Made by a program: the position numbers and the translations under genes. From contig JAZQAZ010000029.1 of the NCBI GenBank assembly GCA_045545475.1, positions 29,644 to 93,643 of the forward strand: DNA of 64,000 bases, in the 5' to 3' direction. Positions 1 to 64,000 of the stretch are shown one piece after another. How positions within the stretch are numbered: the first letter of the stretch is position 1; the number at the start of each line of letters is the position of its first letter. The DNA comes from Clostridia bacterium (GTDB taxonomy: Bacteria; Bacillota; Clostridia; CAKSNL01; HGM11501). The notes under the pieces were generated by a model, which was not told the origin of the DNA, searched no databases, and worked only from the letters and a program-made list of their open reading frames with translations.

Positions 1-1481
1 GTGGATTCGTGCCAGTTATATTTGATGAATTTGGAATTTATCTCTTCTTTTAATGCAACCTGCTTTTCACGAAGCTCCTCCATTTCATTCTGTCTTGCCC
101 ACTGGAAAGGAGTAAAGGGCTTGGGGACAAACGAAGACACGCTTATGGTAACAGAAGGACGCTTGCCCTTTTCGGGAGATGTTTTGAAAAATTCGCTTAC
201 TACTTTTTTGGAAAGGTCGGCAATTCCGAGACAATCTTCTATTTCCTCAAAGGGAAGACCTATCATAAAGTAAAGCTTTATGCTTGTCCATCCTCCGGAA
301 AAAGCAAGATTTGCACTCTTTAATAAATCTTCTTCCGTAACTCCCTTGTTTATCACATCACGCATTCTCTGAGTTCCTGCTTCGGGAGCAAAGGTAAGAC
401 CTGTTCTTCTTACCTTCTGCACCTTGTTCATAAGGTCAAGGGAAAAGTTATCCACACGAAGGGAAGGAAGGGACAAGCTCACCTTTTCCTTTTCAGTCAT
501 TTTAAGAAGCTCCTCCGTAAAGCAGCCAAGGGAACGGTAATCGCTGGTAGAAAGTGACATCAAGGACATTTCCTCATATCCCGTTGATTTCATCAAAGCT
601 TCTGCCTGACGAAGAAGTGTCTCGGGGCTTTTCTCCCTTACGGGACGGTAAATCATACCTGCCTGACAGAAACGGCAACCACGGATACATCCTCGGAACA
701 TTTCCAGCATGATTCTGTCGTGCACAACGTCAATATACGGAACGATTATTTTATCGGGATAATATGCTTCATCCAGATTTTCCATAACGCACTTTCTCAC
801 CTTGTCAGGGGCATCGGGTGTGTTTTTTTCAAAGGACTTTATGGTACCGTCGTCGTTATATTCCACGTCATAGAAAGAAGGCACATAAAATCCGGGAAGA
901 CGGGAAACTCTTCTTAAAAATCCCTTCCTATCCTCACCCGATTCCTTCCATGCGAGATATTCATCCATAAGTGCCATTGTTGACTCTTCTCCTTCTCCAA
1001 TTGAGAAAAAGTCAAAAAAGTCTGCCACAGGCTCACCGTTATAGGTACAGGAGCCACCGGCATAGATAAAGGGGCAATCCTCTCCTCTGTCCTTTGAATA
1101 AAGGGGAATATCGGAAAGGAGAAGCATGTTTACCACATTTGAATAGCACATTTCGTACTGAAGAGTAAATCCCACAAAGTCAAAATCCTTTACGGGACTT
1201 TTGGTTTCCAATGAGAAAAGAGGTATACCTTCCTTTTTCATTTCATCTTCCATATCCGGCCATGGAGCAAACACTCTTTCGCAGAAGGTATCTTCTCTTT
1301 CATTCAACAAATGATACAAAATCTTCATACCAAGATGGCTCATTCCTATTTCATAGGAATCCGGAAAGCAGAAGGCGTAGCGGATTTTAACGTCTTCAAC
1401 ATTTTTCTTAACGCTGTTGTATTCGCCGCCTGTATAGCGACCGGGCTTTTGCACCCTTTTTAATATTTTATCGAGATTCAT
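1..1481 (-). CDS. TIGR03960-family B12-binding radical SAM protein (3' end runs off the window)
   Basis: Manual translation from ATG at 1481: MNLDKILKRVQKPGRYTGGEYNSV...FPDSYEIGMSHLG...; CxxxCxxC motif (RGCIRGCRFCQAG) at about 660-695. Absent from the ORF track because it is open at the window edge. Confidence 0.9.
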   Translation of the reverse strand, partial: MNLDKILKRVQKPGRYTGGEYNSVKKNVEDVKIRYAFCFPDSYEIGMSHLGMKILYHLLNEREDTFCERVFAPWPDMEDEMKKEGIPLFSLETKSPVKDFDFVGFTLQYEMCYSNVVNMLLLSDIPLYSKDRGEDCPFIYAGGSCTYNGEPVADFFDFFSIGEGEESTMALMDEYLAWKESGEDRKGFLRRVSRLPGFYVPSFYDVEYNDDGTIKSFEKNTPDAPDKVRKCVMENLDEAYYPDKIIVPYIDVVHDRIMLEMFRGCIRGCRFCQAGMIYRPVREKSPETLLRQAEALMKSTGYEEMSLMSLSTSDYRSLGCFTEELLKMTEKEKVSLSLPSLRVDNFSLDLMNKVQKVRRTGLTFAPEAGTQRMRDVINKGVTEEDLLKSANLAFSGGWTSIKLYFMIGLPFEEIEDCLGIADLSKKVVSEFFKTSPEKGKRPSVTISVSSFVPKPFTPFQWARQNEMEELREKQVALKEEINSKFIKYNWHES

Positions 1482-1553
1482 GAGCAATGCCTCATTTCTT
1501 ACTTTTGTATATCTCACATTGTACCATATTTTCCCCGCTCTTTCAAGTACCTT

Positions 1554-2363
1554 TTAAGTTATTTCCCGAAGATGAACCCCTGCTCCTTTTTCTATAATTT
1601 TCTCCTTTAACATATCTTCCGTTATTTCAGACTTTATGTTGCCGTTGCAGTCTATAACCTTTATCAAAGCATATTTTCCCGGAGGAATGAGCGGTAAAAT
1701 TCTCCGTGCAGAAAGACTTTCTTTTGCCGCAAGCATAAATACTTTGGCATATCCATCTTTAAGCTTATCATCGGATATAAGAACATCTGCAAAAAATGCT
1801 GTTTTGCCGTTATCCGCAATTGCCGCAAAAAGCAAAAACGCCCCTGAAGTAAATACCGATAAATTAAATCCGGCCGTAAATGCCTGAAAAACACCCAGAA
1901 TTGAGAGGATTACTCCACCCGAAACCGAAATTATTTTCATCAGCGAAAGTGCCTTAAAACTGCCCGCAAAAAAAGAAACAAGAATGAAAACAATTCTTCC
2001 CCCGTCCAGTGGCATAACCGGAAAAAAATTTATTATACTCATGGCAAGATTTATTTCAAAAAGCGGCCCTTCTCTAAAGAAAAGAAGCATGAGTAAATTG
2101 AAAGCCGGACCGGCCACTGCAACCAGACACTCCTTCAAGGGATCTTTTCCCGTATTTATGAAAAGCTTGCACCCATACGGCATAATTGCAATACCGTGGC
2201 ATTTTTCTTTAAGCAAAAGTGCCGCTGTAAGATGACACAATTCGTGACACATAGCTGTCAAAAAAGCCATTGCCGTAATAAAAAATGTTCCTGCAAAAAA
2301 AGACGCCGCAAAAATAATGAAAAAGGTAAAATGGATATATAACCCCTTTGTTATCTTGATCAC
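1554..2363 (-). CDS. spoIVFB: SpoIVFB-like M50 intramembrane metalloprotease
   Basis: HELCH (HExxH), AGPAFN and NFFPVMPLDGGRI motifs; lies upstream of the TIGR03960 gene, as is usual in Clostridia. Confidence 0.8.
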   Translation of the reverse strand: MIKITKGLYIHFTFFIIFAASFFAGTFFITAMAFLTAMCHELCHLTAALLLKEKCHGIAIMPYGCKLFINTGKDPLKECLVAVAGPAFNLLMLLFFREGPLFEINLAMSIINFFPVMPLDGGRIVFILVSFFAGSFKALSLMKIISVSGGVILSILGVFQAFTAGFNLSVFTSGAFLLFAAIADNGKTAFFADVLISDDKLKDGYAKVFMLAAKESLSARRILPLIPPGKYALIKVIDCNGNIKSEITEDMLKEKIIEKGAGVHLREIT

Positions 2364-2554
2364 TTGATGCCTGCCTCCGAAAATGCGTTTATTTCTGCTT
2401 TTTCAGAAAACTCATGAATTGCCGAAAGTGCATCCTCTCCCGCTTCGATGAGCACTTTTGCAAGTTCGTCATTAAATACCGATGCCGCAAGAAGGCACAT
2501 CATAGCAATTAAAACAATACAAAAGCCCATCCCCATTGCTTTTAAAAACCTCAC
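2360..2554 (-). CDS. small membrane protein
   Basis: GGAGG RBS with GTG start, hydrophobic N-terminus, 4-bp overlap with the spoIVFB start. Confidence 0.6.
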   Translation of the reverse strand: MRFLKAMGMGFCIVLIAMMCLLAASVFNDELAKVLIEAGEDALSAIHEFSEKAEINAFSEAGIK

Positions 2555-2602
2555 AAAAACAACCTCCTTTTTTTGTCTAAAATTCCCAAACTTTTTTAGC
2601 TT

Positions 2603-2630
2603 TGCAACCTTGCAAAGACAAAATTTGTAT
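2603..2630 (+). promoter_or_regulatory. possible ECF-sigma promoter inside a TTTGCAA-CC-TTGCAAA palindrome
   Basis: TGCAAC-N17-TGTA upstream of the VWA lipoprotein gene; resembles SigV/SigW-type promoters. Confidence 0.3.
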
Positions 2631-2662
2631 TATTTATGAAACCCGATGAAAGGAATGATTTT

Positions 2663-4291
2663 ATGAAAAAGAAATTATCGGCACTCCTATTAACCACCTT
2701 AGCTTTTCTTTCTCTTGCAGGATGCAAAGCTCCCGAAGTTATCGGCATCCACGAAACAGAGGATGACGGAGAATACTTTATCACCGCAGATTATGCTGAA
2801 GGCGAAGCCAGGGAAAAAGCCTCAGCAACAGAAAATTCCAGCGTGTATATGAATGGCTTTGACTATAACTCTCTTTCAGAAGAAGAGTATGAAAACGTCG
2901 ATGAATCCGGATTCAAAAATCCCGTTACAAGTCCGCTTTCCACCTTTTCGGCAGATGTTGACACTGCATCTTACTCCAATATCAGAAGGTATATTCTTAG
3001 AGGAGAGCTTCCTCCCCCGGATGCAGTTCGCACCGAGGAAATTATAAACTATTTCGATTACGACCTGCCATCTCCGACGGGCGAAACTCCGTTTTCGGTT
3101 ACTACAGAGCTTCATAGCTGTCCATGGAACAAGGACAATCTTCTTTTGATGCTTGCCGTGAAAGGCGAAGAAATTACTAAAAAAGTTCCACAAAATCTGG
3201 TATTTTTAATTGACACCTCAGGCTCCATGCATCAGGATAACCGCCTTCCTTTAATACAGAAATCCATAAACCTTTTACTGGATAAGCTTGACGATGACGA
3301 TAAAATAACCATAGTTACCTATGCCGGAAGCTCGGGAATTCTTCTTTCTCCCACCAAGGCAAAGGAAAAAGGAAAAATAATGGATGCGGTAAATTCATTG
3401 GAGGCTATAGGTTCCACCAACGGAGAAGCGGGAATCCGCCTTGCGTATGATGCCGCCCTCGATAACAAAGTAAACGGCAATAATCGCATAATTCTTTGCA
3501 CCGACGGGGATTTCAATTTAGGAATAACCGACAATGTAAGACTCGAAGGTTTAATTGAAGAAAAAAGAGAGCTTGGCATTTATCTTACCGTTCTGGGCTT
3601 TGGTATGGGAAATTACAAGGATTCCAAAATGGAGACCTTAGCCGACAAGGGCAACGGCAATTATTATTACATAGATTCTTTGATGGAGGCAAAAAGAGTG
3701 CTTTCAGATAAGCTGACAGGCACTTTATACACCATTGCCGACGATGTTAAATTCCAGGCAGAGTTCAACCCCAAAAAGGTAAAATCCTACCGTCTTATAG
3801 GCTATGACAACCGACTTCTCGAAACGGAAGATTTCGACGATGATAAAAAGGATGCAGGGGAAGTCGGCTCCGGCCACACCTTGGTTGTTCTTTACGAAAT
3901 CGAGCCTGGAGATGCCACGGAAAACGCAAACCTTAAATATCAGAGTGTAATTGACAAGGGCGATTTATTAACCTTCCGCATACGTTGGAAAAATCCCGGA
4001 GAGGATGAAAGCAAGCTTTCCGAATATATAATAAATAAGAAACTCTCCTTAAAGCCGAGCAAAAACTTTGCCTTAGCTTCTTCCGGTGCTGAGCTTTCAC
4101 TCCTCCTCAAAAACTCCGAATACAAAGAAAATGCAAGCTTTGAGTCGGTAATAGAAAATGCAAAGCTTGCAGCAAAAGCAGACGATCCCTTCGGTATAAG
4201 GGCAGAATTTCTGCAGATAGCAGAGCTTGCCGCAATCCTTTACGAAAGCAATGATGAGTACATTTGCGGATACCCTAAATACGAAGACTGA
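2663..4291 (+). CDS. YfbK-like VWA-domain lipoprotein
   Basis: Lipobox LAGC; PLSTFSADVDTASY; MIDAS motif DTSGS; TDGDFNLG; YRLIGYDNR...DAGEVGSGH. RBS supports the start at 2663. Confidence 0.9.
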   Translation: MKKKLSALLLTTLAFLSLAGCKAPEVIGIHETEDDGEYFITADYAEGEAREKASATENSSVYMNGFDYNSLSEEEYENVDESGFKNPVTSPLSTFSADVDTASYSNIRRYILRGELPPPDAVRTEEIINYFDYDLPSPTGETPFSVTTELHSCPWNKDNLLLMLAVKGEEITKKVPQNLVFLIDTSGSMHQDNRLPLIQKSINLLLDKLDDDDKITIVTYAGSSGILLSPTKAKEKGKIMDAVNSLEAIGSTNGEAGIRLAYDAALDNKVNGNNRIILCTDGDFNLGITDNVRLEGLIEEKRELGIYLTVLGFGMGNYKDSKMETLADKGNGNYYYIDSLMEAKRVLSDKLTGTLYTIADDVKFQAEFNPKKVKSYRLIGYDNRLLETEDFDDDKKDAGEVGSGHTLVVLYEIEPGDATENANLKYQSVIDKGDLLTFRIRWKNPGEDESKLSEYIINKKLSLKPSKNFALASSGAELSLLLKNSEYKENASFESVIENAKLAAKADDPFGIRAEFLQIAELAAILYESNDEYICGYPKYED

Positions 4292-4353
4292 GCCGCATTT
4301 TAGGCTATACCACAAGTATATTTTTAAAAGATACCAAAAATGACGGGAAAATG

Positions 4354-4382
4354 TTGACTGTAAAAAGATTTTGTGGTATTAT
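4354..4382 (+). promoter_or_regulatory. SigA promoter
   Basis: TTGACT-N17-TATTAT with extended -10 TG. Confidence 0.6.
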
Positions 4383-4405
4383 ATTAAAGAAAGGAGATGT
4401 TTTAC

Positions 4406-4636
4406 ATGAAATCTTTTAACATCGCACTTAATTCTATTTTAGACGTAAAGGAGTTCGTTAACATCGTTAACAAGTGCCCTTACGACATCGACCTTGCATC
4501 CTCCAGATATGTGGTTGACGCAAAATCAATCATGGGCATCTTCAGCCTTGACTTAAGCAAGCCCATTAAAGTTACCGTTCACTCCGAGGACTGTGACGAT
4601 CTGGTTGCCGAGCTTAAGAAATATACTATAGATTAA
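4406..4636 (+). CDS. HPr-family phosphocarrier-like protein
   Basis: VDAKSIMG (Ser46) motif; AAGGAG RBS; no His15 motif. Confidence 0.85.
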   Translation: MKSFNIALNSILDVKEFVNIVNKCPYDIDLASSRYVVDAKSIMGIFSLDLSKPIKVTVHSEDCDDLVAELKKYTID

Positions 4637-4642
4637 GTAAAT

Positions 4643-4677
4643 AAAAAAATACCGTGGCTACGCCACGGTATTTTTTT
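4643..4677. terminator. bidirectional intrinsic terminator
   Basis: AAAAAAATACCGTGG-CTACG-CCACGGTATTTTTTT between convergent genes. Confidence 0.8.
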
Positions 4678-5596
4678 ATTCCTCCAGATGCTTTTTTTCG
4701 TCGAAGTTTCTTATTCTTTCAATAAATTGTGTCGGGGTTTCCCCTGTGGTTTTTTTAAATACTCTTGAAAAATAGTGAACGTCGGAAAATCCCACTTCAT
4801 TTGCCACCTCGCTGACTGTCTGATAAGACTTGTTTAAGAAAAGCTCCTTTGCACGGTTTAAGCGGCAATAAGTCACATAACTCATGGGGGTGGTTTTCAT
4901 TTCAGAGCGGAAATATCTTATAATCTGCTGTTTTGTGACATTTGAGTGCTTTGCAATGTCTGATAACGTAATTTCTTCGGTATAGTTCTGCTTTATAAAG
5001 GAAAGGGCACGGCGTAAATTGGGAGGCACAACTTTTTCTATTCTTGTCTCATCCTTTATTCTTTCCCTCGTCTCCTCTGTCATAAGAGCCAGAATTTCGC
5101 AAAGAGCCAAAGATGTTGCAAAGCCGCTCTCTATATGGTGGCGGGAAAAGTTTCTACGGAGGCGAGCGAAAGCCCCTGAAAACTCACTCTCCTTCCCATT
5201 AAAGTCACAGCATTCCGAAAGATATGCCGTATAAGGGTTTTCGTCAATTCCGTTTTCAAGGATATTTTTATTAATGCTGTCACGCCTTTTTATGATTTCT
5301 CCCTTAAGCTCATCTACTGAAAGAGGCGTTACCTCTCCTGACTTAAAGTGTATATATGTCATTGTGCAAAAAGAATCGCCCACAGGACTTCTTTTATAGC
5401 TTTGACTCTCCGGGATGAAAAAGAGACTTCCTTCTCCTACAATATGCTCCTCTCCATTTATCTCAATCAAGCAATTTCCTTTTTCAACATAGATAAAAAT
5501 ATTGTAAGGATCTGCCACCTGCCACACGGTTTTTCTGGTAACAGAATACACCCTTGTAACCTTCGGAAAGTGCGATAAATCCAAACCATAAAACAC
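4676..5596 (-). CDS. AraC-family transcriptional regulator
   Basis: N-terminal cupin; C-terminal VANEVGFSDVHYFSRVFKKTTGETP HTH signature. Confidence 0.92.
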   Translation of the reverse strand: MFYGLDLSHFPKVTRVYSVTRKTVWQVADPYNIFIYVEKGNCLIEINGEEHIVGEGSLFFIPESQSYKRSPVGDSFCTMTYIHFKSGEVTPLSVDELKGEIIKRRDSINKNILENGIDENPYTAYLSECCDFNGKESEFSGAFARLRRNFSRHHIESGFATSLALCEILALMTEETRERIKDETRIEKVVPPNLRRALSFIKQNYTEEITLSDIAKHSNVTKQQIIRYFRSEMKTTPMSYVTYCRLNRAKELFLNKSYQTVSEVANEVGFSDVHYFSRVFKKTTGETPTQFIERIRNFDEKKHLEE

Positions 5597-5718
5597 AAAA
5601 CCGCCCCATTTATGTTAATTTTGTCCACTATTTTAATAATAAAATCTATTTACAATTATAGCATCTCTTTTTATAATTGTAAATAGATAATTAAGCAAAT
5701 GCTTAAGGAGGTATTTTT

Positions 5719-6810
5719 ATGACAAAGCAGTATAAAGTTGCCGTAATAGGTTGCGGTATGTTTGCAAATGCCCAGTATCTTCCAAATATTACTAAGGAAG
5801 CAAACGCAGTTTGCGTTGCGGTAGTTGATATAGTAAAGGAAAGAGCTCAGGCTGCCGCCGCAAAATACGGTGTTCCCGAAGTTTATGAAAATGTTTATGA
5901 ATTAATCGAAAAGTGCGACTTTGATATTGCCATCGATGCAGCATCAATTCAGGCACATCACGAAATAAATATGGCCATCCTTGCTTCCGGAAAGCACTTA
6001 ATTTCCCAGAAGCCTGCCGCTCCAACGGTTGAATTATTAACTGAGCAGATTGAGCTTGCAAAGAAAATGGGCGTTAAATTTGCCTGTGTGCCTGTGCATC
6101 CCATGAGATATGACCTTGCCATCGCCAAGGATTTAATCTCCCGTGACACCATAGGCTCTCCCTATTATGCAAAGTGCAATATGTCCCACGGAGGTCCTGA
6201 ATATTTCCAGTACCGTGAGGCAGATCCTTCCTGGTTTTTCGAGCCGGGTGCAGGTGCTCTTGTAGATATGGGTGTTCACGGTCTTCAGATAGTTACAAGC
6301 CTTTTCGGTCCTGCGAAGGCATTTTCCTGTATGGCTAAAATCACCACTCCCGAAAGAATGGTACGTTCCGGTGCCTTTGACGGAAAAGTGATTAAAACGG
6401 ATATGCTCCCCGACCAGTATGTTATCTGCCTTGACTACGGCGACGGAAAAATGGCAATGGTTGACACGGGCTTTTCGCAGAAGGCAAGCCGTGCTCCACA
6501 GCTTGAAATTTTCGGCGAGAGAGGCACTCTTTCCTTCACTCGTCCCTATATGTCAAACCCAGCACCCGATCTTTACATAGACAGTATTGATATGGGATTC
6601 AAGGGTTGGATTGTTCCCGAAATGCCTGCAAAGCCACCCAAAAAGATGATAAGCCAGTGCTGCTGTCTTTTCGACATCATTGATGCCATCGAAAACGACA
6701 AATCCCCCGTATTATCACCCGAGCACGCAAGGCACGTTCTTGAAATTATGTGCAAAATTCCCGAGGCAATCGAAAAGGGCGTAACAATTAAACTTGAAAC
6801 AACATTTTAA
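5719..6810 (+). CDS. Gfo/Idh/MocA oxidoreductase
   Basis: VAVIGCG Rossmann motif, QKP (EKP variant), GALVDMGVH. Confidence 0.9.
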   Translation: MTKQYKVAVIGCGMFANAQYLPNITKEANAVCVAVVDIVKERAQAAAAKYGVPEVYENVYELIEKCDFDIAIDAASIQAHHEINMAILASGKHLISQKPAAPTVELLTEQIELAKKMGVKFACVPVHPMRYDLAIAKDLISRDTIGSPYYAKCNMSHGGPEYFQYREADPSWFFEPGAGALVDMGVHGLQIVTSLFGPAKAFSCMAKITTPERMVRSGAFDGKVIKTDMLPDQYVICLDYGDGKMAMVDTGFSQKASRAPQLEIFGERGTLSFTRPYMSNPAPDLYIDSIDMGFKGWIVPEMPAKPPKKMISQCCCLFDIIDAIENDKSPVLSPEHARHVLEIMCKIPEAIEKGVTIKLETTF

Positions 6811-6821
6811 GGAGGCACACT

Positions 6822-7910
6822 ATGGAAAAGCTTAAAATTGCCTTTTTAGGCCTTGACCATGTTCACGCAAGTCAGATGTTTTTCTGTATGAATACAGCCT
6901 CAGACAAGGTTGAATTTATCGGTATGGCAGACTTTTTATCGAAGGATAAGGAAATTGTGGACGAAAAAGTTTCCCGAAACTGTGCAAAACAAATGCAGGA
7001 TGCTGTAAAGCTTTATTATGACTATGATGAGCTTTTAAGTAAAAAGCCAGACTTGGTAATGATAAATTCCGATGTTAAAAGCCATGCTGATTGTGCCATC
7101 GAAGTACTTAAGCGTGACCTTAACGCCGTCTGCGAAAAGCCCATGGCTTTCGATATGGCTGATGCCAAAAGAATGTATAAAGCCGCAAAAGAAAGTAAGG
7201 GCGAGCTTGTCATAAACTGGCCAATCGCCTGGTTTCCCGCTTTTAATAAGGCAAAGGAGCTTGCCGATTCCGGCATAATCGGAGAGATTTTGCGTGTTCA
7301 GTACAGAAGTCCCTCAACAAGAGGCCCTTACAGACTTGACCAGTTTACTCCGGAGGAGCTTTCCAAAATGTGGTGGTATCAACAGAATCGTGGCGGAGGC
7401 TCTATATTTGACTATGCAGGCTACGGATGTGTTCTTGCCACATGGATAACCAATATGACAGCGAAGAGCGTTTACGGCCTTAAGAAAAACTTTTTCCTGC
7501 CTTTTTCCGACGTTGAGGACTACTCTGTATTTACCATAGATTTCGGCGATAAGGTAGGCTTAATTGAAGGCTCCTGGTCAACAATGAATAACGGTGAAAT
7601 CGCAACAGGCCCCGTTGTTTACGGCACCGAAGGCGTAATTGTTGCAGACCGCTTTGACCCTGTGGTAAAGATTTATAAGGACTTAAAGCCATATCAGCCT
7701 TCTCCCGCCCCTACTGAGGTTTTTGAGTGTCCGCCCCAGACAAATGCAGATATGGCGAAAAACTTAATTGAGCATTTCACCCTTGGTGCTCCTCTGCACG
7801 AGCTTTTGACCCTGGATTTTAATATGAGAGCCGCATCTGCACTTGATGCAGGATGCCGTTCCTGCGTATCCGGCGTAAGCGAAAAGGCAGAAGATCCCTT
7901 TATAATATGA
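6822..7910 (+). CDS. Gfo/Idh/MocA oxidoreductase
   Basis: IAFLGLDHVH, CEKPMA, GGGSIFDYAGY. Confidence 0.9.
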   Translation: MEKLKIAFLGLDHVHASQMFFCMNTASDKVEFIGMADFLSKDKEIVDEKVSRNCAKQMQDAVKLYYDYDELLSKKPDLVMINSDVKSHADCAIEVLKRDLNAVCEKPMAFDMADAKRMYKAAKESKGELVINWPIAWFPAFNKAKELADSGIIGEILRVQYRSPSTRGPYRLDQFTPEELSKMWWYQQNRGGGSIFDYAGYGCVLATWITNMTAKSVYGLKKNFFLPFSDVEDYSVFTIDFGDKVGLIEGSWSTMNNGEIATGPVVYGTEGVIVADRFDPVVKIYKDLKPYQPSPAPTEVFECPPQTNADMAKNLIEHFTLGAPLHELLTLDFNMRAASALDAGCRSCVSGVSEKAEDPFII

Positions 7911-7925
7911 GAAAGGAAGATAAAT

Positions 7926-9041
7926 ATGAGTAAATTACGTGTTGCTTTAATTGGCTGCGGAATGATTGCAAACTCCGCACATTTCCCCGCCCTTAACATT
8001 TTAAGAGAAGAGGGCCTTATTGAAGTCATCGGCGTTGCCGACATAAGAGAAGAGGTTGCAGCAGAAACTGCGAAGAGACATAACGTTCCTTCCTACTATG
8101 CCGACCCCCAGAAAATGCTGGATGAGCTTCATCCCGACTTTGTTGCGGTTTGTACCCCCAACGCATACCACAAAAAGTGGACTATTGCCGCACTTAAGGC
8201 AGGTGCTCACGTTGCATGTGAAAAGCCCATTGCAGTAACATTTCGCGATGCCGAGGAAATGTGGAAAACCGCAGAAGAATGTGGCAAAAAACTTTTCCCC
8301 TGTCAGTGCATGAGATGGCGTAACTATATGATGCAGTCAAAACAGCTGGTGGATTCAGGCGAGCTTGGTGCTCCCTATTTTTCCGACATCGAATTTATCC
8401 GCCGAATAGGCGTTCCCACCTGGGGTTATTTCCATATGAAGGAGCATAACTGCGGTGGCCCCTTCTGCGATCTTGGCGTTCATTTAATTGACTCCCTTTT
8501 ATGGATTGTGGGAAGCCCCAAGGTTGTTTCCGTTTCAGGTTCCGCCTTTACAAAAATTGCAAACCAGGGCGAGGACATACTTTTATCCATTGCAGAAAGC
8601 GGTGCCTATTCCGGGGCCTTCACTCCAAGAAAATATGACTATAAGGAATTTGATGTTGAAGATTTTTCAACCGGCTTTATGAGACTTTCAAACGGCATGA
8701 GCGTAAACTTCAAGTTTTCCTGGGCCTTAAATCTTCCCACCACAAACCTTGATATGGTTATCTGCGGGGACAAGGGCGGTCTTTCAGTAAACAAAGAAAA
8801 GCTTTATAAAAACGTAGGCCGCTATCAGGCCGAAACCGAAATGAAATGGTTTGACAACGGCGAATACAAAGGTGTTCCCTTTGAACAGCACCGCTATATG
8901 TACAGAAACATTATGAATACCTTAGCAGGCAAAGAAGAATACCTAATCACAAAAGAGCAGAACTTGGAGGTTGCAAAAATTATCGAGTGCTTCTACAAAT
9001 CTGCCGAGCTTGGACGAGAAGTAAGGGCCGACGAGCTTTAA
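7926..9041 (+). CDS. Gfo/Idh/MocA oxidoreductase
   Basis: VALIGCG, CEKPIA, GGPFCDLGVH. Confidence 0.9.
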   Translation: MSKLRVALIGCGMIANSAHFPALNILREEGLIEVIGVADIREEVAAETAKRHNVPSYYADPQKMLDELHPDFVAVCTPNAYHKKWTIAALKAGAHVACEKPIAVTFRDAEEMWKTAEECGKKLFPCQCMRWRNYMMQSKQLVDSGELGAPYFSDIEFIRRIGVPTWGYFHMKEHNCGGPFCDLGVHLIDSLLWIVGSPKVVSVSGSAFTKIANQGEDILLSIAESGAYSGAFTPRKYDYKEFDVEDFSTGFMRLSNGMSVNFKFSWALNLPTTNLDMVICGDKGGLSVNKEKLYKNVGRYQAETEMKWFDNGEYKGVPFEQHRYMYRNIMNTLAGKEEYLITKEQNLEVAKIIECFYKSAELGREVRADEL

Positions 9042-9071
9042 TTTCCCCGCTTCACATAAAAATCCGACAAG

Positions 9072-9115
9072 TAAATAAGAAAAGCGACTGCCGCGGCAGT
9101 CGCTTTTCTTATTTA
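9072..9115. terminator. bidirectional intrinsic terminator
   Basis: AAGAAAAGCGACTGCC-GC-GGCAGTCGCTTTTCTT. Confidence 0.8.
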
Positions 9116-10767
9116 TTTTCGCTTTCTTTTCTTATCTGTGCTCTTTTTATCTTTCCGCCCAGTGTCTTCGGAAGCTCGTCCACAAATTCCACGATTCTGG
9201 GGTATTTATAGGGAGCTGTTGCCTTCTTTACGTGATTCTGAAGCTCTTTAATAAGCTCATCCGAAGGTGTGTAGCCCTTGGCAAGAACAACCGTTGCCTT
9301 TACAACCTGACCTCTCACGGGGTCGGGTGCGGCGGTGATTGCACATTCTACAACTGCAGGATGCTCAATTAAGGCACTTTCAACCTCAAAGGGTCCTATT
9401 CTGTAGCCGGAGCACTTTATAACATCATCGTGTCTGCCCACAAACCAGTAATAGCCGTCGTTGTCGCACCATGCAACGTCCTTTAAGTTGTAGTTGCCGC
9501 TGCCAAGTGCTTCAGCCGTCTGCTCCTCGTTTTTATAGTAGCCAACGAAAAGTCCCACCGGGGGATTGTTTATTACATTACAGATTACAATTTCGCCTTC
9601 TTCACCTGTTCCGCACTCTTTTCCGTTCTCATTAAACAGTCTTAAATCGTAGATGGGAGAAGGCTTTCCCATTGCACCGGGGATAGGCCTCACCCACTTA
9701 AAGTCTGCAAGAAGAACTGTTCCTTCTGTCTGACCGAAGCCTGTGTGAATTTCGCCGCCCGTCAATTCCTTCCAGCGGTTAAACACCTCGGGATTTAAGG
9801 GTTCACCTGCGGTTGCCCAGTTTTTAACCGAGGACAAATCATAGGATGACACGTCTTCCTGAAGCATAAAGCGATACATTGTAGGCGGTGCACAGAAGGT
9901 GGTAAGACGATATTTTTCCATCATTGAAAGAAGCTTTGCGGGAACGAACTTTTCCATATCGTAGGCAAAAATTGTTGCACCGCAAATCCACTGACCGTAG
10001 ATTTTACCCCATCCGAACTTTGCCCAGCCTGAATCCGATACACTCATATGAAGCTTGTTTTCCTCAACCTGCTGCCAATATTTTGCAGTTACGATGTGAC
10101 CGAGAGGGTGGAAATAGTTATGCATAACCATCTTTGGCATACCGGTGGTACCGGAGGTGAAGTAAATCTGCATTATGTCACGTCCACCCGCAGAATCGGC
10201 ACTTCTTTCAAAGGAGGGATCGCACTTTTCAAATTCTCTGTTGAAATTTTTGTAGCCCTCTTTATCCTTATCTCCTGCCATAAGATAATGTAATACGCCC
10301 GGCATTTCGCTTCTTGCAAGCTCAATCTGCTCGTTTACATAACTGTCCTCAAGGGATAAAATAAGGGAAACTCCTGCTGCGTTGGCACGATATGCAATAT
10401 CCTTTTTGGTAAGCTGAAGCGTTCCGGGAATAAAGGTGACACCAAGCTTCATAAGGCCACATGCCGCAACCCAGTATTCCCAGCGACGGCGAAGGATTAA
10501 AAGAGCAACGTCGCCCTTTTTAAGACCTAATGACTTAAAATAGTTTGCCGCCTTATTACTTAATACGCTCATATCGGAAAAGGTGAAAATTTTCTCCTCG
10601 CCCTCGTCGTTGCACCATAAAAGTGCTCTGTTATCGCCTTTTTCAACGGCCCATCCGTCAACAATATCAAAGGCAAAGTTAAAATTGTCATTGGCTTTTA
10701 CTTTGTAATTTGCCTTAAAGTCCTCGTAGGACGAAAATTCTGTTCTCTCTAAAAATTTCTCAAGCAT
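9109..10767 (-). CDS. AMP-forming acyl/acetyl-CoA synthetase
   Basis: YFTSGTTGMPK P-loop, GFGQTE, GRHDDVIKCSGYRIGPFEVES, LPKT..GKIKR. Confidence 0.9.
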   Translation of the reverse strand: MLEKFLERTEFSSYEDFKANYKVKANDNFNFAFDIVDGWAVEKGDNRALLWCNDEGEEKIFTFSDMSVLSNKAANYFKSLGLKKGDVALLILRRRWEYWVAACGLMKLGVTFIPGTLQLTKKDIAYRANAAGVSLILSLEDSYVNEQIELARSEMPGVLHYLMAGDKDKEGYKNFNREFEKCDPSFERSADSAGGRDIMQIYFTSGTTGMPKMVMHNYFHPLGHIVTAKYWQQVEENKLHMSVSDSGWAKFGWGKIYGQWICGATIFAYDMEKFVPAKLLSMMEKYRLTTFCAPPTMYRFMLQEDVSSYDLSSVKNWATAGEPLNPEVFNRWKELTGGEIHTGFGQTEGTVLLADFKWVRPIPGAMGKPSPIYDLRLFNENGKECGTGEEGEIVICNVINNPPVGLFVGYYKNEEQTAEALGSGNYNLKDVAWCDNDGYYWFVGRHDDVIKCSGYRIGPFEVESALIEHPAVVECAITAAPDPVRGQVVKATVVLAKGYTPSDELIKELQNHVKKATAPYKYPRIVEFVDELPKTLGGKIKRAQIRKESENK

Positions 10768-10777
10768 TTCCTTCCTC

Positions 10778-11329
10778 CTACTCGGCAATTACAGTTAAAA
10801 ATCTTGCTTTTACATCACCATAGCAACGCTGACCGTGCATATGACGGGGATTGAAATATATACAGTCGCCGGGATTTAAGATTATGGATTTTTCGTCAAA
10901 TACCAGTTCAATTTGACCTTCCAGTACCATATTGAATTCCTGACCGGAATGGCATACAAGTGCTGCAGGATCGTCGGAAGGGTCAAGTGTTACCAAAAGT
11001 GGCTGCATAATTTTTCCGCTGTAACGGAAGGCTAAATCCTCAAAGCGGTAGCCGGGATAACGTTTTATATCCTCGCCCTCGCCACGGCGTACCACCTGAT
11101 AGGTGTCAAGACGGGCACTTCTTCCGGTGATTATTTCTGTAAAGTCCACTCCGAATTTATTTGCCACGGCATAAACTGTGCTTATGGGCACATCTTCCCC
11201 TGTTTGTTCATATTTTTTATATGTTTCCACATCAAAGGAAAGCTCACTGCAAAGCTCCTCCACGGTATAACCGCAGGCTTCACGGAGTCCCTTTAATCTT
11301 TCGGCAATTTCATTTATTTCTTTATTCAT
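10778..11329 (-). CDS. XRE-HTH/cupin transcriptional regulator
   Basis: N-terminal HTH (RLKGLREACG), cupin HSGQEF...H; typically paired with acyl-CoA synthetase. Confidence 0.88.
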   Translation of the reverse strand: MNKEINEIAERLKGLREACGYTVEELCSELSFDVETYKKYEQTGEDVPISTVYAVANKFGVDFTEIITGRSARLDTYQVVRRGEGEDIKRYPGYRFEDLAFRYSGKIMQPLLVTLDPSDDPAALVCHSGQEFNMVLEGQIELVFDEKSIILNPGDCIYFNPRHMHGQRCYGDVKARFLTVIAE

Positions 11330-11411
11330 AGTAAAACCTCCCATTAAATAAGAAATCTGCAGTATATATTGTATCATAAATGAAACATTCCCGCAAGTGT
11401 CAAATTAAACG

Positions 11412-11440
11412 AAAAAAGATGCCCGTCGGGCATCTTTTTT
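11412..11440 (-). terminator. spo0A terminator
   Basis: AAAAAAGATGCCCG-T-CGGGCATCTTTTTT. Confidence 0.7.
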
Positions 11441-11479
11441 CAAAAAGGGATTGAGAAATGAGTAGGAGGGGTTGTCTGA

Positions 11480-12247
11480 TCAGCCGACATTCATCTCTAA
11501 GCGGAGCTTATCTGCAATCAGTGCGATGAATTCGGAATTTGTAGGTTTGCCTTTAAGGGTGCTTACGGTATATCCAAAAAGCTTGTAGAAAAATTCTTCG
11601 TTTCCTCTTGTGCAGGCAACCTCGATTGCGTGACGGATGGCACGTTCAACACGGGATGATGTGGTTTTATGCCGTTTCGCAACCTCTGGATAAAGCTGCT
11701 TTGTAACAGCATGCATAAGCTCAGAATCTTTGACGGTCATCATTATCGCATCTCTTAAATAACTGTAGCCTTTGATGTTCGCAGGAATTCCCACATTATG
11801 AATAACGCCCGTAACCTTTAATTCAAGTGCTTTACCGCTTTCTTCTCCCTCGGTCTTTTTCGCATTGTCAGGGTAAAGGAGCATTTTTATTCTTTCAAAA
11901 AGAGTTTCGTAAGAAGCAGGCTTTGTTATGTAATAATCCGCACCGTAAAGCGATACCATGTTGGAAACATAAGTACCGGAAAGTGCCGAATGTACCACTA
12001 TCGCAGGCTTTTTCTCCGCTCTTGATAAAGCCTTTAACACCCCTATTCCGTCAAGCACCGGCATTACAATATCAAGAATTACAGCATCGGGCGACAGGAG
12101 ATTTATCTTTTCAAGGCCGTCTTTTCCGTTTAATGAAAATCCTACGATTTCAATTTCCCTTTCGCCCGACTCCTTTAAATAGGCATTTATTCCTTCTTCC
12201 ACCTCACGGCTGTCATCAATTACAAGCACTTTTATTTTTTCTTTCAT
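11480..12247 (-). CDS. spo0A: sporulation master regulator Spo0A
   Basis: Receiver domain plus [16 protein letters not shown]...LYPEVAK...[14 protein letters not shown]...KPTNSEFIA. Confidence 0.95.
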
Positions 12248-12308
12248 TTTTATTCCATCCTTTCAAACATTAAATTTCTTTTTTCTATGTATTTTTGTCT
12301 GTAATTGC

Positions 12309-12374
12309 ATTTTACCATAAATTACCAATTTATGCAAGAACTTTTTACCATTTTTTACCATTTTTCGTTCGACA
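12309..12374 (-). promoter_or_regulatory. spo0A SigA-type promoter and 0A box
   Basis: Minus strand TTGCAT-N17-TAAAAT (12337-12309); 0A box TGTCGAA at 12368-12374. Confidence 0.6.
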
Positions 12375-12404
12375 TAATACCTCAAAAAAGCAACATCGGT
12401 ACTA

Positions 12405-12433
12405 TTGACACCCCCTTTTCACTATGGTAAAAT
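12405..12433 (+). promoter_or_regulatory. SigA promoter of the GH35 gene
   Basis: TTGACA-N17-TAAAAT with extended TG. Confidence 0.65.
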
Positions 12434-12464
12434 TGAATTATAACTATTAAAAGGAAGTGTTTTT

Positions 12465-14321
12465 ATGGCAAAAACAGTTGAAGTAAAAAAAGACGGCGTT
12501 TACTTAGACGGCGAGAAATTTTTTCTTGTCAGCGGTGACTTTCACTATTTCAGAACCCTTCCCGGTGGATGGGAAAGAAGACTTCGCCTGATGAAGGATT
12601 TCGGCTTAACCGCTGTTACTACCTATGTTCCCTGGAACCTGACAGAGCCTAAAAGAGGCGAATATTGCTTTGACGGAAGAGCAAATCTCATGCTCTTTTT
12701 GGAACTTTGCGATAAATGCGGCCTTAAGGTAATCCTTCGTTGCTCCCCCTACCTTTGCGGCGAATGGGAAATGGGCGGTCTTCCCAGCTGGCTCTTAAAG
12801 GACAGAACCATCTGCGTCCGCTCCAGCGACCCCGGCTATATGGAAGCGGCCAACGAATACAACAAAGTGCTTTGCGATAAAATCCGCCCCTATCTTCACA
12901 CCAACGGCGGGCCCGTAATTTTAGTAGGTCTTGAAAACGAATACGGCTCCTTCGGTGACGATTTGGAATATTTACAGATGCTTTGCGACTTTTACAGAAA
13001 CGAAAATATCGACGTTCCCTTTGTAAGTGCCAACGGCGTTGACGATTTTAAATACATAAACGGAACACTTAAAGATAACTGGAACGGCATTGACCACGGG
13101 GCAGACCCCGGTTCAATTGCCCAGTTTGAAAAGCTTCGTGCCTTTCAGCCCGATAAGCCTTTAATGAGCGGTGAAGCCTGGACAGGACAGATTCAGTTCT
13201 GGGGCCGTAAGTTCTATAAGGGCGGAGACGGCGTTAAAATGGCCCAGTATTTCAAAAAGGCACTTGAAATGGGGGCTTGCGTAAACTTTTATATGTTCTG
13301 CGGTGGCACTAACTTTGAATTTACCTCCGGTGCACTTCACAGCGTTGGAAATAGTGCCTACACTCCCCTTATGACAAGCTATGACTATGACGCACCCATA
13401 AGCGAAGAAGGAACACCCACAAGAAAGTATTATGCTCTCCGTGATGTACTTGACGAATATTTGGGCAAGGAAAAAAGAGAGCATACAGACCCCGATTTTG
13501 AAATTCAGTCCATCGAAAAAATCACTCTTACAGAGTCTGCTCCCCTCTTTTCAAACCTTGACAATCTTTCGGATAAGAGGGTTAAGGCAAACAGAACCAT
13601 CTGTATGGAGGATTTGGATCAGAACTTCGGCTTTATCTGCTACCGCTCCGAAATCCGCTATACCGACGACCGAGTAAGACACTTAATTATAGACGGACTT
13701 GCTGACCGAGCAACGGTTTACATTGACGGAAAGTATATCGGCACCCACCTTCGTGATGCGGATAACCCCGACATCACCTTTACCGTAAAGAAAGGCGGAA
13801 GCGTTCTTACCATCCTTGTTGAAAATATGGGAAGAATCAACTACGGTCACAGAATTTACGACTATAAGGGAATACTCGGCTCAGTTCGTGTAAACATTGA
13901 AAATGCGGACGGCAGCTTCCTTTACAACTATGCCAACAATATGCGCTTTACCATTGACTGTCTGCCTCTTTCAGACCTTTCAAAGCTCTCTTATGAAAAG
14001 GGCATCGTAAAGACAGATACTCCCTGCTTCTACAAGGGTACATTCGATGCCAAGGCAGGCGTTGATACCTTCTGCGATATGGGAGGATGGAGAAAAGGAT
14101 GCGTTTATGTAAACGGCTTTAACCTTGGTCGTTTCTGGGATGTTGGACCGCAGAGAACATTGTACCTTCCCGGTGAACTTTTAAAGGATAAGGACAACGT
14201 AATTGAAGTTTTCGAGCTTCACTCACCCAAGGGCGAATATGAGGTTTCCTGCCTCGATCACTCACTTCTCTGCGAAGAAGTAAATAATGATTTACTGAGC
14301 ACAGACTTCCAGTTACTGTAA
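12465..14321 (+). CDS. GH35 beta-galactosidase
   Basis: SGDFHYFR, YVPWN, GGPVILVGLENEYG, YMFCGGTNF, SYDYDAP, NGFNLGRFW..GPQRTLY. Confidence 0.92.
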   Translation: MAKTVEVKKDGVYLDGEKFFLVSGDFHYFRTLPGGWERRLRLMKDFGLTAVTTYVPWNLTEPKRGEYCFDGRANLMLFLELCDKCGLKVILRCSPYLCGEWEMGGLPSWLLKDRTICVRSSDPGYMEAANEYNKVLCDKIRPYLHTNGGPVILVGLENEYGSFGDDLEYLQMLCDFYRNENIDVPFVSANGVDDFKYINGTLKDNWNGIDHGADPGSIAQFEKLRAFQPDKPLMSGEAWTGQIQFWGRKFYKGGDGVKMAQYFKKALEMGACVNFYMFCGGTNFEFTSGALHSVGNSAYTPLMTSYDYDAPISEEGTPTRKYYALRDVLDEYLGKEKREHTDPDFEIQSIEKITLTESAPLFSNLDNLSDKRVKANRTICMEDLDQNFGFICYRSEIRYTDDRVRHLIIDGLADRATVYIDGKYIGTHLRDADNPDITFTVKKGGSVLTILVENMGRINYGHRIYDYKGILGSVRVNIENADGSFLYNYANNMRFTIDCLPLSDLSKLSYEKGIVKTDTPCFYKGTFDAKAGVDTFCDMGGWRKGCVYVNGFNLGRFWDVGPQRTLYLPGELLKDKDNVIEVFELHSPKGEYEVSCLDHSLLCEEVNNDLLSTDFQLL

Positions 14322-14322
14322 G

Positions 14323-14541
14323 AGGAGATGTTAAAAAAGTTCAGACCGCAAAAAGGCAAATAAATTGATGACTCTTACTCCTTGCTTATCAAAGTTATTA
14401 AAATAGTGTTGAAAAATCGCATTTCTGCGATTTTTCTTCATTTTACGCCTTTTTGCTACGAACAAACTTCACCCTCAATGTATCTCATACATTTTCGGGC
14501 GGTGCAGTTTGTCCGTTCTGAAGCATTTTTTCCTATCTCCT
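14323..14541. repeat. structured dispersed repeat, copy 1 (MITE-like or ncRNA)
   Basis: Three blocks near-identical to 50541-50825; ends AGGAGAT...ATCTCCT. Confidence 0.85.
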
Positions 14542-14555
14542 GATATTAAATTGAT

Positions 14556-14615
14556 GTAGGGGCCGGTGCCCACATCAGCCCGCATTTTCCGGGTCGATGT
14601 GGCATCGACCCCTGC
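14556..14615. repeat. GTAG-type REP doublet (REPIN-like)
   Basis: GTAGGGGCCGGTGCCCACATCAGCCCG followed by the inverted copy CGGGTCGATGTGGCATCGACCCCTGC. Confidence 0.7.
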
Positions 14616-14631
14616 ATTTTTCAAAAACATC

Positions 14632-14681
14632 TTGACATTTGTAGCTACACGTGATATACTACGATTGTAGCTACAAGTGTA
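14632..14681 (+). promoter_or_regulatory. SigA promoter overlapped by BlaI/CopY-type operators
   Basis: TTGACA(14632)-N17-TATACT(14655); TACA-NN-TGTA-like boxes GACATTTGTA (14634), TACGATTGTA (14660), TACAAGTGTA (14672). Confidence 0.8.
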
Positions 14682-14717
14682 ATTACACTTACAATTAATC
14701 CCCAAGGAGGCAAAAAA

Positions 14718-15089
14718 ATGTCAAACATAAAGCAAACAATTACGGATTCCGAGTATCAGATTATGAAAATTTTGTGGGATGCAAATGAGAAAATGACCGT
14801 ATCTGACGTATCGGCAAAGCTTGACGGCAACGACTGGACGGCATCCACAGTTTCCACCTTTCTTCAGAGGCTATTGAAAAAAGAAGTGGTTGCCTGCGAT
14901 AAAAGAGGCAAAACCAACCTTTATTACCCCGTTTTATCCCGGAAGGACTACGATTTAAGCGAAACGGAAAGCTTTCTTTCCAAAATTTACAAGGGCTCAA
15001 TCAAAAATATGGTTGCGGCACTTTACGAAAACAAAAAGCTTTCGGATGATGACGTGACAGACCTTAAGAAGATGTTTGAACTGGAGTGA
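14718..15089 (+). CDS. BlaI/MecI/CopY-family repressor
   Basis: ITDSEYQIMKILW...WTASTVSTFLQRLLKK...YYP...FLSKIYKGS. Confidence 0.93.
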   Translation: MSNIKQTITDSEYQIMKILWDANEKMTVSDVSAKLDGNDWTASTVSTFLQRLLKKEVVACDKRGKTNLYYPVLSRKDYDLSETESFLSKIYKGSIKNMVAALYENKKLSDDDVTDLKKMFELE

Positions 15090-15093
15090 TTTT

Positions 15094-15921
15094 ATGGCAG
15101 AGCTTTTTAAGACAACCCTTGTTTTAAGCATTTTTGGTTTTGTTATGACGGCACTGCTTCTTATCATAAAGCCCGTGACGGCAAAAAAACTTCCGGCATC
15201 TTGGCAATATTATATGTGGGTTCTGGTTGTGCTTTCAATGCTTATTCCCGTTTATAAAATTATCCCTTCAAGGGAAATTTATAAAATTCCTGTTGTTCCG
15301 TCTGTCACAACCGAATCTCCCTCCACGCCTGACATAAGCGAAAACGTTGAAGTATTACCGGCGGAAGACACGGTAAAGGAAAATGCAGGCACACCCGTAA
15401 GGCAAAGCAGGACGGGGCTTTACACCATTGCCGCTTTTATCTGGCTTTCGGGAATGGCAATATATCTTTTCATAGTTTCTTTAAGCTATATTTCCTTCAC
15501 CACGAAAAAGCGGAAAAATTCCATTCCCTTAAGGGATGATGCGATATTGAATGAATGCTCAAAATCCCTTAAAATAAAGCGGAAAATCAAGGTTATGGTT
15601 TCGGAAAATTTAGATTCTCCCATGCTTGTGGGCGTGTTTTTCCCGGTAATTTATATCCCTGACGGGGAAATTCCTCCCGAAAAGCTTAAAATGATTTTCC
15701 TTCACGAGCTTAACCACTATAAAAGGAAGGATTTAATTTTCAAGTGGCTTTCTGTCTTAACCAATATGATACATTGGTTTAATCCCCTTTCCTATCTTTT
15801 ATGCTCCGCTTTAAGCGAAGCCTGTGAAATTTCCTGCGATATGGCTGTAACCAGAAATATGACGGAGGATGAGCAAAGACTTTATATGCAGACGATTTTA
15901 GACCTTGCAAAAAGGAGGTAA
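15094..15921 (+). CDS. BlaR1-type M56 metallopeptidase, N-terminal/catalytic part only
   Basis: TM segments, SPMLVGVFFP, HELNHYKRKD (HExxH), HWFNP, EISCD. Ends at YMQTILDLAKRR without the LKRR helix, last TM or sensor domain. Confidence 0.9.
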   Translation: MAELFKTTLVLSIFGFVMTALLLIIKPVTAKKLPASWQYYMWVLVVLSMLIPVYKIIPSREIYKIPVVPSVTTESPSTPDISENVEVLPAEDTVKENAGTPVRQSRTGLYTIAAFIWLSGMAIYLFIVSLSYISFTTKKRKNSIPLRDDAILNECSKSLKIKRKIKVMVSENLDSPMLVGVFFPVIYIPDGEIPPEKLKMIFLHELNHYKRKDLIFKWLSVLTNMIHWFNPLSYLLCSALSEACEISCDMAVTRNMTEDEQRLYMQTILDLAKRR

Positions 15922-15923
15922 CT

Positions 15924-17021
15924 ATGCTGGAAAAATTATACTCAACCAAAATGAGCGAAGACAGAAAAAGCCTTCAGAGGCGTTTTTCAAAAATCCGCAA
16001 AAAGAGCGGAAAGACTTCTAAAATAATTGCCGTAATTCTTTCGGCGGTTTTGATTATTGCCGTTTTAACCGTTTCCTCCATAGTAGGCTCACGCCTTGGC
16101 GTCCGCGATTACTCTCTTTCGGATGCCGAATATTCCGCCTTGCTTGAAAGTCGGCTCGGTGCGGTTATGGCGGACATATATTATGCCGACAGACAAAAGA
16201 TTTTAGTTCATTACGGCTCCGCCCTTTTTATTCTCGGCACCAATCCGCCACCCGAAAACCCTATGCTTTCTTCCGAATTTGATTTTGTGATAAATCTTGA
16301 AAAGCTTAACATATCAAAAAATCAGCAGGGAAGCAACATTCTTGAAGTAAAAGTGGATAAGGACGGTAAAAACGCCTATCTTTATTCCGTTGGACCCATC
16401 GATGAAATAAAGGGCTTTGACGAATATATCTTAAGCCTTGAAACGGGAAGCGTGAAAAAAGGCAGTGCGCCCAAAGATGCCGAATATTTCAGTGGCCGTG
16501 CAGACAGCTCCACTACCCTATTAAATCCTTTCGGATGGTTCAGCAACACCTCAGTTATAGACGGCGATAAAATTTACTACCTCACCTGCGAAAACGGAAA
16601 GGCAGAGGGAATTCAGCTTGTTACGGTAAATCATCTTACGGGGGAAACCTCGTCACGGTTTATCTTCAATCCCGCATCAGCCGATATTAGCTTTTTCGAA
16701 CCGAAGGATATAAAGGATATTACGGAAGCCCGCCTTATTTCAGGGGACATTGACATTGTCATAAAAAACGAAGTCAAGCTTTCCGAAATAGAAGAAATGC
16801 TTTCTTCGGCTGAAATTATCTATGGCGGTACGGCGTGCTCCTTTACCGCAGATCTGATACTGAAAAGAGCCGACGGTGCTTCCGGTAAGGTTACCCTTGC
16901 CACGGATAGCTGTGCCGTATATAAATGCGGCAGCACCTATTATGATTACAGCGATGGTGACAACACCCGTATGTTTGACCTCCTCGGGGTAACCCACGAA
17001 TGGATTTTAAAAGCATATTAA
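15924..17021 (+). CDS. M56 C-terminal-module protein 1 (LQRRF helix + TM + unknown extracellular domain)
   Basis: AGGAGG RBS; N-terminus MLEKLYSTKMSEDRKSLQRRFSKI..GKTSKII followed by a hydrophobic helix. Confidence 0.8.
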   Translation: MLEKLYSTKMSEDRKSLQRRFSKIRKKSGKTSKIIAVILSAVLIIAVLTVSSIVGSRLGVRDYSLSDAEYSALLESRLGAVMADIYYADRQKILVHYGSALFILGTNPPPENPMLSSEFDFVINLEKLNISKNQQGSNILEVKVDKDGKNAYLYSVGPIDEIKGFDEYILSLETGSVKKGSAPKDAEYFSGRADSSTTLLNPFGWFSNTSVIDGDKIYYLTCENGKAEGIQLVTVNHLTGETSSRFIFNPASADISFFEPKDIKDITEARLISGDIDIVIKNEVKLSEIEEMLSSAEIIYGGTACSFTADLILKRADGASGKVTLATDSCAVYKCGSTYYDYSDGDNTRMFDLLGVTHEWILKAY

Positions 17022-17069
17022 GCCGATGGGCGTCTGACCCCACAAGGCTTATGATTAAAGGAGGCAACT

Positions 17070-17792
17070 ATGTTAGAAAAATTATACACCACAAAAATGA
17101 GTGACGATAAAAAGGTTTTAAAGAGGAGGTTTTCAAAAATCAGCCGGAAAAACGGAAAGACTTCCAAAATAATTTCTGCGTTAACAGCGCTTTTACTTTC
17201 GATAACGCTTCTTTCGGGCTATGCCGTCATGGCTGTTTTAGACCCCAGCGAGGAAATCAAGGAAGAATATGCCCTTTCCCTTATAGACTATGAAATTTTA
17301 AGGGGCTATCCCGACGGAAAAATGCGACTTGATGAGCCGATAACCAATGCAGAAGCGATTACTCTTATACTTCGTGCCCACAAAGGCTACAGGGATATGC
17401 TCGAAACTTACATCCCAAAAGATGAAAGCGAAAATCACTGGGCATATAAGGAAATTGCCCTTGCAAAGGATTTGAAAATTGCAGAAAGCGACATAGTGCC
17501 GGATGAAATTATTACGGTATCTGGCTTTTCAAAGATGCTCGTTCTTCTTTTAGGCTATGGCGTAAAGGCGGAGCAACGTGGCGGAGATTATGTTTCCGTT
17601 GCAAAAAGGCTCGGCATTTTTGAAGGACTTGATAAAAATGCCGGAGATATTTTAACAAGAAAAGATGCCGCATTGATGCTGTCAAACGCCCTTGACGTGC
17701 CCTTTATGGAAGCTTCTTCCTATAATGCAGAAATAAAAACTTTAGAGTATGTAATTAAAGAGGGCAATACCTTAAGAAGTCTTCTCGATTAA
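17070..17792 (+). CDS. M56 C-terminal-module protein 2 (LKRRF helix + TM + SLH domains)
   Basis: AGGAGG RBS; MLEKLYTTKMSDDKKVLKRRFSKI..GKTSKII; SLH motifs ILRGYPDG....PITNAEA, HWAYKEI, LTRKDAA. Confidence 0.85.
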   Translation: MLEKLYTTKMSDDKKVLKRRFSKISRKNGKTSKIISALTALLLSITLLSGYAVMAVLDPSEEIKEEYALSLIDYEILRGYPDGKMRLDEPITNAEAITLILRAHKGYRDMLETYIPKDESENHWAYKEIALAKDLKIAESDIVPDEIITVSGFSKMLVLLLGYGVKAEQRGGDYVSVAKRLGIFEGLDKNAGDILTRKDAALMLSNALDVPFMEASSYNAEIKTLEYVIKEGNTLRSLLD

Positions 17793-17796
17793 CGAA

Positions 17797-17827
17797 AAAA
17801 CACATCATCCGACGGATGATGTGTTTT
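17797..17827. terminator. bidirectional terminator closing the blaI operon
   Basis: AAAACACATCATCCG-A-CGGATGATGTGTTTT. Confidence 0.8.
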
Positions 17828-17835
17828 CATTATCT

Positions 17836-19161
17836 TTATGCTGCGTTATACCAGGGTTCGGTTTTTACTTTTTCCAGAACTATTCTTTTGAATGTTGTAA
17901 ACGCCTGTTCCTTTGTAAATGTTCCGCCAGGGTTAAAGCTGCCGTCTCCCATACCCATCATGATGTTTCCATAAGTGCATGAATATACGCTTTCCCTTGC
18001 CCACGATGAAATCTTACGGTCGTCAGAATATTCACTGTCCGCTCCTCCCGGATTAAATTTTTCTCCTATAAGATGCTTACACATTCTGAACAAAATTGCA
18101 GAAGCTTCTTCTCTTGTAATAAGATCATCTGGTGCAAAAATCCCGTTGCCCTTTCCGTTTATTATTCCGAGGCTGTTAAGAAGTGCAACATCGTGACTTT
18201 TGGTATCCTTAAACTTTGACTCATACTCTGTTACATCGACGTATTCATCTGACTGTCCTATAATTATTCTTGCCGCATAGGTGCAGAACTCTTCACGGGT
18301 AACCGGTTTTGTATAGTCATCGTTATCATCTATTTTTATAGCTCCGTTTGTGCACATAAACATAACACTGTCAAACGCCCAATCGCTGCAGTTAACCTCA
18401 TAAGGTCCACCTGTGCTTACAATTTCCGTATTTTTCGGCATAAGATATTCGCCATTTACGCGAATACTTGTCTCTAAAACACTATGTTCCTCATCGTTTT
18501 CACCGATATATTTCAATACCTCACCACTATAGCGGGAAGGTGCCTTATATGAAGCTATAAGTTTTTCATTTATATATAGGTAAAAACAGTTTTCTCCTTC
18601 TTTGCGACCGGAAAGATCCTTTAATATTTCAGCATATTTTGCCTCGCCCTCATCAGTGAAAGAAAATGTCAGTGCAGTTTTTACACCGGGATGCTTGTCT
18701 ATAAGCATATCATCTTCGCTTCCGTCGTATGTGGCATTTACATAATAAGTAACCTGCTCATCATCATCCCACATAATTCTTGTATATACCGAAGCATTGG
18801 ATAAATGTGTTTCGTCCATCAACACATTTCCCTCAAAATCTCTTATTTCAAAACCGGGAACTCTTTTAAGTCTGTCTTCTACTTTGTCGATATCAACAGG
18901 TTTTTCAAAAATTGCTGTTATTATCTCTCTTTCTCCTTCCGGGTCAAATTCTGTGAGATAATATTTCGCGCCAAGAGATTCCAATTTATCGTATACCACA
19001 TTCCCCGAAACCTGGTTTATGTCGTAATAAGCCAGCTTATCGTCATCATTATACTCTACGGCAACACTTACCGTATAAACCTCTTTCGCTATGGCGGGAA
19101 TCACCATAATCAGGCTTGTAAGAACTGCAATTGTAAGTAAAATTAAAAGTCTCTTTTTCAT
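17836..19161 (-). CDS. secreted SLH-domain protein with a SecD-P1-like N-terminal region
   Basis: Signal peptide; three C-terminal SLH repeats (TREEF, GIINGKGNGIFAPDDLITREEA, GMGDGSFNP). Confidence 0.8.
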   Translation of the reverse strand: MKKRLLILLTIAVLTSLIMVIPAIAKEVYTVSVAVEYNDDDKLAYYDINQVSGNVVYDKLESLGAKYYLTEFDPEGEREIITAIFEKPVDIDKVEDRLKRVPGFEIRDFEGNVLMDETHLSNASVYTRIMWDDDEQVTYYVNATYDGSEDDMLIDKHPGVKTALTFSFTDEGEAKYAEILKDLSGRKEGENCFYLYINEKLIASYKAPSRYSGEVLKYIGENDEEHSVLETSIRVNGEYLMPKNTEIVSTGGPYEVNCSDWAFDSVMFMCTNGAIKIDDNDDYTKPVTREEFCTYAARIIIGQSDEYVDVTEYESKFKDTKSHDVALLNSLGIINGKGNGIFAPDDLITREEASAILFRMCKHLIGEKFNPGGADSEYSDDRKISSWARESVYSCTYGNIMMGMGDGSFNPGGTFTKEQAFTTFKRIVLEKVKTEPWYNAA

Positions 19162-19284
19162 AATGCACTCTCCTTTTCTTCCCGTCAAGTATACCACAAA
19201 AAGTCTTTTAAGACAAGGAAATGAATTAAATAATTAAAGATTATTTTATTAAGATAGAAAACGGCTGTTTTACAGCCGTTTTCT

Positions 19285-20223
19285 TTATCTTTTTATCTTT
19301 TCGTACTCGATTTCGAGCCCTTCTTTTATGCTCTTGAAATCTTCCTTTTTAAGGTTGGTGGCTTTAAGAATTTTGGAATTGTCAATAAAACGGTCATATA
19401 ATCTGTCGTAGAGCAAAATCCACTTTTCCTTGCCCTGTTTTTCCATATCAAGAAGATAAGTCTTGGTGTCCACCCACGAAAAGCGAGTTCCGAAAACCTC
19501 GGAATAAATATCCGCAATTTCGCCCCAGGTAAGGTTTTCACCGTCCGCTACCGTGTATGCCTCACCCATTACGCCTTCCTTAAACAAAAGGTGTGCAATC
19601 ATTTTACCCGAATTTCCCGCCCAGGTAAGTGCCGCACGAAGATTTTTACATTCTGAGGGAAGCGTCAACGCTTCGCCCTTTTCTGCCGCCTCTATCACCT
19701 CACGGTTTGAGCGGGTTACAAGGTCAAATCTCCTTTCAGAAAAGGATATTACGGGGCGGACAACCGTCCAGTTTTTCTTTAAGGAATTATTATTTAAATA
19801 TCTTTCGCACTTTGCCTTGGAAAGGGCATATTTTTCTGTCGCAAGAAATTCCGAATCCTTCGTAATATCTAAAAGCTTCGGTGCGTTTTCGGTTATGGGA
19901 TGCTCCAAATCCGCATAGATACGATAGGATGAAAGGAATATAAGATGGTCGCACTTTTTTGTTAAAAGCTCGTGATAGGGTGCATACGATGCCTCATCCT
20001 GATAGTGCAGAAAATTTACTATTCCGTCGTATTTTTTATCTTTAAGAAAATTTTTTAAGAATTCAAGGTCCGCCTTTTCCCTTATATATGTAAGGCTTTC
20101 GTTATCCGATTTTTTATCTTCAAGGCATATTACATCAACCTTGTGTCCTAAGCTTAATAATTCTTCCGCCGTGTATGAGCCAAGCGTTCCTCCACCACCG
20201 ATTAAAAGTACCTGCTTTTTCAT
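19285..20223 (-). CDS. NAD-dependent epimerase/dehydratase (SDR)
   Basis: LLIGGGGTLG; YALSK catalytic YxxxK. Confidence 0.85.
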   Translation of the reverse strand: MKKQVLLIGGGGTLGSYTAEELLSLGHKVDVICLEDKKSDNESLTYIREKADLEFLKNFLKDKKYDGIVNFLHYQDEASYAPYHELLTKKCDHLIFLSSYRIYADLEHPITENAPKLLDITKDSEFLATEKYALSKAKCERYLNNNSLKKNWTVVRPVISFSERRFDLVTRSNREVIEAAEKGEALTLPSECKNLRAALTWAGNSGKMIAHLLFKEGVMGEAYTVADGENLTWGEIADIYSEVFGTRFSWVDTKTYLLDMEKQGKEKWILLYDRLYDRFIDNSKILKATNLKKEDFKSIKEGLEIEYEKIKR

Positions 20224-20302
20224 AATAGTCCCCCTTTTAGCTAATTATATTATGATGCGCTTTATTTTGCAAGGGAGAAAACTATCCAAAAAAGTAACTA
20301 TT

Positions 20303-21637
20303 CTATGCTCGCAGTGCCCTTATGCTTTTGCTCCCGAAGTAGATGGCAGCACCCACCAGAGCATCAAACAACCAGGAAATTATCCAGCCCGCATAATAGC
20401 CGTAAATGCCGCAAGCGGGAATTAAGATAAGGCTCATTATAATTCTCGCAATGGAGCCCGACAAGCTTGTCATTAAAAGTGCCGCCATGTTTCCGATTCC
20501 ACGGAAATAGTTGTGATATAAATTCGCAATTACATTAAGTACAATAAAGGGAAGTCCCCATCTTAAAAAGTTTATTGTATAGGTAACCGCTTCAGGCGAT
20601 GCATCGCTTCCGAAGAAAAGCCCTGATACAGAAGGAGCGAAAAACGCGCTGATTAAAATAAGGGGAAGAGCGAAAACGGAAGACTGAATGATTGCCACCT
20701 TCATACCCTTTTTAAGCTTGTCATACTTTTTTGCACCAAAACACTGTGCCGTGTAGCTTGCCAGTGTTTTTGAGGAATTCTGATAAATTGCCGCATTAAT
20801 GTCGTAAATTCTGTAGCTTACAAGATAGCTTGCCGCAGCGGCGGAGCCGATATTATTTACCATGGGCGAAAGGATAATTCCCGCAAAATACATTGCCGAC
20901 TGCTGAAGGCAAGAAAAGGCGGAATATCTCGCCGTTGCAAGAAGCCCTTCGGAAAAGCTTTTTATTTTAGTTTTGTAAACACCCAGCTTTTTGAAGCAGG
21001 AGGCCATTTTTAATATATATAAAACTCCAACCACACTGTAGGATATGACATTTGCAAGGGCAAGGGCGGATGCATCCATATGGAAAAACACGATAAAGGC
21101 AGAGCCGAGGCCGATATTAAGAAGCGTTGAAAGAATTGACATATATAAGGGATATGCACTGTCACCCATTGCCGTTATTACCTGAACGGCGTTTATGCCG
21201 AAAAGAACGATTACTTTACCCACCATTGAAATTGTAAAATAGCGGCTGCACTCGGAAAGAACGGCATCATCCACGTTGAAAAAGTCCATAACCGTACCGC
21301 GGAATATTATGAAAAACACGGACAAAAGGGCGATGATTCCCGAAAGCATCAGGAAGTTATTTACGATAACGCACTTCATTCTGTAATATTCCTTTGCTCC
21401 GAAAAGGTGGGCGGTGTAAACGCCGACGCCCATTCCGTATCCCCAGAATATGGAATTCAAAAATGTATCAAGAGGAGCTATGGCACCTATCGCACCTAAG
21501 GCCCCGTCCCCCAAAAGCTTACCTGCAATTATGGTGTTTACCACGTTGTAGCACTGGGAAAGAAGCCCGGAAAGCACCATCGGTATTGCAAAAAGTATAA
21601 AGGTTTTATAAATATTTCCTTTTGTTAAGTCTTTCAT
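20303..21637 (-). CDS. MATE-family efflux transporter
   Basis: MKDLTKGNI..LFAIP..., about 12 TM segments. Confidence 0.9.
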   Translation of the reverse strand: MKDLTKGNIYKTFILFAIPMVLSGLLSQCYNVVNTIIAGKLLGDGALGAIGAIAPLDTFLNSIFWGYGMGVGVYTAHLFGAKEYYRMKCVIVNNFLMLSGIIALLSVFFIIFRGTVMDFFNVDDAVLSECSRYFTISMVGKVIVLFGINAVQVITAMGDSAYPLYMSILSTLLNIGLGSAFIVFFHMDASALALANVISYSVVGVLYILKMASCFKKLGVYKTKIKSFSEGLLATARYSAFSCLQQSAMYFAGIILSPMVNNIGSAAAASYLVSYRIYDINAAIYQNSSKTLASYTAQCFGAKKYDKLKKGMKVAIIQSSVFALPLILISAFFAPSVSGLFFGSDASPEAVTYTINFLRWGLPFIVLNVIANLYHNYFRGIGNMAALLMTSLSGSIARIIMSLILIPACGIYGYYAGWIISWLFDALVGAAIYFGSKSIRALRA

Positions 21638-21647
21638 TTTATCCCTC

Positions 21648-21741
21648 TTGACATTAATTAATCGCTCTTGTATAATTATAGTAAATTATCAAAATTTATC
21701 AAGATATGTTCATTATATTGACAATTTATCATTTTTTATCA
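21648..21741 (+). promoter_or_regulatory. consensus SigA promoter plus phased TTATCA direct repeats (candidate DeoR operator)
   Basis: TTGACA(21648)-N17-TATAAT(21671); TTATCA at 21686, 21696, 21726 and 21736. Confidence 0.7.
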
Positions 21742-21754
21742 AAAGAGGTGTGCT

Positions 21755-22513
21755 ATGTCCGAAAAAAGAATCGATACAATCTTAAGGATAATAAAGGAGC
21801 AAGGCTATGTGACGGTTAAATACTTGTGCGACGAGCTTCATTACAGCACCGCCACCATAAACCGTGACCTTAACGATTTGCAGAAGAAAAAGCTTATCAC
21901 CCGCCACTACGGAGGGGCAGAGCTGGTTAAGTCCAAGGGTACGCCCCTTGTTTTCCGCTATCACAAGATGCGCCCGGTAAAGAGGCTTCTTGCTAAAAAG
22001 GCAGCGGAGCTTGTAGATGAAGGAATGACCGTTTTTATTGACGGCTCCACCACGGCACAGTATATCGGGCAATACATAAAGGATATAAAAAATCTTAAGG
22101 TAATAACAAACAACTTAAATTTAATTTCCTATTTAAGCGAATGTGGTATTAAGTGCATCTGCCTCGGGGGAGATATAATTGAAAGCCCCTATAATACCGG
22201 CGGAATTGATGCCGCTTTTCAGGCAAAAAGCTACCGTGCCGACCTTGCTTTTCTTTCGACCGGCGGAATTTCAGCCGACGGAAAGATTTTTGACGGAGTT
22301 TATCTTGACCTTCACAGGGTTATGATAGAAAATTCCGAAAAAGCCGTATTCCTTATTGACCACAAAAAGCTTGATGTGGCAGGCGAAAGATTTCTTTCAG
22401 ATCTTTCTAGTATCGACATACTTATTACCGACCATAAATTCGGCGATGATGTAAAGGAAAAATACAAAAACACAATCTTTATGGAAATTGAAACCCCGAA
22501 AACACAAAAATAA
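21755..22513 (+). CDS. DeoR/GlpR-family regulator
   Basis: STATINRDL...RHYGGA, IDGSTT, ITNN. Confidence 0.92.
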   Translation: MSEKRIDTILRIIKEQGYVTVKYLCDELHYSTATINRDLNDLQKKKLITRHYGGAELVKSKGTPLVFRYHKMRPVKRLLAKKAAELVDEGMTVFIDGSTTAQYIGQYIKDIKNLKVITNNLNLISYLSECGIKCICLGGDIIESPYNTGGIDAAFQAKSYRADLAFLSTGGISADGKIFDGVYLDLHRVMIENSEKAVFLIDHKKLDVAGERFLSDLSSIDILITDHKFGDDVKEKYKNTIFMEIETPKTQK

Positions 22514-22574
22514 GAAAAGCGAAGAATTTTTCTTCGCTTTTCTTATTTTTATATACTAGCTTCAAACAGCACCG

Positions 22575-23582
22575 TTACTCCTGTATCGCAGTAACTATAC
22601 CATTAGATACGTAAACATATGCTCTGTCGCCATACCTATCATATACCCATTGTTCTCTAACTCCATGTACTGTTGTGGTCTTATTTATTTTTTTTGGTGT
22701 TCCCCAAAAAGATCTCTCCAATTCTTCCCTCGACATACCTATATATGGAACTTTAGATAGCTCCGGAAAATCTGTATTATTACTAATCTTTGTATATATC
22801 TTTCCTTCTGAAGCTTCTTGCACATTTTCTTCTACTTCTGTTATTTTCAATTGTTCATTTTCTAAAAAATCGACTTTATACTCAACAGACAAAGAAGGTG
22901 AACGCAATACTATATTTCCATCATCTACAGACAAAGAACTTAGATTTTTAATATATACAATTTTTTTTGAATTGTCATAATAAAAAATTTTAGCTACATT
23001 GTAATCATTGAATATAAAATCATGTTCTTTACTATTAATACATGCCCATGTACCATTCAATGATTCAATTACAGATATAGGGATATCTTTTCTGTAAGCA
23101 TCTATTCTTAACGAATATAAAATATCATTATATTTATTATCTATATCTAACCCATAATCTTCATAAAAAACTTTTATTGCCTCAATCCTTAATTTGTAGT
23201 ACTCGTTCCAAGCATCATCAAATGTCTCAACGCTATAATCCCCATTCCTGGTCACATCATATTGCCCTTTTAATGCATTCAAATACTTATCTACAATAGT
23301 CTGAAAATCGGAATTAACAAATTTATAGTTATAATATTTCTCAAGATATTTATACTCAATATCTACAAGCTGTGTGTAAAAAGAAATGCTCTCCTCTAAC
23401 GTTTCATCCTCGCTCTGTTTAGCATCATTAGCATCCCATCTATTTTCCAGTGCCATTTTCAAATCTGATAAAAAATCCTCTTGACTAAACTGCAAAGACA
23501 TAGGTTCAATATTTTCTCCACTACAGCTACTAAGAAGAAATATTAAACACAAACAAATAATTACATATAAAACTCGCTTCAT
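22575..23582 (-). CDS. AT-rich lipoprotein with C-terminal SmpA/OmlA-like domain
   Basis: Lipobox LSSC from ATG 23582; C-terminal IGMSREEL...WGTP...EQWVY...NGIVTAIQ. Confidence 0.7.
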   Translation of the reverse strand: MKRVLYVIICLCLIFLLSSCSGENIEPMSLQFSQEDFLSDLKMALENRWDANDAKQSEDETLEESISFYTQLVDIEYKYLEKYYNYKFVNSDFQTIVDKYLNALKGQYDVTRNGDYSVETFDDAWNEYYKLRIEAIKVFYEDYGLDIDNKYNDILYSLRIDAYRKDIPISVIESLNGTWACINSKEHDFIFNDYNVAKIFYYDNSKKIVYIKNLSSLSVDDGNIVLRSPSLSVEYKVDFLENEQLKITEVEENVQEASEGKIYTKISNNTDFPELSKVPYIGMSREELERSFWGTPKKINKTTTVHGVREQWVYDRYGDRAYVYVSNGIVTAIQE

Positions 23583-23599
23583 TATAAATTTTTCTCCTT

Positions 23600-24985
23600 C
23601 TATATGCCGTATTTTTCTGCCGCTTCCTCTGTAAGTTCGCCCTTTCCGCACTCTAAAAGCCAGGTTCCGACCGCTTTTCTTATGTCGGTTTTTTCATATC
23701 TTCCGCTTGCTTCAAGGCCTGTTTCCTTTTTGAAAAGTTCAAAGTCGGAAGGTGCATAGCTTTTATCCCCAAAGCGGTTTAAAAGATTTTCAGACTCTGT
23801 GTAATACACGTTTTCGTCGATTAAAAGCTGGCTTTCCGGCTCCTTTAAAATAAATGAGAAAATTGCCGCACCGACCTTGGCATTATGGAAAATGTTACGC
23901 TTTATTTCAAGCCCTGCGTCCCTATCCTCCGTCTTTTTAGCCATACGCCACAAAAATACGTGATGCCCCATAGGGAAGGGCCATATTTCAGACATTCTCG
24001 GTGCTTCCTCACCCTGAGGCGAAAAGCCGCCACCTGCATTTATGCAGATGTTGTCGTTGAATTTTGCGCGGATGGGAATGAAATCCCTTACCTCATACGC
24101 CGCCATTCCGTAATTCATAAAAAGGTTGTGGCAATAAGTGACATCCGTTGCGGGAGTTGTGCCCGCAAAACCCTGATGGGTTATGCAGGAGTCATAAACG
24201 TTGTTGAAAAGACAGTCTTTTACCGTAATTTTTCCCATATGCTGCCAGGCTTCAACGCCGTTACCCAGCCTTATTCTCTGAGCACGGCTGAAAACCGCAC
24301 CGCCGAGGAAGTGAAATTCGCATCTTTCCACCGTAAGCTCGTGATCGCCCTTTATGCCGTGAACACCGCTGTTTATAAAGGTTATGTCGCAGATTTTTGC
24401 GTAGTTTGCCCAGCAAAGAGCAAACTTTCCGTAAATGGCACACTCGATATGGGAATAGACCTTGCCGGGATTGCCCACGGAATAGAGATACAAGGGGCGT
24501 TTATAGCCCTCTGGTACTTCCTTTTCCTCCCACTCATACTGAGAAAGCCTTTTCTGCTTTCTTAAATTCCCCTTGCCAAGGTCATCATCATACCATTCGC
24601 CCTGATTTTTAAGGTCAGAAAGATTCCAGCGGAGGTTTCCGCAAAATTCTCCGTAATTGAAAATCAAGTTGCAGGGCTCGTCGGTCTCCTCCCCCACATA
24701 GTGCCAGATATTTTCCTTTTCTTCCACCCATAAATCGGGGGAAGAATAGTCCATTGATCCGCAGAATACGGGGTTTTCTCCTTCGCCGTAGGCACCGTAG
24801 GTTATTACATTTCCCTTTTCTCCCCATACGGCATCCAGGTTTCCTCTGTAAAACGTACCCCTCTTAAAAAGCACCGTATCCCCGGGCTTTACGCCAAGGG
24901 AAAAAATATCTTTGGCAGGAGTTTTTTCACTCAAGCCGTCGTTTTCGGCTTTGCCTTCTTTTAAATCAATATAATAAGTTGCCAT
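23600..24985 (-). CDS. right-handed beta-helix (pectin-lyase-like) protein
   Basis: YYID...NDGLS..TP, PGDTVLFKRG, YGAYGEG; no signal peptide. Confidence 0.75.
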   Translation of the reverse strand: MATYYIDLKEGKAENDGLSEKTPAKDIFSLGVKPGDTVLFKRGTFYRGNLDAVWGEKGNVITYGAYGEGENPVFCGSMDYSSPDLWVEEKENIWHYVGEETDEPCNLIFNYGEFCGNLRWNLSDLKNQGEWYDDDLGKGNLRKQKRLSQYEWEEKEVPEGYKRPLYLYSVGNPGKVYSHIECAIYGKFALCWANYAKICDITFINSGVHGIKGDHELTVERCEFHFLGGAVFSRAQRIRLGNGVEAWQHMGKITVKDCLFNNVYDSCITHQGFAGTTPATDVTYCHNLFMNYGMAAYEVRDFIPIRAKFNDNICINAGGGFSPQGEEAPRMSEIWPFPMGHHVFLWRMAKKTEDRDAGLEIKRNIFHNAKVGAAIFSFILKEPESQLLIDENVYYTESENLLNRFGDKSYAPSDFELFKKETGLEASGRYEKTDIRKAVGTWLLECGKGELTEEAAEKYGI

Positions 24986-24996
24986 AGAAACACTCC

Positions 24997-26298
24997 TTAT
25001 ATTTTTCCATCTGCCGCCACACCTGCATACATTGCCACACCGATTGCGGCTTCTTCATCGTTTTCCGTAAGGCTTAAGGGCAGGCTGAAAACATCTTTTA
25101 TTACCTTTTTAAGCACTTCGTTTTTCTTAACCGCATTTCCCGATGCGGTAAGTTTTTCAGCGTTTATACCCATCAGGTCAAAATAGCCTTTAAGCTCATT
25201 TACCATTCCGTAAAGTGTTCCCAAAACGAGATTTCCCGGGGTAAAGTTAAAGTCGCTTATATCCGCTATGCTTCCCCTTAATTCGGGATTTTCCCTTGTT
25301 CCGCAAAATAGGGGTAAAACTTTAAGTGCTTCCCCTTTTTCATAGGCTTTTTGGGCAAGGGCGTTCATAGTTTCATACTGTTTTTCATTTATACCTATCG
25401 CCTTTGCATATTCCGAAAAGAAATTTTCAAGGATGGCATATGCCTTTCCACCACAAAGTGCAGAGCCGCAAAGAAGATATTTTCCGAACAAGTAGGGGCG
25501 GACTTCAAGCCCCTTTTCCGCATTTTTAAAATCCTCCGTCACCACGGAAATCTGACTTCCCGTTCCGAAGTTGATAAGCGCGCCTTCGTTATCTTCTGCA
25601 CTTCCGAAAAAGCTTGCCTGATTGTCTCCTATAGCAACGCTTACGGGGATGCCATTAAAGTATCCCGCCACAGTATCTTCCGAAATTTCGGGAAGTGCAA
25701 GATGAGAAAGCTCAAGCGCATTTACCGCCTTTTTTAAAAAGCAGTTTTCCTTAACATCAAAAAGCCCGAAGGATGCGGCAAAGGACGGGTGGATTAGAGG
25801 TGTTTTCCTTCCCGTTAGTGCCATTACCAAAGCATCCGCAATTGAGCAGAAGGTGTATGCACCATCATCCTCAATGCCGCTTATTTTATTGTAGAAAAGA
25901 GTTGCAAAGCCATAGCCTGAGTTTACGCTTTCGCCCGTTCTTTCCTTTATTTCGTCGCAGTAGGTTTTGCTTTCAAAAAAAGCTCTGTTCCCTCTTTTAT
26001 CCTGCCAGCTGTAAAGGGGTGATGCCATTTCTCCCGACCTTGACAGATACACCACTCCGTGCATCTGCCCGGTTATGCCGATTGCTTTGATATCGGGGAT
26101 TTTTTCCGTTAGCTCATTTGCCAAAGAAAGGGATATTTCAATTATCTTTTTTGCATCAAATTCAGCAAGGTCATCGTCCGTTTCAAATTTTGAACTGTTT
26201 GAAACTGTCCTTGTACAAATGACTTTTCTCAAAGCGGAGTCATAAACCACCGCACTTATATTTGTGCTTCCTATATCTATACCTAAAAGAGCCGACAT
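24997..26298 (-). CDS. FGGY carbohydrate kinase (sedoheptulokinase/xylulokinase-like)
   Basis: LGIDIGST, GITGQMHG, SWQDKR, GDNQAS, NFGTGSQ. Confidence 0.88.
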   Translation of the reverse strand: MSALLGIDIGSTNISAVVYDSALRKVICTRTVSNSSKFETDDDLAEFDAKKIIEISLSLANELTEKIPDIKAIGITGQMHGVVYLSRSGEMASPLYSWQDKRGNRAFFESKTYCDEIKERTGESVNSGYGFATLFYNKISGIEDDGAYTFCSIADALVMALTGRKTPLIHPSFAASFGLFDVKENCFLKKAVNALELSHLALPEISEDTVAGYFNGIPVSVAIGDNQASFFGSAEDNEGALINFGTGSQISVVTEDFKNAEKGLEVRPYLFGKYLLCGSALCGGKAYAILENFFSEYAKAIGINEKQYETMNALAQKAYEKGEALKVLPLFCGTRENPELRGSIADISDFNFTPGNLVLGTLYGMVNELKGYFDLMGINAEKLTASGNAVKKNEVLKKVIKDVFSLPLSLTENDEEAAIGVAMYAGVAADGKI

Positions 26299-26422
26299 TA
26301 TAGCGCCCCCTTTTTGCTTTATAACAAAAAAAGAATACCATATCTTAAGGCTTTTGTCAATAAAACTGGGTACGAAAAAGCAAAAAAGACAAGGCAAAGC
26401 CTTGTCTTTTATCTTCTGTTTA

Positions 26423-27505
26423 TTACATCAATTTATCAACTCCGAGTGCCTCGCAGATATTGTTGATTTCTTCAAGAGTTTTTTCATTTACGTCTATTCC
26501 GTCTCTTAGTTTTTCTTTAAGCCTTAACATTTCTTTTTCGCCGTGAGTGTATATCGGCACATTTTCATCTGCCCGCTTGGATGAGCGCAGCTCTTCTAAA
26601 AATATGCTTAAATTTTTCTTTTGCTCCTCTGCATTTCCGAAAATTTCAGGGCTTATCACTATAAAGCTGTGGCAAGTTCCTTCTCCGCAGTTTTCCTTTC
26701 GTACAAAACGATTTGATGTTGCACCGCCAGACACAATGGCACATAAAAGCTCGCACATCATCCCGAAGCCATAGCCTTTATGAGAGCCTGTTTCCTCCCT
26801 ATTTCCTCCCACAGGTAAAATTCCGCCTGTACCAACCTTATCATTGATGCAGTGCAGTACATGGGCGGCATCTTCAGACACCTTTCCGTCTTCACCCGTC
26901 GCCCATCCGTAAATGAGAGGCTTATCTTCCTTGTTGTAAACTTCTAATTTGCCTCTGGGAATAACCGTTGTTGCGGCATCAAACCAAAAAGGATAAGGTT
27001 CTGCCGGCATAGCAAAAGCAATCGGATTTGAACCAAGTATCGCTTGTTTGGAGTTTGTATGCACCGCTATCGATTCGGTATTTGTCATACATATGCCTAT
27101 CATCCCCGCTTCAACGGCTTTTTTCGTATAATATCCTGCAATACCATAATGATTTGAGTTTCGGACAGAAACAAAAGCCATACCATTTTGTTTCGCTTTT
27201 TCTATTGCAAGATTATTGGCGTAGCTTGCTACAAGCTGTCCCATAGCACTATGTCCGTCAATAACGGCTGACACGGACGTTTCAAAAACTATTTCTGCCG
27301 CTGCATCCACGCGTATTGAGTTTCTTTTTACAGCATTGTAATATCTTATAAGCCTCTGCACGCCGTGAGACTCTATGCCGTATAAATCAGCCAGCAACAA
27401 TACCTCGGTTATCAGTTTCGCGTCCTTTTGAGGAAAGCCTAATTTTTCAAATATATTTGTTACGGTTTTATTTACTTCGTTTACATCATATTTTGTATAG
27501 CTCAT
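26423..27505 (-). CDS. Ldh_2-family malate/L-lactate-type oxidoreductase
   Basis: GIESHGVQRL, NSNHYGIAGYY, GSNPIAF, HKGYG. Confidence 0.9.
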   Translation of the reverse strand: MSYTKYDVNEVNKTVTNIFEKLGFPQKDAKLITEVLLLADLYGIESHGVQRLIRYYNAVKRNSIRVDAAAEIVFETSVSAVIDGHSAMGQLVASYANNLAIEKAKQNGMAFVSVRNSNHYGIAGYYTKKAVEAGMIGICMTNTESIAVHTNSKQAILGSNPIAFAMPAEPYPFWFDAATTVIPRGKLEVYNKEDKPLIYGWATGEDGKVSEDAAHVLHCINDKVGTGGILPVGGNREETGSHKGYGFGMMCELLCAIVSGGATSNRFVRKENCGEGTCHSFIVISPEIFGNAEEQKKNLSIFLEELRSSKRADENVPIYTHGEKEMLRLKEKLRDGIDVNEKTLEEINNICEALGVDKLM

Positions 27506-27529
27506 ATTTTCACTCCTTTTAAGGATGCA

Positions 27530-28693
27530 TTATTTCTTTCCGAAAGCTTTTTCCATTCTTACTAAAGCTTCTTTTATATCTTCATATTTAGATGCATAGC
27601 AGATTCTTATATAGCCTTCGCCGTCGGGTCCGAAGGCATCGCCCGGGCTTGTCACAACGTGAGTTTTTCGGAGGATGTATTCTGCCGTTTCGCGGCTTTT
27701 CATACCAAAGCCCGTGATATTCGGAAATACATAAAACGCGCCCTTTGGATAAAGGCATGAAAAGCCCTTGATTTTGTTTAGCCCCTCAACTATCAGATGG
27801 CGGTTTCTGTCGTAGTGCTTAAGCATTTCACATACGTCCTTTTCGCCGTTATATATAGCTTCGACCGCCGCAAGCTGCATAGGCTCGGGCACGCTTGCAA
27901 CCATATTTTCCTGAAGCTTTATAAGGTTTTCCGTTATCCTTTCATTTGCACATATATAGCCCACACGAAAGCCCGTCATCGCAAAGGTTTTTGAAAAGCT
28001 GTTGATTGTCAGGACATAGTCCTCTATTCCGGGGATTGCGGCAAGACTTTTTTGCGTAAAGCCGTCGTAAACTAATCTTTCATAAGGCTCGTCTGAAATT
28101 ATAAATATCTTATGCTTTTTAATAAGCTCTGCGATTTTTAATAAATCCTCCCACTCAAGGACACCGCCCGTGGGATTTGAGGGTGAATTTATAATAATAA
28201 GCTTGGTTTTATCCGTGATAAGAGGCTCGATTAAGTCCGCCGTCATCTTAAAGTCGTTTTTTTCGTCCACCTTTGCGTAAACGGTTTTTGCATTTACCAT
28301 ATCAATCTGACCTTTATAATCGGGCCAGTTGGGTCCCTGAATGATAACCTCGTCCCCGGGGTTTACCAGCGTAACTATAGCAAGCATAAGTGCCTGGGTT
28401 GCCCCCGCGGTTACAATTATATTTTTGTCGGGATCGCACTTTATGCCATTTTCCTTATAAAGCTTATAGGCTATGGCGTCACGGAGCTCCTTTATCCCTG
28501 AATTGGGCGTATATTTTGTTTTTCCCTCTAAAAGGCCTTTTATCCCCGCGTCAATTATATGCTTCGGGGTTATGAAGCCGGGCTCCCCCAAGGTGAGATT
28601 TATTGAATCGTCATACTTTTTTGCAAGCTCAAACATCCGCCTTACTCCCGAAGGAAGGGCGTTTTGCGCCGCTGTGCTGAGTAGTTTTTCCAT
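27530..28693 (-). CDS. PLP-dependent class I/II aminotransferase
   Basis: GEP, NSPSNPTG, SDEPY, SFSKTFAMTGFRVG. Confidence 0.92.
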   Translation of the reverse strand: MEKLLSTAAQNALPSGVRRMFELAKKYDDSINLTLGEPGFITPKHIIDAGIKGLLEGKTKYTPNSGIKELRDAIAYKLYKENGIKCDPDKNIIVTAGATQALMLAIVTLVNPGDEVIIQGPNWPDYKGQIDMVNAKTVYAKVDEKNDFKMTADLIEPLITDKTKLIIINSPSNPTGGVLEWEDLLKIAELIKKHKIFIISDEPYERLVYDGFTQKSLAAIPGIEDYVLTINSFSKTFAMTGFRVGYICANERITENLIKLQENMVASVPEPMQLAAVEAIYNGEKDVCEMLKHYDRNRHLIVEGLNKIKGFSCLYPKGAFYVFPNITGFGMKSRETAEYILRKTHVVTSPGDAFGPDGEGYIRICYASKYEDIKEALVRMEKAFGKK

Positions 28694-28709
28694 ATTGCCG
28701 CACCTCTAT

Positions 28710-29165
28710 TTAATCTTTCATATCGGGCAGAACCGTGGGCGAAAACTTATGCTCCATAAGCGAAATCATAGTATGGCTCTTAAGAACCCCCCTGTTTCCT
28801 TTGATTCGCAAAATTTTATCCTCAAGAGAATCTATATCCTTTGCACATATTTTAAGCACATAGTCATAGTCCCCCGTGACGGAGTAGCATTCAAGCACGT
28901 CGGGCTCATTTTTCGCATATTCCAAAAGAGCTTTTATATTTTCGCCGTACTGCATCTGGATAAAAACAAAGGCATGAACGGTTTTGTTTAATTCCTTCGG
29001 GCTTGTGACTATGGTAAAACGCTCTATTATCCCATCTGTCTGCATACGGAGAATTCTTTTATTTACGGCAGGGACGGAAAGGTTTACCATAGTGCTTATT
29101 TCCGTCGCTGTGGTGTTGGCATTTTCAGAGAGAATTTTAAGTATTTTTTTATCTGTTATATCCAT
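28710..29165 (-). CDS. Lrp/AsnC regulator
   Basis: MDITDKKILKIL..., ECYSVTGDYDY. Confidence 0.92.
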   Translation of the reverse strand: MDITDKKILKILSENANTTATEISTMVNLSVPAVNKRILRMQTDGIIERFTIVTSPKELNKTVHAFVFIQMQYGENIKALLEYAKNEPDVLECYSVTGDYDYVLKICAKDIDSLEDKILRIKGNRGVLKSHTMISLMEHKFSPTVLPDMKD

Positions 29166-29230
29166 TTTATCAGCTCCTTATCGGATTTAAATAAATTTTA
29201 GCATATCGCGATAATTATTTCAACGAACAG

Positions 29231-29295
29231 CACAGAAAAAGAGCAGAACTTAACCAAACTTGATTTTTGATTAAATTCTGCTCTTAGTTTTCTGT
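29231..29295 (-). terminator. long hairpin/terminator after spoIVB
   Basis: Imperfect inverted repeat GAGCAGAA(T/C)TTAA...TTAAGTTCTGCTC followed by a T-tract on the minus strand. Confidence 0.6.
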
Positions 29296-29297
29296 TT

Positions 29298-30326
29298 TTA
29301 TTCTTTAGATAACATATTCTCAATAAAAATCCCATACCCCTTAGTCGGGTCGTTTACGAAAACGTGGGTTACTGCGCCGATAAGTTTCCCGTTCTGAACC
29401 AAGGGGGAGCCCGACATCCCCTGGACGATTCCGCCGGTCAGGGAAAGAAGCTTATCATCAGTCACCGTTACAATCATATCTCCCTTTGCTCTGCCGTAAA
29501 CCTTCTTAATTTCCACCTTATATGGCTTTATGCCATCTCCGCCAAGCTCGGTATAGATAAATGCCTCTCCGTCCTTTACATCCTTTGATACGGCCGCCTT
29601 TACCTTAACTTCATCAATCGGGAGTATTCCGCTGGAATTGGCAAAAAGTCCGCCATTTGTGTTTTCCGTTATATAACCGTAGATTTTTTCATCTTCCGTG
29701 AATTTACCCACAATTTCTCCGGGAGCTCCCGCTTCGCTTTTTTCAACAGATACAATATCGCAATCTGTTATATATCCTTTTCTTACAGTAAAGCTTCTGC
29801 CTGTATCCGAATCAGATACAGAATGGCCAAGAGTTACTACTTTGCCACCTTTTTCATCGTAAAAAGTAACCGTTCCTACACCTGCAATACTGTCTCTCAC
29901 CCACATACCCACTCTGTTTACCCCGTATTCGTCTTTTATCGGAGTGAGCACTGTTTCAAAAAGCTCGCCGTTTCTATCCGCCGTTATGGCTATTTCTCCC
30001 GGCGATGTGATTACCGTTTCAATAAAGCTGTCTGTATTTTTTATATCTGTCCCGTTTGCACTAAGCAGTATATCACCTTTACATAGTCCTGCTTTAAGGG
30101 CAGGATTATCCCCTGATATATCTTTAAAATCCACCAGTATAAGCCCTCTTCCGTACAGCTTTATACCCACCACATTCCCGCCTAAAACATATTCACTTTT
30201 ATCTATATGTCCAGATGCCGACACGCTGGCATCAAGGTTGTGGTCCACGTTCACATAGACAAGCGTCAATATAACCAAGATAACAGCAATTCTTTTCTTC
30301 AAAAAAATCACGCTCCGTTCACTCAT
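29298..30326 (-). CDS. spoIVB: SpoIVB PDZ serine peptidase (S55)
   Basis: GMWVRDS.AGVGTVTF, LGH, TGGIVQGMSGSP, VTHVFVNDPTKGYG. Confidence 0.93.
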   Translation of the reverse strand: MSERSVIFLKKRIAVILVILTLVYVNVDHNLDASVSASGHIDKSEYVLGGNVVGIKLYGRGLILVDFKDISGDNPALKAGLCKGDILLSANGTDIKNTDSFIETVITSPGEIAITADRNGELFETVLTPIKDEYGVNRVGMWVRDSIAGVGTVTFYDEKGGKVVTLGHSVSDSDTGRSFTVRKGYITDCDIVSVEKSEAGAPGEIVGKFTEDEKIYGYITENTNGGLFANSSGILPIDEVKVKAAVSKDVKDGEAFIYTELGGDGIKPYKVEIKKVYGRAKGDMIVTVTDDKLLSLTGGIVQGMSGSPLVQNGKLIGAVTHVFVNDPTKGYGIFIENMLSKE

Positions 30327-30364
30327 TTAGTGTAACCAAAGCGTGATTTATAATTCTTTAAAAA

Positions 30365-31336
30365 TTAATAAGAAAATTCATCCAATGATTTGAATGTATA
30401 GCCTGCTTCCCTTGCCGAGTCAATAATTCTTCCAAGAGCCTCGGTGTTATCCTTTGATACTGCATGAAGCAGAATTACACAGCCGTTGTGTAGATATGGC
30501 ATTACGCTTTCAAAGGCGTAGTCCGCACCCTTCTGATTATCTGTTTCCCAGTCCTTGTAGGCAAAGCTCCAGAGCACTGTTTTATAGCCAAGGTCATTTG
30601 TCGCAGCGAGGCTTCTTTCGCTGTAAGCCCCCTCGGGTGGACGGAAGTAAGTCATATGCTCACCGTAAAGCTCGAAAAATCTTCTGTCAAGATTTAATAT
30701 TTCCTCCTGCATAGCCGCCTTTGTTCCCTTGGATGGCATGTTCGGATGATTTACCGAGTGATTACCCACGATATGTCCCTCATCAACCATACGCTGTATA
30801 AGGTCGCCGTTTTTCTCAAGATAAGGTCCCGTTATGAAAAATGCGGCAGGCACGCCCTTTTCCTTTAGTGTGTCAAGAATCTGCCCTGTAAATCCGTTTT
30901 CATAGCCCTCGTCAAAGGTTAAGTATAAAACCTTTTCAGACTGGTTTCCCGCATAGATACAATTGTATTTTGCCATCATATCCCTCTGCCCCTTTGTAAA
31001 TTCGGGGAAGGAATCCTTCTTTTTAACAAAGCCCCATCCGTTATTATCATTAGGAAGTGAATCGATTTCAGAGGTATTCCCCTCTGTTATTTCAGATTCC
31101 TCGGGAACAGCGACTTCCTCTGTAGCTTCGGGAGTTTCAGTTTCCTCAGGTGCAGCTGTTTCTTCTTTTTCTGAAACTATTTCTTCTTTAACTTCATCTG
31201 TATTTTCATCCGTTAATAGCGAATCCTCTTTAGTAATTACCTCATTCTCTCCGTTCGGCTCCGGAAGTTCATGATATACGGTGCAGCCAGAAAGAAATAA
31301 TGCAACGCATAAAATGCCGAGAACTACTTTTTTCAT
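30365..31336 (-). CDS. pdaA: PdaA-like polysaccharide deacetylase lipoprotein
   Basis: LYLTFDEGYENG, GNHSVNHP, FRPPEG, WSFAYKDW, LLHAVS.DN. Confidence 0.8.
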   Translation of the reverse strand: MKKVVLGILCVALFLSGCTVYHELPEPNGENEVITKEDSLLTDENTDEVKEEIVSEKEETAAPEETETPEATEEVAVPEESEITEGNTSEIDSLPNDNNGWGFVKKKDSFPEFTKGQRDMMAKYNCIYAGNQSEKVLYLTFDEGYENGFTGQILDTLKEKGVPAAFFITGPYLEKNGDLIQRMVDEGHIVGNHSVNHPNMPSKGTKAAMQEEILNLDRRFFELYGEHMTYFRPPEGAYSERSLAATNDLGYKTVLWSFAYKDWETDNQKGADYAFESVMPYLHNGCVILLHAVSKDNTEALGRIIDSAREAGYTFKSLDEFSY

Positions 31337-31396
31337 AGAAAACCGTCCTTTCCATTATTCTTACTTATATTATATACCGTAACGTCATTTTTTTCA

Positions 31397-31834
31397 ATGA
31401 CTATTTATTTACTATTGACGAAAGAAACGGTTTATGATAAAATTTTAAAAAAAGAGGTGAACACTACGCCAAATTTCCACCACCCTTATGCCCCGACAAA
31501 AAAGAAATTGTTAATTTATTTTTCGGGAACATTAGTTTTTCTTCTCATAATATTTCTCATGCAAAAAGCAGGCATTTCTTGTATCTACAAATATTTTTTT
31601 GGGTTAGAATGCCCCGGCTGCGGCATGACACGGGCTTTTCTATCTTTTTTAAGACTGGATTTCAAGGCTGCTTTTTCCTATCATCCAATGGTATTTTTTA
31701 TGCCCCTTACTTATATATTTATTCTTTTCAACGGTAGGCTTTTCAACAACAAAAAGCTTGATAATCTCTATATAATATTTTTAATATCAGGTTTTTTAAT
31801 AAATTATTTATATAAATTATTTTTTAAAGGATGA
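31397..31834 (+). CDS. DUF2752-family membrane protein (true start uncertain, probably downstream)
   Basis: C.....G..CPGCGMTRA......F..AF.YHP motif. Confidence 0.8.
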   Translation: MTIYLLLTKETVYDKILKKEVNTTPNFHHPYAPTKKKLLIYFSGTLVFLLIIFLMQKAGISCIYKYFFGLECPGCGMTRAFLSFLRLDFKAAFSYHPMVFFMPLTYIFILFNGRLFNNKKLDNLYIIFLISGFLINYLYKLFFKG

Positions 31835-31839
31835 ATAAT

Positions 31840-31998
31840 ATGTTCTGCCATAATTGCGGACATGAAGTAGAGCCCAAAGCAATCGTTTGCATACATTTAG
31901 GCCATGCCCTTACAAACACCACACTAAATATTGACGGCATTATGCTTCTTACAGGCTTCATCAACGCCGACGCTAATGGCCTTCCTTTGAAAGACTAA
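31840..31998 (+). pseudogene. zinc-ribbon/TM2-family protein remnant (52 aa)
   Basis: Manual translation MFCHNCGHEVEPKAIVCIHLGHALTNTTLNIDGIMLLTGFINADANGLPLKD: the N- and C-terminal motifs of TM2 proteins without the central TM2 domain. Confidence 0.55.
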
Positions 31999-32033
31999 AA
32001 AAATAAAGCGGAGAATTTTCTCCGCTTTATTTT

Positions 32034-32771
32034 TTATAATACACACTTTAAGAAATTTTGCGTACGCTCGCTTTTGGGATTTGAGAAAAGCTCTTCAGGT
32101 GCTGCTTCTTCTATTATATATCCTTCGTCCATAAAAATAACACGGTCTGCAACTTCTCTTGCAAAGCCCATTTCGTGGGTTACCACAACCATGGTCATGC
32201 CGGAGGCCGCAAGCTCCTTCATAACCTGCAAAACTTCCCCAACCATTTCGGGGTCAAGAGCACTTGTGGGCTCGTCGAAAAGCATAATGTCGGGATTCAT
32301 CGCAAGAGCTCTTGCAATGGCAACTCTCTGCTGCTGACCGCCGGATAACTGGCGTGGAAAGCTTTTTGCTTTGTCTGCAAGGCCAACTCGTTCCAAAAGT
32401 TCCATTGCCTTCTGTTCCGCATCGATCTTGTTCATTTTTTTAAGGTCGACCGGTGCAAGCATGATATTTTTAAGAACGTTTAAGTGCGGGAACAGATTAA
32501 ACTGCTGGAATACCATTCCTATATTTTCCCTCACCTTATTAATCTTAACCTTTTTGTCGGTAATATCGTTTCCGTCCACAATAATTGTGCCGGCAGAAGA
32601 TTCTTCCAAACGGTTAAGGCAACGAAGAAATGTGGATTTACCGCTACCTGAGGGACCTATAATACATACAACCTCGCCCTCGGTTATTTCGATGTCAATT
32701 CCACGCAAAACCTTAAGCTTCCCGAATTTCTTTTTAAGTCCGCTTACCTTGATTTTTACATTATCAGCCAC
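32034..32771 (-). CDS. glnQ: polar amino-acid ABC transporter ATPase (GlnQ-like)
   Basis: [35 protein letters not shown]; GTG start at 32771. Confidence 0.9.
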
Positions 32772-33432
32772 GGTTAAGCCTCCTCTCCAAAGCCTTTGCA
32801 ACCTGTTGAAGAATTAAAATTACCACAAGGTACATAACAGCAACAATTGCCCATGTTTCAAAGGATTTGAATGTTATGGCAATTACGTTTTGAGCCTTGT
32901 TAACAAGCTCGGGAAAACCGATTACAGAAAGAATGGATGTATCCTTAAGGGTAATAATAAACTGGTTTACAATGCTGGGAATCATGTTTTTAAGCGCCTG
33001 GGGAAACACTATCTTAAACATAGATCTCCACTAAGGAAGACCTAGACTTCTTGCTGCCTCCATCTGTCCCTTATCGATCGCCTGAATTCCTGCACGGATA
33101 ATTTCGGACATATATGCACCGCAGTTTAATGCAAGGCATACCGTTCCTGCCTGAAGTGCCGTAAGTGTGCTCTTTATTCCAAATATGGTACGAAGACCGT
33201 AGGGTACTCCGTAAAAAACAAAAAATGCAAGTACAATAAGGGGTACACCTCTTATTAAATTTACATATACAAGGGAAATTCCTTTGCATATTTTACTGTC
33301 GACAACGCTCATAAGTCCGAATACAATGCCAAGTACGCATCCGAACAAAAGTCCCCAAAGGGCTAAAAGCAAGGTTTGTCCCATTGCTTCAAAAAGCAGA
33401 TTGCCGTATGTTGTTATTATCTGGCTCATCAA
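32764..33432 (-). pseudogene. amino-acid ABC permease interrupted by an in-frame TAG
   Basis: ...GQMEAARSLGLP-TAG(33031-33033)-WRSMFKIVFPQA...; both halves in the same frame. Confidence 0.8.
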
Positions 33433-33502
33433 AAGCCTCCCTTTACATTCTACAAGGGCATCGGTTTACCGATGCCCCTGAATTTGTCAAAATCCAAAAT
33501 GA

Positions 33503-34276
33503 TTAGCCTAAATATGTTGCGATGATTTCGTCGTACTTACCGTTTGCCTTGATATTAGCAAGACCTGCATTGAAGAGGTCAACAAGCTCCTGGTTAGCTG
33601 CATCGAAAATAGCAAATCCGTACTGAGCGGGCTCATTTTCTGTTCCGTCGATGTACTTCATGGCAAGCTCGCCTGTCATGATGTTATACTTTAAGATGGG
33701 AGTATCATCGAAGCAAGCGTCAACCTGTCCGCCAAGTACTGCCTGATACATATCGGGAGATGTGGGGAAAGTAATAACTTCAAAGCCATATTCTTCCTTG
33801 ATGGATTCAGCATACTGATTGCTCATTGTGCCGTTCTTAACAGCAACCTTCTTACCGGAAAGGTCGGAAAGAGCAGCAATTTCAGATTCAGCTGCAACAG
33901 CCATACCCTGAGTTGCGTCATAGTATCCTTCAGAGAAAATCCAGCCGGACTCTTTTCTTTCATCAGTAATGGAAGCACCTGCGATCATACCGTCAGCCTG
34001 ACCTGCCTGACAAGCAGCGATTGCTGCATCCCAGCCAACATACTGAAGGTCATAGGTGAATCCCTGATCTTCTGCAATTGCCTTTAAGATGTCCATATCG
34101 ATACCAATGATGTTACCTTCTGCATCCTGGAACTCAAAGGGAGAAAATCCCTTGTCTGTTGCAATAACGAAGTGCTTTGCATTTTCAGCTGTTTCCTCTA
34201 TGGGAGCTTCTCCGCATCCTGCAAAGAGGCATACCATCATAGCGAGAGCCATGATAAGAGCTAATGTCTTTTTCAT
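33503..34276 (-). CDS. amino-acid ABC substrate-binding lipoprotein (SBP family 3)
   Basis: Lipobox FAGC; FSPFEF..GIDMDI; SITDERK. Confidence 0.92.
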   Translation of the reverse strand: MKKTLALIMALAMMVCLFAGCGEAPIEETAENAKHFVIATDKGFSPFEFQDAEGNIIGIDMDILKAIAEDQGFTYDLQYVGWDAAIAACQAGQADGMIAGASITDERKESGWIFSEGYYDATQGMAVAAESEIAALSDLSGKKVAVKNGTMSNQYAESIKEEYGFEVITFPTSPDMYQAVLGGQVDACFDDTPILKYNIMTGELAMKYIDGTENEPAQYGFAIFDAANQELVDLFNAGLANIKANGKYDEIIATYLG

Positions 34277-34687
34277 AAAATAATCATCCTTTCAAAAAAT
34301 AGATGTGCCTATTTTATCACAAAAAAGATGACGTGTCAATTTAAAGATAGTATTTTGTCTATCTTTAAATATTATCAATATCATAACTTTTATTTATATG
34401 CCGATATCCGTCTATTAAAAACTTTAATATGTAAGAAAAACATACATAAATATGCAACAGAGTTTTTACAGAAAATTAGAGGTCAGAGTAATTGTGTTTG
34501 TTTTGAGATAGACCAAATAGACCAAAAGCTCACTCTGTATGATGAACTACTTGTTTAGTTAATTGATTACTTGTAGTTAGTTGACAACAAGATAGTTCTT
34601 TGACAATAAAATGGGTAAGCAGTTAATTTTTCTTGCAGAGTACCCTTTGGAATACTCTGTTTATATTAAATTACTTATTTTACAAAA

Positions 34688-35851
34688 TTAATGATGATTT
34701 GCTACCCACATTTCCATTACACTATCCCATTGATATAATTTATATGCATCTTTACTTAATTCGCCCTCATAAGAACCTTTATAAGTAGGTTTTGGTATCT
34801 GTGATTCTATATGCTGCCACTCTAAACCCCAATGACCCTCACCTGTTGAAACATTAATTTGATAACTTTGATTATTTATATTTTTACCTGTACTATCTGT
34901 CCAAAGTAATGCTCCACTTAAACCGTCATAAATAAATGTTTCATTTTTATAACAAGAAGAAGCACCATATTTCAGTCCTATATCAGGTGCAACACCCTGA
35001 CCACCACCAACTATTCCATACTGGTCTTTCTGTAATATAATTGTTGTACCATCTGCTTTTACAAAGGTATCTCCTGCTTTTGCAGGTCTATTGCTTCTTA
35101 CTTGACCTTCATAAATTGTTATAGGAGCAGTTGAAGTACTATTCACTAATTCTTCCGGTACTGCAAAACCATTATTTGGATTAATTGCAGGTAAGCCATT
35201 ACTTGTATATTGCTTATTCTCTTCTATAGCACCCGTTGAGAAATCTACTTTTTCTCTTACTGACTTATCTACTATTCTATACAGAACTGTGGTTGCTTCT
35301 GCTCTGGTTAAGGTGTTTTGTGGATTAAAATTGCCATTGTTATCACCTACAATAATACCTGCACCATATGCTTTGCATACATAATCTCTGTAATATGTAC
35401 CAACAGTATTTATATCAGGTATATCTGTATAATCTTCTATATCTGTTTCACCCAAAGTATATAAGGCTCTTACTGATATTAAAGCCATTTCCTGCCTTGA
35501 AATTGTCTGTTCTATACTATTGATTGAGAACTCACTCTCTGTAATAATTCTTTTTTCTGTTGCTACCTCATATATAGGTTGCCACCAGACTTGGTCTCTT
35601 TCCAATGTTAAGTCTGCATTAGGATACAATGCTCTGACCACTACTGTAATAAATTCTGCTCTGGTCATAGTGTCATTAGGACAAAACAGATTATTTCCTT
35701 TTCCTACAAAAAGACCTTTTTCTGTCATAGTCATTACCTGACTATAATACCAATCTGTCTCCTTCACATCTGAAAAGTTTGCACTTGCTGATACAGAAAG
35801 GGAAGATATAAGCATAAGAACTGTTAAAATAATTGTTATAATCTTTTTCAT
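34688..35851 (-). CDS. AT-rich SLH-domain protein
   Basis: Signal peptide; FSDVKETDWYY, TRAEF, SRQEMA, GDNNGNFNPQNTLTRAEA. Confidence 0.85.
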   Translation of the reverse strand: MKKIITIILTVLMLISSLSVSASANFSDVKETDWYYSQVMTMTEKGLFVGKGNNLFCPNDTMTRAEFITVVVRALYPNADLTLERDQVWWQPIYEVATEKRIITESEFSINSIEQTISRQEMALISVRALYTLGETDIEDYTDIPDINTVGTYYRDYVCKAYGAGIIVGDNNGNFNPQNTLTRAEATTVLYRIVDKSVREKVDFSTGAIEENKQYTSNGLPAINPNNGFAVPEELVNSTSTAPITIYEGQVRSNRPAKAGDTFVKADGTTIILQKDQYGIVGGGQGVAPDIGLKYGASSCYKNETFIYDGLSGALLWTDSTGKNINNQSYQINVSTGEGHWGLEWQHIESQIPKPTYKGSYEGELSKDAYKLYQWDSVMEMWVANHH

Positions 35852-36128
35852 ATTGTGTTACTCCAATCATTATTTCTGCTAATATTATATCATATGTTTT
35901 TGTGGTCAGCAATCTATTTTTAAAAAAAAGTCCTTTTTTCTCATAAGCAAACCTCTCTTAAATATATTTCAAACCTTTCCCCAAAAACATCCCAAAAAAG
36001 TTTACTTGATCGATTTTGATAAAGTTTCTAATACCATTACAACCCCAACCAACATATTCCGAAATTTTGTTCATCGGTTAACCTTTACCGAACCACGCGA
36101 CTATCGCGTGGTTTTCGTTTTACAAAAA

Positions 36129-36159
36129 AATAAAACCGACCCACCGGGTCGGTTTTATT
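36129..36159 (-). terminator. ppdK terminator
   Basis: AATAAAACCGACCC-ACC-GGGTCGGTTTTATT. Confidence 0.75.
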
Positions 36160-36169
36160 GAAACAGAAA

Positions 36170-38800
36170 TTACTTTCTGGGGTTCTTGATGTTTGCCTGA
36201 GCTGCAGCGAGTCTTGCAATCGGAACTCTGAAGGGAGAGCATGATACATAGTCAAGACCGATGTCATGGCAGAACTCAACGGAAACGGGGTCACCACCGT
36301 GCTCACCGCAGATACCGCAGTGAAGAGCGGGGTTAACGGGCTTACCAAGCTTGATGGACATTTCCATAAGCTTACCAACGCCTGACTGGTCGAGCTTAGC
36401 GAAGGGATCGTTTTCGAAAATCTTGTTGTCGTAGTAAGCACCTAAGAACTTACCTGCATCGTCACGAGAGAAGCCGTAGGTCATCTGTGTAAGGTCGTTT
36501 GTACCGAAGCAGAAGAAGTCAGCTTCCTTTGCGATTTCGTCAGCTGTAAGAGCAGCTCTGGGGATTTCGATCATAGTACCAACTTCGTACTCAAGGGAAA
36601 TTCCTGCATCCTTGATTTCAGCGTCAGCAGCTTCAACAACGATGTTCTTAACGAACTTCATTTCCTTAACTTCGCCTGTAAGAGGAATCATGATTTCAGG
36701 CTTAATTGCCCAATCAGGATGAGCCTTCTTAACGTTGATTGCAGCACGGATAACAGCCTTTGTCTGCATCTTAGCGATTTCGGGATAGGTTACTGCAAGA
36801 CGGCATCCACGATGTCCCATCATGGGGTTGAACTCATGAAGAGATGCGATGATTGCCTTAATGTCTTCAACAGTCTTGCCCTGTGCCTCTGCAAGAGCCT
36901 TTATGTCAGCTTCCTCTGTGGGAACGAATTCATGCAGAGGAGGATCTAAGAATCTGATTGTTACGGGGTTACCGCCGAGAGCCTCGTAAAGAGCCTCAAA
37001 GTCGCCCTGCTGATAGGGAAGAATCTTTTCAAGAGCAGCTTCTCTCTCCTCAACAGTGTCGGAGCAGATCATTTCTCTGAATGCAGCAATTCTGTCTGCT
37101 TCAAAGAACATATGCTCTGTACGGCAAAGACCGATACCTTCAGCACCAAGCTCAACTGCCTTCTTAGCGTCAGCAGGAGTATCAGCGTTTGTACGAACCT
37201 TAAGTGTTCTGTACTCATCAGCCCAAGCCATAATTCTGCCGAATTCGCCAGCGATTTCAGCGTCAACTGTGGGGATGATACCGTCATAGATGTTACCGGT
37301 AGAACCGTCGATGGAGATTTCGTCTCCTTCGTGGAAGGTCTTACCAGCTAAAGTGAACTTCTTGTTCTCTTCGTCCATATTGATGTCGCCGCAACCGGAT
37401 ACGCAGCAAGTACCCATACCACGAGCAACAACGGCAGCGTGGCTTGTCATACCGCCACGAACTGTTAAGATACCCTGAGCAGCCTTCATACCTGTGATAT
37501 CTTCGGGAGAGGTCTCAAGTCTTACAAGAACAACCTTTTCTCCTCTTTCATTCCAAGCCACAGCGTCTTCAGCTGTGAATACAACCTTACCGCAAGCAGC
37601 ACCGGGAGAAGCACCTAAGCCCTTACCCATGGGAGTTGCAGCCTTCAATGCCTTAGCATCGAACTGGGGGTGTAAAAGAGTATCCAAGTTTCTGGGATCG
37701 ATCATAGCAACAGCCTTTTCTTCTGTGATCATACCCTCGTCAACTAAGTCACAAGCAATCTTAAGAGCAGCCTTAGCGGTTCTCTTACCGTTTCTTGTCT
37801 GAAGCATATAGAGCTTGCCGTGTTCAACGGTGAACTCCATATCCTGCATGTCTCTGTAGTGATCTTCGAGTGTTGCACAAACCTTGTTGAACTCATCGAA
37901 TGCTTCGGGGAACTTTTCTGCCATTTCAGCGATAGGCATGGGAGTACGAACACCTGCAACAACGTCTTCACCCTGTGCATTTGTTAAGAACTCACCCATA
38001 AGGCCCTTTTCGCCTGTAGCGGGGTCACGTGTGAATGCAACACCTGTACCGCAATCGTCACCCATGTTACCGAATGCCATCATCTGTACGTTAACGGCAG
38101 TACCCCAAGAATAGGGAATGTCGTTGTCACGACGGTATACGTTAGCTCTGGGGTTGTCCCAGGAACGGAATACGGCTTCAACAGCACCCATTAACTGCTC
38201 AATGGGATCAGTGGGGAAGACCTTACCAATCTTATTCTTGTATTCAGCCTTGAACTGAGAAGCAAGTGTCTTTAAGTCGTCAGCTGTAAGCTCAACGTCC
38301 TGCTTAACGCCCTTTTCTTCCTTCATCTTGTCGATAAGCTCTTCAAAATACTTCTTACCAACTTCCATAACTACGTCAGAATACATCTGGATGAATCTTC
38401 TGTAGCAGTCCCAAGCCCATCTGGGGTTGCCAGAAGCAGTTGCCATATATTCAACAACTTCTTCGTTAAGACCGAGGTTAAGGATTGTGTCCATCATACC
38501 GGGCATGGAAGCTCTTGCACCGGAACGAACGGAAACGAGTAAGGGATTAGTCTTATCGCCGAACTTCTTTCCGCAGATTTCTTCCATTTTTGTGATGTAT
38601 TCAAGGATCTGAGCCTTGATATCATCGTTGATCTTTCTGCCGTCCTCATAGTACTGAGTACAAGCTTCAGTTGTAACTGTGAAGCCCTGGGGAACGGGAA
38701 GACCGATCTTTGTCATTTCAGCAAGGTTAGCGCCTTTACCACCGAGAAGTTCTCTCATAGACGCGTCGCCTTCTTTGAACAAGTAAACAAACTTTGTCAT
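36170..38800 (-). CDS. ppdK: pyruvate, phosphate dikinase
   Basis: LGGKGANLAEM, SVRSGARASMPGMMDT, GGMTSHAAVVAR, GTNDLTQ, GICGEHGG. Confidence 0.97.
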   Translation of the reverse strand: MTKFVYLFKEGDASMRELLGGKGANLAEMTKIGLPVPQGFTVTTEACTQYYEDGRKINDDIKAQILEYITKMEEICGKKFGDKTNPLLVSVRSGARASMPGMMDTILNLGLNEEVVEYMATASGNPRWAWDCYRRFIQMYSDVVMEVGKKYFEELIDKMKEEKGVKQDVELTADDLKTLASQFKAEYKNKIGKVFPTDPIEQLMGAVEAVFRSWDNPRANVYRRDNDIPYSWGTAVNVQMMAFGNMGDDCGTGVAFTRDPATGEKGLMGEFLTNAQGEDVVAGVRTPMPIAEMAEKFPEAFDEFNKVCATLEDHYRDMQDMEFTVEHGKLYMLQTRNGKRTAKAALKIACDLVDEGMITEEKAVAMIDPRNLDTLLHPQFDAKALKAATPMGKGLGASPGAACGKVVFTAEDAVAWNERGEKVVLVRLETSPEDITGMKAAQGILTVRGGMTSHAAVVARGMGTCCVSGCGDINMDEENKKFTLAGKTFHEGDEISIDGSTGNIYDGIIPTVDAEIAGEFGRIMAWADEYRTLKVRTNADTPADAKKAVELGAEGIGLCRTEHMFFEADRIAAFREMICSDTVEEREAALEKILPYQQGDFEALYEALGGNPVTIRFLDPPLHEFVPTEEADIKALAEAQGKTVEDIKAIIASLHEFNPMMGHRGCRLAVTYPEIAKMQTKAVIRAAINVKKAHPDWAIKPEIMIPLTGEVKEMKFVKNIVVEAADAEIKDAGISLEYEVGTMIEIPRAALTADEIAKEADFFCFGTNDLTQMTYGFSRDDAGKFLGAYYDNKIFENDPFAKLDQSGVGKLMEMSIKLGKPVNPALHCGICGEHGGDPVSVEFCHDIGLDYVSCSPFRVPIARLAAAQANIKNPRK

Positions 38801-38942
38801 TGGTTTTTACCTCCTAATTATAATTTAACATATCAATAATACACTAAAATCAAAAAAATTTCCACCCTTTTTTGAAAAAAGACTTAATTTTTTTTAATCC
38901 GTGTATCTTTTTTATCATCTTTTACCAAATATTTGTCTTTTT

Positions 38943-39692
38943 TTATTGCATTTTTACCAATTTTTTAAAATAATCAAGGGTTTTCATATGCTCTGCCACG
39001 TGGCAGGAAATAAAGCTCTCTGTGTAAAGAGTTGCTTGCAAAAGCGTAGGCTCATCTACCTCAATCTTAAAAAGTCCCCGAACAAATGGAGCCTTTAATA
39101 TGTAGTCCATAAAAGATGCTGCTCTTGTTCCTTCTGCCTTTAATCCGAGAAGTGACGCACATCTTCTGCAAAGAACCCCTCCCTGTATGGAACTGAAGGC
39201 AAAGGGGCCTTCTTCGCTTTCACAGCTTACGCATGAAGAAACACGAGGTTCAAAACCGGACTCCTTAAGAATCTTAAGGTCATAGATTATTTTAAGAATA
39301 TTTATATCACTCGCTTCATCCTGAAGCATATAAAGACAATTTAATAAAATTTTAAGCCCCATTCCCATATCTTCGGGAGCAAGGTGTCCCGCCAGGTCTG
39401 CCATGTAAATTCCCAGAGCAAGTCTTACACAGTCATCCCGGAGATGATAAAAGCTTTCGATGCAATCAGATGAGCTTAAGGAATAGACATCACCCTTCGG
39501 CTGATTTAAGACAAATTCGCCGAAACAGAGCAGCTCACACGCTGCTCTGTTTTTACTTTTCATACTTCTTACGCCCTTGGCACTCACTGAAATTTTTCCG
39601 AGTTCTCCTGTTAAGAGCGTAAGCATTTTATCATAATCACCAAAGTTTACCTGCCTTATTACAAGGCCCTTTACTTTTATCGGTTCTGCCAC
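38943..39692 (-). CDS. recO: DNA repair protein RecO
   Basis: GLVIR...GDYDKMLTLLT..GKI..AKG; zinc-binding Cys pairs; downstream of era. Confidence 0.92.
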   Translation of the reverse strand: MAEPIKVKGLVIRQVNFGDYDKMLTLLTGELGKISVSAKGVRSMKSKNRAACELLCFGEFVLNQPKGDVYSLSSSDCIESFYHLRDDCVRLALGIYMADLAGHLAPEDMGMGLKILLNCLYMLQDEASDINILKIIYDLKILKESGFEPRVSSCVSCESEEGPFAFSSIQGGVLCRRCASLLGLKAEGTRAASFMDYILKAPFVRGLFKIEVDEPTLLQATLYTESFISCHVAEHMKTLDYFKKLVKMQ

Positions 39693-39774
39693 GCTCTTCC
39701 CTCCTTTTCCCTTTTTCCTTCATAAAAAGATAATCGGAAATTTTTCCGCTTTTATAAAAATTTCTTTCTTCCAT
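39637..39774 (-). CDS. YqzL-like small protein
   Basis: Manual translation MEERNFYKSGKISDYLFMKE... (F..[ST]G.I..YL motif), GGAGG RBS, canonical position between era and recO. Confidence 0.55.
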   Translation of the reverse strand: MEERNFYKSGKISDYLFMKEKGKRREERGRTDKSKGPCNKAGKLW

Positions 39775-39827
39775 GGTGCACCTCCGCTTTTATTTTGCGA
39801 AGAACACACTCTTAGTATTTAAGGAAT

Positions 39828-40721
39828 TTACTTCCTTTCAAAGCCGAGCGTTTTCAAATCACTCATGCTGTTACGCCAGTCGGGACGTACCTTTACCCAT
39901 AATTTCAGGAACACCTTTTTGCCGAAAAACTTTTCCATATCGCTCCTTGCATAACTTCCCACTCTTTTTAAGGCTTCTCCGCCCTTGCCGATAATTATGG
40001 ATTTATGGGAGTTTTTCTCGCAGTAAATTGCCGCCTCAATACGAAGCAGGTCCTCCCCGTCGGAAAATTTTTCAATTTCTACCGCTGTTCCGTGAGGAAC
40101 TTCCTTATCAAAGAGTCTCAAGATTTTCTCTCTTATCATCTCCGCCGCAATATCCTTTTCGGGCATATCCGTCATCTGATCCTCGGGGTAGTACATCGGA
40201 CCTTCTGGTATGAGCTTCAATACTTCCGAAATAACCTTGTCCGCACTTTCCTTAAGTGCCGACATAGGAATTACCGCAGAAAAATCGCAAAGAGCTGTAT
40301 ATTCCGCAATAACCGGAAGGATTGCATCCTTCGATGCCGCATCCGCCTTATTAAGCACCAGTATTGCAGGGATTTCTCTTGCCTTAAGCTGTTTTATAAG
40401 CTCCTTTTCGGTTTCTCCGGGAGCCTTATCGCACTCGGCAACAAGAATTGCAGCATCCACATCGGTGATTGTTTCCGTAACCACACGGTTCATAAATTCG
40501 CCAAGACGGTTTTTCGGTTTGTGAACGCCCGGAGTATCAACAAATATAAGCTGATAATCGTCTGTGGTTTTAATTGTAAGAATAGAACTCCTTGTGGTTT
40601 GCGGCTTATTCGAAACGATGGCAAGCTTGTCTCCTGTTATTTTGTTAAGCAATGTACTTTTTCCGGTATTCGGACGGCCTACAATTGCCACAAAGCCTGA
40701 CTTGAATATATTTTCGCTCAT
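39828..40721 (-). CDS. era: GTPase Era
   Basis: GRPNTGKS, PQTTR, DTPG, NKAD, KH motif IIIGKGG. Confidence 0.96.
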   Translation of the reverse strand: MSENIFKSGFVAIVGRPNTGKSTLLNKITGDKLAIVSNKPQTTRSSILTIKTTDDYQLIFVDTPGVHKPKNRLGEFMNRVVTETITDVDAAILVAECDKAPGETEKELIKQLKAREIPAILVLNKADAASKDAILPVIAEYTALCDFSAVIPMSALKESADKVISEVLKLIPEGPMYYPEDQMTDMPEKDIAAEMIREKILRLFDKEVPHGTAVEIEKFSDGEDLLRIEAAIYCEKNSHKSIIIGKGGEALKRVGSYARSDMEKFFGKKVFLKLWVKVRPDWRNSMSDLKTLGFERK

Positions 40722-40730
40722 ATTTACCTC

Positions 40731-41204
40731 TTATTCTCTCGGCAGATTCATTGCCGCTAAAATCTTTTTCTCTTTCGCCTGCATTTCTTCTCTTTCTTCA
40801 TCTTCCATATGGTCATAGCCAAGAAGGTGGAGCATGGAATGTACTGTCAGAAATCCAACCTCACGTCTTTCAGAATGTCCGTATTCTTTCGCCTGTTCAG
40901 CTGCACGTTCCAGGGAAATAACAATATCACCGAGAAGAAGGTTTTCGCCGTTATAGGTTAAGCTGTCCTCATATATGCACCTATCTTCGTCAAAGGAAAG
41001 CTGTGGAAATGACAAAACATCCGTCGGACCGACTCTATGCATATATTCTTCATTAAGCTCCGCAATTTCTGAATTAGTGCAAAGAGTTACGCTTATTTCG
41101 CAGTTTTCATCCATGTCTTCTTCTGCTAAAGATGCTTTTACCGCAAGCTCAATAATATCGTCAAAGGCCGTTTCGTCAAGAGTCCTTTCTATCAGAAGAT
41201 TCAT
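40731..41204 (-). CDS. ybeY: rRNA maturation endoribonuclease YbeY
   Basis: TDVLSFP, LGDIVIS, HSMLHLLGYDH. Confidence 0.95.
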   Translation of the reverse strand: MNLLIERTLDETAFDDIIELAVKASLAEEDMDENCEISVTLCTNSEIAELNEEYMHRVGPTDVLSFPQLSFDEDRCIYEDSLTYNGENLLLGDIVISLERAAEQAKEYGHSERREVGFLTVHSMLHLLGYDHMEDEEREEMQAKEKKILAAMNLPRE

Positions 41205-43221
41205 CTTCCTTTTCCTCCTTTTCGTCATACTTTATTCTTTTATGGAAATGGCTTCCAAGCATGGAAACAAAGGCGTTTATAATCTCGCCCAGTTCACGGA
41301 ATGAAAGGTCGCAATCGTCAAGCTCTCCCTCTGCCATTCTGTGCTTTACTATTTTTGTTACCATGGCACGGATTGATTCTTCCGTTTTGTCATCCAGGCT
41401 CCTGACAGCCGCCTCGCAGGAATCGGCAAGCATTACTATTCCCGCTTCCTTGGATTCCGGCTTAGGACCGGGATATCTGAACTCGTCTTCCCTTGCTTCG
41501 GGATTTAATTCCAGAGCCTTTTTATAGAAAAATCCCGTCAGTGTTTCGCCGTGATGCTGTGCAATAATGTTCCTTATATCTTTCGGAAGGCGATACTGTC
41601 TTGCAATTTCAAGACCATCATCCACATGACTTCTAAGTACCTTTGCGGATTCTGCCGGCATAAGAGCATCGTGGGGATTATCACCCATCTGATTTTCAAA
41701 GAAATAACCGGGACGGCGAAGCTTTCCGATATCATGATAATAAGCCGCCACTCTGGCAAGCTGGTTGTTTGCACCTATTCTTATACACGCCGCTTCGGCC
41801 AAATTTCCCACCATCAGACAATGATGATAAGTTCCCGGAGCTTCAAACATAAGCCTTTTTAACAAAGGTTTTTCGGGGTTTCCCAAATCGTTTAGCTTAA
41901 AGGGGGTTATTATATTGAATATGTTTTCAAATATGGGCGTTGTGCCTATGGTAAGAACAGAAGATATAAGGCCGTTTATTCCGCCCATAGCCGCAGTTTT
42001 CATTACAACATCAGCACTTTTTCCGGTTATCAGCATTGCCATTGATGCACAAAGTATGCCGGAGGCTATGGAATAAGCCATTGCCTTTGCATAGCCGGAT
42101 ACGCCCTCCACCTTTTTGAATATCATGGCTGCTATTGTGGAAAAGGTTATCATTGTTATAATAAAATCTTCCGTCTGACCGAGCATAATTGCCGCCGAAA
42201 AGCAAAGATATATGCTCACGATTGAAGAAAGCCTTGCACTCACAAATGTAGCCATAAGGATGGCACAGAACGGAAGCGGTACAAGATAAACATATTCCTT
42301 TGGCACGGAACGCATTATAAAAACAATGAGAAGCATAAGCACCGGAAGCACACATGCCATAATAATTTTTTCCTGAGAAAACCTCTTTCTTTCCGATTTA
42401 AGCATTATGTAATAAACCGAAACGGCATAGGACGCCAACATAAGAATAAGAATTCCCACGGCGTATTTTATATTGATATGGCTTGCACCCTTTAATACGC
42501 CCATGTCGGAAAGAAGAGATATATGAGCATCGCTTATAACCTCTCCGCGTCTTACAATAATCTGATTTTTCTTATATACGGTGGGCTCTACAAGCTTTCT
42601 GGCTTTTTCTCTTTCCACTTCTGTAAGCTCTGCATTGAATTCTTCGTTGATTTTTGTATAACCTCTAAAGAATTCATCCGCCACCTTCTTTTTGGCAAGA
42701 GAGGTCTCTTTCGCAAGGAAAAGAGTTTCCATCTGTAAAAGAGATTCATCAATGTCAATTACACCCTTGTCCATTATTTCAGAAAAAACCTCACGGACAT
42801 TCTGGGAAAAAAGGCTGTATTCGGAAGAATCCATAGTGAGAAGATAGGATATTGCGTCATCAGAAAGCGAAATATCTATATCCTCCTTTATAAAGCTTAT
42901 CTTTCCTGTCAGGGCAAGCTCCATGTTTCTTGCTTCGGTTATGGCCGCAAAAGAGCTTTGAAGCCTTGAAAGCTGATCTTCATTTACCTGAAAGTTTACG
43001 GTATATTGATTTTCCACCTGATTTGCCGCAGCATCTTTTCTTCTCTGCGTTGTCACTTTATCCTCAATTTCACGGGTGGCATAAATATCCTCTGTACAAA
43101 CCTCGCCGGCAGAATAGTCATAGCTCTGGGGCACGGCGGAAGTAAGAATTATCAGGAAGGACAAAACAAAGGAAATGCCCAATGCAAGAAAAACTTTAAG
43201 ATTATTTTTAACTCTTATCAT
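41176..43221 (-). CDS. 7TM-HDIG phosphohydrolase (PgpH/YqfF-like c-di-AMP phosphodiesterase)
   Basis: EAPGTYHH, YHDIGK, HHGE, LADSCEAA. Confidence 0.9.
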   Translation of the reverse strand: MIRVKNNLKVFLALGISFVLSFLIILTSAVPQSYDYSAGEVCTEDIYATREIEDKVTTQRRKDAAANQVENQYTVNFQVNEDQLSRLQSSFAAITEARNMELALTGKISFIKEDIDISLSDDAISYLLTMDSSEYSLFSQNVREVFSEIMDKGVIDIDESLLQMETLFLAKETSLAKKKVADEFFRGYTKINEEFNAELTEVEREKARKLVEPTVYKKNQIIVRRGEVISDAHISLLSDMGVLKGASHINIKYAVGILILMLASYAVSVYYIMLKSERKRFSQEKIIMACVLPVLMLLIVFIMRSVPKEYVYLVPLPFCAILMATFVSARLSSIVSIYLCFSAAIMLGQTEDFIITMITFSTIAAMIFKKVEGVSGYAKAMAYSIASGILCASMAMLITGKSADVVMKTAAMGGINGLISSVLTIGTTPIFENIFNIITPFKLNDLGNPEKPLLKRLMFEAPGTYHHCLMVGNLAEAACIRIGANNQLARVAAYYHDIGKLRRPGYFFENQMGDNPHDALMPAESAKVLRSHVDDGLEIARQYRLPKDIRNIIAQHHGETLTGFFYKKALELNPEAREDEFRYPGPKPESKEAGIVMLADSCEAAVRSLDDKTEESIRAMVTKIVKHRMAEGELDDCDLSFRELGEIINAFVSMLGSHFHKRIKYDEKEEKEDESSDRKDS

Positions 43222-44204
43222 TTATTTTTCCTTTCGGCAGCTTTTGCCGCCTTTTCCCTTTCGTATTTCTCATAGCTCGTTATTATTTTCTGAACAAGAG
43301 GATGACGGACAACGTCCTTCTCCGAAAGGCCCACAAATGAAATACCCTCGATATTCCTGAGCACCTTCATCGCCTCTTTAAGTCCCGATGTTTTTCCGTC
43401 GGGAAGGTCAATCTGCGTTATATCTCCCGTTACGATTACCCTTGAGCCAAAGCCTATTCTTGTAAGAAACATTTTCATTTGTTCGGGCGTGGTGTTCTGT
43501 GCTTCGTCAAGAATTATAAAAGCGTCATCAAGGGTTCTTCCGCGCATATATGCAAGCGGTGCAACCTCAATCTGTCCTCGCTCCTGATATTTCTGATAGG
43601 CTTCAACGCCCATCATTTCGTACATCGCATCGTATAAAGGCCTTAAGTAGGGGTCAACCTTCATCTGCAAATCACCGGGCAAAAATCCAAGCTTTTCTCC
43701 CGCTTCCACAGCAGGACGGGTCAAAATAATTCTGCTCACTTCTTTTTTGCGGAAAGCCTCCACTGCCATTGCCACCGCCAGGAAGGTTTTACCCGTTCCG
43801 GCCGGGCCTATTCCGAAGCAGATGGGATTTTCTTTTATTGCTTTTATATATTCCTTTTGCCCCAAAGTTTTAGCCTTTATCGGCTTACCTTTTGAAGTAA
43901 TGCAGATAAAATCTCCATTAAGCGAAACTATTCCAGATGCAGAGCCTTCTCTTGCCATGGCGATACAATAGCGTATTCCCTGCTCGGTTAAAGACTCATT
44001 ATTTTTAAGAACGCTCATCATAGCACCGATTGCCTCGTAAGCAGCATTCACATTTTCCTCAGCACCCATGATTTTAAGCATGTTCCCCCTGTTTATTATC
44101 TGCACATTAAGTTCATGCTCCACGAGCTTGATATTAAAATCAAAGCTTCCGAAAAGCTCGGAGACCTTTGACATATCTTCAATTTCGTAATTTCTTTCCA
44201 CCAT
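43218..44204 (-). CDS. phoH: PhoH-family ATPase
   Basis: GPAGTGKT, RPAVEAGEKLGFLPG, YMRGRTL, DEAQN. Confidence 0.93.
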   Translation of the reverse strand: MVERNYEIEDMSKVSELFGSFDFNIKLVEHELNVQIINRGNMLKIMGAEENVNAAYEAIGAMMSVLKNNESLTEQGIRYCIAMAREGSASGIVSLNGDFICITSKGKPIKAKTLGQKEYIKAIKENPICFGIGPAGTGKTFLAVAMAVEAFRKKEVSRIILTRPAVEAGEKLGFLPGDLQMKVDPYLRPLYDAMYEMMGVEAYQKYQERGQIEVAPLAYMRGRTLDDAFIILDEAQNTTPEQMKMFLTRIGFGSRVIVTGDITQIDLPDGKTSGLKEAMKVLRNIEGISFVGLSEKDVVRHPLVQKIITSYEKYEREKAAKAAERKNK

Positions 44205-44224
44205 GGAAAATCATCCTTTCGGCA

Positions 44225-45388
44225 TTAATCTTTCTTTTGTTCCAGTGCTATATCTTCAACGCATTCAAAAACCACCGTAACAGCAGTTTTTGAGTCGCTT
44301 AGTTTTTCAGTTTTAAGGTGTGTGCTTTTAACCGAAACTCCGGAAGGAAGCTTTTTTTGATATTCCTCAACAATCTCCCTTTCGGCATCTTTTAAAGCCT
44401 TTTCCTCATCAACTGTTATTTTATCTTTCAGAATTTCTTTATATTCTGTTTTTATAACTTTAACAGGCAGGGAAATTTCTCCAAAAAGCTTAAGGTTATC
44501 CTCTTCTTTTTCCGTCTCGTAATTTTCAAAGGGTGCTTTTCCGAGAAGTCGAAAGCTCATTCCAAAGTTTCCTATAACAATACTGTAGTAGCTTTTTTCC
44601 TTCCCCGTATATGTAATTATCTCCTTCTCAGAGGAAACATTTTTGCTTTCTTCCGTCCAGTATGAAGCCAAAACCTCCCCCATTGCATGAACCGGAGGAA
44701 AGCCTTCCTTTTCGGATGAAATAAGTATCTGTCCCTTTACAACGCTGTCCCCCTCGCTAACCATTGCCCACCCACGTTTTACGGTTATATCCGAAATTAT
44801 TCCGCTACGTTTGGCAATAACGTCGCAAGGCTCTTTCGTATCAAAAGGTTTTGCCGCCATATCTTTTTCCCTTACGTGAATATAACATACCGTGCCTTTT
44901 ATTTCAGGCCATATCCACGAAAGTCTCGGCTCATATAAAAGTGCTTTTTCGCTGAAACTCTTTTCATCCACATTATATTTTACCACACCTTGACGCAATC
45001 CGCAATAGGAAGCTAAAATTTTTATTTCTTCTTTCGTAAGTTTTTCGTTTCCGTCAATGCGTATTGACCATATAAAGGAATTAAGTATGCATATAACGGC
45101 CAAAAATGTTGCTGCACCCCAAAGCAGGATTTTCCTTTTTGCCATCCTTTTCACGAAGAATGGGAAGCCTGCTTTTTTAATTATTTTCACCTTGCATCCC
45201 GCCCTGTATGCAGGAATTGTCATTTTCCGGAAAGCCTTAATTGATGTTACAAGGGTTATTCCGTTTTCGCTTTTAACAACATCCTTAATACAAAGTCCTC
45301 TTTTTGCACATAAGTTGACAAAGCGTTCCGGATATTTTCCTGTAACGGATAAAACAAGATACCCGGAAAGCCGTCCTGAAAGTTCCAT
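44225..45388 (-). CDS. yqfD: sporulation protein YqfD
   Basis: G.YPERFVN...G.PF, conserved position upstream of phoH. Confidence 0.85.
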   Translation of the reverse strand: MELSGRLSGYLVLSVTGKYPERFVNLCAKRGLCIKDVVKSENGITLVTSIKAFRKMTIPAYRAGCKVKIIKKAGFPFFVKRMAKRKILLWGAATFLAVICILNSFIWSIRIDGNEKLTKEEIKILASYCGLRQGVVKYNVDEKSFSEKALLYEPRLSWIWPEIKGTVCYIHVREKDMAAKPFDTKEPCDVIAKRSGIISDITVKRGWAMVSEGDSVVKGQILISSEKEGFPPVHAMGEVLASYWTEESKNVSSEKEIITYTGKEKSYYSIVIGNFGMSFRLLGKAPFENYETEKEEDNLKLFGEISLPVKVIKTEYKEILKDKITVDEEKALKDAEREIVEEYQKKLPSGVSVKSTHLKTEKLSDSKTAVTVVFECVEDIALEQKKD

Positions 45389-45398
45389 AAGTTTCCTC

Positions 45399-45665
45399 CT
45401 ATATAAATTCCACGTTTCTGATTTTTCCTGTAACAGAAATTATTTCATCCGTTATTCCAGATAGGCAAAGGTCCTCTCCATTTATTTTAATTATTGCATT
45501 TTTTGTATTTATCTTTATGCATCCGTCGTCATAGCTTATAATTCCTATATGATTTTCTATGTAACAGGAAAAATTCCCGGACATTGTTATATAAGGCACA
45601 TCAAGCAAAACTTCTCCCGGTATTCCGGAGCCGGTCAACGCCTTTAAAATTTTATCTTTCTTCAA
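45399..45665 (-). CDS. yqfC: YabP/YqfC-family sporulation protein
   Basis: IENH.GI..Y...I.I.T...I.G..L motif; upstream of yqfD. Confidence 0.8.
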   Translation of the reverse strand: MKKDKILKALTGSGIPGEVLLDVPYITMSGNFSCYIENHIGIISYDDGCIKINTKNAIIKINGEDLCLSGITDEIISVTGKIRNVEFI

Positions 45666-45751
45666 AGAAATGCCCCCTTTTTCACATATTATGCAAAAAA
45701 CTCCTTCTTATTACAGTATGTCCCACATATAAATGTAAAAGGAGTGATTTT

Positions 45752-46774
45752 ATGAAGAAGTTTTATTCCGTATTCCCCCTATTTCTTATATCGCTGCTCT
45801 TCGTCCTTCCGTTTTTATCCAGCCATATAAAAGATGCCGTGTCCGGCGGAATAAGAACATGCCTGTCTGAGCTTATTCCATCACTTTTTCCCTTTTTGTT
45901 TTTATCTTCTCTCACCTCGTATTTTGCATCACCTTTAATGTCACATTTTCTCGCTCCTGTTTTATGTCCGCTTTTGGGCATAACTCCACCTTCAATCCCT
46001 GCTGTAATTTCAGGAATTTTGGGTGGCTTTCCCTCCGGTGCCGCAGAAAGTGCAAGGCTCTATTCAGAAAGAAAAATTTCAAAGGAGGAGGCAGAGCGAC
46101 TTCCCCTCTTCTGCAACAACGCAGGCCTTATGTTTACCGTGGGCACCATAGGAGCAGGTCACTTTTCCTCCTTCAAGGCAGGACTGATCCTTTACTTTTT
46201 CCACATTTTTTCATCTGTAATCTGTGCTGTTTTGACAAGGGACAATAAAGGAAAATCCGTCCGCTATACCAAAGAACCCTATTCTCCCGTACCGCTTTCA
46301 AGGTTTCCTGAGCTTTTTACAAAAGCCTTGAAAAACTCCGTATGTGCAATGGCCATGATCTCGGGAAGTTTTATTGTTTTCAGTGTTTTTACATCTCTGC
46401 TGTTTTTAACTTTCGGAAAAACTCCCCATGTTTGTTTCATAGCAGGACTTTTCGAAGTTACAGGCGGACTTCTCGCAATGAAAGAAAATTCAGCGGGCCT
46501 TATCCTTTCTGCATTTCTACTGTCCTTTAACGGCTTTTGTGTACATATGCAGTCAATGTCTTTTTTTGCACCGCTGAAACTTTCAATGAAAAAATGCATT
46601 CTCGGAAAAATATTTTGCGCTTTTCTTTCAGCCTTCTTGATGTATATTTCCCTTCCGAAAAACTTTATGCCGAAAGAAGGCTTTCCGCCAATGGCGTTTT
46701 ACATTGTCACCCTCCTTCTTCCGCTTGTATTTTTTATTCCTTACATAAAAAAGAGAGCATCAGACCGTGTCTGA
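45752..46774 (+). CDS. ylbJ: YlbJ-like sporulation membrane protein
   Basis: LIPSLFPF, GGFPSGA, FCNN.G, GLFEVTGG, G.CVH.Q. Confidence 0.8.
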   Translation: MKKFYSVFPLFLISLLFVLPFLSSHIKDAVSGGIRTCLSELIPSLFPFLFLSSLTSYFASPLMSHFLAPVLCPLLGITPPSIPAVISGILGGFPSGAAESARLYSERKISKEEAERLPLFCNNAGLMFTVGTIGAGHFSSFKAGLILYFFHIFSSVICAVLTRDNKGKSVRYTKEPYSPVPLSRFPELFTKALKNSVCAMAMISGSFIVFSVFTSLLFLTFGKTPHVCFIAGLFEVTGGLLAMKENSAGLILSAFLLSFNGFCVHMQSMSFFAPLKLSMKKCILGKIFCAFLSAFLMYISLPKNFMPKEGFPPMAFYIVTLLLPLVFFIPYIKKRASDRV

Positions 46775-46783
46775 TGCTTTCTT

Positions 46784-47596
46784 TCATTTACTTCCGTTTC
46801 GCATTTTATAAAAAAGGTATTGCTGTGCAAAGCCTGAGTCCGCTCCGAAAAGCTCATATCCGTCGGCTCCGCCAAAATACTCATCCATTGCTCTTTTCAC
46901 CCATACATCCACCGGAAAGGAGTCGAATCGGGACAGAGAAAAAAGCAATACACAGTCTGCGACTTTGTTACCCACACCGAAAATTTCAAGAAGTGCATTT
47001 CTCGCTTCCGGCGTTTCAAGAGTCCTGATCTTCTTCTCGTCAATTTTTCCCGAAAGCACATCTCCTACCGCCTTTTCAAGATACTTTGCCCTGTAGCCCA
47101 CTCCGAATGAGGCAAAATCCGCCTCTGATACATCACGGAGAGCTTCTGCATCCGGAAAAGCGTAGTAAACCTTTCCGTCAAGCTCCCTTTCCTCTCCGTA
47201 GGCAGCACTTATTTTTTCGATGCATCCCTTAATTTTTGGAATTGAACTTCTTTGAGATATAATAAAAGACAAAAGACTTTCGAAAAATTCCTGCTTAAGG
47301 ATTCTTATACCGCTTCCGAATTCTACCGCTTCTTCCATAACCTTGTTTTTGGCTATCCGTTTCTTTATTCCGGAATAGTCCCTGTCAACGTCAAGATAGG
47401 CCTTAAAAAAATCCTCATCTTCCTTTTTTGCTCCGTTTATTTTAATTACCTTTCCGTCATAACATATATTTACCGCCCTTTTAGCTGCTACTCCGCTATA
47501 AGAACCGTCGGCGTTTTCATTCCACCTGAAACATTGACCGCAATCAAAGGTATGGCGAAGGGAAAAATCCCTGTCAAGTTTTATTTCAATACTCAT
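46784..47596 (-). CDS. 8-oxoguanine DNA glycosylase/AP lyase (OGG1-like)
   Basis: TFDCGQCFRW, FIISQ, HhH GVGNKVADC, FPVDVW, AQQYLF. Confidence 0.9.
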   Translation of the reverse strand: MSIEIKLDRDFSLRHTFDCGQCFRWNENADGSYSGVAAKRAVNICYDGKVIKINGAKKEDEDFFKAYLDVDRDYSGIKKRIAKNKVMEEAVEFGSGIRILKQEFFESLLSFIISQRSSIPKIKGCIEKISAAYGEERELDGKVYYAFPDAEALRDVSEADFASFGVGYRAKYLEKAVGDVLSGKIDEKKIRTLETPEARNALLEIFGVGNKVADCVLLFSLSRFDSFPVDVWVKRAMDEYFGGADGYELFGADSGFAQQYLFYKMRNGSK

Positions 47597-48443
47597 CTTT
47601 AGTCCTCTCCTTTTTTGATTTAACTTTCATAAATCCTTCCTCCGTGCGGCGTATAAGACCTTCTCCGCCCTTAAGCCGGAAGAAAGATTCATAGAGCATC
47701 ATGCTGCTTTTGTATTCATCGTTGTCAGAAAGCCAAAAGCAGATTGCACAAAGTGCATCCTTAATAAGTTCCTCTGTTTCGATAAATACCTCTCTGCTAA
47801 GTGCAGAGCAAGGTGCATAAATATCCTTATCTCCGTTTGAAATGTGTAAAACGCAAGGCTTACCCAAAAGATTTTCAAGTATTGCAAGAACTCCGCTTTT
47901 AGTAAAAGCATCACATATCACAATATCAGGAAGCTCTTTTGAATAAAGTTCATTTATACTGCCTTCGTAAAAGTGTCCTCTGTTCACATTACGCCTGGCT
48001 TCACTTATTCCGTAAGGGTAAATTCCCGATTTTTCAAACGCTGCCCCCTTTATTGCAAGAAAATGGACATCCTCTTTCGCAGAATCCAAAAACGCTACTC
48101 TTTTCCCGATAGTTTTATTTGCTTCCGGCGAGCTTTTATGATAAATTTCTCCATTTATAACCACAGGCTTTAAAAGTTCTGATATAAGAACACAGACTTT
48201 GCCGGTTTCTTTGGAAATAAATAAAAACTCTATGGTGTCCGCACCCATGCTTTTTGCCATCATCTCAAGGTTCCCTCTGCCGCCGGAGTCCAGATACAAA
48301 AGAGCTCTGGCCTCTTCAAAAGGATTAAAGCTCTTTCCCCACAAAGCCCTCTGACTTCTTCTCCCCAGATTTCTTATCATAGAAGAAAAATCCTCCACAA
48401 TACTTTCCCGACAAGAGGAAATATGCAAAATTTTCCGCTCCAC
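47586..48443 (-). CDS. hypothetical protein
   Basis: 285-aa ORF with GGAG RBS, overlapping the ogg start; no recognised motif. Confidence 0.6.
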   Translation of the reverse strand: MERKILHISSCRESIVEDFSSMIRNLGRRSQRALWGKSFNPFEEARALLYLDSGGRGNLEMMAKSMGADTIEFLFISKETGKVCVLISELLKPVVINGEIYHKSSPEANKTIGKRVAFLDSAKEDVHFLAIKGAAFEKSGIYPYGISEARRNVNRGHFYEGSINELYSKELPDIVICDAFTKSGVLAILENLLGKPCVLHISNGDKDIYAPCSALSREVFIETEELIKDALCAICFWLSDNDEYKSSMMLYESFFRLKGGEGLIRRTEEGFMKVKSKKERTKDEY

Positions 48444-48546
48444 AAAATCACTCCGCTAATATGAATCTACGTTATTGCTTTTTCTGAAATTAAGTGATAT
48501 AATTATACCTGTAATTTTAATTTGTGTCAAGAAAGGATGCTTCACA

Positions 48547-49260
48547 ATGGCTATAAAACTTCTGGCGTTTGACCTGGACGGCACGCTGACTCAGCATAAA
48601 ACAAAGCTTTCGGAAGAATACAGAGATTTTCTATTAAAACTTTCAGAAAAATACATCCTAATAATGGTGGGTGCGGGTAAATCTGACAGAATTTTCAATC
48701 AGATGGATTCATTCCCCATAGATGTAATCGGAAACTACGGAATGCAGTATGCAAAATACAATCCCGATAAAAAGGCCCAGGAGCTTGTATATGACATCGT
48801 GCTTCCCTGCGACAAGGCTCTTTGTGAGGAGAGAATCACTTATCTTCGCAAAAAGCACGGATTTACCGAATATGCCGGAGATAATGTTGAATTTCATTCC
48901 TCGGGCTGTGTTACTTTCCCGCTCCTTGGTACAAAGGCCAAACAGGAAGACAAGCTTTCCTTTGACCCGGACAGAAAGAAACGCCGTGCATTTTACTCGG
49001 AGGTTTGCGAAACCTTCCCCGAATACAATGTATTTGTGGGCGGTTCCTCCTCCTTTGACATGGCACCCATGCCGTACAACAAATACTATGCACTCTCAAA
49101 ATATTGCGAAGAAAAAGGCATTTTACACGATGAAGTAATTTTCTTCGGAGACGATTACGGCGAAGGCGGGAATGACGAATCTGTTTATAAATCAGACTTC
49201 GGATTCATAAAGGTTGACGATTACAGAAACTTTATAACTCTCGCTTCCCATCTTTTATGA
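48547..49260 (+). CDS. HAD-IIB hydrolase (eukaryotic phosphomannomutase-like)
   Basis: FDLDGTL, GGSSSFD, NKYY, FFGDD...GGND. Confidence 0.8.
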   Translation: MAIKLLAFDLDGTLTQHKTKLSEEYRDFLLKLSEKYILIMVGAGKSDRIFNQMDSFPIDVIGNYGMQYAKYNPDKKAQELVYDIVLPCDKALCEERITYLRKKHGFTEYAGDNVEFHSSGCVTFPLLGTKAKQEDKLSFDPDRKKRRAFYSEVCETFPEYNVFVGGSSSFDMAPMPYNKYYALSKYCEEKGILHDEVIFFGDDYGEGGNDESVYKSDFGFIKVDDYRNFITLASHLL

Positions 49261-49276
49261 GAAAGGACAGTAAAAC

Positions 49277-50530
49277 ATGGATATTAAGTCACTTTTAAAA
49301 ACATTTACCTGCTCCTGCGGAAAAGAACACAGTTGCGATATTAAAGATGTTTTCATCGAAAAAGATGCCGCAAAAAGAATCACCGACTCGGCTAAAGGTT
49401 ACAATACCATAACCGTAGCCGCTGACAAAAATACCTATGCACAAAGCGGAAAAGACGTAGAAAAAGCTCTTTTTGGAAAAAACTATAAGGTTTATATTTT
49501 CCCCGATGAGTTGCTTGTTCCCAACGAAGATGCCATAGCACGCCTTAAAAATGCTCTTCTTCAAAACACTGACCTTATCATCGGAATCGGAAGCGGTGTT
49601 ATGCAGGATTTATGCAAATATGTAAGCTTTGAAGAAAAGATTCCCTATCACATCGTGGCAACAGCTCCCTCCATGGACGGCTATGCCTCCAAGGGTGCGG
49701 CAATGATTATCGGCAACATGAAGATCACATATAACGCTCATGTTCCGGAAGTAATTTATGCCGATACGGAGGTTTTAAAAAACGCTCCTCTCGATATGAT
49801 AAAGTCCGGATTTGGTGACATTGTGGGAAAATATTCCTGCCTCAATGACTGGAAATTGGCACATGCGGTAAACAACGAATATATATGCCCCTATGTATAT
49901 GACCTTACCTTTGATATGCTTCTTTCTGTTAAGGATTTGGGACCTGCTCTTCTTCGCCGTGACAGCGAAGCTGTCAAAAAGCTTATGGAGGCTTTGGTGG
50001 GCGTGGGAATCGCCATGGCTTATGTTGGTAACTCCCGCCCCGCTTCAGGAAGCGAGCATCATATGTCTCACTTTTTTGAGGTTTTGGGAATCATGAAAAA
50101 AGAGCCTTATTTCATGCACGGAACCGATGTGCTTTATTCTGCATATTACACCGAAAAAATGCGTGAAGAGCTTATTTCTCTCACCGAAGTTAAAGCTAAA
50201 AGTTCATTCTCCATGGATGAATGGAAAAAAACAATAAGAGATATTTATCTGGATGCAGCAGATGGTGTTATTTCTCTCCAGGAAAAGCAAGGCTGGTATA
50301 AAGAGGATAAGATTCCCGTATATAAGGAAAAATGGGAGGAAATCGTAAAGGTTTTATCCGAAGTTCCTTCGTCCTGCGAGCTTCTTACCTTAATTGAAAG
50401 CGTAGGCCTTGATATAAAGGAATTTGAAAATCTCTACGGCGAAGAAAAAATCAAAAACGCCATGCTTTATGCAAAGGACTTAAAGGACAGATATTCTGTT
50501 TTGTGGCTCTACTTTGCACTAATGGCATAA
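49277..50530 (+). CDS. sn-glycerol-1-phosphate dehydrogenase (AraM/EgsA family)
   Basis: CSCGKEH, GSGVMQDLCK, TAPSMDGYAS, SRPASGSEHH.SH, HG. Confidence 0.88.
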   Translation: MDIKSLLKTFTCSCGKEHSCDIKDVFIEKDAAKRITDSAKGYNTITVAADKNTYAQSGKDVEKALFGKNYKVYIFPDELLVPNEDAIARLKNALLQNTDLIIGIGSGVMQDLCKYVSFEEKIPYHIVATAPSMDGYASKGAAMIIGNMKITYNAHVPEVIYADTEVLKNAPLDMIKSGFGDIVGKYSCLNDWKLAHAVNNEYICPYVYDLTFDMLLSVKDLGPALLRRDSEAVKKLMEALVGVGIAMAYVGNSRPASGSEHHMSHFFEVLGIMKKEPYFMHGTDVLYSAYYTEKMREELISLTEVKAKSSFSMDEWKKTIRDIYLDAADGVISLQEKQGWYKEDKIPVYKEKWEEIVKVLSEVPSSCELLTLIESVGLDIKEFENLYGEEKIKNAMLYAKDLKDRYSVLWLYFALMA

Positions 50531-50540
50531 AAAAATAAAA

Positions 50541-50825
50541 AGGAGATGTAAAAAAAGTCCAGACCGCAAAAAGGCAAATAAATTAGTGGATTGGGCAAAG
50601 TTACAAACTCTATGTTGTAAAATAGTGTTGAAAAATCGCATTTCTGCGATTTTTCTTCATTTTGAGCCTTTTTGCTACGAACAAACTTCACCCTCAACTA
50701 TGTGAATAAAACCAAAGGTTTTAGAACAAAAGTCGGAGACTCGATGTCTCAGGCTTTTATTAATATCTATATACGCCTTCGGGCGGTGCAGTTTGTCCGT
50801 TCTGAAGCATTTTTTCCTATCTCCT
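50541..50825. repeat. structured dispersed repeat, copy 2
   Basis: Shares three conserved blocks and both ends with 14323-14541; longer second loop. Confidence 0.85.
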
Positions 50826-50867
50826 GAAAAAGGGGCTGTAATTATTTTACAGCCCCTTTCTTTATTT

Positions 50868-51506
50868 TTAATAGGTGAAAAATCCGTCATCTGTATTTAC
50901 ATTGTGTATTCCGTAACACTGAAGCGTTTCGGGAAATTCTTCTTCAAAGCGGTAGGGCCACCACCATAAAAATTCCTCTTTCACATTATCCGTTTCAGCC
51001 CCGGGAGTATAGAATATAAATTCTGTTCCGCCGTCAAGTCCATAAGGTGTACTTGCAACATATAAAACGCCGTCCTCAATCCACTGTTCTCCCTCTTCCT
51101 TTTCGGTTGTGATTTCGGTAATAGTCATTTTATAGGATACTTCATCAATCTTCTCAACTATTTCAAACTTGCCTGCAAAATCACATACATAGCATGTTCC
51201 GTTGGGATTATTCTCTCCGATTTCTCCCATGTTTGAATCATGGAAAGAACCATTAAAGCTTCCGTCCTTTTCAAGATAAAGCTCTGTGCCCCAGGCCCCC
51301 GCACCGCTGGAAAAGTAAAACTCCAAAACTTCGTCAAAGGGAAGTAAAATTTTATTTTCAGATTCTATTTCCTTATCATTTTCTTTTGTTATCTCTTCTG
51401 TTATTTCTCCGCCCGCAGTTTCTGTTTCTTCACCGTTTTTCATACAGCCCGAAAATGCAGACAGTATAAGCATGAGAACCAGTAAAATTCCAATAAATCT
51501 TTTCAT
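50868..51506 (-). CDS. lipoprotein, uncharacterised
   Basis: Lipobox FSGC; FSSGAGAW.T.L....DGSF.G.FHDS motif. Confidence 0.75.
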   Translation of the reverse strand: MKRFIGILLVLMLILSAFSGCMKNGEETETAGGEITEEITKENDKEIESENKILLPFDEVLEFYFSSGAGAWGTELYLEKDGSFNGSFHDSNMGEIGENNPNGTCYVCDFAGKFEIVEKIDEVSYKMTITEITTEKEEGEQWIEDGVLYVASTPYGLDGGTEFIFYTPGAETDNVKEEFLWWWPYRFEEEFPETLQCYGIHNVNTDDGFFTY

Positions 51507-51573
51507 GATAGCCTCCTTTTATCAAAAAACGGCGGAAAATATCCCCGCCGTTTTATGCTTTCAAAACCTTTGA

Positions 51574-54168
51574 TTAAAAATTGTTTTCCTTTCTCTCTTC
51601 GGGATCCACAACTCTTACAATAATTGCAGAAACCTCAGCTCTCGAAATATTCGCCTTAGGATTGAAGGTTCCGTATGCATCGCTGCCTGAAAGAACGCCT
51701 GCGTTATAGAGGTAAAGTATTTCATAATAATACTTATTGCTCTCGTCAACATCGGGAATTTCTTCAACATCGTTTATCTCTTTAAGAGCATCCTCGGGAA
51801 TTATATTAGCGAAGATATATGCCATTTCTTCACGGGTTATAGCTCTGTCATAGTTTGTAAAGTCCTTCTTTTTAATGATGCCTTCTTCTATTGCGTAGTT
51901 CACATAGCCTTCATACCATGTGCTGCCTGCTTTGAATTCGGTTTCGTTGTTATAGTAAATATCGTGAACTCGTGCAGCAATCGTAAGTGCCTCTGCAACA
52001 GTGATGCTTCCGGAAGGATCGAACGTTCCGTCTGCACGGCCTGACATAAGACCGTAACGATATGCAAGCTTAACAACGCCGGACTGCTTGGAGCCGTACC
52101 ATGCATCTTCATCAATATCAGAAAAAATACCGCTGTTATACATTCTCTGGAATTTGAAGTTTTCAATTCCCTCGTCTGTTGCCTCTACCTTTATAACCAC
52201 GGTACCTGTGAAATCATCTTCCTCAACAGTTACCGCTGTGTACTTAATAGTGATGTTACCTGCACGCTCGGGAACAAAGCTTACATCGGAGATGAGCATA
52301 TCATCGTCTTCGTAATAATATTCATAACCCTTTTTAACTTCTTCCTCGTCTTTTCCGCCGTAATCATAGTAAAGTGTTCCGTAGGTTGCGGAGGGAAGAG
52401 TGAAGACTACATATTCAAGATCGTCGCCCCAGAATTCATCGCAAGTATCATAAAAGTCATCGCCGTCAAACTTAACAGCTTTGCCCTTTTCGCCCTTGTA
52501 ATTGATGGGATCGGGAGCATCCTCGTCATCGTCATCCTTAACTGTTGTAGTTCCGGTTACAGTAATTTTAATCTTACCGGTAAAGCGTGTTCCCTCGTCG
52601 GAATAACCGGTGTAGCTTATGGAAACAGTTCCCTTGTATCCTGACTTGGGAACGAAGCTTACATACTTTATGTAATCTGCCTCTGAATTGTAGAACTTTG
52701 TGGCGGAAGAAACCTTTTCATTTTCGTCCTTGCCCGAAGAATACTTATAGTAAAGTGTACCCTGGCTTGACGAAGGAAGAGTAAACTTTACATATTCCAA
52801 AGCTTCGCCTGTAGCTTCCTTGCAGGCATTTGTAAAGCTTGATGCAGAAAATGTTTTATAGGATGTGTTCTTTACAGAATACTTAATATCGTCCGCCTGA
52901 TCTGCACTTGAAGTATCCACCTTAATGGTAACAGTACCGTTATAGCTGTCTCCGTCAATGCTGTATCCTTCATAGTCCACAAACACTGTTCCTTCATAAT
53001 CTGTTTTTGGAACATATGCCATAAGATAGAGATAGGGGCTCTTTCCGTAGTAGTACTTCTTTGAAGAGGACATTTTTGCCTTTTCACCCTCTTCATCGTC
53101 GTAGTCATAATAAAGTGAACCTTCGGAGGGTGATGAGAATTTCACATAGGAAAGCTTTGTACCTGTTTCCTCCAAACACACTTTGTTAAAATCGGAAGGG
53201 GTGAAGAATACAGATTCTCCGGTAACTTCATAATAGATGTCATAGTCATTGTTTGATGACTCTACCTTTATGCCCATAACACCTTCGTATTTTTCGCCAT
53301 CAGCATCATACGCATAATATGTAAGAGTAAAGTTTTCTTCAGCATCTTCGGATACAAGAAGCGTAACCTTGTCAATCAAGGTGGACTTTTCTGTATCCCT
53401 ATAATATTTAGTTGTAGCCTTTACCTTTGTATTTGATGTTTTTGAAGCCTTGTAGTCATAGTAAAGCACGCCTTCAGTTTCCGCATCGGGAAGTTCAAAG
53501 GTTATGTAGCTTAAAGAGAAACCTGCGTTACGGCAAAGGGAATTAATTTCAGATGCATCAAATGTAATTTTATCTCCGGGATCAACATAATGATTTATCT
53601 TTTCAAGATCGCCCTTTTCCTCAGCCATTGTAACTTCTACAATAATCATACCTTCAAAGGTTACTCCCTTTTCGGTGCTGTAGCCTGTATAGTAGATTTC
53701 CGCTTCGCCTTCAAAGGTTGGTTTGGGAACATAGCTTATCTTGGATATAAGCTTTGCAGTGGAGCTTGAAGAGCTTCTGAGATACTCTGTACCTATTTTA
53801 ACCTTATCTCCATTATCGCCGTCATAATCATGCCATAGTGAGCCGCTACCGGCTGTGATTTCATTAATTTTAATACTCTTTAATTCATTTTTGGTTTCAT
53901 CGCTGCAAGCCTGAACAAAATCAGCAACCTTAAATTTAAGCACCTCGTCGCTCTCAATTGAGTAGCGAATTGCCTTATCTCTGATTGTAGGTTCCTCTTC
54001 TTCCTCTTCTTCCGGGCCGCCCTCAAGATTTTCTTCTCCGCCCTCAAGTTCTTCAGCTGCCGGTGAGAGTGTAATTTCCTCTTCAGCCTCCTCAGCAAAA
54101 GAAGGCACCAGTCCTAAGCAAAGCATAATTGCAAGGAGCCATACAAGTATTTTTTTCATCATTTTCAT
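51574..54168 (-). CDS. SLH-anchored surface protein with five ~120-aa cadherin/Ig-like repeats
   Basis: Signal peptide; repeated F...C...L.Y..F..P...G.LYYDY...YY...I..V.FVP..G...I.Y..Y...G...I.V; three C-terminal SLH domains. Confidence 0.85.
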   Translation of the reverse strand: MKMMKKILVWLLAIMLCLGLVPSFAEEAEEEITLSPAAEELEGGEENLEGGPEEEEEEEPTIRDKAIRYSIESDEVLKFKVADFVQACSDETKNELKSIKINEITAGSGSLWHDYDGDNGDKVKIGTEYLRSSSSSTAKLISKISYVPKPTFEGEAEIYYTGYSTEKGVTFEGMIIVEVTMAEEKGDLEKINHYVDPGDKITFDASEINSLCRNAGFSLSYITFELPDAETEGVLYYDYKASKTSNTKVKATTKYYRDTEKSTLIDKVTLLVSEDAEENFTLTYYAYDADGEKYEGVMGIKVESSNNDYDIYYEVTGESVFFTPSDFNKVCLEETGTKLSYVKFSSPSEGSLYYDYDDEEGEKAKMSSSKKYYYGKSPYLYLMAYVPKTDYEGTVFVDYEGYSIDGDSYNGTVTIKVDTSSADQADDIKYSVKNTSYKTFSASSFTNACKEATGEALEYVKFTLPSSSQGTLYYKYSSGKDENEKVSSATKFYNSEADYIKYVSFVPKSGYKGTVSISYTGYSDEGTRFTGKIKITVTGTTTVKDDDDEDAPDPINYKGEKGKAVKFDGDDFYDTCDEFWGDDLEYVVFTLPSATYGTLYYDYGGKDEEEVKKGYEYYYEDDDMLISDVSFVPERAGNITIKYTAVTVEEDDFTGTVVIKVEATDEGIENFKFQRMYNSGIFSDIDEDAWYGSKQSGVVKLAYRYGLMSGRADGTFDPSGSITVAEALTIAARVHDIYYNNETEFKAGSTWYEGYVNYAIEEGIIKKKDFTNYDRAITREEMAYIFANIIPEDALKEINDVEEIPDVDESNKYYYEILYLYNAGVLSGSDAYGTFNPKANISRAEVSAIIVRVVDPEERKENNF

Positions 54169-54340
54169 CAGTCCCTTTCTTTAGTGTATTCTGATTTATA
54201 TGTATTTTATTTCCCTCAAAATAATTTACATTTACACACATTAAATTATACCATTTAACACTAAGGATGTCAAGTTATTACGAGTTCTTTTATTTGTAAA
54301 CTTTTAGTTAAAAAGAGGATGCGTTGCATCCTCTCTGAAA

Positions 54341-55150
54341 TTATTTACCCAGCTTTTTTGTCTTTTCATAGGATGCCAGTGCCGCATTAATTAGCGTGGC
54401 ACGAAAGGCACCTTCCTCCAGAACCTTTACCCCTTCAATTGTACTTCCGCCGGGACTTGTTACCATATCCTTAAGCTGCGAAGGATTCAAATCCGATTCC
54501 CTCGCCAGCAGTGCAGAACCTAAAAGTGTCTGTATCGCAAGGGAAAGTGCTTTATCCTTGGGAATTCCCGCAGCAACACCGCCGTCTGCAAGAGCATCCA
54601 AAAACATAAAGCAAAATGCAGGTCCGCAACCCGAAATTGCCGTTCCGGCATCTATCAGCTTTTCGGGAAATTCACATATTTCTCCGCTTTTTTCCATAAT
54701 ATGCAGAAATTCAGACTTATCCTTTGCGGTTACATTTTCACTAGCACTCATAAGAATCATTCCCTCGCCCACCGAAACAGGAGTGTTAGGCATAATTCTT
54801 ATAATTTTTATACCTTTCCCGAACTTTTCGGAAAGTTTTTTCATTTCAACACCTGCAAGCATTGAAACAAGAATGAGATTATCTCCTCTTTCGCAAAGTA
54901 CGCCGGAAAGCTCCTCTGCGATTTCGTCTAAATTCTGAGGCTTTACCGCAAGAAAGATAAATTCTGCATTTTCTGCTACATCCTTTGTGCTTCCGAAAGA
55001 TGCTGAAAGCTCCTTCGCCTTTGATTCCGCTTCGCTTTCCTCTTTTGCGGAAAGAATTATTTCTTTTCCGCCCACTGTCTTTTCCGCCGCCTTTGCAAGG
55101 GCAAAGCCCATATTACCGCAGCCTATAAAGCCAACCTTGTATTTACCCAT
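54341..55150 (-). CDS. proC: pyrroline-5-carboxylate reductase
   Basis: GFIGCGNMG, AVKPQ, RIMPNTP, SGCGPA, VTSPGGSTI. Confidence 0.95.
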   Translation of the reverse strand: MGKYKVGFIGCGNMGFALAKAAEKTVGGKEIILSAKEESEAESKAKELSASFGSTKDVAENAEFIFLAVKPQNLDEIAEELSGVLCERGDNLILVSMLAGVEMKKLSEKFGKGIKIIRIMPNTPVSVGEGMILMSASENVTAKDKSEFLHIMEKSGEICEFPEKLIDAGTAISGCGPAFCFMFLDALADGGVAAGIPKDKALSLAIQTLLGSALLARESDLNPSQLKDMVTSPGGSTIEGVKVLEEGAFRATLINAALASYEKTKKLGK

Positions 55151-55154
55151 AAAA

Positions 55155-56411
55155 TCACCTTACCTGTCCGTTTCCTTCAATTATATATTTATATGCCGTA
55201 AGCTCGGAAAGCCCCATAGGGCCACGGGCGTGCATTTTCTGGGTGGATATACCCATTTCACAGCCCAGACCGAACTCGCCCCCGTCGGTAAAACGGGTGG
55301 AGGCATTTACATAAACCGCCGCAGAATCCGTTTCGATGCAGAACTTTTCCGCCGCATCCTTATTTTCCGTGATTATTGCTTCACTGTGCCCCGTCGAGTG
55401 CATAAGTATATGCTCGATTGCTTCATCAACGGAAGACACAACCTTCACGGCCAAGATATAGTCTAAAAATTCGGTGTCGAAATCGTTTTCTCCCGCTTTT
55501 ACACCTTCGATTATTTCTGCCGCCTTATCAGAAAGCCTTAATTCCACGGGAATTTTGCCTTCAGCTTTTCGCTTGTCTGAAAGAGTTGCCTTTACCACTG
55601 GCAGGAATTTTTCCGCCACGTCCTCATGAACAAGCAGCACCTCCGCCGCGTTACACACGGAAGGACGGCTGGTTTTCGCATTTTCAAGAATTTTTATTGC
55701 CCGTAAGAGGTCTGCATCCTTATCCACATAGATGTGGCAGATGCCCGTACCCGTATGGATGCAGGGAACGGTGGCGTTTTTAACGCAGGCGTTAATCAAT
55801 CCCGCACCGCCACGGGGGATTAAAAGATCAACAAGCCCTTCTGCCGTCATTAATACGTTTGCACTTTCCCTTGTCAAGTCGCTGACCAGGTTTATGATGT
55901 CGGAGGAAAGCCCTGCCGAAACAAGCCCTTTTTTAAGGGCATCAACTATCGCCTTGCTTGTGTTGTAGGCTTCCTTTCCGCCACGGAGAACCACCGCATT
56001 TCCGCTTTTTACAGCAAGTGATGCGGCATCGCTCGTCACGTTGGGGCGGCTTTCGTAAATAATTGCGATAAGTCCCATAGGAACTCTTCTTTTCACAATT
56101 TTAAGACCGTTTGGGCGCACGGTTTCCGATATTTCCTCGCCCACCGGATCGGGAAGAAGGGCAATTTCCTTCATCCCCTTTGCCATTGATTCAATTCTTT
56201 CTTCATTAAGCATAAGGCGGTCAATCATAACATCGGAAATTTTGCCTTTGGCGTTTTCAATGTCAATTTTGTTTGCAGAAAGGATTTCCTTAGCACTTGA
56301 AACAAGGCTTTCCGCCATAAGGTTTATCGCCTTGTTTTTAGTCTCTGTGCTTGCGGTTTTTATAAATTTTACCGCTTTTTTCGTCTCTTTTATAAGCTCA
56401 AGTGTTTCCAT
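55155..56411 (-). CDS. proA: gamma-glutamyl phosphate reductase
   Basis: YESRPNVT, LRGGKEA, SVCNAAE, NASTRFTDGGEFGLG, HARGPMGL. Confidence 0.96.
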   Translation of the reverse strand: METLELIKETKKAVKFIKTASTETKNKAINLMAESLVSSAKEILSANKIDIENAKGKISDVMIDRLMLNEERIESMAKGMKEIALLPDPVGEEISETVRPNGLKIVKRRVPMGLIAIIYESRPNVTSDAASLAVKSGNAVVLRGGKEAYNTSKAIVDALKKGLVSAGLSSDIINLVSDLTRESANVLMTAEGLVDLLIPRGGAGLINACVKNATVPCIHTGTGICHIYVDKDADLLRAIKILENAKTSRPSVCNAAEVLLVHEDVAEKFLPVVKATLSDKRKAEGKIPVELRLSDKAAEIIEGVKAGENDFDTEFLDYILAVKVVSSVDEAIEHILMHSTGHSEAIITENKDAAEKFCIETDSAAVYVNASTRFTDGGEFGLGCEMGISTQKMHARGPMGLSELTAYKYIIEGNGQVR

Positions 56412-56414
56412 AAT

Positions 56415-57179
56415 TTACCTCTTTAAAAATCGTGTACCGATGCTTTTACCCTCAACTATATCGTAAAGAACTTCAGGCTCTGCACCGTTTGCGATTATCA
56501 TATCGCAGTGGGCAGCCGTTGCAATTTCAGCCGCACGGATTTTGGTTATCATACCGCCTGTGCCAAGGCTGCTGCCGCTTCCGCCTGCAAGGGCTTTTAT
56601 ATCCTCCGTAATTTCAGTAACCACGGGGATTAACTTTGCATCGGGGTTGTTTTTGGGATTTTTATCGTAAAGTCCGTCAATATCCGAAAGAATTACAAGC
56701 AAATCCGCACCGATGGATGCCGAAACCTCGGCAGACAGGGTATCGTTGTCGCCTATTTCGATTTCCTCGGTTGAAACGGTGTCGTTTTCGTTTATTACGG
56801 GAAGCACCGAAAGCGCCAGCAGCCTCTCCAGCGTGTTATGGAAATTAGCCTTACGCTCGGGATTTTTAACGTCCGGCGCGGTGATTAATATCTGTGCCAC
56901 GTTGTGGTTGTATTCTGAAAAAAGCTTATCATATGTATACATAAGCTCGCACTGGCCTACCGCTGCCGCCGCCTGCTTTCCCGGAATATCGGAAGGTCTT
57001 TCCGTAAGTCCCAGCTTGCCGACGCCCATACCGATGGCACCGGAGGAAACTAAAATAATTTCGTGTCCGGCGTTTTTAAGGTCACTTAAAACCTTGCAGA
57101 GCGCCTCTATTCTTCTTATGTTAAGCCTGCCCGTCGCGTGAGCAAGGGTGCTTGTTCCGACTTTAACCACTATTTTCAT
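56415..57179 (-). CDS. proB: glutamate 5-kinase (no PUA domain)
   Basis: [32 protein letters not shown]. Confidence 0.95.
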
Positions 57180-57297
57180 CTTTTCAGGTCCTTTCACCTT
57201 TTAATGCCTATCATTTTACCACAATAAAGCAATATTGTAAACATATTTTTTGCCGGAAAAGAGAAACTGCCGGATGTCTTTGACACCCGGCATAAAA

Positions 57298-59940
57298 TTA
57301 ATTACTCTCTATTGTAATTTTCTGTGTTTCTCCGTCCCAGTTTACGGTATATCCCAGGATTTCGGAAACTATTCTTAAGGGAATCAGCGTTCTTCCGTCA
57401 ACAATTCTCGGTGCAACGATGGCGCTGTAACGGACGCCGTCAGCAATTACTCTGTTATCCTCTATTCTGAAGGTAACCGTCATATCGTCCTTCTTAACTT
57501 CAATCTGCTGAGTGTCGCCGTGCCATATAACTTCGGCTCCCATTTCCTCAAAGAGACCTCTTAAGGGAATAAGTGTTGTGCCGTTTACTATCATGGGTGC
57601 AACGTCGATTGTCTTTGTAAAGGCATCTGCCTTACCCTTCTTAACTAAGATGTCATTTGAGCCTATTGTAAGCTCAAAATGCTGTCTGCTCTGGGCCTTC
57701 TGTTCCTCCACAACGCTATCCTGAACAAGGAAGTTAACCTCGCAGAGTGTTGCGTGAGCATTTTTGATTTTACAACCGTCATCAAGAGATGAAGTTATGT
57801 CAAATCTTATATAGCGTGTTGTGATATACTCATAGAAGAAGTAATACTGGTCATCGAAGGATACCGCCTCGGGCATTGTTGCATCGAAAGCAACATAGGG
57901 CTCCCAGTTTACTCCGTCGTCCGAAATGCTTATTTCAAACGCCTTCCAGTGACCGCTTCTTGCGTGGCTTCCTCTGGGCTTTAATGCCACACCGCAGAAG
58001 GTTTTTTCGCCGGCTAAATCAATTTCAAGCCAAGCGGGGAACACCTGCTTTGAAAAGCCATCCGTTGTGCCGTCATCATTCATATACTGAGTGTGCCAGA
58101 TGGAGTTGTTATCCTCTAAAACGTGCTGAGGAATTAACGAAAGATTATATGCATTGGATGCGTTCATACCGTGATAGGGCTGTTCGCTGGATGCCGTTGC
58201 AGTCATCCCCTCTCTGTCAAGGAAGCTAAAGGTAAATTCGGGAAGTCTTTCGTAGTATTCCTTTGCTGTAACGGTTTCACTCCAGAACGGATCCGGCTTA
58301 AGGAGAGCAAGCTCTGCAAGAACAGCAAGGCTGTTCCAGGAGTCTGTTACAATAACCTTAACCGCCTTTGCCTTGATGTTTGCACCGAACTTTACGGTGT
58401 TGGGTGCTTCAATGGGGCTTGTTGCTGATCCGCTTCTGCCGTTATCATAGGTTTTGTCGTGAACGTGGTAGAAGTTTTCACCGTCATCGGAAACGTAAAT
58501 TTCAGCCTGGTTGAAGTAACCGGAGTAGTTGTTCTTTCTTACATAGAAACGAAGACCTGAAAATTCGGTTTCCTCATTGAAGTTTACCGTAAATTCGTAG
58601 GGAGGGGGATCCTTGTGGGTAATTTTACCGTCTGCCTCGTCATAATTTGTGTGCCAACAGTTGGTTTTATCTCCATCGATGATTTTTTCGATCTTACCCC
58701 AGGACTTTTCACTGGATGCTGTAGCTGTCCACTTAGCCTTGGGGGTGATTTCGGAAGGATCCAAGCTCTTATCAGAATAAACCTTCGATAAATCCTCTGT
58801 TACTTCGGGGATATTAAGTACTCTTTCGCCGGACTCGGTTGTGCCGGTTGCGGGAGCACTAGTTCCTGCCTGGGGAGTAGAAGGAGTTCCTGCATTTTCC
58901 GTGCCGCCGATTACACCGGGCGTTAAGAACTTAAGCTCGGCACCTGAGCCGTAGCCACCATCTGCTTCAAGCACTTCAAAACGGATTGCCTTGTATTCAC
59001 CGCTCTTTGCAAGCATATAGTTTTTGGGAGTTTTATCTTCCATATTGGGAGTGTAGGTAAATGTGCCTTCACCGATTAAGGTAAAGTCTGTTCCGTCAAC
59101 AGAGCCGTAAAGCTTGAACTTCTTTACCTTACCTGCGTATCCGCCCCAGGTTCTGGGATAATAACGGATTCCGCCGATTTCGATTTTTTCATTAAATGTT
59201 GCTGTTACTGACTGGGGAAGCTCATCTTTTCCGGTGATTTTTCCTTCCTCTTCGGCATAGTTTGTATGCCAGATGGTTTCCATATTGTCGTCAAACAATC
59301 TTTCTGCCTTACCCCAGGACTTTTCGCTGGTAGTGGTGATAACCCATTTATCATTGATGATTTCTGTGGGCTCGTCTGTATTGATTTCACCTGCAGGCTT
59401 TAAGAAGCGGAGCTCGCCGCCTGTACCATAGTCGGAATCTGCCGCAGTTATTTCAATTTTTATTGCCTTATAGGTTCCTGCCTTAGGAAGCTTATATTCC
59501 TTCGGAGTAATGTCAGCCATGCCGGGAGTGTAGGTAAATGTGCCCTTGCCGATAATGGAGAAGCTGCTTCCGTCAGCTGAGCCGTAAACGGAAAATTCCT
59601 TTACTTTACCGGAGGTTCCGCCCCAGGTTCTGGGATAATAGCGGAAGCCGGCTATATCCATTGCCTCGGGGAAGGTTACTGTTACTGTGTGGGGAAGGGG
59701 GCTTTTTTCTAAAACCTTGCCGTCCGCTTCCTTATAATCAGAGTGCCAGATTTTTGTGTGAGTTCCGTCAAAGAGATTTTCCACCTTGCCCCAGGACTTT
59801 TCGGAGCTTGCCACATAAGTCCACTGGAAAGGCACATATTCGTCTGCTAAAACGGGAATGTCCGCTGATTCCTCGGCGGAAATGGGTCCTATAAGAGTTA
59901 AAAGCATTAAAACTGCCATTAATAAAGCTAATTTTTTCAT
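57298..59940 (-). CDS. secreted protein with four F5/8-type-C (discoidin/CBM32) domains and a C-terminal copper-amine-oxidase stalk domain
   Basis: Repeated SEKSWGK..LFD....WH[ST].Y...YPR; C-terminal APMIVNGTTLIPLRG...GRTLIPLR.VSE.LG..V.WD. Confidence 0.85.
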   Translation of the reverse strand: MKKLALLMAVLMLLTLIGPISAEESADIPVLADEYVPFQWTYVASSEKSWGKVENLFDGTHTKIWHSDYKEADGKVLEKSPLPHTVTVTFPEAMDIAGFRYYPRTWGGTSGKVKEFSVYGSADGSSFSIIGKGTFTYTPGMADITPKEYKLPKAGTYKAIKIEITAADSDYGTGGELRFLKPAGEINTDEPTEIINDKWVITTTSEKSWGKAERLFDDNMETIWHTNYAEEEGKITGKDELPQSVTATFNEKIEIGGIRYYPRTWGGYAGKVKKFKLYGSVDGTDFTLIGEGTFTYTPNMEDKTPKNYMLAKSGEYKAIRFEVLEADGGYGSGAELKFLTPGVIGGTENAGTPSTPQAGTSAPATGTTESGERVLNIPEVTEDLSKVYSDKSLDPSEITPKAKWTATASSEKSWGKIEKIIDGDKTNCWHTNYDEADGKITHKDPPPYEFTVNFNEETEFSGLRFYVRKNNYSGYFNQAEIYVSDDGENFYHVHDKTYDNGRSGSATSPIEAPNTVKFGANIKAKAVKVIVTDSWNSLAVLAELALLKPDPFWSETVTAKEYYERLPEFTFSFLDREGMTATASSEQPYHGMNASNAYNLSLIPQHVLEDNNSIWHTQYMNDDGTTDGFSKQVFPAWLEIDLAGEKTFCGVALKPRGSHARSGHWKAFEISISDDGVNWEPYVAFDATMPEAVSFDDQYYFFYEYITTRYIRFDITSSLDDGCKIKNAHATLCEVNFLVQDSVVEEQKAQSRQHFELTIGSNDILVKKGKADAFTKTIDVAPMIVNGTTLIPLRGLFEEMGAEVIWHGDTQQIEVKKDDMTVTFRIEDNRVIADGVRYSAIVAPRIVDGRTLIPLRIVSEILGYTVNWDGETQKITIESN

Positions 59941-59952
59941 ATTTCCGCCTCC

Positions 59953-62640
59953 TTAAAACTGATTTTTAACAGCGTCAACAGTTGCTTTGTCAACGCTTTC
60001 GCCAAATGCATATACGTTGTCGCCTGCATCATAAACTTCCATTCCGAAAGCCTCCGCCATAAAGGTTACGGGAATGTACGGAATGCCGTCAATGTTTCTT
60101 ACCGGTGTCGTAATTGTCTTGTAAGCACCGTTTGCATAAGCATAGTCGCCGCCAATATAGGTGTAAACTAAAATGTCGTGGTTCTGCATCTTTACAAAAT
60201 TACGGTCTGTTTCAAATTCAATTTTGCTCTTACCGAAGGTAAGTGTTTCCTTTAAGAGATTTACGGGGAAGTAGGTTACACCGTCTTCCAGAACTCTTGC
60301 ACCATAGCGAAGGTCTGCCTCGTATGTAAATATTTTTGCACCGTTTACTGCCGCACGGTTGGATCCGCCCTTAACGATGGTAGTGCCAGAAAGGGATGCC
60401 CTCTGCTCTTTTGTCATGGAGATAAGTTCCTTTTCTGTGTAGCGGTAGTTAAAGCGACCAAGAGGTGCCGCATTACCGTCAACATAGAAGTTGAGGATGT
60501 CGGAATCGTCTGCATTGTCAACCCACTTGAATTCAAAGTCAAGTGTGCCGGTAAGTGCTGCATCGGCTCTGGGGATAGCAATCTGCAAGGTCTTTTCGCC
60601 AACCTTGTAGGGAACGCTTCCCTTAAGAGTCCATACGCCGTTTTCCAAAACTTCGAAGGAACCTGCCGATACGCCGTTGATTCTTAAATCATAGCCTTCC
60701 CAACCTGTTGCACGATTGCGGTCGGTATTAATATAGAGTCTCATCCACTTATCGTCGGTTTCGGGAGTGAGCTTTTCTAAGGTTTCTGCGTAGAAGTATA
60801 CCTTTTCTGAATCTCTTGCAACCTTTGATAAAATTACGTTGTTTCTTGCTGTGTAGTTTTCATATACTACGCCGCCGTAACCCATCTGATTTCTCGTGTA
60901 AGTGCCACGGTTATTGATAAATTCGGGAGCAACGCCGTTCCACTGTGCTATGTCTCCTGCAATGTCAATGGTAACCTCGGCAGAAGCGGGAACGGGTTTA
61001 TTTAAGCCCTTCCACTTTCTTACAAAGTCACAAAGGAGTGAGTAAGAATAGTCTTTGGAGCTACCCTTGGTCATTTCGCAGTCACGGCTGGTTCTTTCAT
61101 CGAAAAGGTCGATGAAGGAATTTTTGTAGTAAACATCGTCCTTACCCATATTTGAGTAGTCCTTCTGACGGCCAACCTGCCACTCATTCCAGCTGTCTAT
61201 AAGAAGAAGGTCTGCATCAACGTCCTTTGCCGCTGCATACTGTTCTTCTGCGAATATGTCATAAAGGTGCATATTCTCACGATAGTCTCTGCCATAGAAG
61301 TGAGTATCGCCCTGGGTATAAACGTAGGGAGAGCTTGCCGCAACCTTTATGCCTGTAACATGGTGGTCTAAGCTTGCAAAATTTAAGGAAATTGCTTCCG
61401 ATCTGCCGTTCGGACCCTGTGTCAGCACAGGCTCCTTGGGAGAATTTGCATCAAGAGACTGCCACTTTCCCAGGGTATAGGGTGCACCTGCATAGTTTCC
61501 TCTGAAGGTGAAAAAGTCCATAATTTCATTGGCAAGAGCCACATCTGCAGGGTCGTTTTTATCATAATATTCTTCAATAGATTCGATATGTCCCATAAAG
61601 AGGGGCTTACCCTCGAAGTAATACCAGGTTTCCTTGTACATACCGGGCTTGTAGAAAGAAAGGTATGCATGCTTTATCTGAGGCCAGGTTTCCTTTACAG
61701 GGAAGGATAAGTTACTGAGCATTGCAATTTTCGGGGAAGGTGTTCCCATTTTCATCGCATCGGCAAATGCATTTGCAAGAATTGTCATATTCTTGTGGAA
61801 ATAACGGCTTCCGTTGGTATCGTCAAAGAAAAGGAAGTCAACCCCCGCACTTCCGAGAATTTCTGCATGCTTTCTATATACCCAGTAGTCAACACCGGAA
61901 TAGTAACCAAAGAGCGGCTCATCCCAGAAATAAATTGCATCTGTGGGCCACTGGGGGTTCATGTACTGGTCGGGTGCGAAAATTTCGGGGTATTTTTTGA
62001 ACCACTCAGTGTTATTTACAACCGGTCTGCCGTCTTCCCAGGAAGCGTGCCAGGTGTGATAGAAAAGACCGACGTTTCTTGTGGGGTCAGCCTCGCCAAC
62101 CTCTTCATAGTCGGCAAGTGTTCTGCCAAGTCCGTCTGTCATTGTCCAGTTTTCAACATGAAGGTCGATTACATCGTCATCAGTAGCAACAGTTCTTCCC
62201 TTAAATTCGGTGCAAGCCTCTTTTGAAAGGGTGATGCTTTTTACCTTTGCATTATTTGCAACGATGGGTGAGATGTAAATGTCGTGAGAGCCGGATGCCG
62301 TGATATTTACGCCGAATGAGTCTTCCTTATCGGTCTCAATCATAGGAACATAGCCGAGGAGTGTGCCGTTCATGGAGTCAAGTCGGATCTCCATAACCTC
62401 GCCGTCTTTCGCCGTTCCGTAGGCAGGCGTGCCTGTGATTAAAACAGATTTTACGCCGTCTAAATTTACGCCGGTGAACTTAACGTACTGACCGGCATTA
62501 AGTGTTACCTCATCTGCAATCTTTACGCCGTCTCCTGCAGTCGCATCTTTAACCAAAAGTGTTACATCACCTTCGGCAAAGGACGGCATAAAGGAAAGCA
62601 CAAAGATTAAGATGAGCATAAGTGCCAATGCCTTTTTCAT
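59953..62640 (-). CDS. secreted putative glycoside hydrolase (GH71/99-like TIM barrel) with CBM6-like N-terminus and stalk C-terminus
   Basis: VGLFYHTWH, W.EPLFGYY, HA..L..AGVDFLFFD.TN, DSWNEW; N-terminal EIRLDS..G.L.G; C-terminal YIPV.F.AEAFG. Confidence 0.65.
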   Translation of the reverse strand: MKKALALMLILIFVLSFMPSFAEGDVTLLVKDATAGDGVKIADEVTLNAGQYVKFTGVNLDGVKSVLITGTPAYGTAKDGEVMEIRLDSMNGTLLGYVPMIETDKEDSFGVNITASGSHDIYISPIVANNAKVKSITLSKEACTEFKGRTVATDDDVIDLHVENWTMTDGLGRTLADYEEVGEADPTRNVGLFYHTWHASWEDGRPVVNNTEWFKKYPEIFAPDQYMNPQWPTDAIYFWDEPLFGYYSGVDYWVYRKHAEILGSAGVDFLFFDDTNGSRYFHKNMTILANAFADAMKMGTPSPKIAMLSNLSFPVKETWPQIKHAYLSFYKPGMYKETWYYFEGKPLFMGHIESIEEYYDKNDPADVALANEIMDFFTFRGNYAGAPYTLGKWQSLDANSPKEPVLTQGPNGRSEAISLNFASLDHHVTGIKVAASSPYVYTQGDTHFYGRDYRENMHLYDIFAEEQYAAAKDVDADLLLIDSWNEWQVGRQKDYSNMGKDDVYYKNSFIDLFDERTSRDCEMTKGSSKDYSYSLLCDFVRKWKGLNKPVPASAEVTIDIAGDIAQWNGVAPEFINNRGTYTRNQMGYGGVVYENYTARNNVILSKVARDSEKVYFYAETLEKLTPETDDKWMRLYINTDRNRATGWEGYDLRINGVSAGSFEVLENGVWTLKGSVPYKVGEKTLQIAIPRADAALTGTLDFEFKWVDNADDSDILNFYVDGNAAPLGRFNYRYTEKELISMTKEQRASLSGTTIVKGGSNRAAVNGAKIFTYEADLRYGARVLEDGVTYFPVNLLKETLTFGKSKIEFETDRNFVKMQNHDILVYTYIGGDYAYANGAYKTITTPVRNIDGIPYIPVTFMAEAFGMEVYDAGDNVYAFGESVDKATVDAVKNQF

Positions 62641-62822
62641 ATTTTTATTCCTCCTTTTTATATACAAGTCCATTATTAATTATAGCAGAGTGTCTCTTTT
62701 TTGTAAATAGGAAAAAAGGAGCTTTTAATGTGTTTTTTCCACTTTGTGCTTTCCCTCCGTGATTCTTCCATAGGCGTGTCACAGGGTTCGCCACTTTCCG
62801 CAAACCGTTTTCGTGAGATCGG

Positions 62823-63345
62823 CGAAGGGAACAGGTTTATCCGTTCCGTTTTTCGGAATGTATAAATGCATTCCTACGGTGTCCAGCAGACATTTACCGG
62901 GATGCATCGTAGGGTTCGGCGGTTCCCGACGAACTGCTTTTTCGTTGCGGTGTTTTATAGGGATGTTGTCACTCTGAACAGAGCCTGTTCCCTTTGTCAT
63001 TCTGAACGAGCCGTCAGGCGAAGTGAAGAATCTCTGTAACACACCTTTGTACAGAAAAAGGAGATTCTTCGGTCTTCGGCGTTTTTATCAAAACGCTTAC
63101 GCCTCAGAATGACAACGACAGACGTGGAATAATGACAGCATGGGCGAAACACAATCCTCCGTCCTTTGCACAAGGGAGGCATTGTAAAATGTTTCGGAAT
63201 GCATAAATGCATTCCCTACGGTGCAGGATGTCATTCTGAATGGAGGCAATTCCCCTTTTGTCATTCTGAACGTAGTGAAGAATCTCCTGAAACACTCGCG
63301 GTTGCGCTCCATATGAGATTCTTCGCCCTTCGGACTCAGAATGAC
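62823..63345. repeat. mosaic cluster of REP-like palindromic repeats
   Basis: GTAG-tagged units (62854-62877, 62909-62934, 63195-63219); GTCATTCTGA...GAAGAATCTC/GAGATTCTTC...TCAGAATGAC units (62996-63113, 63260-63345); GCCTCCCTTGTGCAAAGG unit at about 63155-63180 on the minus strand. Confidence 0.8.
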
Positions 63346-63403
63346 AATGGCGGAATAAGCACAAAAAAACACAGAGGCGGGTGCCTCTGTGCTTTTTGTT
63401 TTA

Positions 63404-64000
63404 TTACTCTACAGTTATTGTATCTGTATAAACCGTTTTGATGCTTCCATCCGTTAACTTATAAGTGATGAAGCCTCTTGCCTTGATACCAAGAGCTGTA
63501 TAGCTTGCGGAAAGCTTGTGCTGACCGGATGCTGTGTCGCTTGCGAATGCAGCCTTTACAGCCTTGCCGTTTGTGCTTGTCTTTCCTACTTCTGCTATTG
63601 TAAGCTCTCCGTAAGATGCATCCTTTACGTAAATTACACCTGTTTCAATAACTTCTGTTCCTTCGGGAACGTATCTTGTTGTGATGAAACCTGCAACATT
63701 TACGCCGTTTATCATGTCGGATGTCTGTGTGATTGTGATGGTTACTTCCTCTTCGACAGTTTCTGCTTCCTCAACAAATACCGCTTCAAGAGTTATGTTT
63801 GCGTCAGGTGCATAGAAACTATATTTCGTTAAATAGCTTACTACCTTGCCGTCAAGTTCCCAATGGCTGAACTTTTTGCCACTTTCTGCAGCAGCGGCTG
63901 TTGCTGTTACATATGTATCATAATCATATGTGCCGCTTGTTGTAGCTGCACTTCCGGCAGACTTAATTGTTCCGCCTATCACTGTGATAGTGCTCTTTCT
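63404..64000 (-). CDS. C-terminal part of a large secreted protein with an InlB-B-repeat-like segment (5' end outside the window)
   Basis: Frame open to the window edge; GKKFSHW....VVS....YSF.....LEAVF motif. Confidence 0.7.
   Translation of the reverse strand, partial: RKSTITVIGGTIKSAGSAATTSGTYDYDTYVTATAAAAESGKKFSHWELDGKVVSYLTKYSFYAPDANITLEAVFVEEAETVEEEVTITITQTSDMINGVNVAGFITTRYVPEGTEVIETGVIYVKDASYGELTIAEVGKTSTNGKAVKAAFASDTASGQHKLSASYTALGIKARGFITYKLTDGSIKTVYTDTITVE

Follow-up and report, generated by a model that had tools for sequence, protein, structure and literature searches.

An operon that encodes a BlaR1-type receptor in several pieces was found at positions 14632-17827 of the window, by which we mean the whole 64,000-nucleotide stretch of DNA analysed, from a gut Clostridia bacterium. 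We consider it probable that the operon results from a real, inherited gene fission, with an M56 protease core on one gene and modules on others that supply the C-terminal elements missing from the core. Anatomy, homology mapping, conservation, purifying selection and modularity of this arrangement are demonstrated in the following.

Between a promoter with operator dyads and a terminator, all four ORFs lie on the + strand in the order blaI, truncated M56 protease, ORF1 and ORF2, confirming the gene order given in the initial annotation. The blaI gene (14718-15089) encodes a winged-helix repressor of the BlaI/MecI/CopY family with 123 aa (PF03965, E = 1.1e-32). The M56 core (PF05569) extends from 15094 to 15921 with 275 aa, or 281 aa from an alternative TTG start at 15076; alignment to fused relatives backs the ATG start at 15094. 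ORF1 (15924-17021, 365 aa) and ORF2 (17070-17792, 240 aa) each consist of a leader, a TM helix and an ectodomain, which is SLH-like in ORF2. A promoter-like site on the + strand (14632-14660), composed of TTGACA, a 17-nt spacer and TATACT with TG ahead of the -10 hexamer, agrees with 11 of 12 consensus positions and overlaps the first of three TGTA-NN-TACA dyads. These dyads, to which no strand is assigned, are located at 14640-14687 (TGTAGCTACA at 14640 and 14666, TGTAATTACA at 14678) and are read as BlaI-type operators. Only two copies of TGTAGCTACA occur in the whole 2.74-Mb genome, both at 14640-14687 upstream of blaI, and the cluster at the operon's own promoter is the sole dyad cluster in the genome. 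In the family, at least one dyad was found within 160 bp upstream of blaI for 41 of 58 surveyed blaI starts. An intrinsic-terminator-like hairpin with a 14-bp stem and a subsequent T-rich tail (17797-17827, + strand) closes the operon. ORF1 and ORF2 have start sites of their own, as had been suggested, but these read AAGGAGG-(T/C)-AACT-ATG, one base (T/C) more than the spelling AAGGAGG-AACT-ATG given previously; the ribosome-binding site AAGGAGG of ORF2 is situated at 17053-17059. Genome-wide, one M56 gene and one blaI are present, and thus there is a single possible protease partner for the modules in this genome.

With E = 9.1e-54 and 183.1 bits (cut-off 31) the M56 protein is a clear match to PF05569, covering only profile positions 3-267 of 296. 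The motifs HELNH, HWFNP and E-I-S-C-D, the last recorded initially as E..CD, could all be located in the translation. Both gluzincin motifs, HExxH and ExxxD, are thus present, and H204, E205, H208, E245 and D249 do not vary among 29 split cores; in BlaR1, the accessible part of PMC9834060 gives the motifs as H201ExxH and E242xxxD. The protein terminates with ...YMQTILDLAKRR where helix α8 ends, corresponding to BlaR1 residue 272-274 or thereabouts, and is devoid of the autocleavage loop, α9, the last TM helix and any sensor. Accordingly placed ends were obtained with two further models: a profile of the split M56 cores aligns with residues 3-268 of S. aureus BlaR1 (8EXP, E = 1.7e-18) and ends ~3 positions later (~271), and NCBIfam blaR1_generic is matched only at positions 10-272 of 585. 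Scores stayed below the NCBIfam cut-offs (blaR1_generic 134.8 vs 400, MecR1 68.7 vs 1200, BlaR1 47 vs 1200), and the M56 gene does not meet the criterion for a canonical BlaR1/MecR1, a single chain with loop, α9, last TM helix and C-terminal sensor. In BlaR1 the autocleavage loop comprises residues 271-289 with the scissile bond S283|F284 (PMC9834060, accessible part). Since the core stops at about 272-274, the break falls at the start of the loop, ~9 residues before Ser283|Phe284, and cleavage-site-like residues remain on the sensor-subunit side of the gene break. The earlier proposal of a gene pre-split near the autocleavage loop is therefore supported and, by the ends of core profile and NCBI BlaR1 model, sharpened to the loop start. 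An equation of the terminal KRR of the M56 protein with the K-R-R of BlaR1 was rejected; other family members end in ...LVE, ...LAE or ...ATERS. The counterpart of BlaR1 Arg293/Arg294 (R-R) sits in the leaders of ORF1 and ORF2 as R19-R20.

The leader of ORF1 (aa 1-34, 15924-16025) starts with MLEKLYSTK|MS, followed by an amphipathic helix, L17-Q-R-R20-F-S-K-I. It leads into a TM helix (aa 33-55, 16020-16088), which aligns with the TM helix of fused relatives and carries basic residues on its N-terminal side; helices are predicted at 14-27 and 30-63 in the AF2 model of ORF1. Leader (aa 1-34) and TM helix (aa 34-56) of ORF2, also on the + strand, occupy 17070-17237 and match the leader profile. 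The two proteins had been described as sharing near-identical leaders of ~35 aa and one TM helix ahead of unrelated ectodomains, which agrees with our comparison: 30 of 49 residues are identical over the leaders (61%, E = 6e-16), and no relation exists beyond.

Sequence comparison supports the assignment of leader and TM helix to the distal part of the BlaR1 autocleavage loop, α9 and the last TM helix. As the leader alone is recognized neither by the Pfam M56 model nor by any PDB sequence, this mapping rests on fused intermediates. When aligned to fused proteins from the same genus, M56 (residues 1-281) covers positions 1-256 and ORF1 (residues 7-359) covers positions 263-591, without overlap. 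With hhalign, leader columns 7-49 are placed on fused residues 263-305 (E = 6.4e-5, probability 64%), and a profile of the fused family can be aligned as far as BlaR1 residue 347, which places the invariant Arg of this family on Arg294 and GTTaL over L280-F284. By way of these relatives leader R20 corresponds to BlaR1 Arg294 and M10 to about Phe284, and the spacing of 10 from hydrophobic residue to Arg is common to BlaR1, fused family and leader. M10 and R20 thereby satisfy the criterion of a bulky hydrophobic P1' residue 10 residues ahead of the conserved α9 Arg; cleavage itself is inferred. At the scissile site HMMER introduced two single-residue inserts, which leaves an uncertainty of 1-2 residues in the register there. 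Tiling, hhalign register and the position of the Arg together favor the original view of the leader as the post-catalytic segment of BlaR1. Within the leader, M1, T8, K9, M10, R20, F21 and I24 are invariant in 29 loci, and R20 does not vary among the 120 representatives obtained by clustering at 50% identity. Judged by these alignments, conservation of the leader exceeds what would be expected of a mere remnant.

The ORF1 ectodomain (16089-17021, + strand, ~310 aa) is β-rich and belongs to no known family. Neither Pfam nor NCBIfam yielded a match for ORF1, consistent with the unknown ~300-aa domain noted at the outset. Its AF2 model has a mean pLDDT of 78.8, and comparison of the fold with the PDB gave no confident match, the best being β-propellers with TM-scores of at most 0.20. 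Domains of this type are also present in fused M56 proteins. For the ORF2 ectodomain (17238-17792, + strand, ~185 aa) the evidence for the reported SLH repeats is marginal: the whole protein scores 22.3 bits against Pfam SLH (PF00395), marginally over the cut-off of 20.8, but no single stretch passes alone. A precomputed PF00395 assignment exists for 3 of 6 ORF2 homologues, and the AF2 model (pLDDT 53.9) is too poor for fold comparison. No match to the penicillin-binding domain PF00905 was obtained with Pfam for ORF1 or ORF2, in line with the initial statement that neither module resembles such a domain, nor does it appear among the families listed for the 120 representatives.

A search with a leader profile, as proposed in the initial annotation, revealed stand-alone ORFs with varied C-termini next to truncated M56 genes. 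The layout recurs in dozens of related species. Of the 68 loci in the survey for which upstream DNA is available, 66 have a truncated M56 gene immediately ahead of 1-4 leader ORFs, the exceptions being L073 and L080, where a module occurs without adjacent M56. From 134 leader matches in 76 loci, 133 begin an ORF of their own. One, two, three and four modules were counted in 33, 33, 7 and 3 loci, respectively, and 60 of 70 within-locus module pairs have unrelated ectodomains. The survey patterns opened with Met-Leu-Glu and were hence biased towards stand-alone forms, which is offset by an unbiased HMMER scan of 1.84 billion proteins. This returned 200 leader proteins (about 200 protein clusters at 50% identity), with the leader N-terminal in 150 of 150 among the matches listed. 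Pfam families on the 120 representatives include Cu_amine_oxidN1 (41), Peptidase_M23 (21), LytR_cpsA_psr (2), DUF4825 (2) and SLH (1), and no Pfam or NCBIfam match covers the leader of the modules. These comparative data, with one to four modules per locus and mostly unrelated ectodomains, support the suggestion that new sensors arise by reuse of the leader.

The repressor scores under the cut-offs of the NCBIfam BlaI models. Among 60 BlaI proteins, 58 have N at position 97, and every one has L, M or F at position 98. The likely BlaI cleavage site falls in the conserved segment K96-N97|M98-V-A-A-L; its equivalence to the N101|F102 site is presumed, and cleavage itself is inferred. An adjacent BlaI/MecI-family repressor with a conserved Asn-hydrophobic site and dyad operators is thus given. 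For blaI, dN/dS amounts to 0.07-0.10, compared to 0.12-0.16 for ORF1 and 0.19-0.25 for ORF2.

A split could in principle be mimicked by a frameshift introduced during sequencing or assembly, or by recent decay of a one-piece M56 gene into a pseudogene, and two genomes of the same genus indeed contain one-piece M56 genes (720 and 722 aa) with an ORF1-type ectodomain. However, these are only 28-36% identical to the genes of the window and are separated from them by a tree branch with an SH-aLRT support of 95. The DNA of the M56/ORF1 junction is identical in 4 genomes. Contigs from 3 independent studies bridge the junction without indel, all 59 complete cores stop at the same point, and dN/dS is far under 1 (0.12-0.25 for ORF1 and ORF2). 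The split is not a sequencing artefact, and with junction, core ends, bridging contigs and dN/dS this explanation, which we credit with next to nothing, is already refuted. Hardly more can be said for a single fused protein that would arise at the junction (A-AAA-AGG-AGG-TAA) from programmed -1 frameshifting or from read-through of the stop codon. Ahead of its ATG, the ORF1 frame remains open for another 17 codons (382 aa open frame vs 365 aa), and an A-rich run as well as a Shine-Dalgarno-like AGGAGG are found at the junction. Against this stands a junction gap that varies from -8 to +21 nt over 66 junctions, with all three relative frames in use (29, 19 and 18 of 66), and therefore no conserved recoding site. 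Moreover, the heptamer is no canonical X-XXY-YYZ slippery site, 64 of 66 junctions use ATG as the start codon, and Met1 does not vary. The second to fourth modules could not be fused in this way; ORF2 lies 48 nt away from ORF1 and is therefore not producible by frameshifting from M56.

How a genuinely split receptor would operate is inferred, which applies to assembly, gating, interchangeability in function, BlaI cleavage and the nature of the signals alike. By analogy with BlaR1 the M56 core is probably a dimer, and it may dock one or two modules via the leader. ORF1 and ORF2 each begin with a cleavage-site-like peptide (LY-T-T-K|M-S), followed by the α9 helix and by the last TM helix; the peptide would occupy the catalytic cleft as substrate or pseudo-substrate. 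A signal at the ectodomain would shift TM helix and α9 and clear the cleft, whereupon BlaI might be cut at about N97|M98 and the operon de-repressed via the three promoter dyads. In this manner, different modules could report different envelope cues to a single protease and a single repressor. For BlaR1, the accessible part of PMC9834060 describes that the active site is completed across chains by Arg294' from the swapped α9, that the loop fills the cleft and has to move out before BlaI can be cleaved, and that the autocleaved two-fragment form remains assembled in the cryo-EM structure. Modelling of M56 with a module, which had been recommended, gave only weak backing for assembly: a score of 0.35 against 0.01 for the best control passes the mark, three runs agree in at least 78% of contacts and the partner pLDDT is at least 66. 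Among 80 solved complexes, 58 attained this mark, as did 2 of 110 mismatched pairs; at scores up to 0.60, however, only 7 of those 80 complexes attained it, along with both mismatches. As BlaR1 has already been solved, the pass may reflect likeness to its structure. The full version of this mechanism, a plug-and-play receptor in which an M56 dimer, incomplete alone, obtains the α9 Arg and the cleft-plugging peptide in trans from docked modules, with mixed dimers, orphan modules (L073) and leader-made inputs, is a serious possibility for which we would not yet claim the better chances.

It cannot be excluded, and we regard it as unlikely rather than implausible, that the modules (SLH-binding proteins, M23 hydrolases, LCP ligases) are regulated outputs or substrates instead of sensors. 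The leader would then be a docking and cleavage tag at which M56 processes or degrades them (K9|M10), with the signal sensed elsewhere, for example by an extracellular loop of M56. As the genome's sole dyad cluster belongs to the operon's own promoter, no regulated products other than the modules can be seen. A separate output gene is not apparent, and the modules could therefore be outputs as much as inputs. Enzyme-like ectodomains are common (Peptidase_M23 in 21 and LytR_cpsA_psr in 2 of 120 representatives), the leader keeps a cleavage-site-like T-T-K|M motif, and C. difficile CenIR, according to the accessible part of PMC13492132, controls an exported protein and a peptidoglycan hydrolase. 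A mere tag, however, does not account for α9 with the invariant, active-site-completing Arg and the TM helix missing from the core, and ORF1-type, M23 and DUF4825 domains hold the sensor position in one-piece M56 proteins. Both functions are compatible with a split receptor, and one module can be sensor and output together. Less credible still is a core that acts alone as a sensor-less BlaR, comparable to mycobacterial homologues without transpeptidase domain, the leaders being a record of fission without present interaction. BlaR homologues lacking a penicillin-binding domain exist and are common (PMC13492132, same part), orphan modules occur, and the complex prediction is merely weak. But a relic should decay, whereas the leader positions named above are invariant despite unrelated ectodomains, new modules retain the leader with everything beyond the TM helix changed, and the core has no counterpart of Arg294.

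Taking the split receptor as the preferred reading, a family with a chain naturally broken inside the autocleavage loop offers a tractable system for the gating of BlaR1/MecR1. How autocleavage, swapped α9 and sensor jointly gate repressor cleavage is stated as unresolved in the accessible part of PMC9834060. The sensor half has both the cleavage-site-like peptide and the catalytic Arg, so that each element becomes testable on a separate, exchangeable polypeptide. One protease-repressor pair could be served by several unrelated extracellular domains, a modularity unreported for the BlaR1/MecR1 family. In annotation the cores now look like truncated BlaR genes, and M23, LCP, SLH and copper-amine-oxidase-N-like ectodomains point towards cell-wall surveillance in gut Clostridia. 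Should the plug-and-play receptor prove true, it would be a natural, permanently "pre-cut" BlaR1 with scission apart from signalling, which is hard to achieve in the staphylococcal receptor. New inputs would evolve by placing a 34-aa leader and a TM helix ahead of any exported domain, mixed dimers could integrate two different envelope cues, and orphan modules encoded at other places in the genome, such as that of L073, could dock on the same core.

No published description of a split M56/module arrangement was found, and the accessible part of PMC13492132, supplementary tables aside, does not describe a split or multi-module form. In comparison with BlaR1/MecR1 and BlaI/MecI of S. aureus (PDB 8EXP-8EXT; PMC9834060), the split system shares the M56 gluzincin core with HExxH and ExxxD, equivalent TM helices, the adjacent BlaI-family repressor and TGTA/TACA-type dyads. 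Also shared is the order of α8, a loop with hydrophobic P1', α9 with R-R, last TM helix and extracellular domain. It differs in having a genetic break in the chain ~9 residues ahead of the autocleavage bond, with one to four separate genes for the C-terminal half. In addition, there is no penicillin-binding domain, and no β-lactamase or PBP2a-type target gene lies near the operon. The closest one-piece counterparts, the BlaI-adjacent fused M56 proteins of the same genus (L005 and L006; 720 and 722 aa), have the same domain order, the ORF1-type ectodomain family and a common signature of T-T, a hydrophobic residue and Arg 10 residues later. They are distinguished by one continuous frame, the low identity of 28-36%, an extra C-terminal domain and M56 cores that fall outside the split clade in the tree. 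One-piece M56 "BlaR-like" proteins (C. difficile CenR, M56-M23, M56-DUF4825 and M56-TonB_C) are likewise blaI-linked, with diverse ectodomains, no β-lactam binding and a likely role in cell-envelope sensing, as far as the accessible part of PMC13492132 reports. M23, DUF4825 and ORF1-type ectodomains are common to both forms; unlike the split loci, however, the one-piece proteins are single polypeptides with one sensor per protease.

The transcription unit runs from a promoter-like site at 14632-14660 (11/12 consensus match) to a terminator-like hairpin (14-bp stem) at 17797-17827. In between, the forward strand carries blaI (14718-15089), the M56 gene (ending at 15921), ORF1 (15924-17021, 365 aa) and ORF2 (17070-17792, 240 aa). 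For the M56 gene the open reading frame allows a start at ATG 15094 or TTG 15076; the ATG is more likely, as it is preceded by GGAG and agrees with the start of fused relatives, in which protease core and sensor form one protein. Pfam assigned BlaI to PF03965 (E = 1.1e-32) and the M56 protein to PF05569 (E = 9.1e-54), the latter covering just profile positions 3-267 of 296. ORF1 matched no Pfam family and ORF2 matched SLH marginally (22.3 bits, cut-off 20.8). Over their first 49 residues, ORF1 and ORF2 are identical at 30 positions (E = 6e-16), the remainder being without similarity. The genome contains a single M56 gene, a single blaI and only these two leaders. Open reading frames, Pfam assignments, leader identity and genome-wide gene counts show that the four-gene operon with truncated M56 and two like leaders had been correctly observed in the initial annotation. 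Unrelated to the split receptor, a 255-aa ORF at 11480-12247 (- strand) has, judged by eye only, a response-regulator-like N-terminus and a Spo0A-like C-terminal sequence.

The separation of M56 and ORF1 is real. A frameshift artefact would have turned one fused frame into two, but the junction ...GCAAAAAGGAGGTAACTATG... is shared letter for letter between the window and three further species-level genomes of the genus (ORF1 proteins 95-96% identical to that of the window), and contigs of three separate studies bridge it without any indel. The sole indel reported across the 3.3-kb stretch lies at position 17811, within the terminator. A conserved recoding site at the junction was ruled out as well, since M56 and module genes in the surveyed loci, separated by -8 to +21 nt, occur in all three relative frames (29, 19 and 18 cases). 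Compared with two relatives, dN/dS is 0.07-0.10 for blaI, 0.12-0.16 for ORF1 and 0.19-0.25 for ORF2.

With a dN/dS of 0.46-0.47, M56 lies above the modules (0.12-0.25), and within the operon close relatives differ by far the most at its residues ~66-100 (15290-15390), an extracellular loop after the early TM helices with dense substitutions in the aligned contigs. In BlaR1 the corresponding loop EL1 sits in the binding groove of the sensor, according to the available text of PMC9834060; by analogy, the core may touch the module ectodomains through the M56 loop. The ORF1-ORF2 spacer (17015-17059) also differs among strains: an RNA-library contig has 7 different letters in place of 43 nt, and in one related genome (G010, L004:1612-1900) the spacer measures ~290 nt instead of 48 nt. 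In two sequencing runs (X2, X3), 191-nt contigs match just the first 37 bases of the ORF2 leader region (17067-17103) and diverge on either side; they probably represent leader genes of other organisms present in these samples. Contigs of a metatranscriptome library (X18) cover parts of all four genes (23/30 bins). DNA carry-over cannot be excluded there and no expression is claimed.

The identity of the leader was established via fused relatives. Two genomes of the same genus (G005, G008) have an M56 gene next to blaI that encodes core and ORF1-type ectodomain in one piece (720 and 722 aa). The window's M56 residues 1-281 align to fused residues 1-256 and ORF1 residues 7-359 to fused residues 263-591, so that the two gene products tile the fused protein without overlap. 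The match of the fused protein to the Pfam M56 model reaches position 295 of 296, which identifies the leader as the end of the M56 domain that is missing from the window's gene. An hhalign comparison of 29 leaders with 14 fused proteins placed columns 7-49 on residues 263-305 (E = 6.4e-5, probability 64%), in the same register as the pairwise alignment. The leader alone is not recognized: 60-aa leader pieces gave only chance-level Pfam matches, with PF05569 absent even at E <= 10, and the leader profile had no PDB match at E <= 10. A phmmer search of the PDB with a single fused protein found nothing at E <= 0.01 either, so that profiles were needed for the structural comparison.

This comparison with S. 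aureus BlaR1 was made through PDB alignments and not with a natural blaR1 gene. The profile of 29 split cores aligned to BlaR1 (8EXP) over residues 3-268 (E = 1.7e-18), the profile ending 3 positions further, and the split M56 matched only positions 10-272 of the 585-position NCBI BlaR1 model. The fused-relative profile could be aligned through BlaR1 residue 347, with its invariant Arg (fused R276) on Arg294, NGKK on N285-K288 and GTTaL over L280-F284. As ORF1 residue r equals fused residue r+256, leader R20 corresponds to Arg294. Counting back from R20 without gaps puts M10 on Phe284 and Y6-T7-T8-K9 on the P4-P1 positions; HMMER's alignment at the scissile site is off from this count by 1-2 residues. 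According to the accessible part of the cryo-EM study (PMC9834060), the autocleavage loop joining α8 to the domain-swapped α9 spans residues 271-289, Ser283|Phe284 is the bond that is cut, and Arg294' of the partner chain forms a salt bridge to Asp246 and points at the P1' residue. With the core ending at about BlaR1 271-272, the gene break falls at the start of the loop, ~9 residues before the scissile bond, and what stays on the sensor subunit is a peptide resembling the cleavage site, together with the catalytic Arg and the final TM helix. Both proposals made from sequence alone, a gene pre-split near the autocleavage loop and a leader equivalent to the BlaR1 post-catalytic segment, were thereby borne out, and we regard the anatomy and the homology mapping as secure. 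Reading the C-terminal KRR of the window's M56 as the BlaR1 R-R was rejected, because the cores of other family members end differently.

To place the operon within a family, one genome per species was scanned with two leader patterns. The survey yielded 76 loci, which by their record titles all come from MAGs of Clostridia or bins of gut metagenomes; family-level and order-level genome searches gave the same 14 genomes as the relatives search. Of 134 leader matches in these loci, 133 begin at most 29 codons from the preceding in-frame stop, and the sole exception (E = 7.5e-4) is weak and lies within a fused protein of 656 aa at locus L038. Eight loci have essentially no upstream DNA. Among the 68 assessable ones a truncated M56 gene lies immediately upstream in 66, usually with blaI before it, confirming the expectation of standalone leader ORFs with varied C-termini beside truncated M56 genes. 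The complete split cores all (59/59) end within a few residues of YM(K/Q)TIL.L..; L029 and L054 were excluded from this set, as their M56 core lies in two different frames, possibly through a frameshift, pseudogene formation or faulty assembly. When 1.84 billion representative proteins were scanned with index-free HMMER, 200 carried the leader at E <= 0.001 (124 at E <= 1e-10), and in all 150 of the matches listed it begins no later than residue 24.

The two loci without a truncated M56 gene immediately upstream are L073 and L080. At L073:4001-5083 an orphan leader module follows two unrelated exported proteins without adjacent blaI or M56, and a further contig, assigned to this MAG by its name prefix (L076), bears a complete split operon, which suggests that modules can be encoded apart from their protease. 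At L080:3483-5146 a leader module begins 135 nt after blaI without an intervening M56 gene; the locus may be a deletion variant or have its M56 gene at another site of that genome. In a quick maximum-likelihood tree, a branch with SH-aLRT 95 separates 60 split cores from 14 fused ones. A single fission event would fit this, with the reservations that the search was quick, the split set was gathered by leader similarity and all members of the fused set are related to a single protein. L038:293-7588 holds a fused blaI-M56 pair (656-aa open frame) directly upstream of a complete three-module split operon, and among the fused cores of this tree the one of L038 lies closest to the split clade, on a long branch.

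One, two, three or four modules occur in 33, 33, 7 and 3 of the 76 loci, several of which are cut by contig ends, and 60 of 70 within-locus module pairs lack detectable ectodomain similarity. Diversity was measured by such pair tests and by Pfam content, assessed on 120 representatives of at least 190 aa, since single-linkage clustering chained 91 of these into one cluster. Cu_amine_oxidN1 was found in 41, Peptidase_M23 in 21, DUF4829 and Big_14 in 3 each, LytR_cpsA_psr and DUF4825 in 2 each, and DUF5050, SLH, Biotin_lipoyl and SnoaL_3 in 1 each. No penicillin-binding domain is among the families listed for these representatives, as anticipated for the two modules here. Despite the ectodomain turnover, leader residues M1, T8, K9, M10, R20, F21 and I24 are invariant in 29 loci, and R20 across all 120 representatives. 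The ORF1 model (mean pLDDT 78.8) shows helices at 14-27 and 30-63 and a β-rich domain; a fold search of the PDB gave β-propellers as best matches (TM-score <= 0.20) and no assignment, and the best ESM Atlas score for the ectodomain, 0.86, is under the level counting beyond a lead. The ORF2 AF2 model (pLDDT 53.9) was too poor for a fold search, and its ectodomain is called SLH-like merely on the marginal Pfam match and precomputed PF00395 on 3 of 6 homologues. The convergent downstream gene (17836-19197, - strand) codes for 453 aa, with an N-terminus resembling a signal anchor and with clear SLH repeats (PF00395, E = 3.6e-20); an SLH-anchored wall protein thus adjoins this SLH-like sensor module.

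Three TGTA-NN-TACA dyads at 14640, 14666 and 14678 lie between and just after the promoter hexamers. TGTAGCTACA was found nowhere else in the genome, which has no further dyad cluster, and at least one dyad precedes 41 of 58 surveyed blaI genes. Single TGTAATTACA sites number 9 in the whole genome, close to the estimate from base composition, and additional members of the regulon are therefore not proposed. Judged by predicted operators, the operon is the only target of its BlaI that is visible, and hence modules acting as outputs as well as inputs cannot be excluded. BlaI retains K-N|(L/M/F)-V-A-A-L, resembling the cleavage site named Asn101|Phe102 in the available text of PMC9834060; the two sequences were not aligned.

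Complex prediction for the core with a 70-aa leader-TM piece scored 0.35 versus 0.01 for the best control, with a contact agreement between runs of at least 78% and a partner pLDDT of at least 66. Of 80 solved complexes 58 attained the pass mark, as did 2 of 110 mismatched pairs; at scores <= 0.60 only 7 of these 80 attained it, together with both mismatches. As the BlaR1 structure has already been solved, the pass may reflect likeness to it. The core-module assembly put forward in the initial annotation hence passes in modelling, with weak support only, and binding is inferred mainly from homology, leader conservation and a core devoid of the active-site residue carried by the leader. In BlaR1 the loop, intact or cut, occupies the cleft and BlaI cleavage requires its exit, as far as PMC9834060 was available. 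The best-supported inference, which we consider quite probable, is that the core is completed in trans by alternative sensor subunits, which would gate BlaI cleavage by the core; binding and cleavage are both inferred.

For one-piece M56 proteins, 254 domain architectures are reported in the C. difficile CenIR paper of 2026 (PMC13492132), ~6% with a transpeptidase domain and 96% near a BlaI gene. The part of that paper available to us does not mention a split form; its Table S3 and the data behind its Fig. 7 may list M56-only entries. Literature searches yielded no account of an M56 receptor that is split or made of several subunits, supplements and subscription journals not being covered. The split M56 receptor with alternative sensor modules therefore represents a variant of the known BlaR1-type receptor that is apparently undescribed in the literature searched. 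The fused proteins of G005 and G008 have their ectodomain type in common with the window's ORF1 and are built in one piece. In S. aureus BlaR1, too, cleavage loop, α9 and last TM helix belong to one chain, whereas here they reside on a separate sensor subunit.
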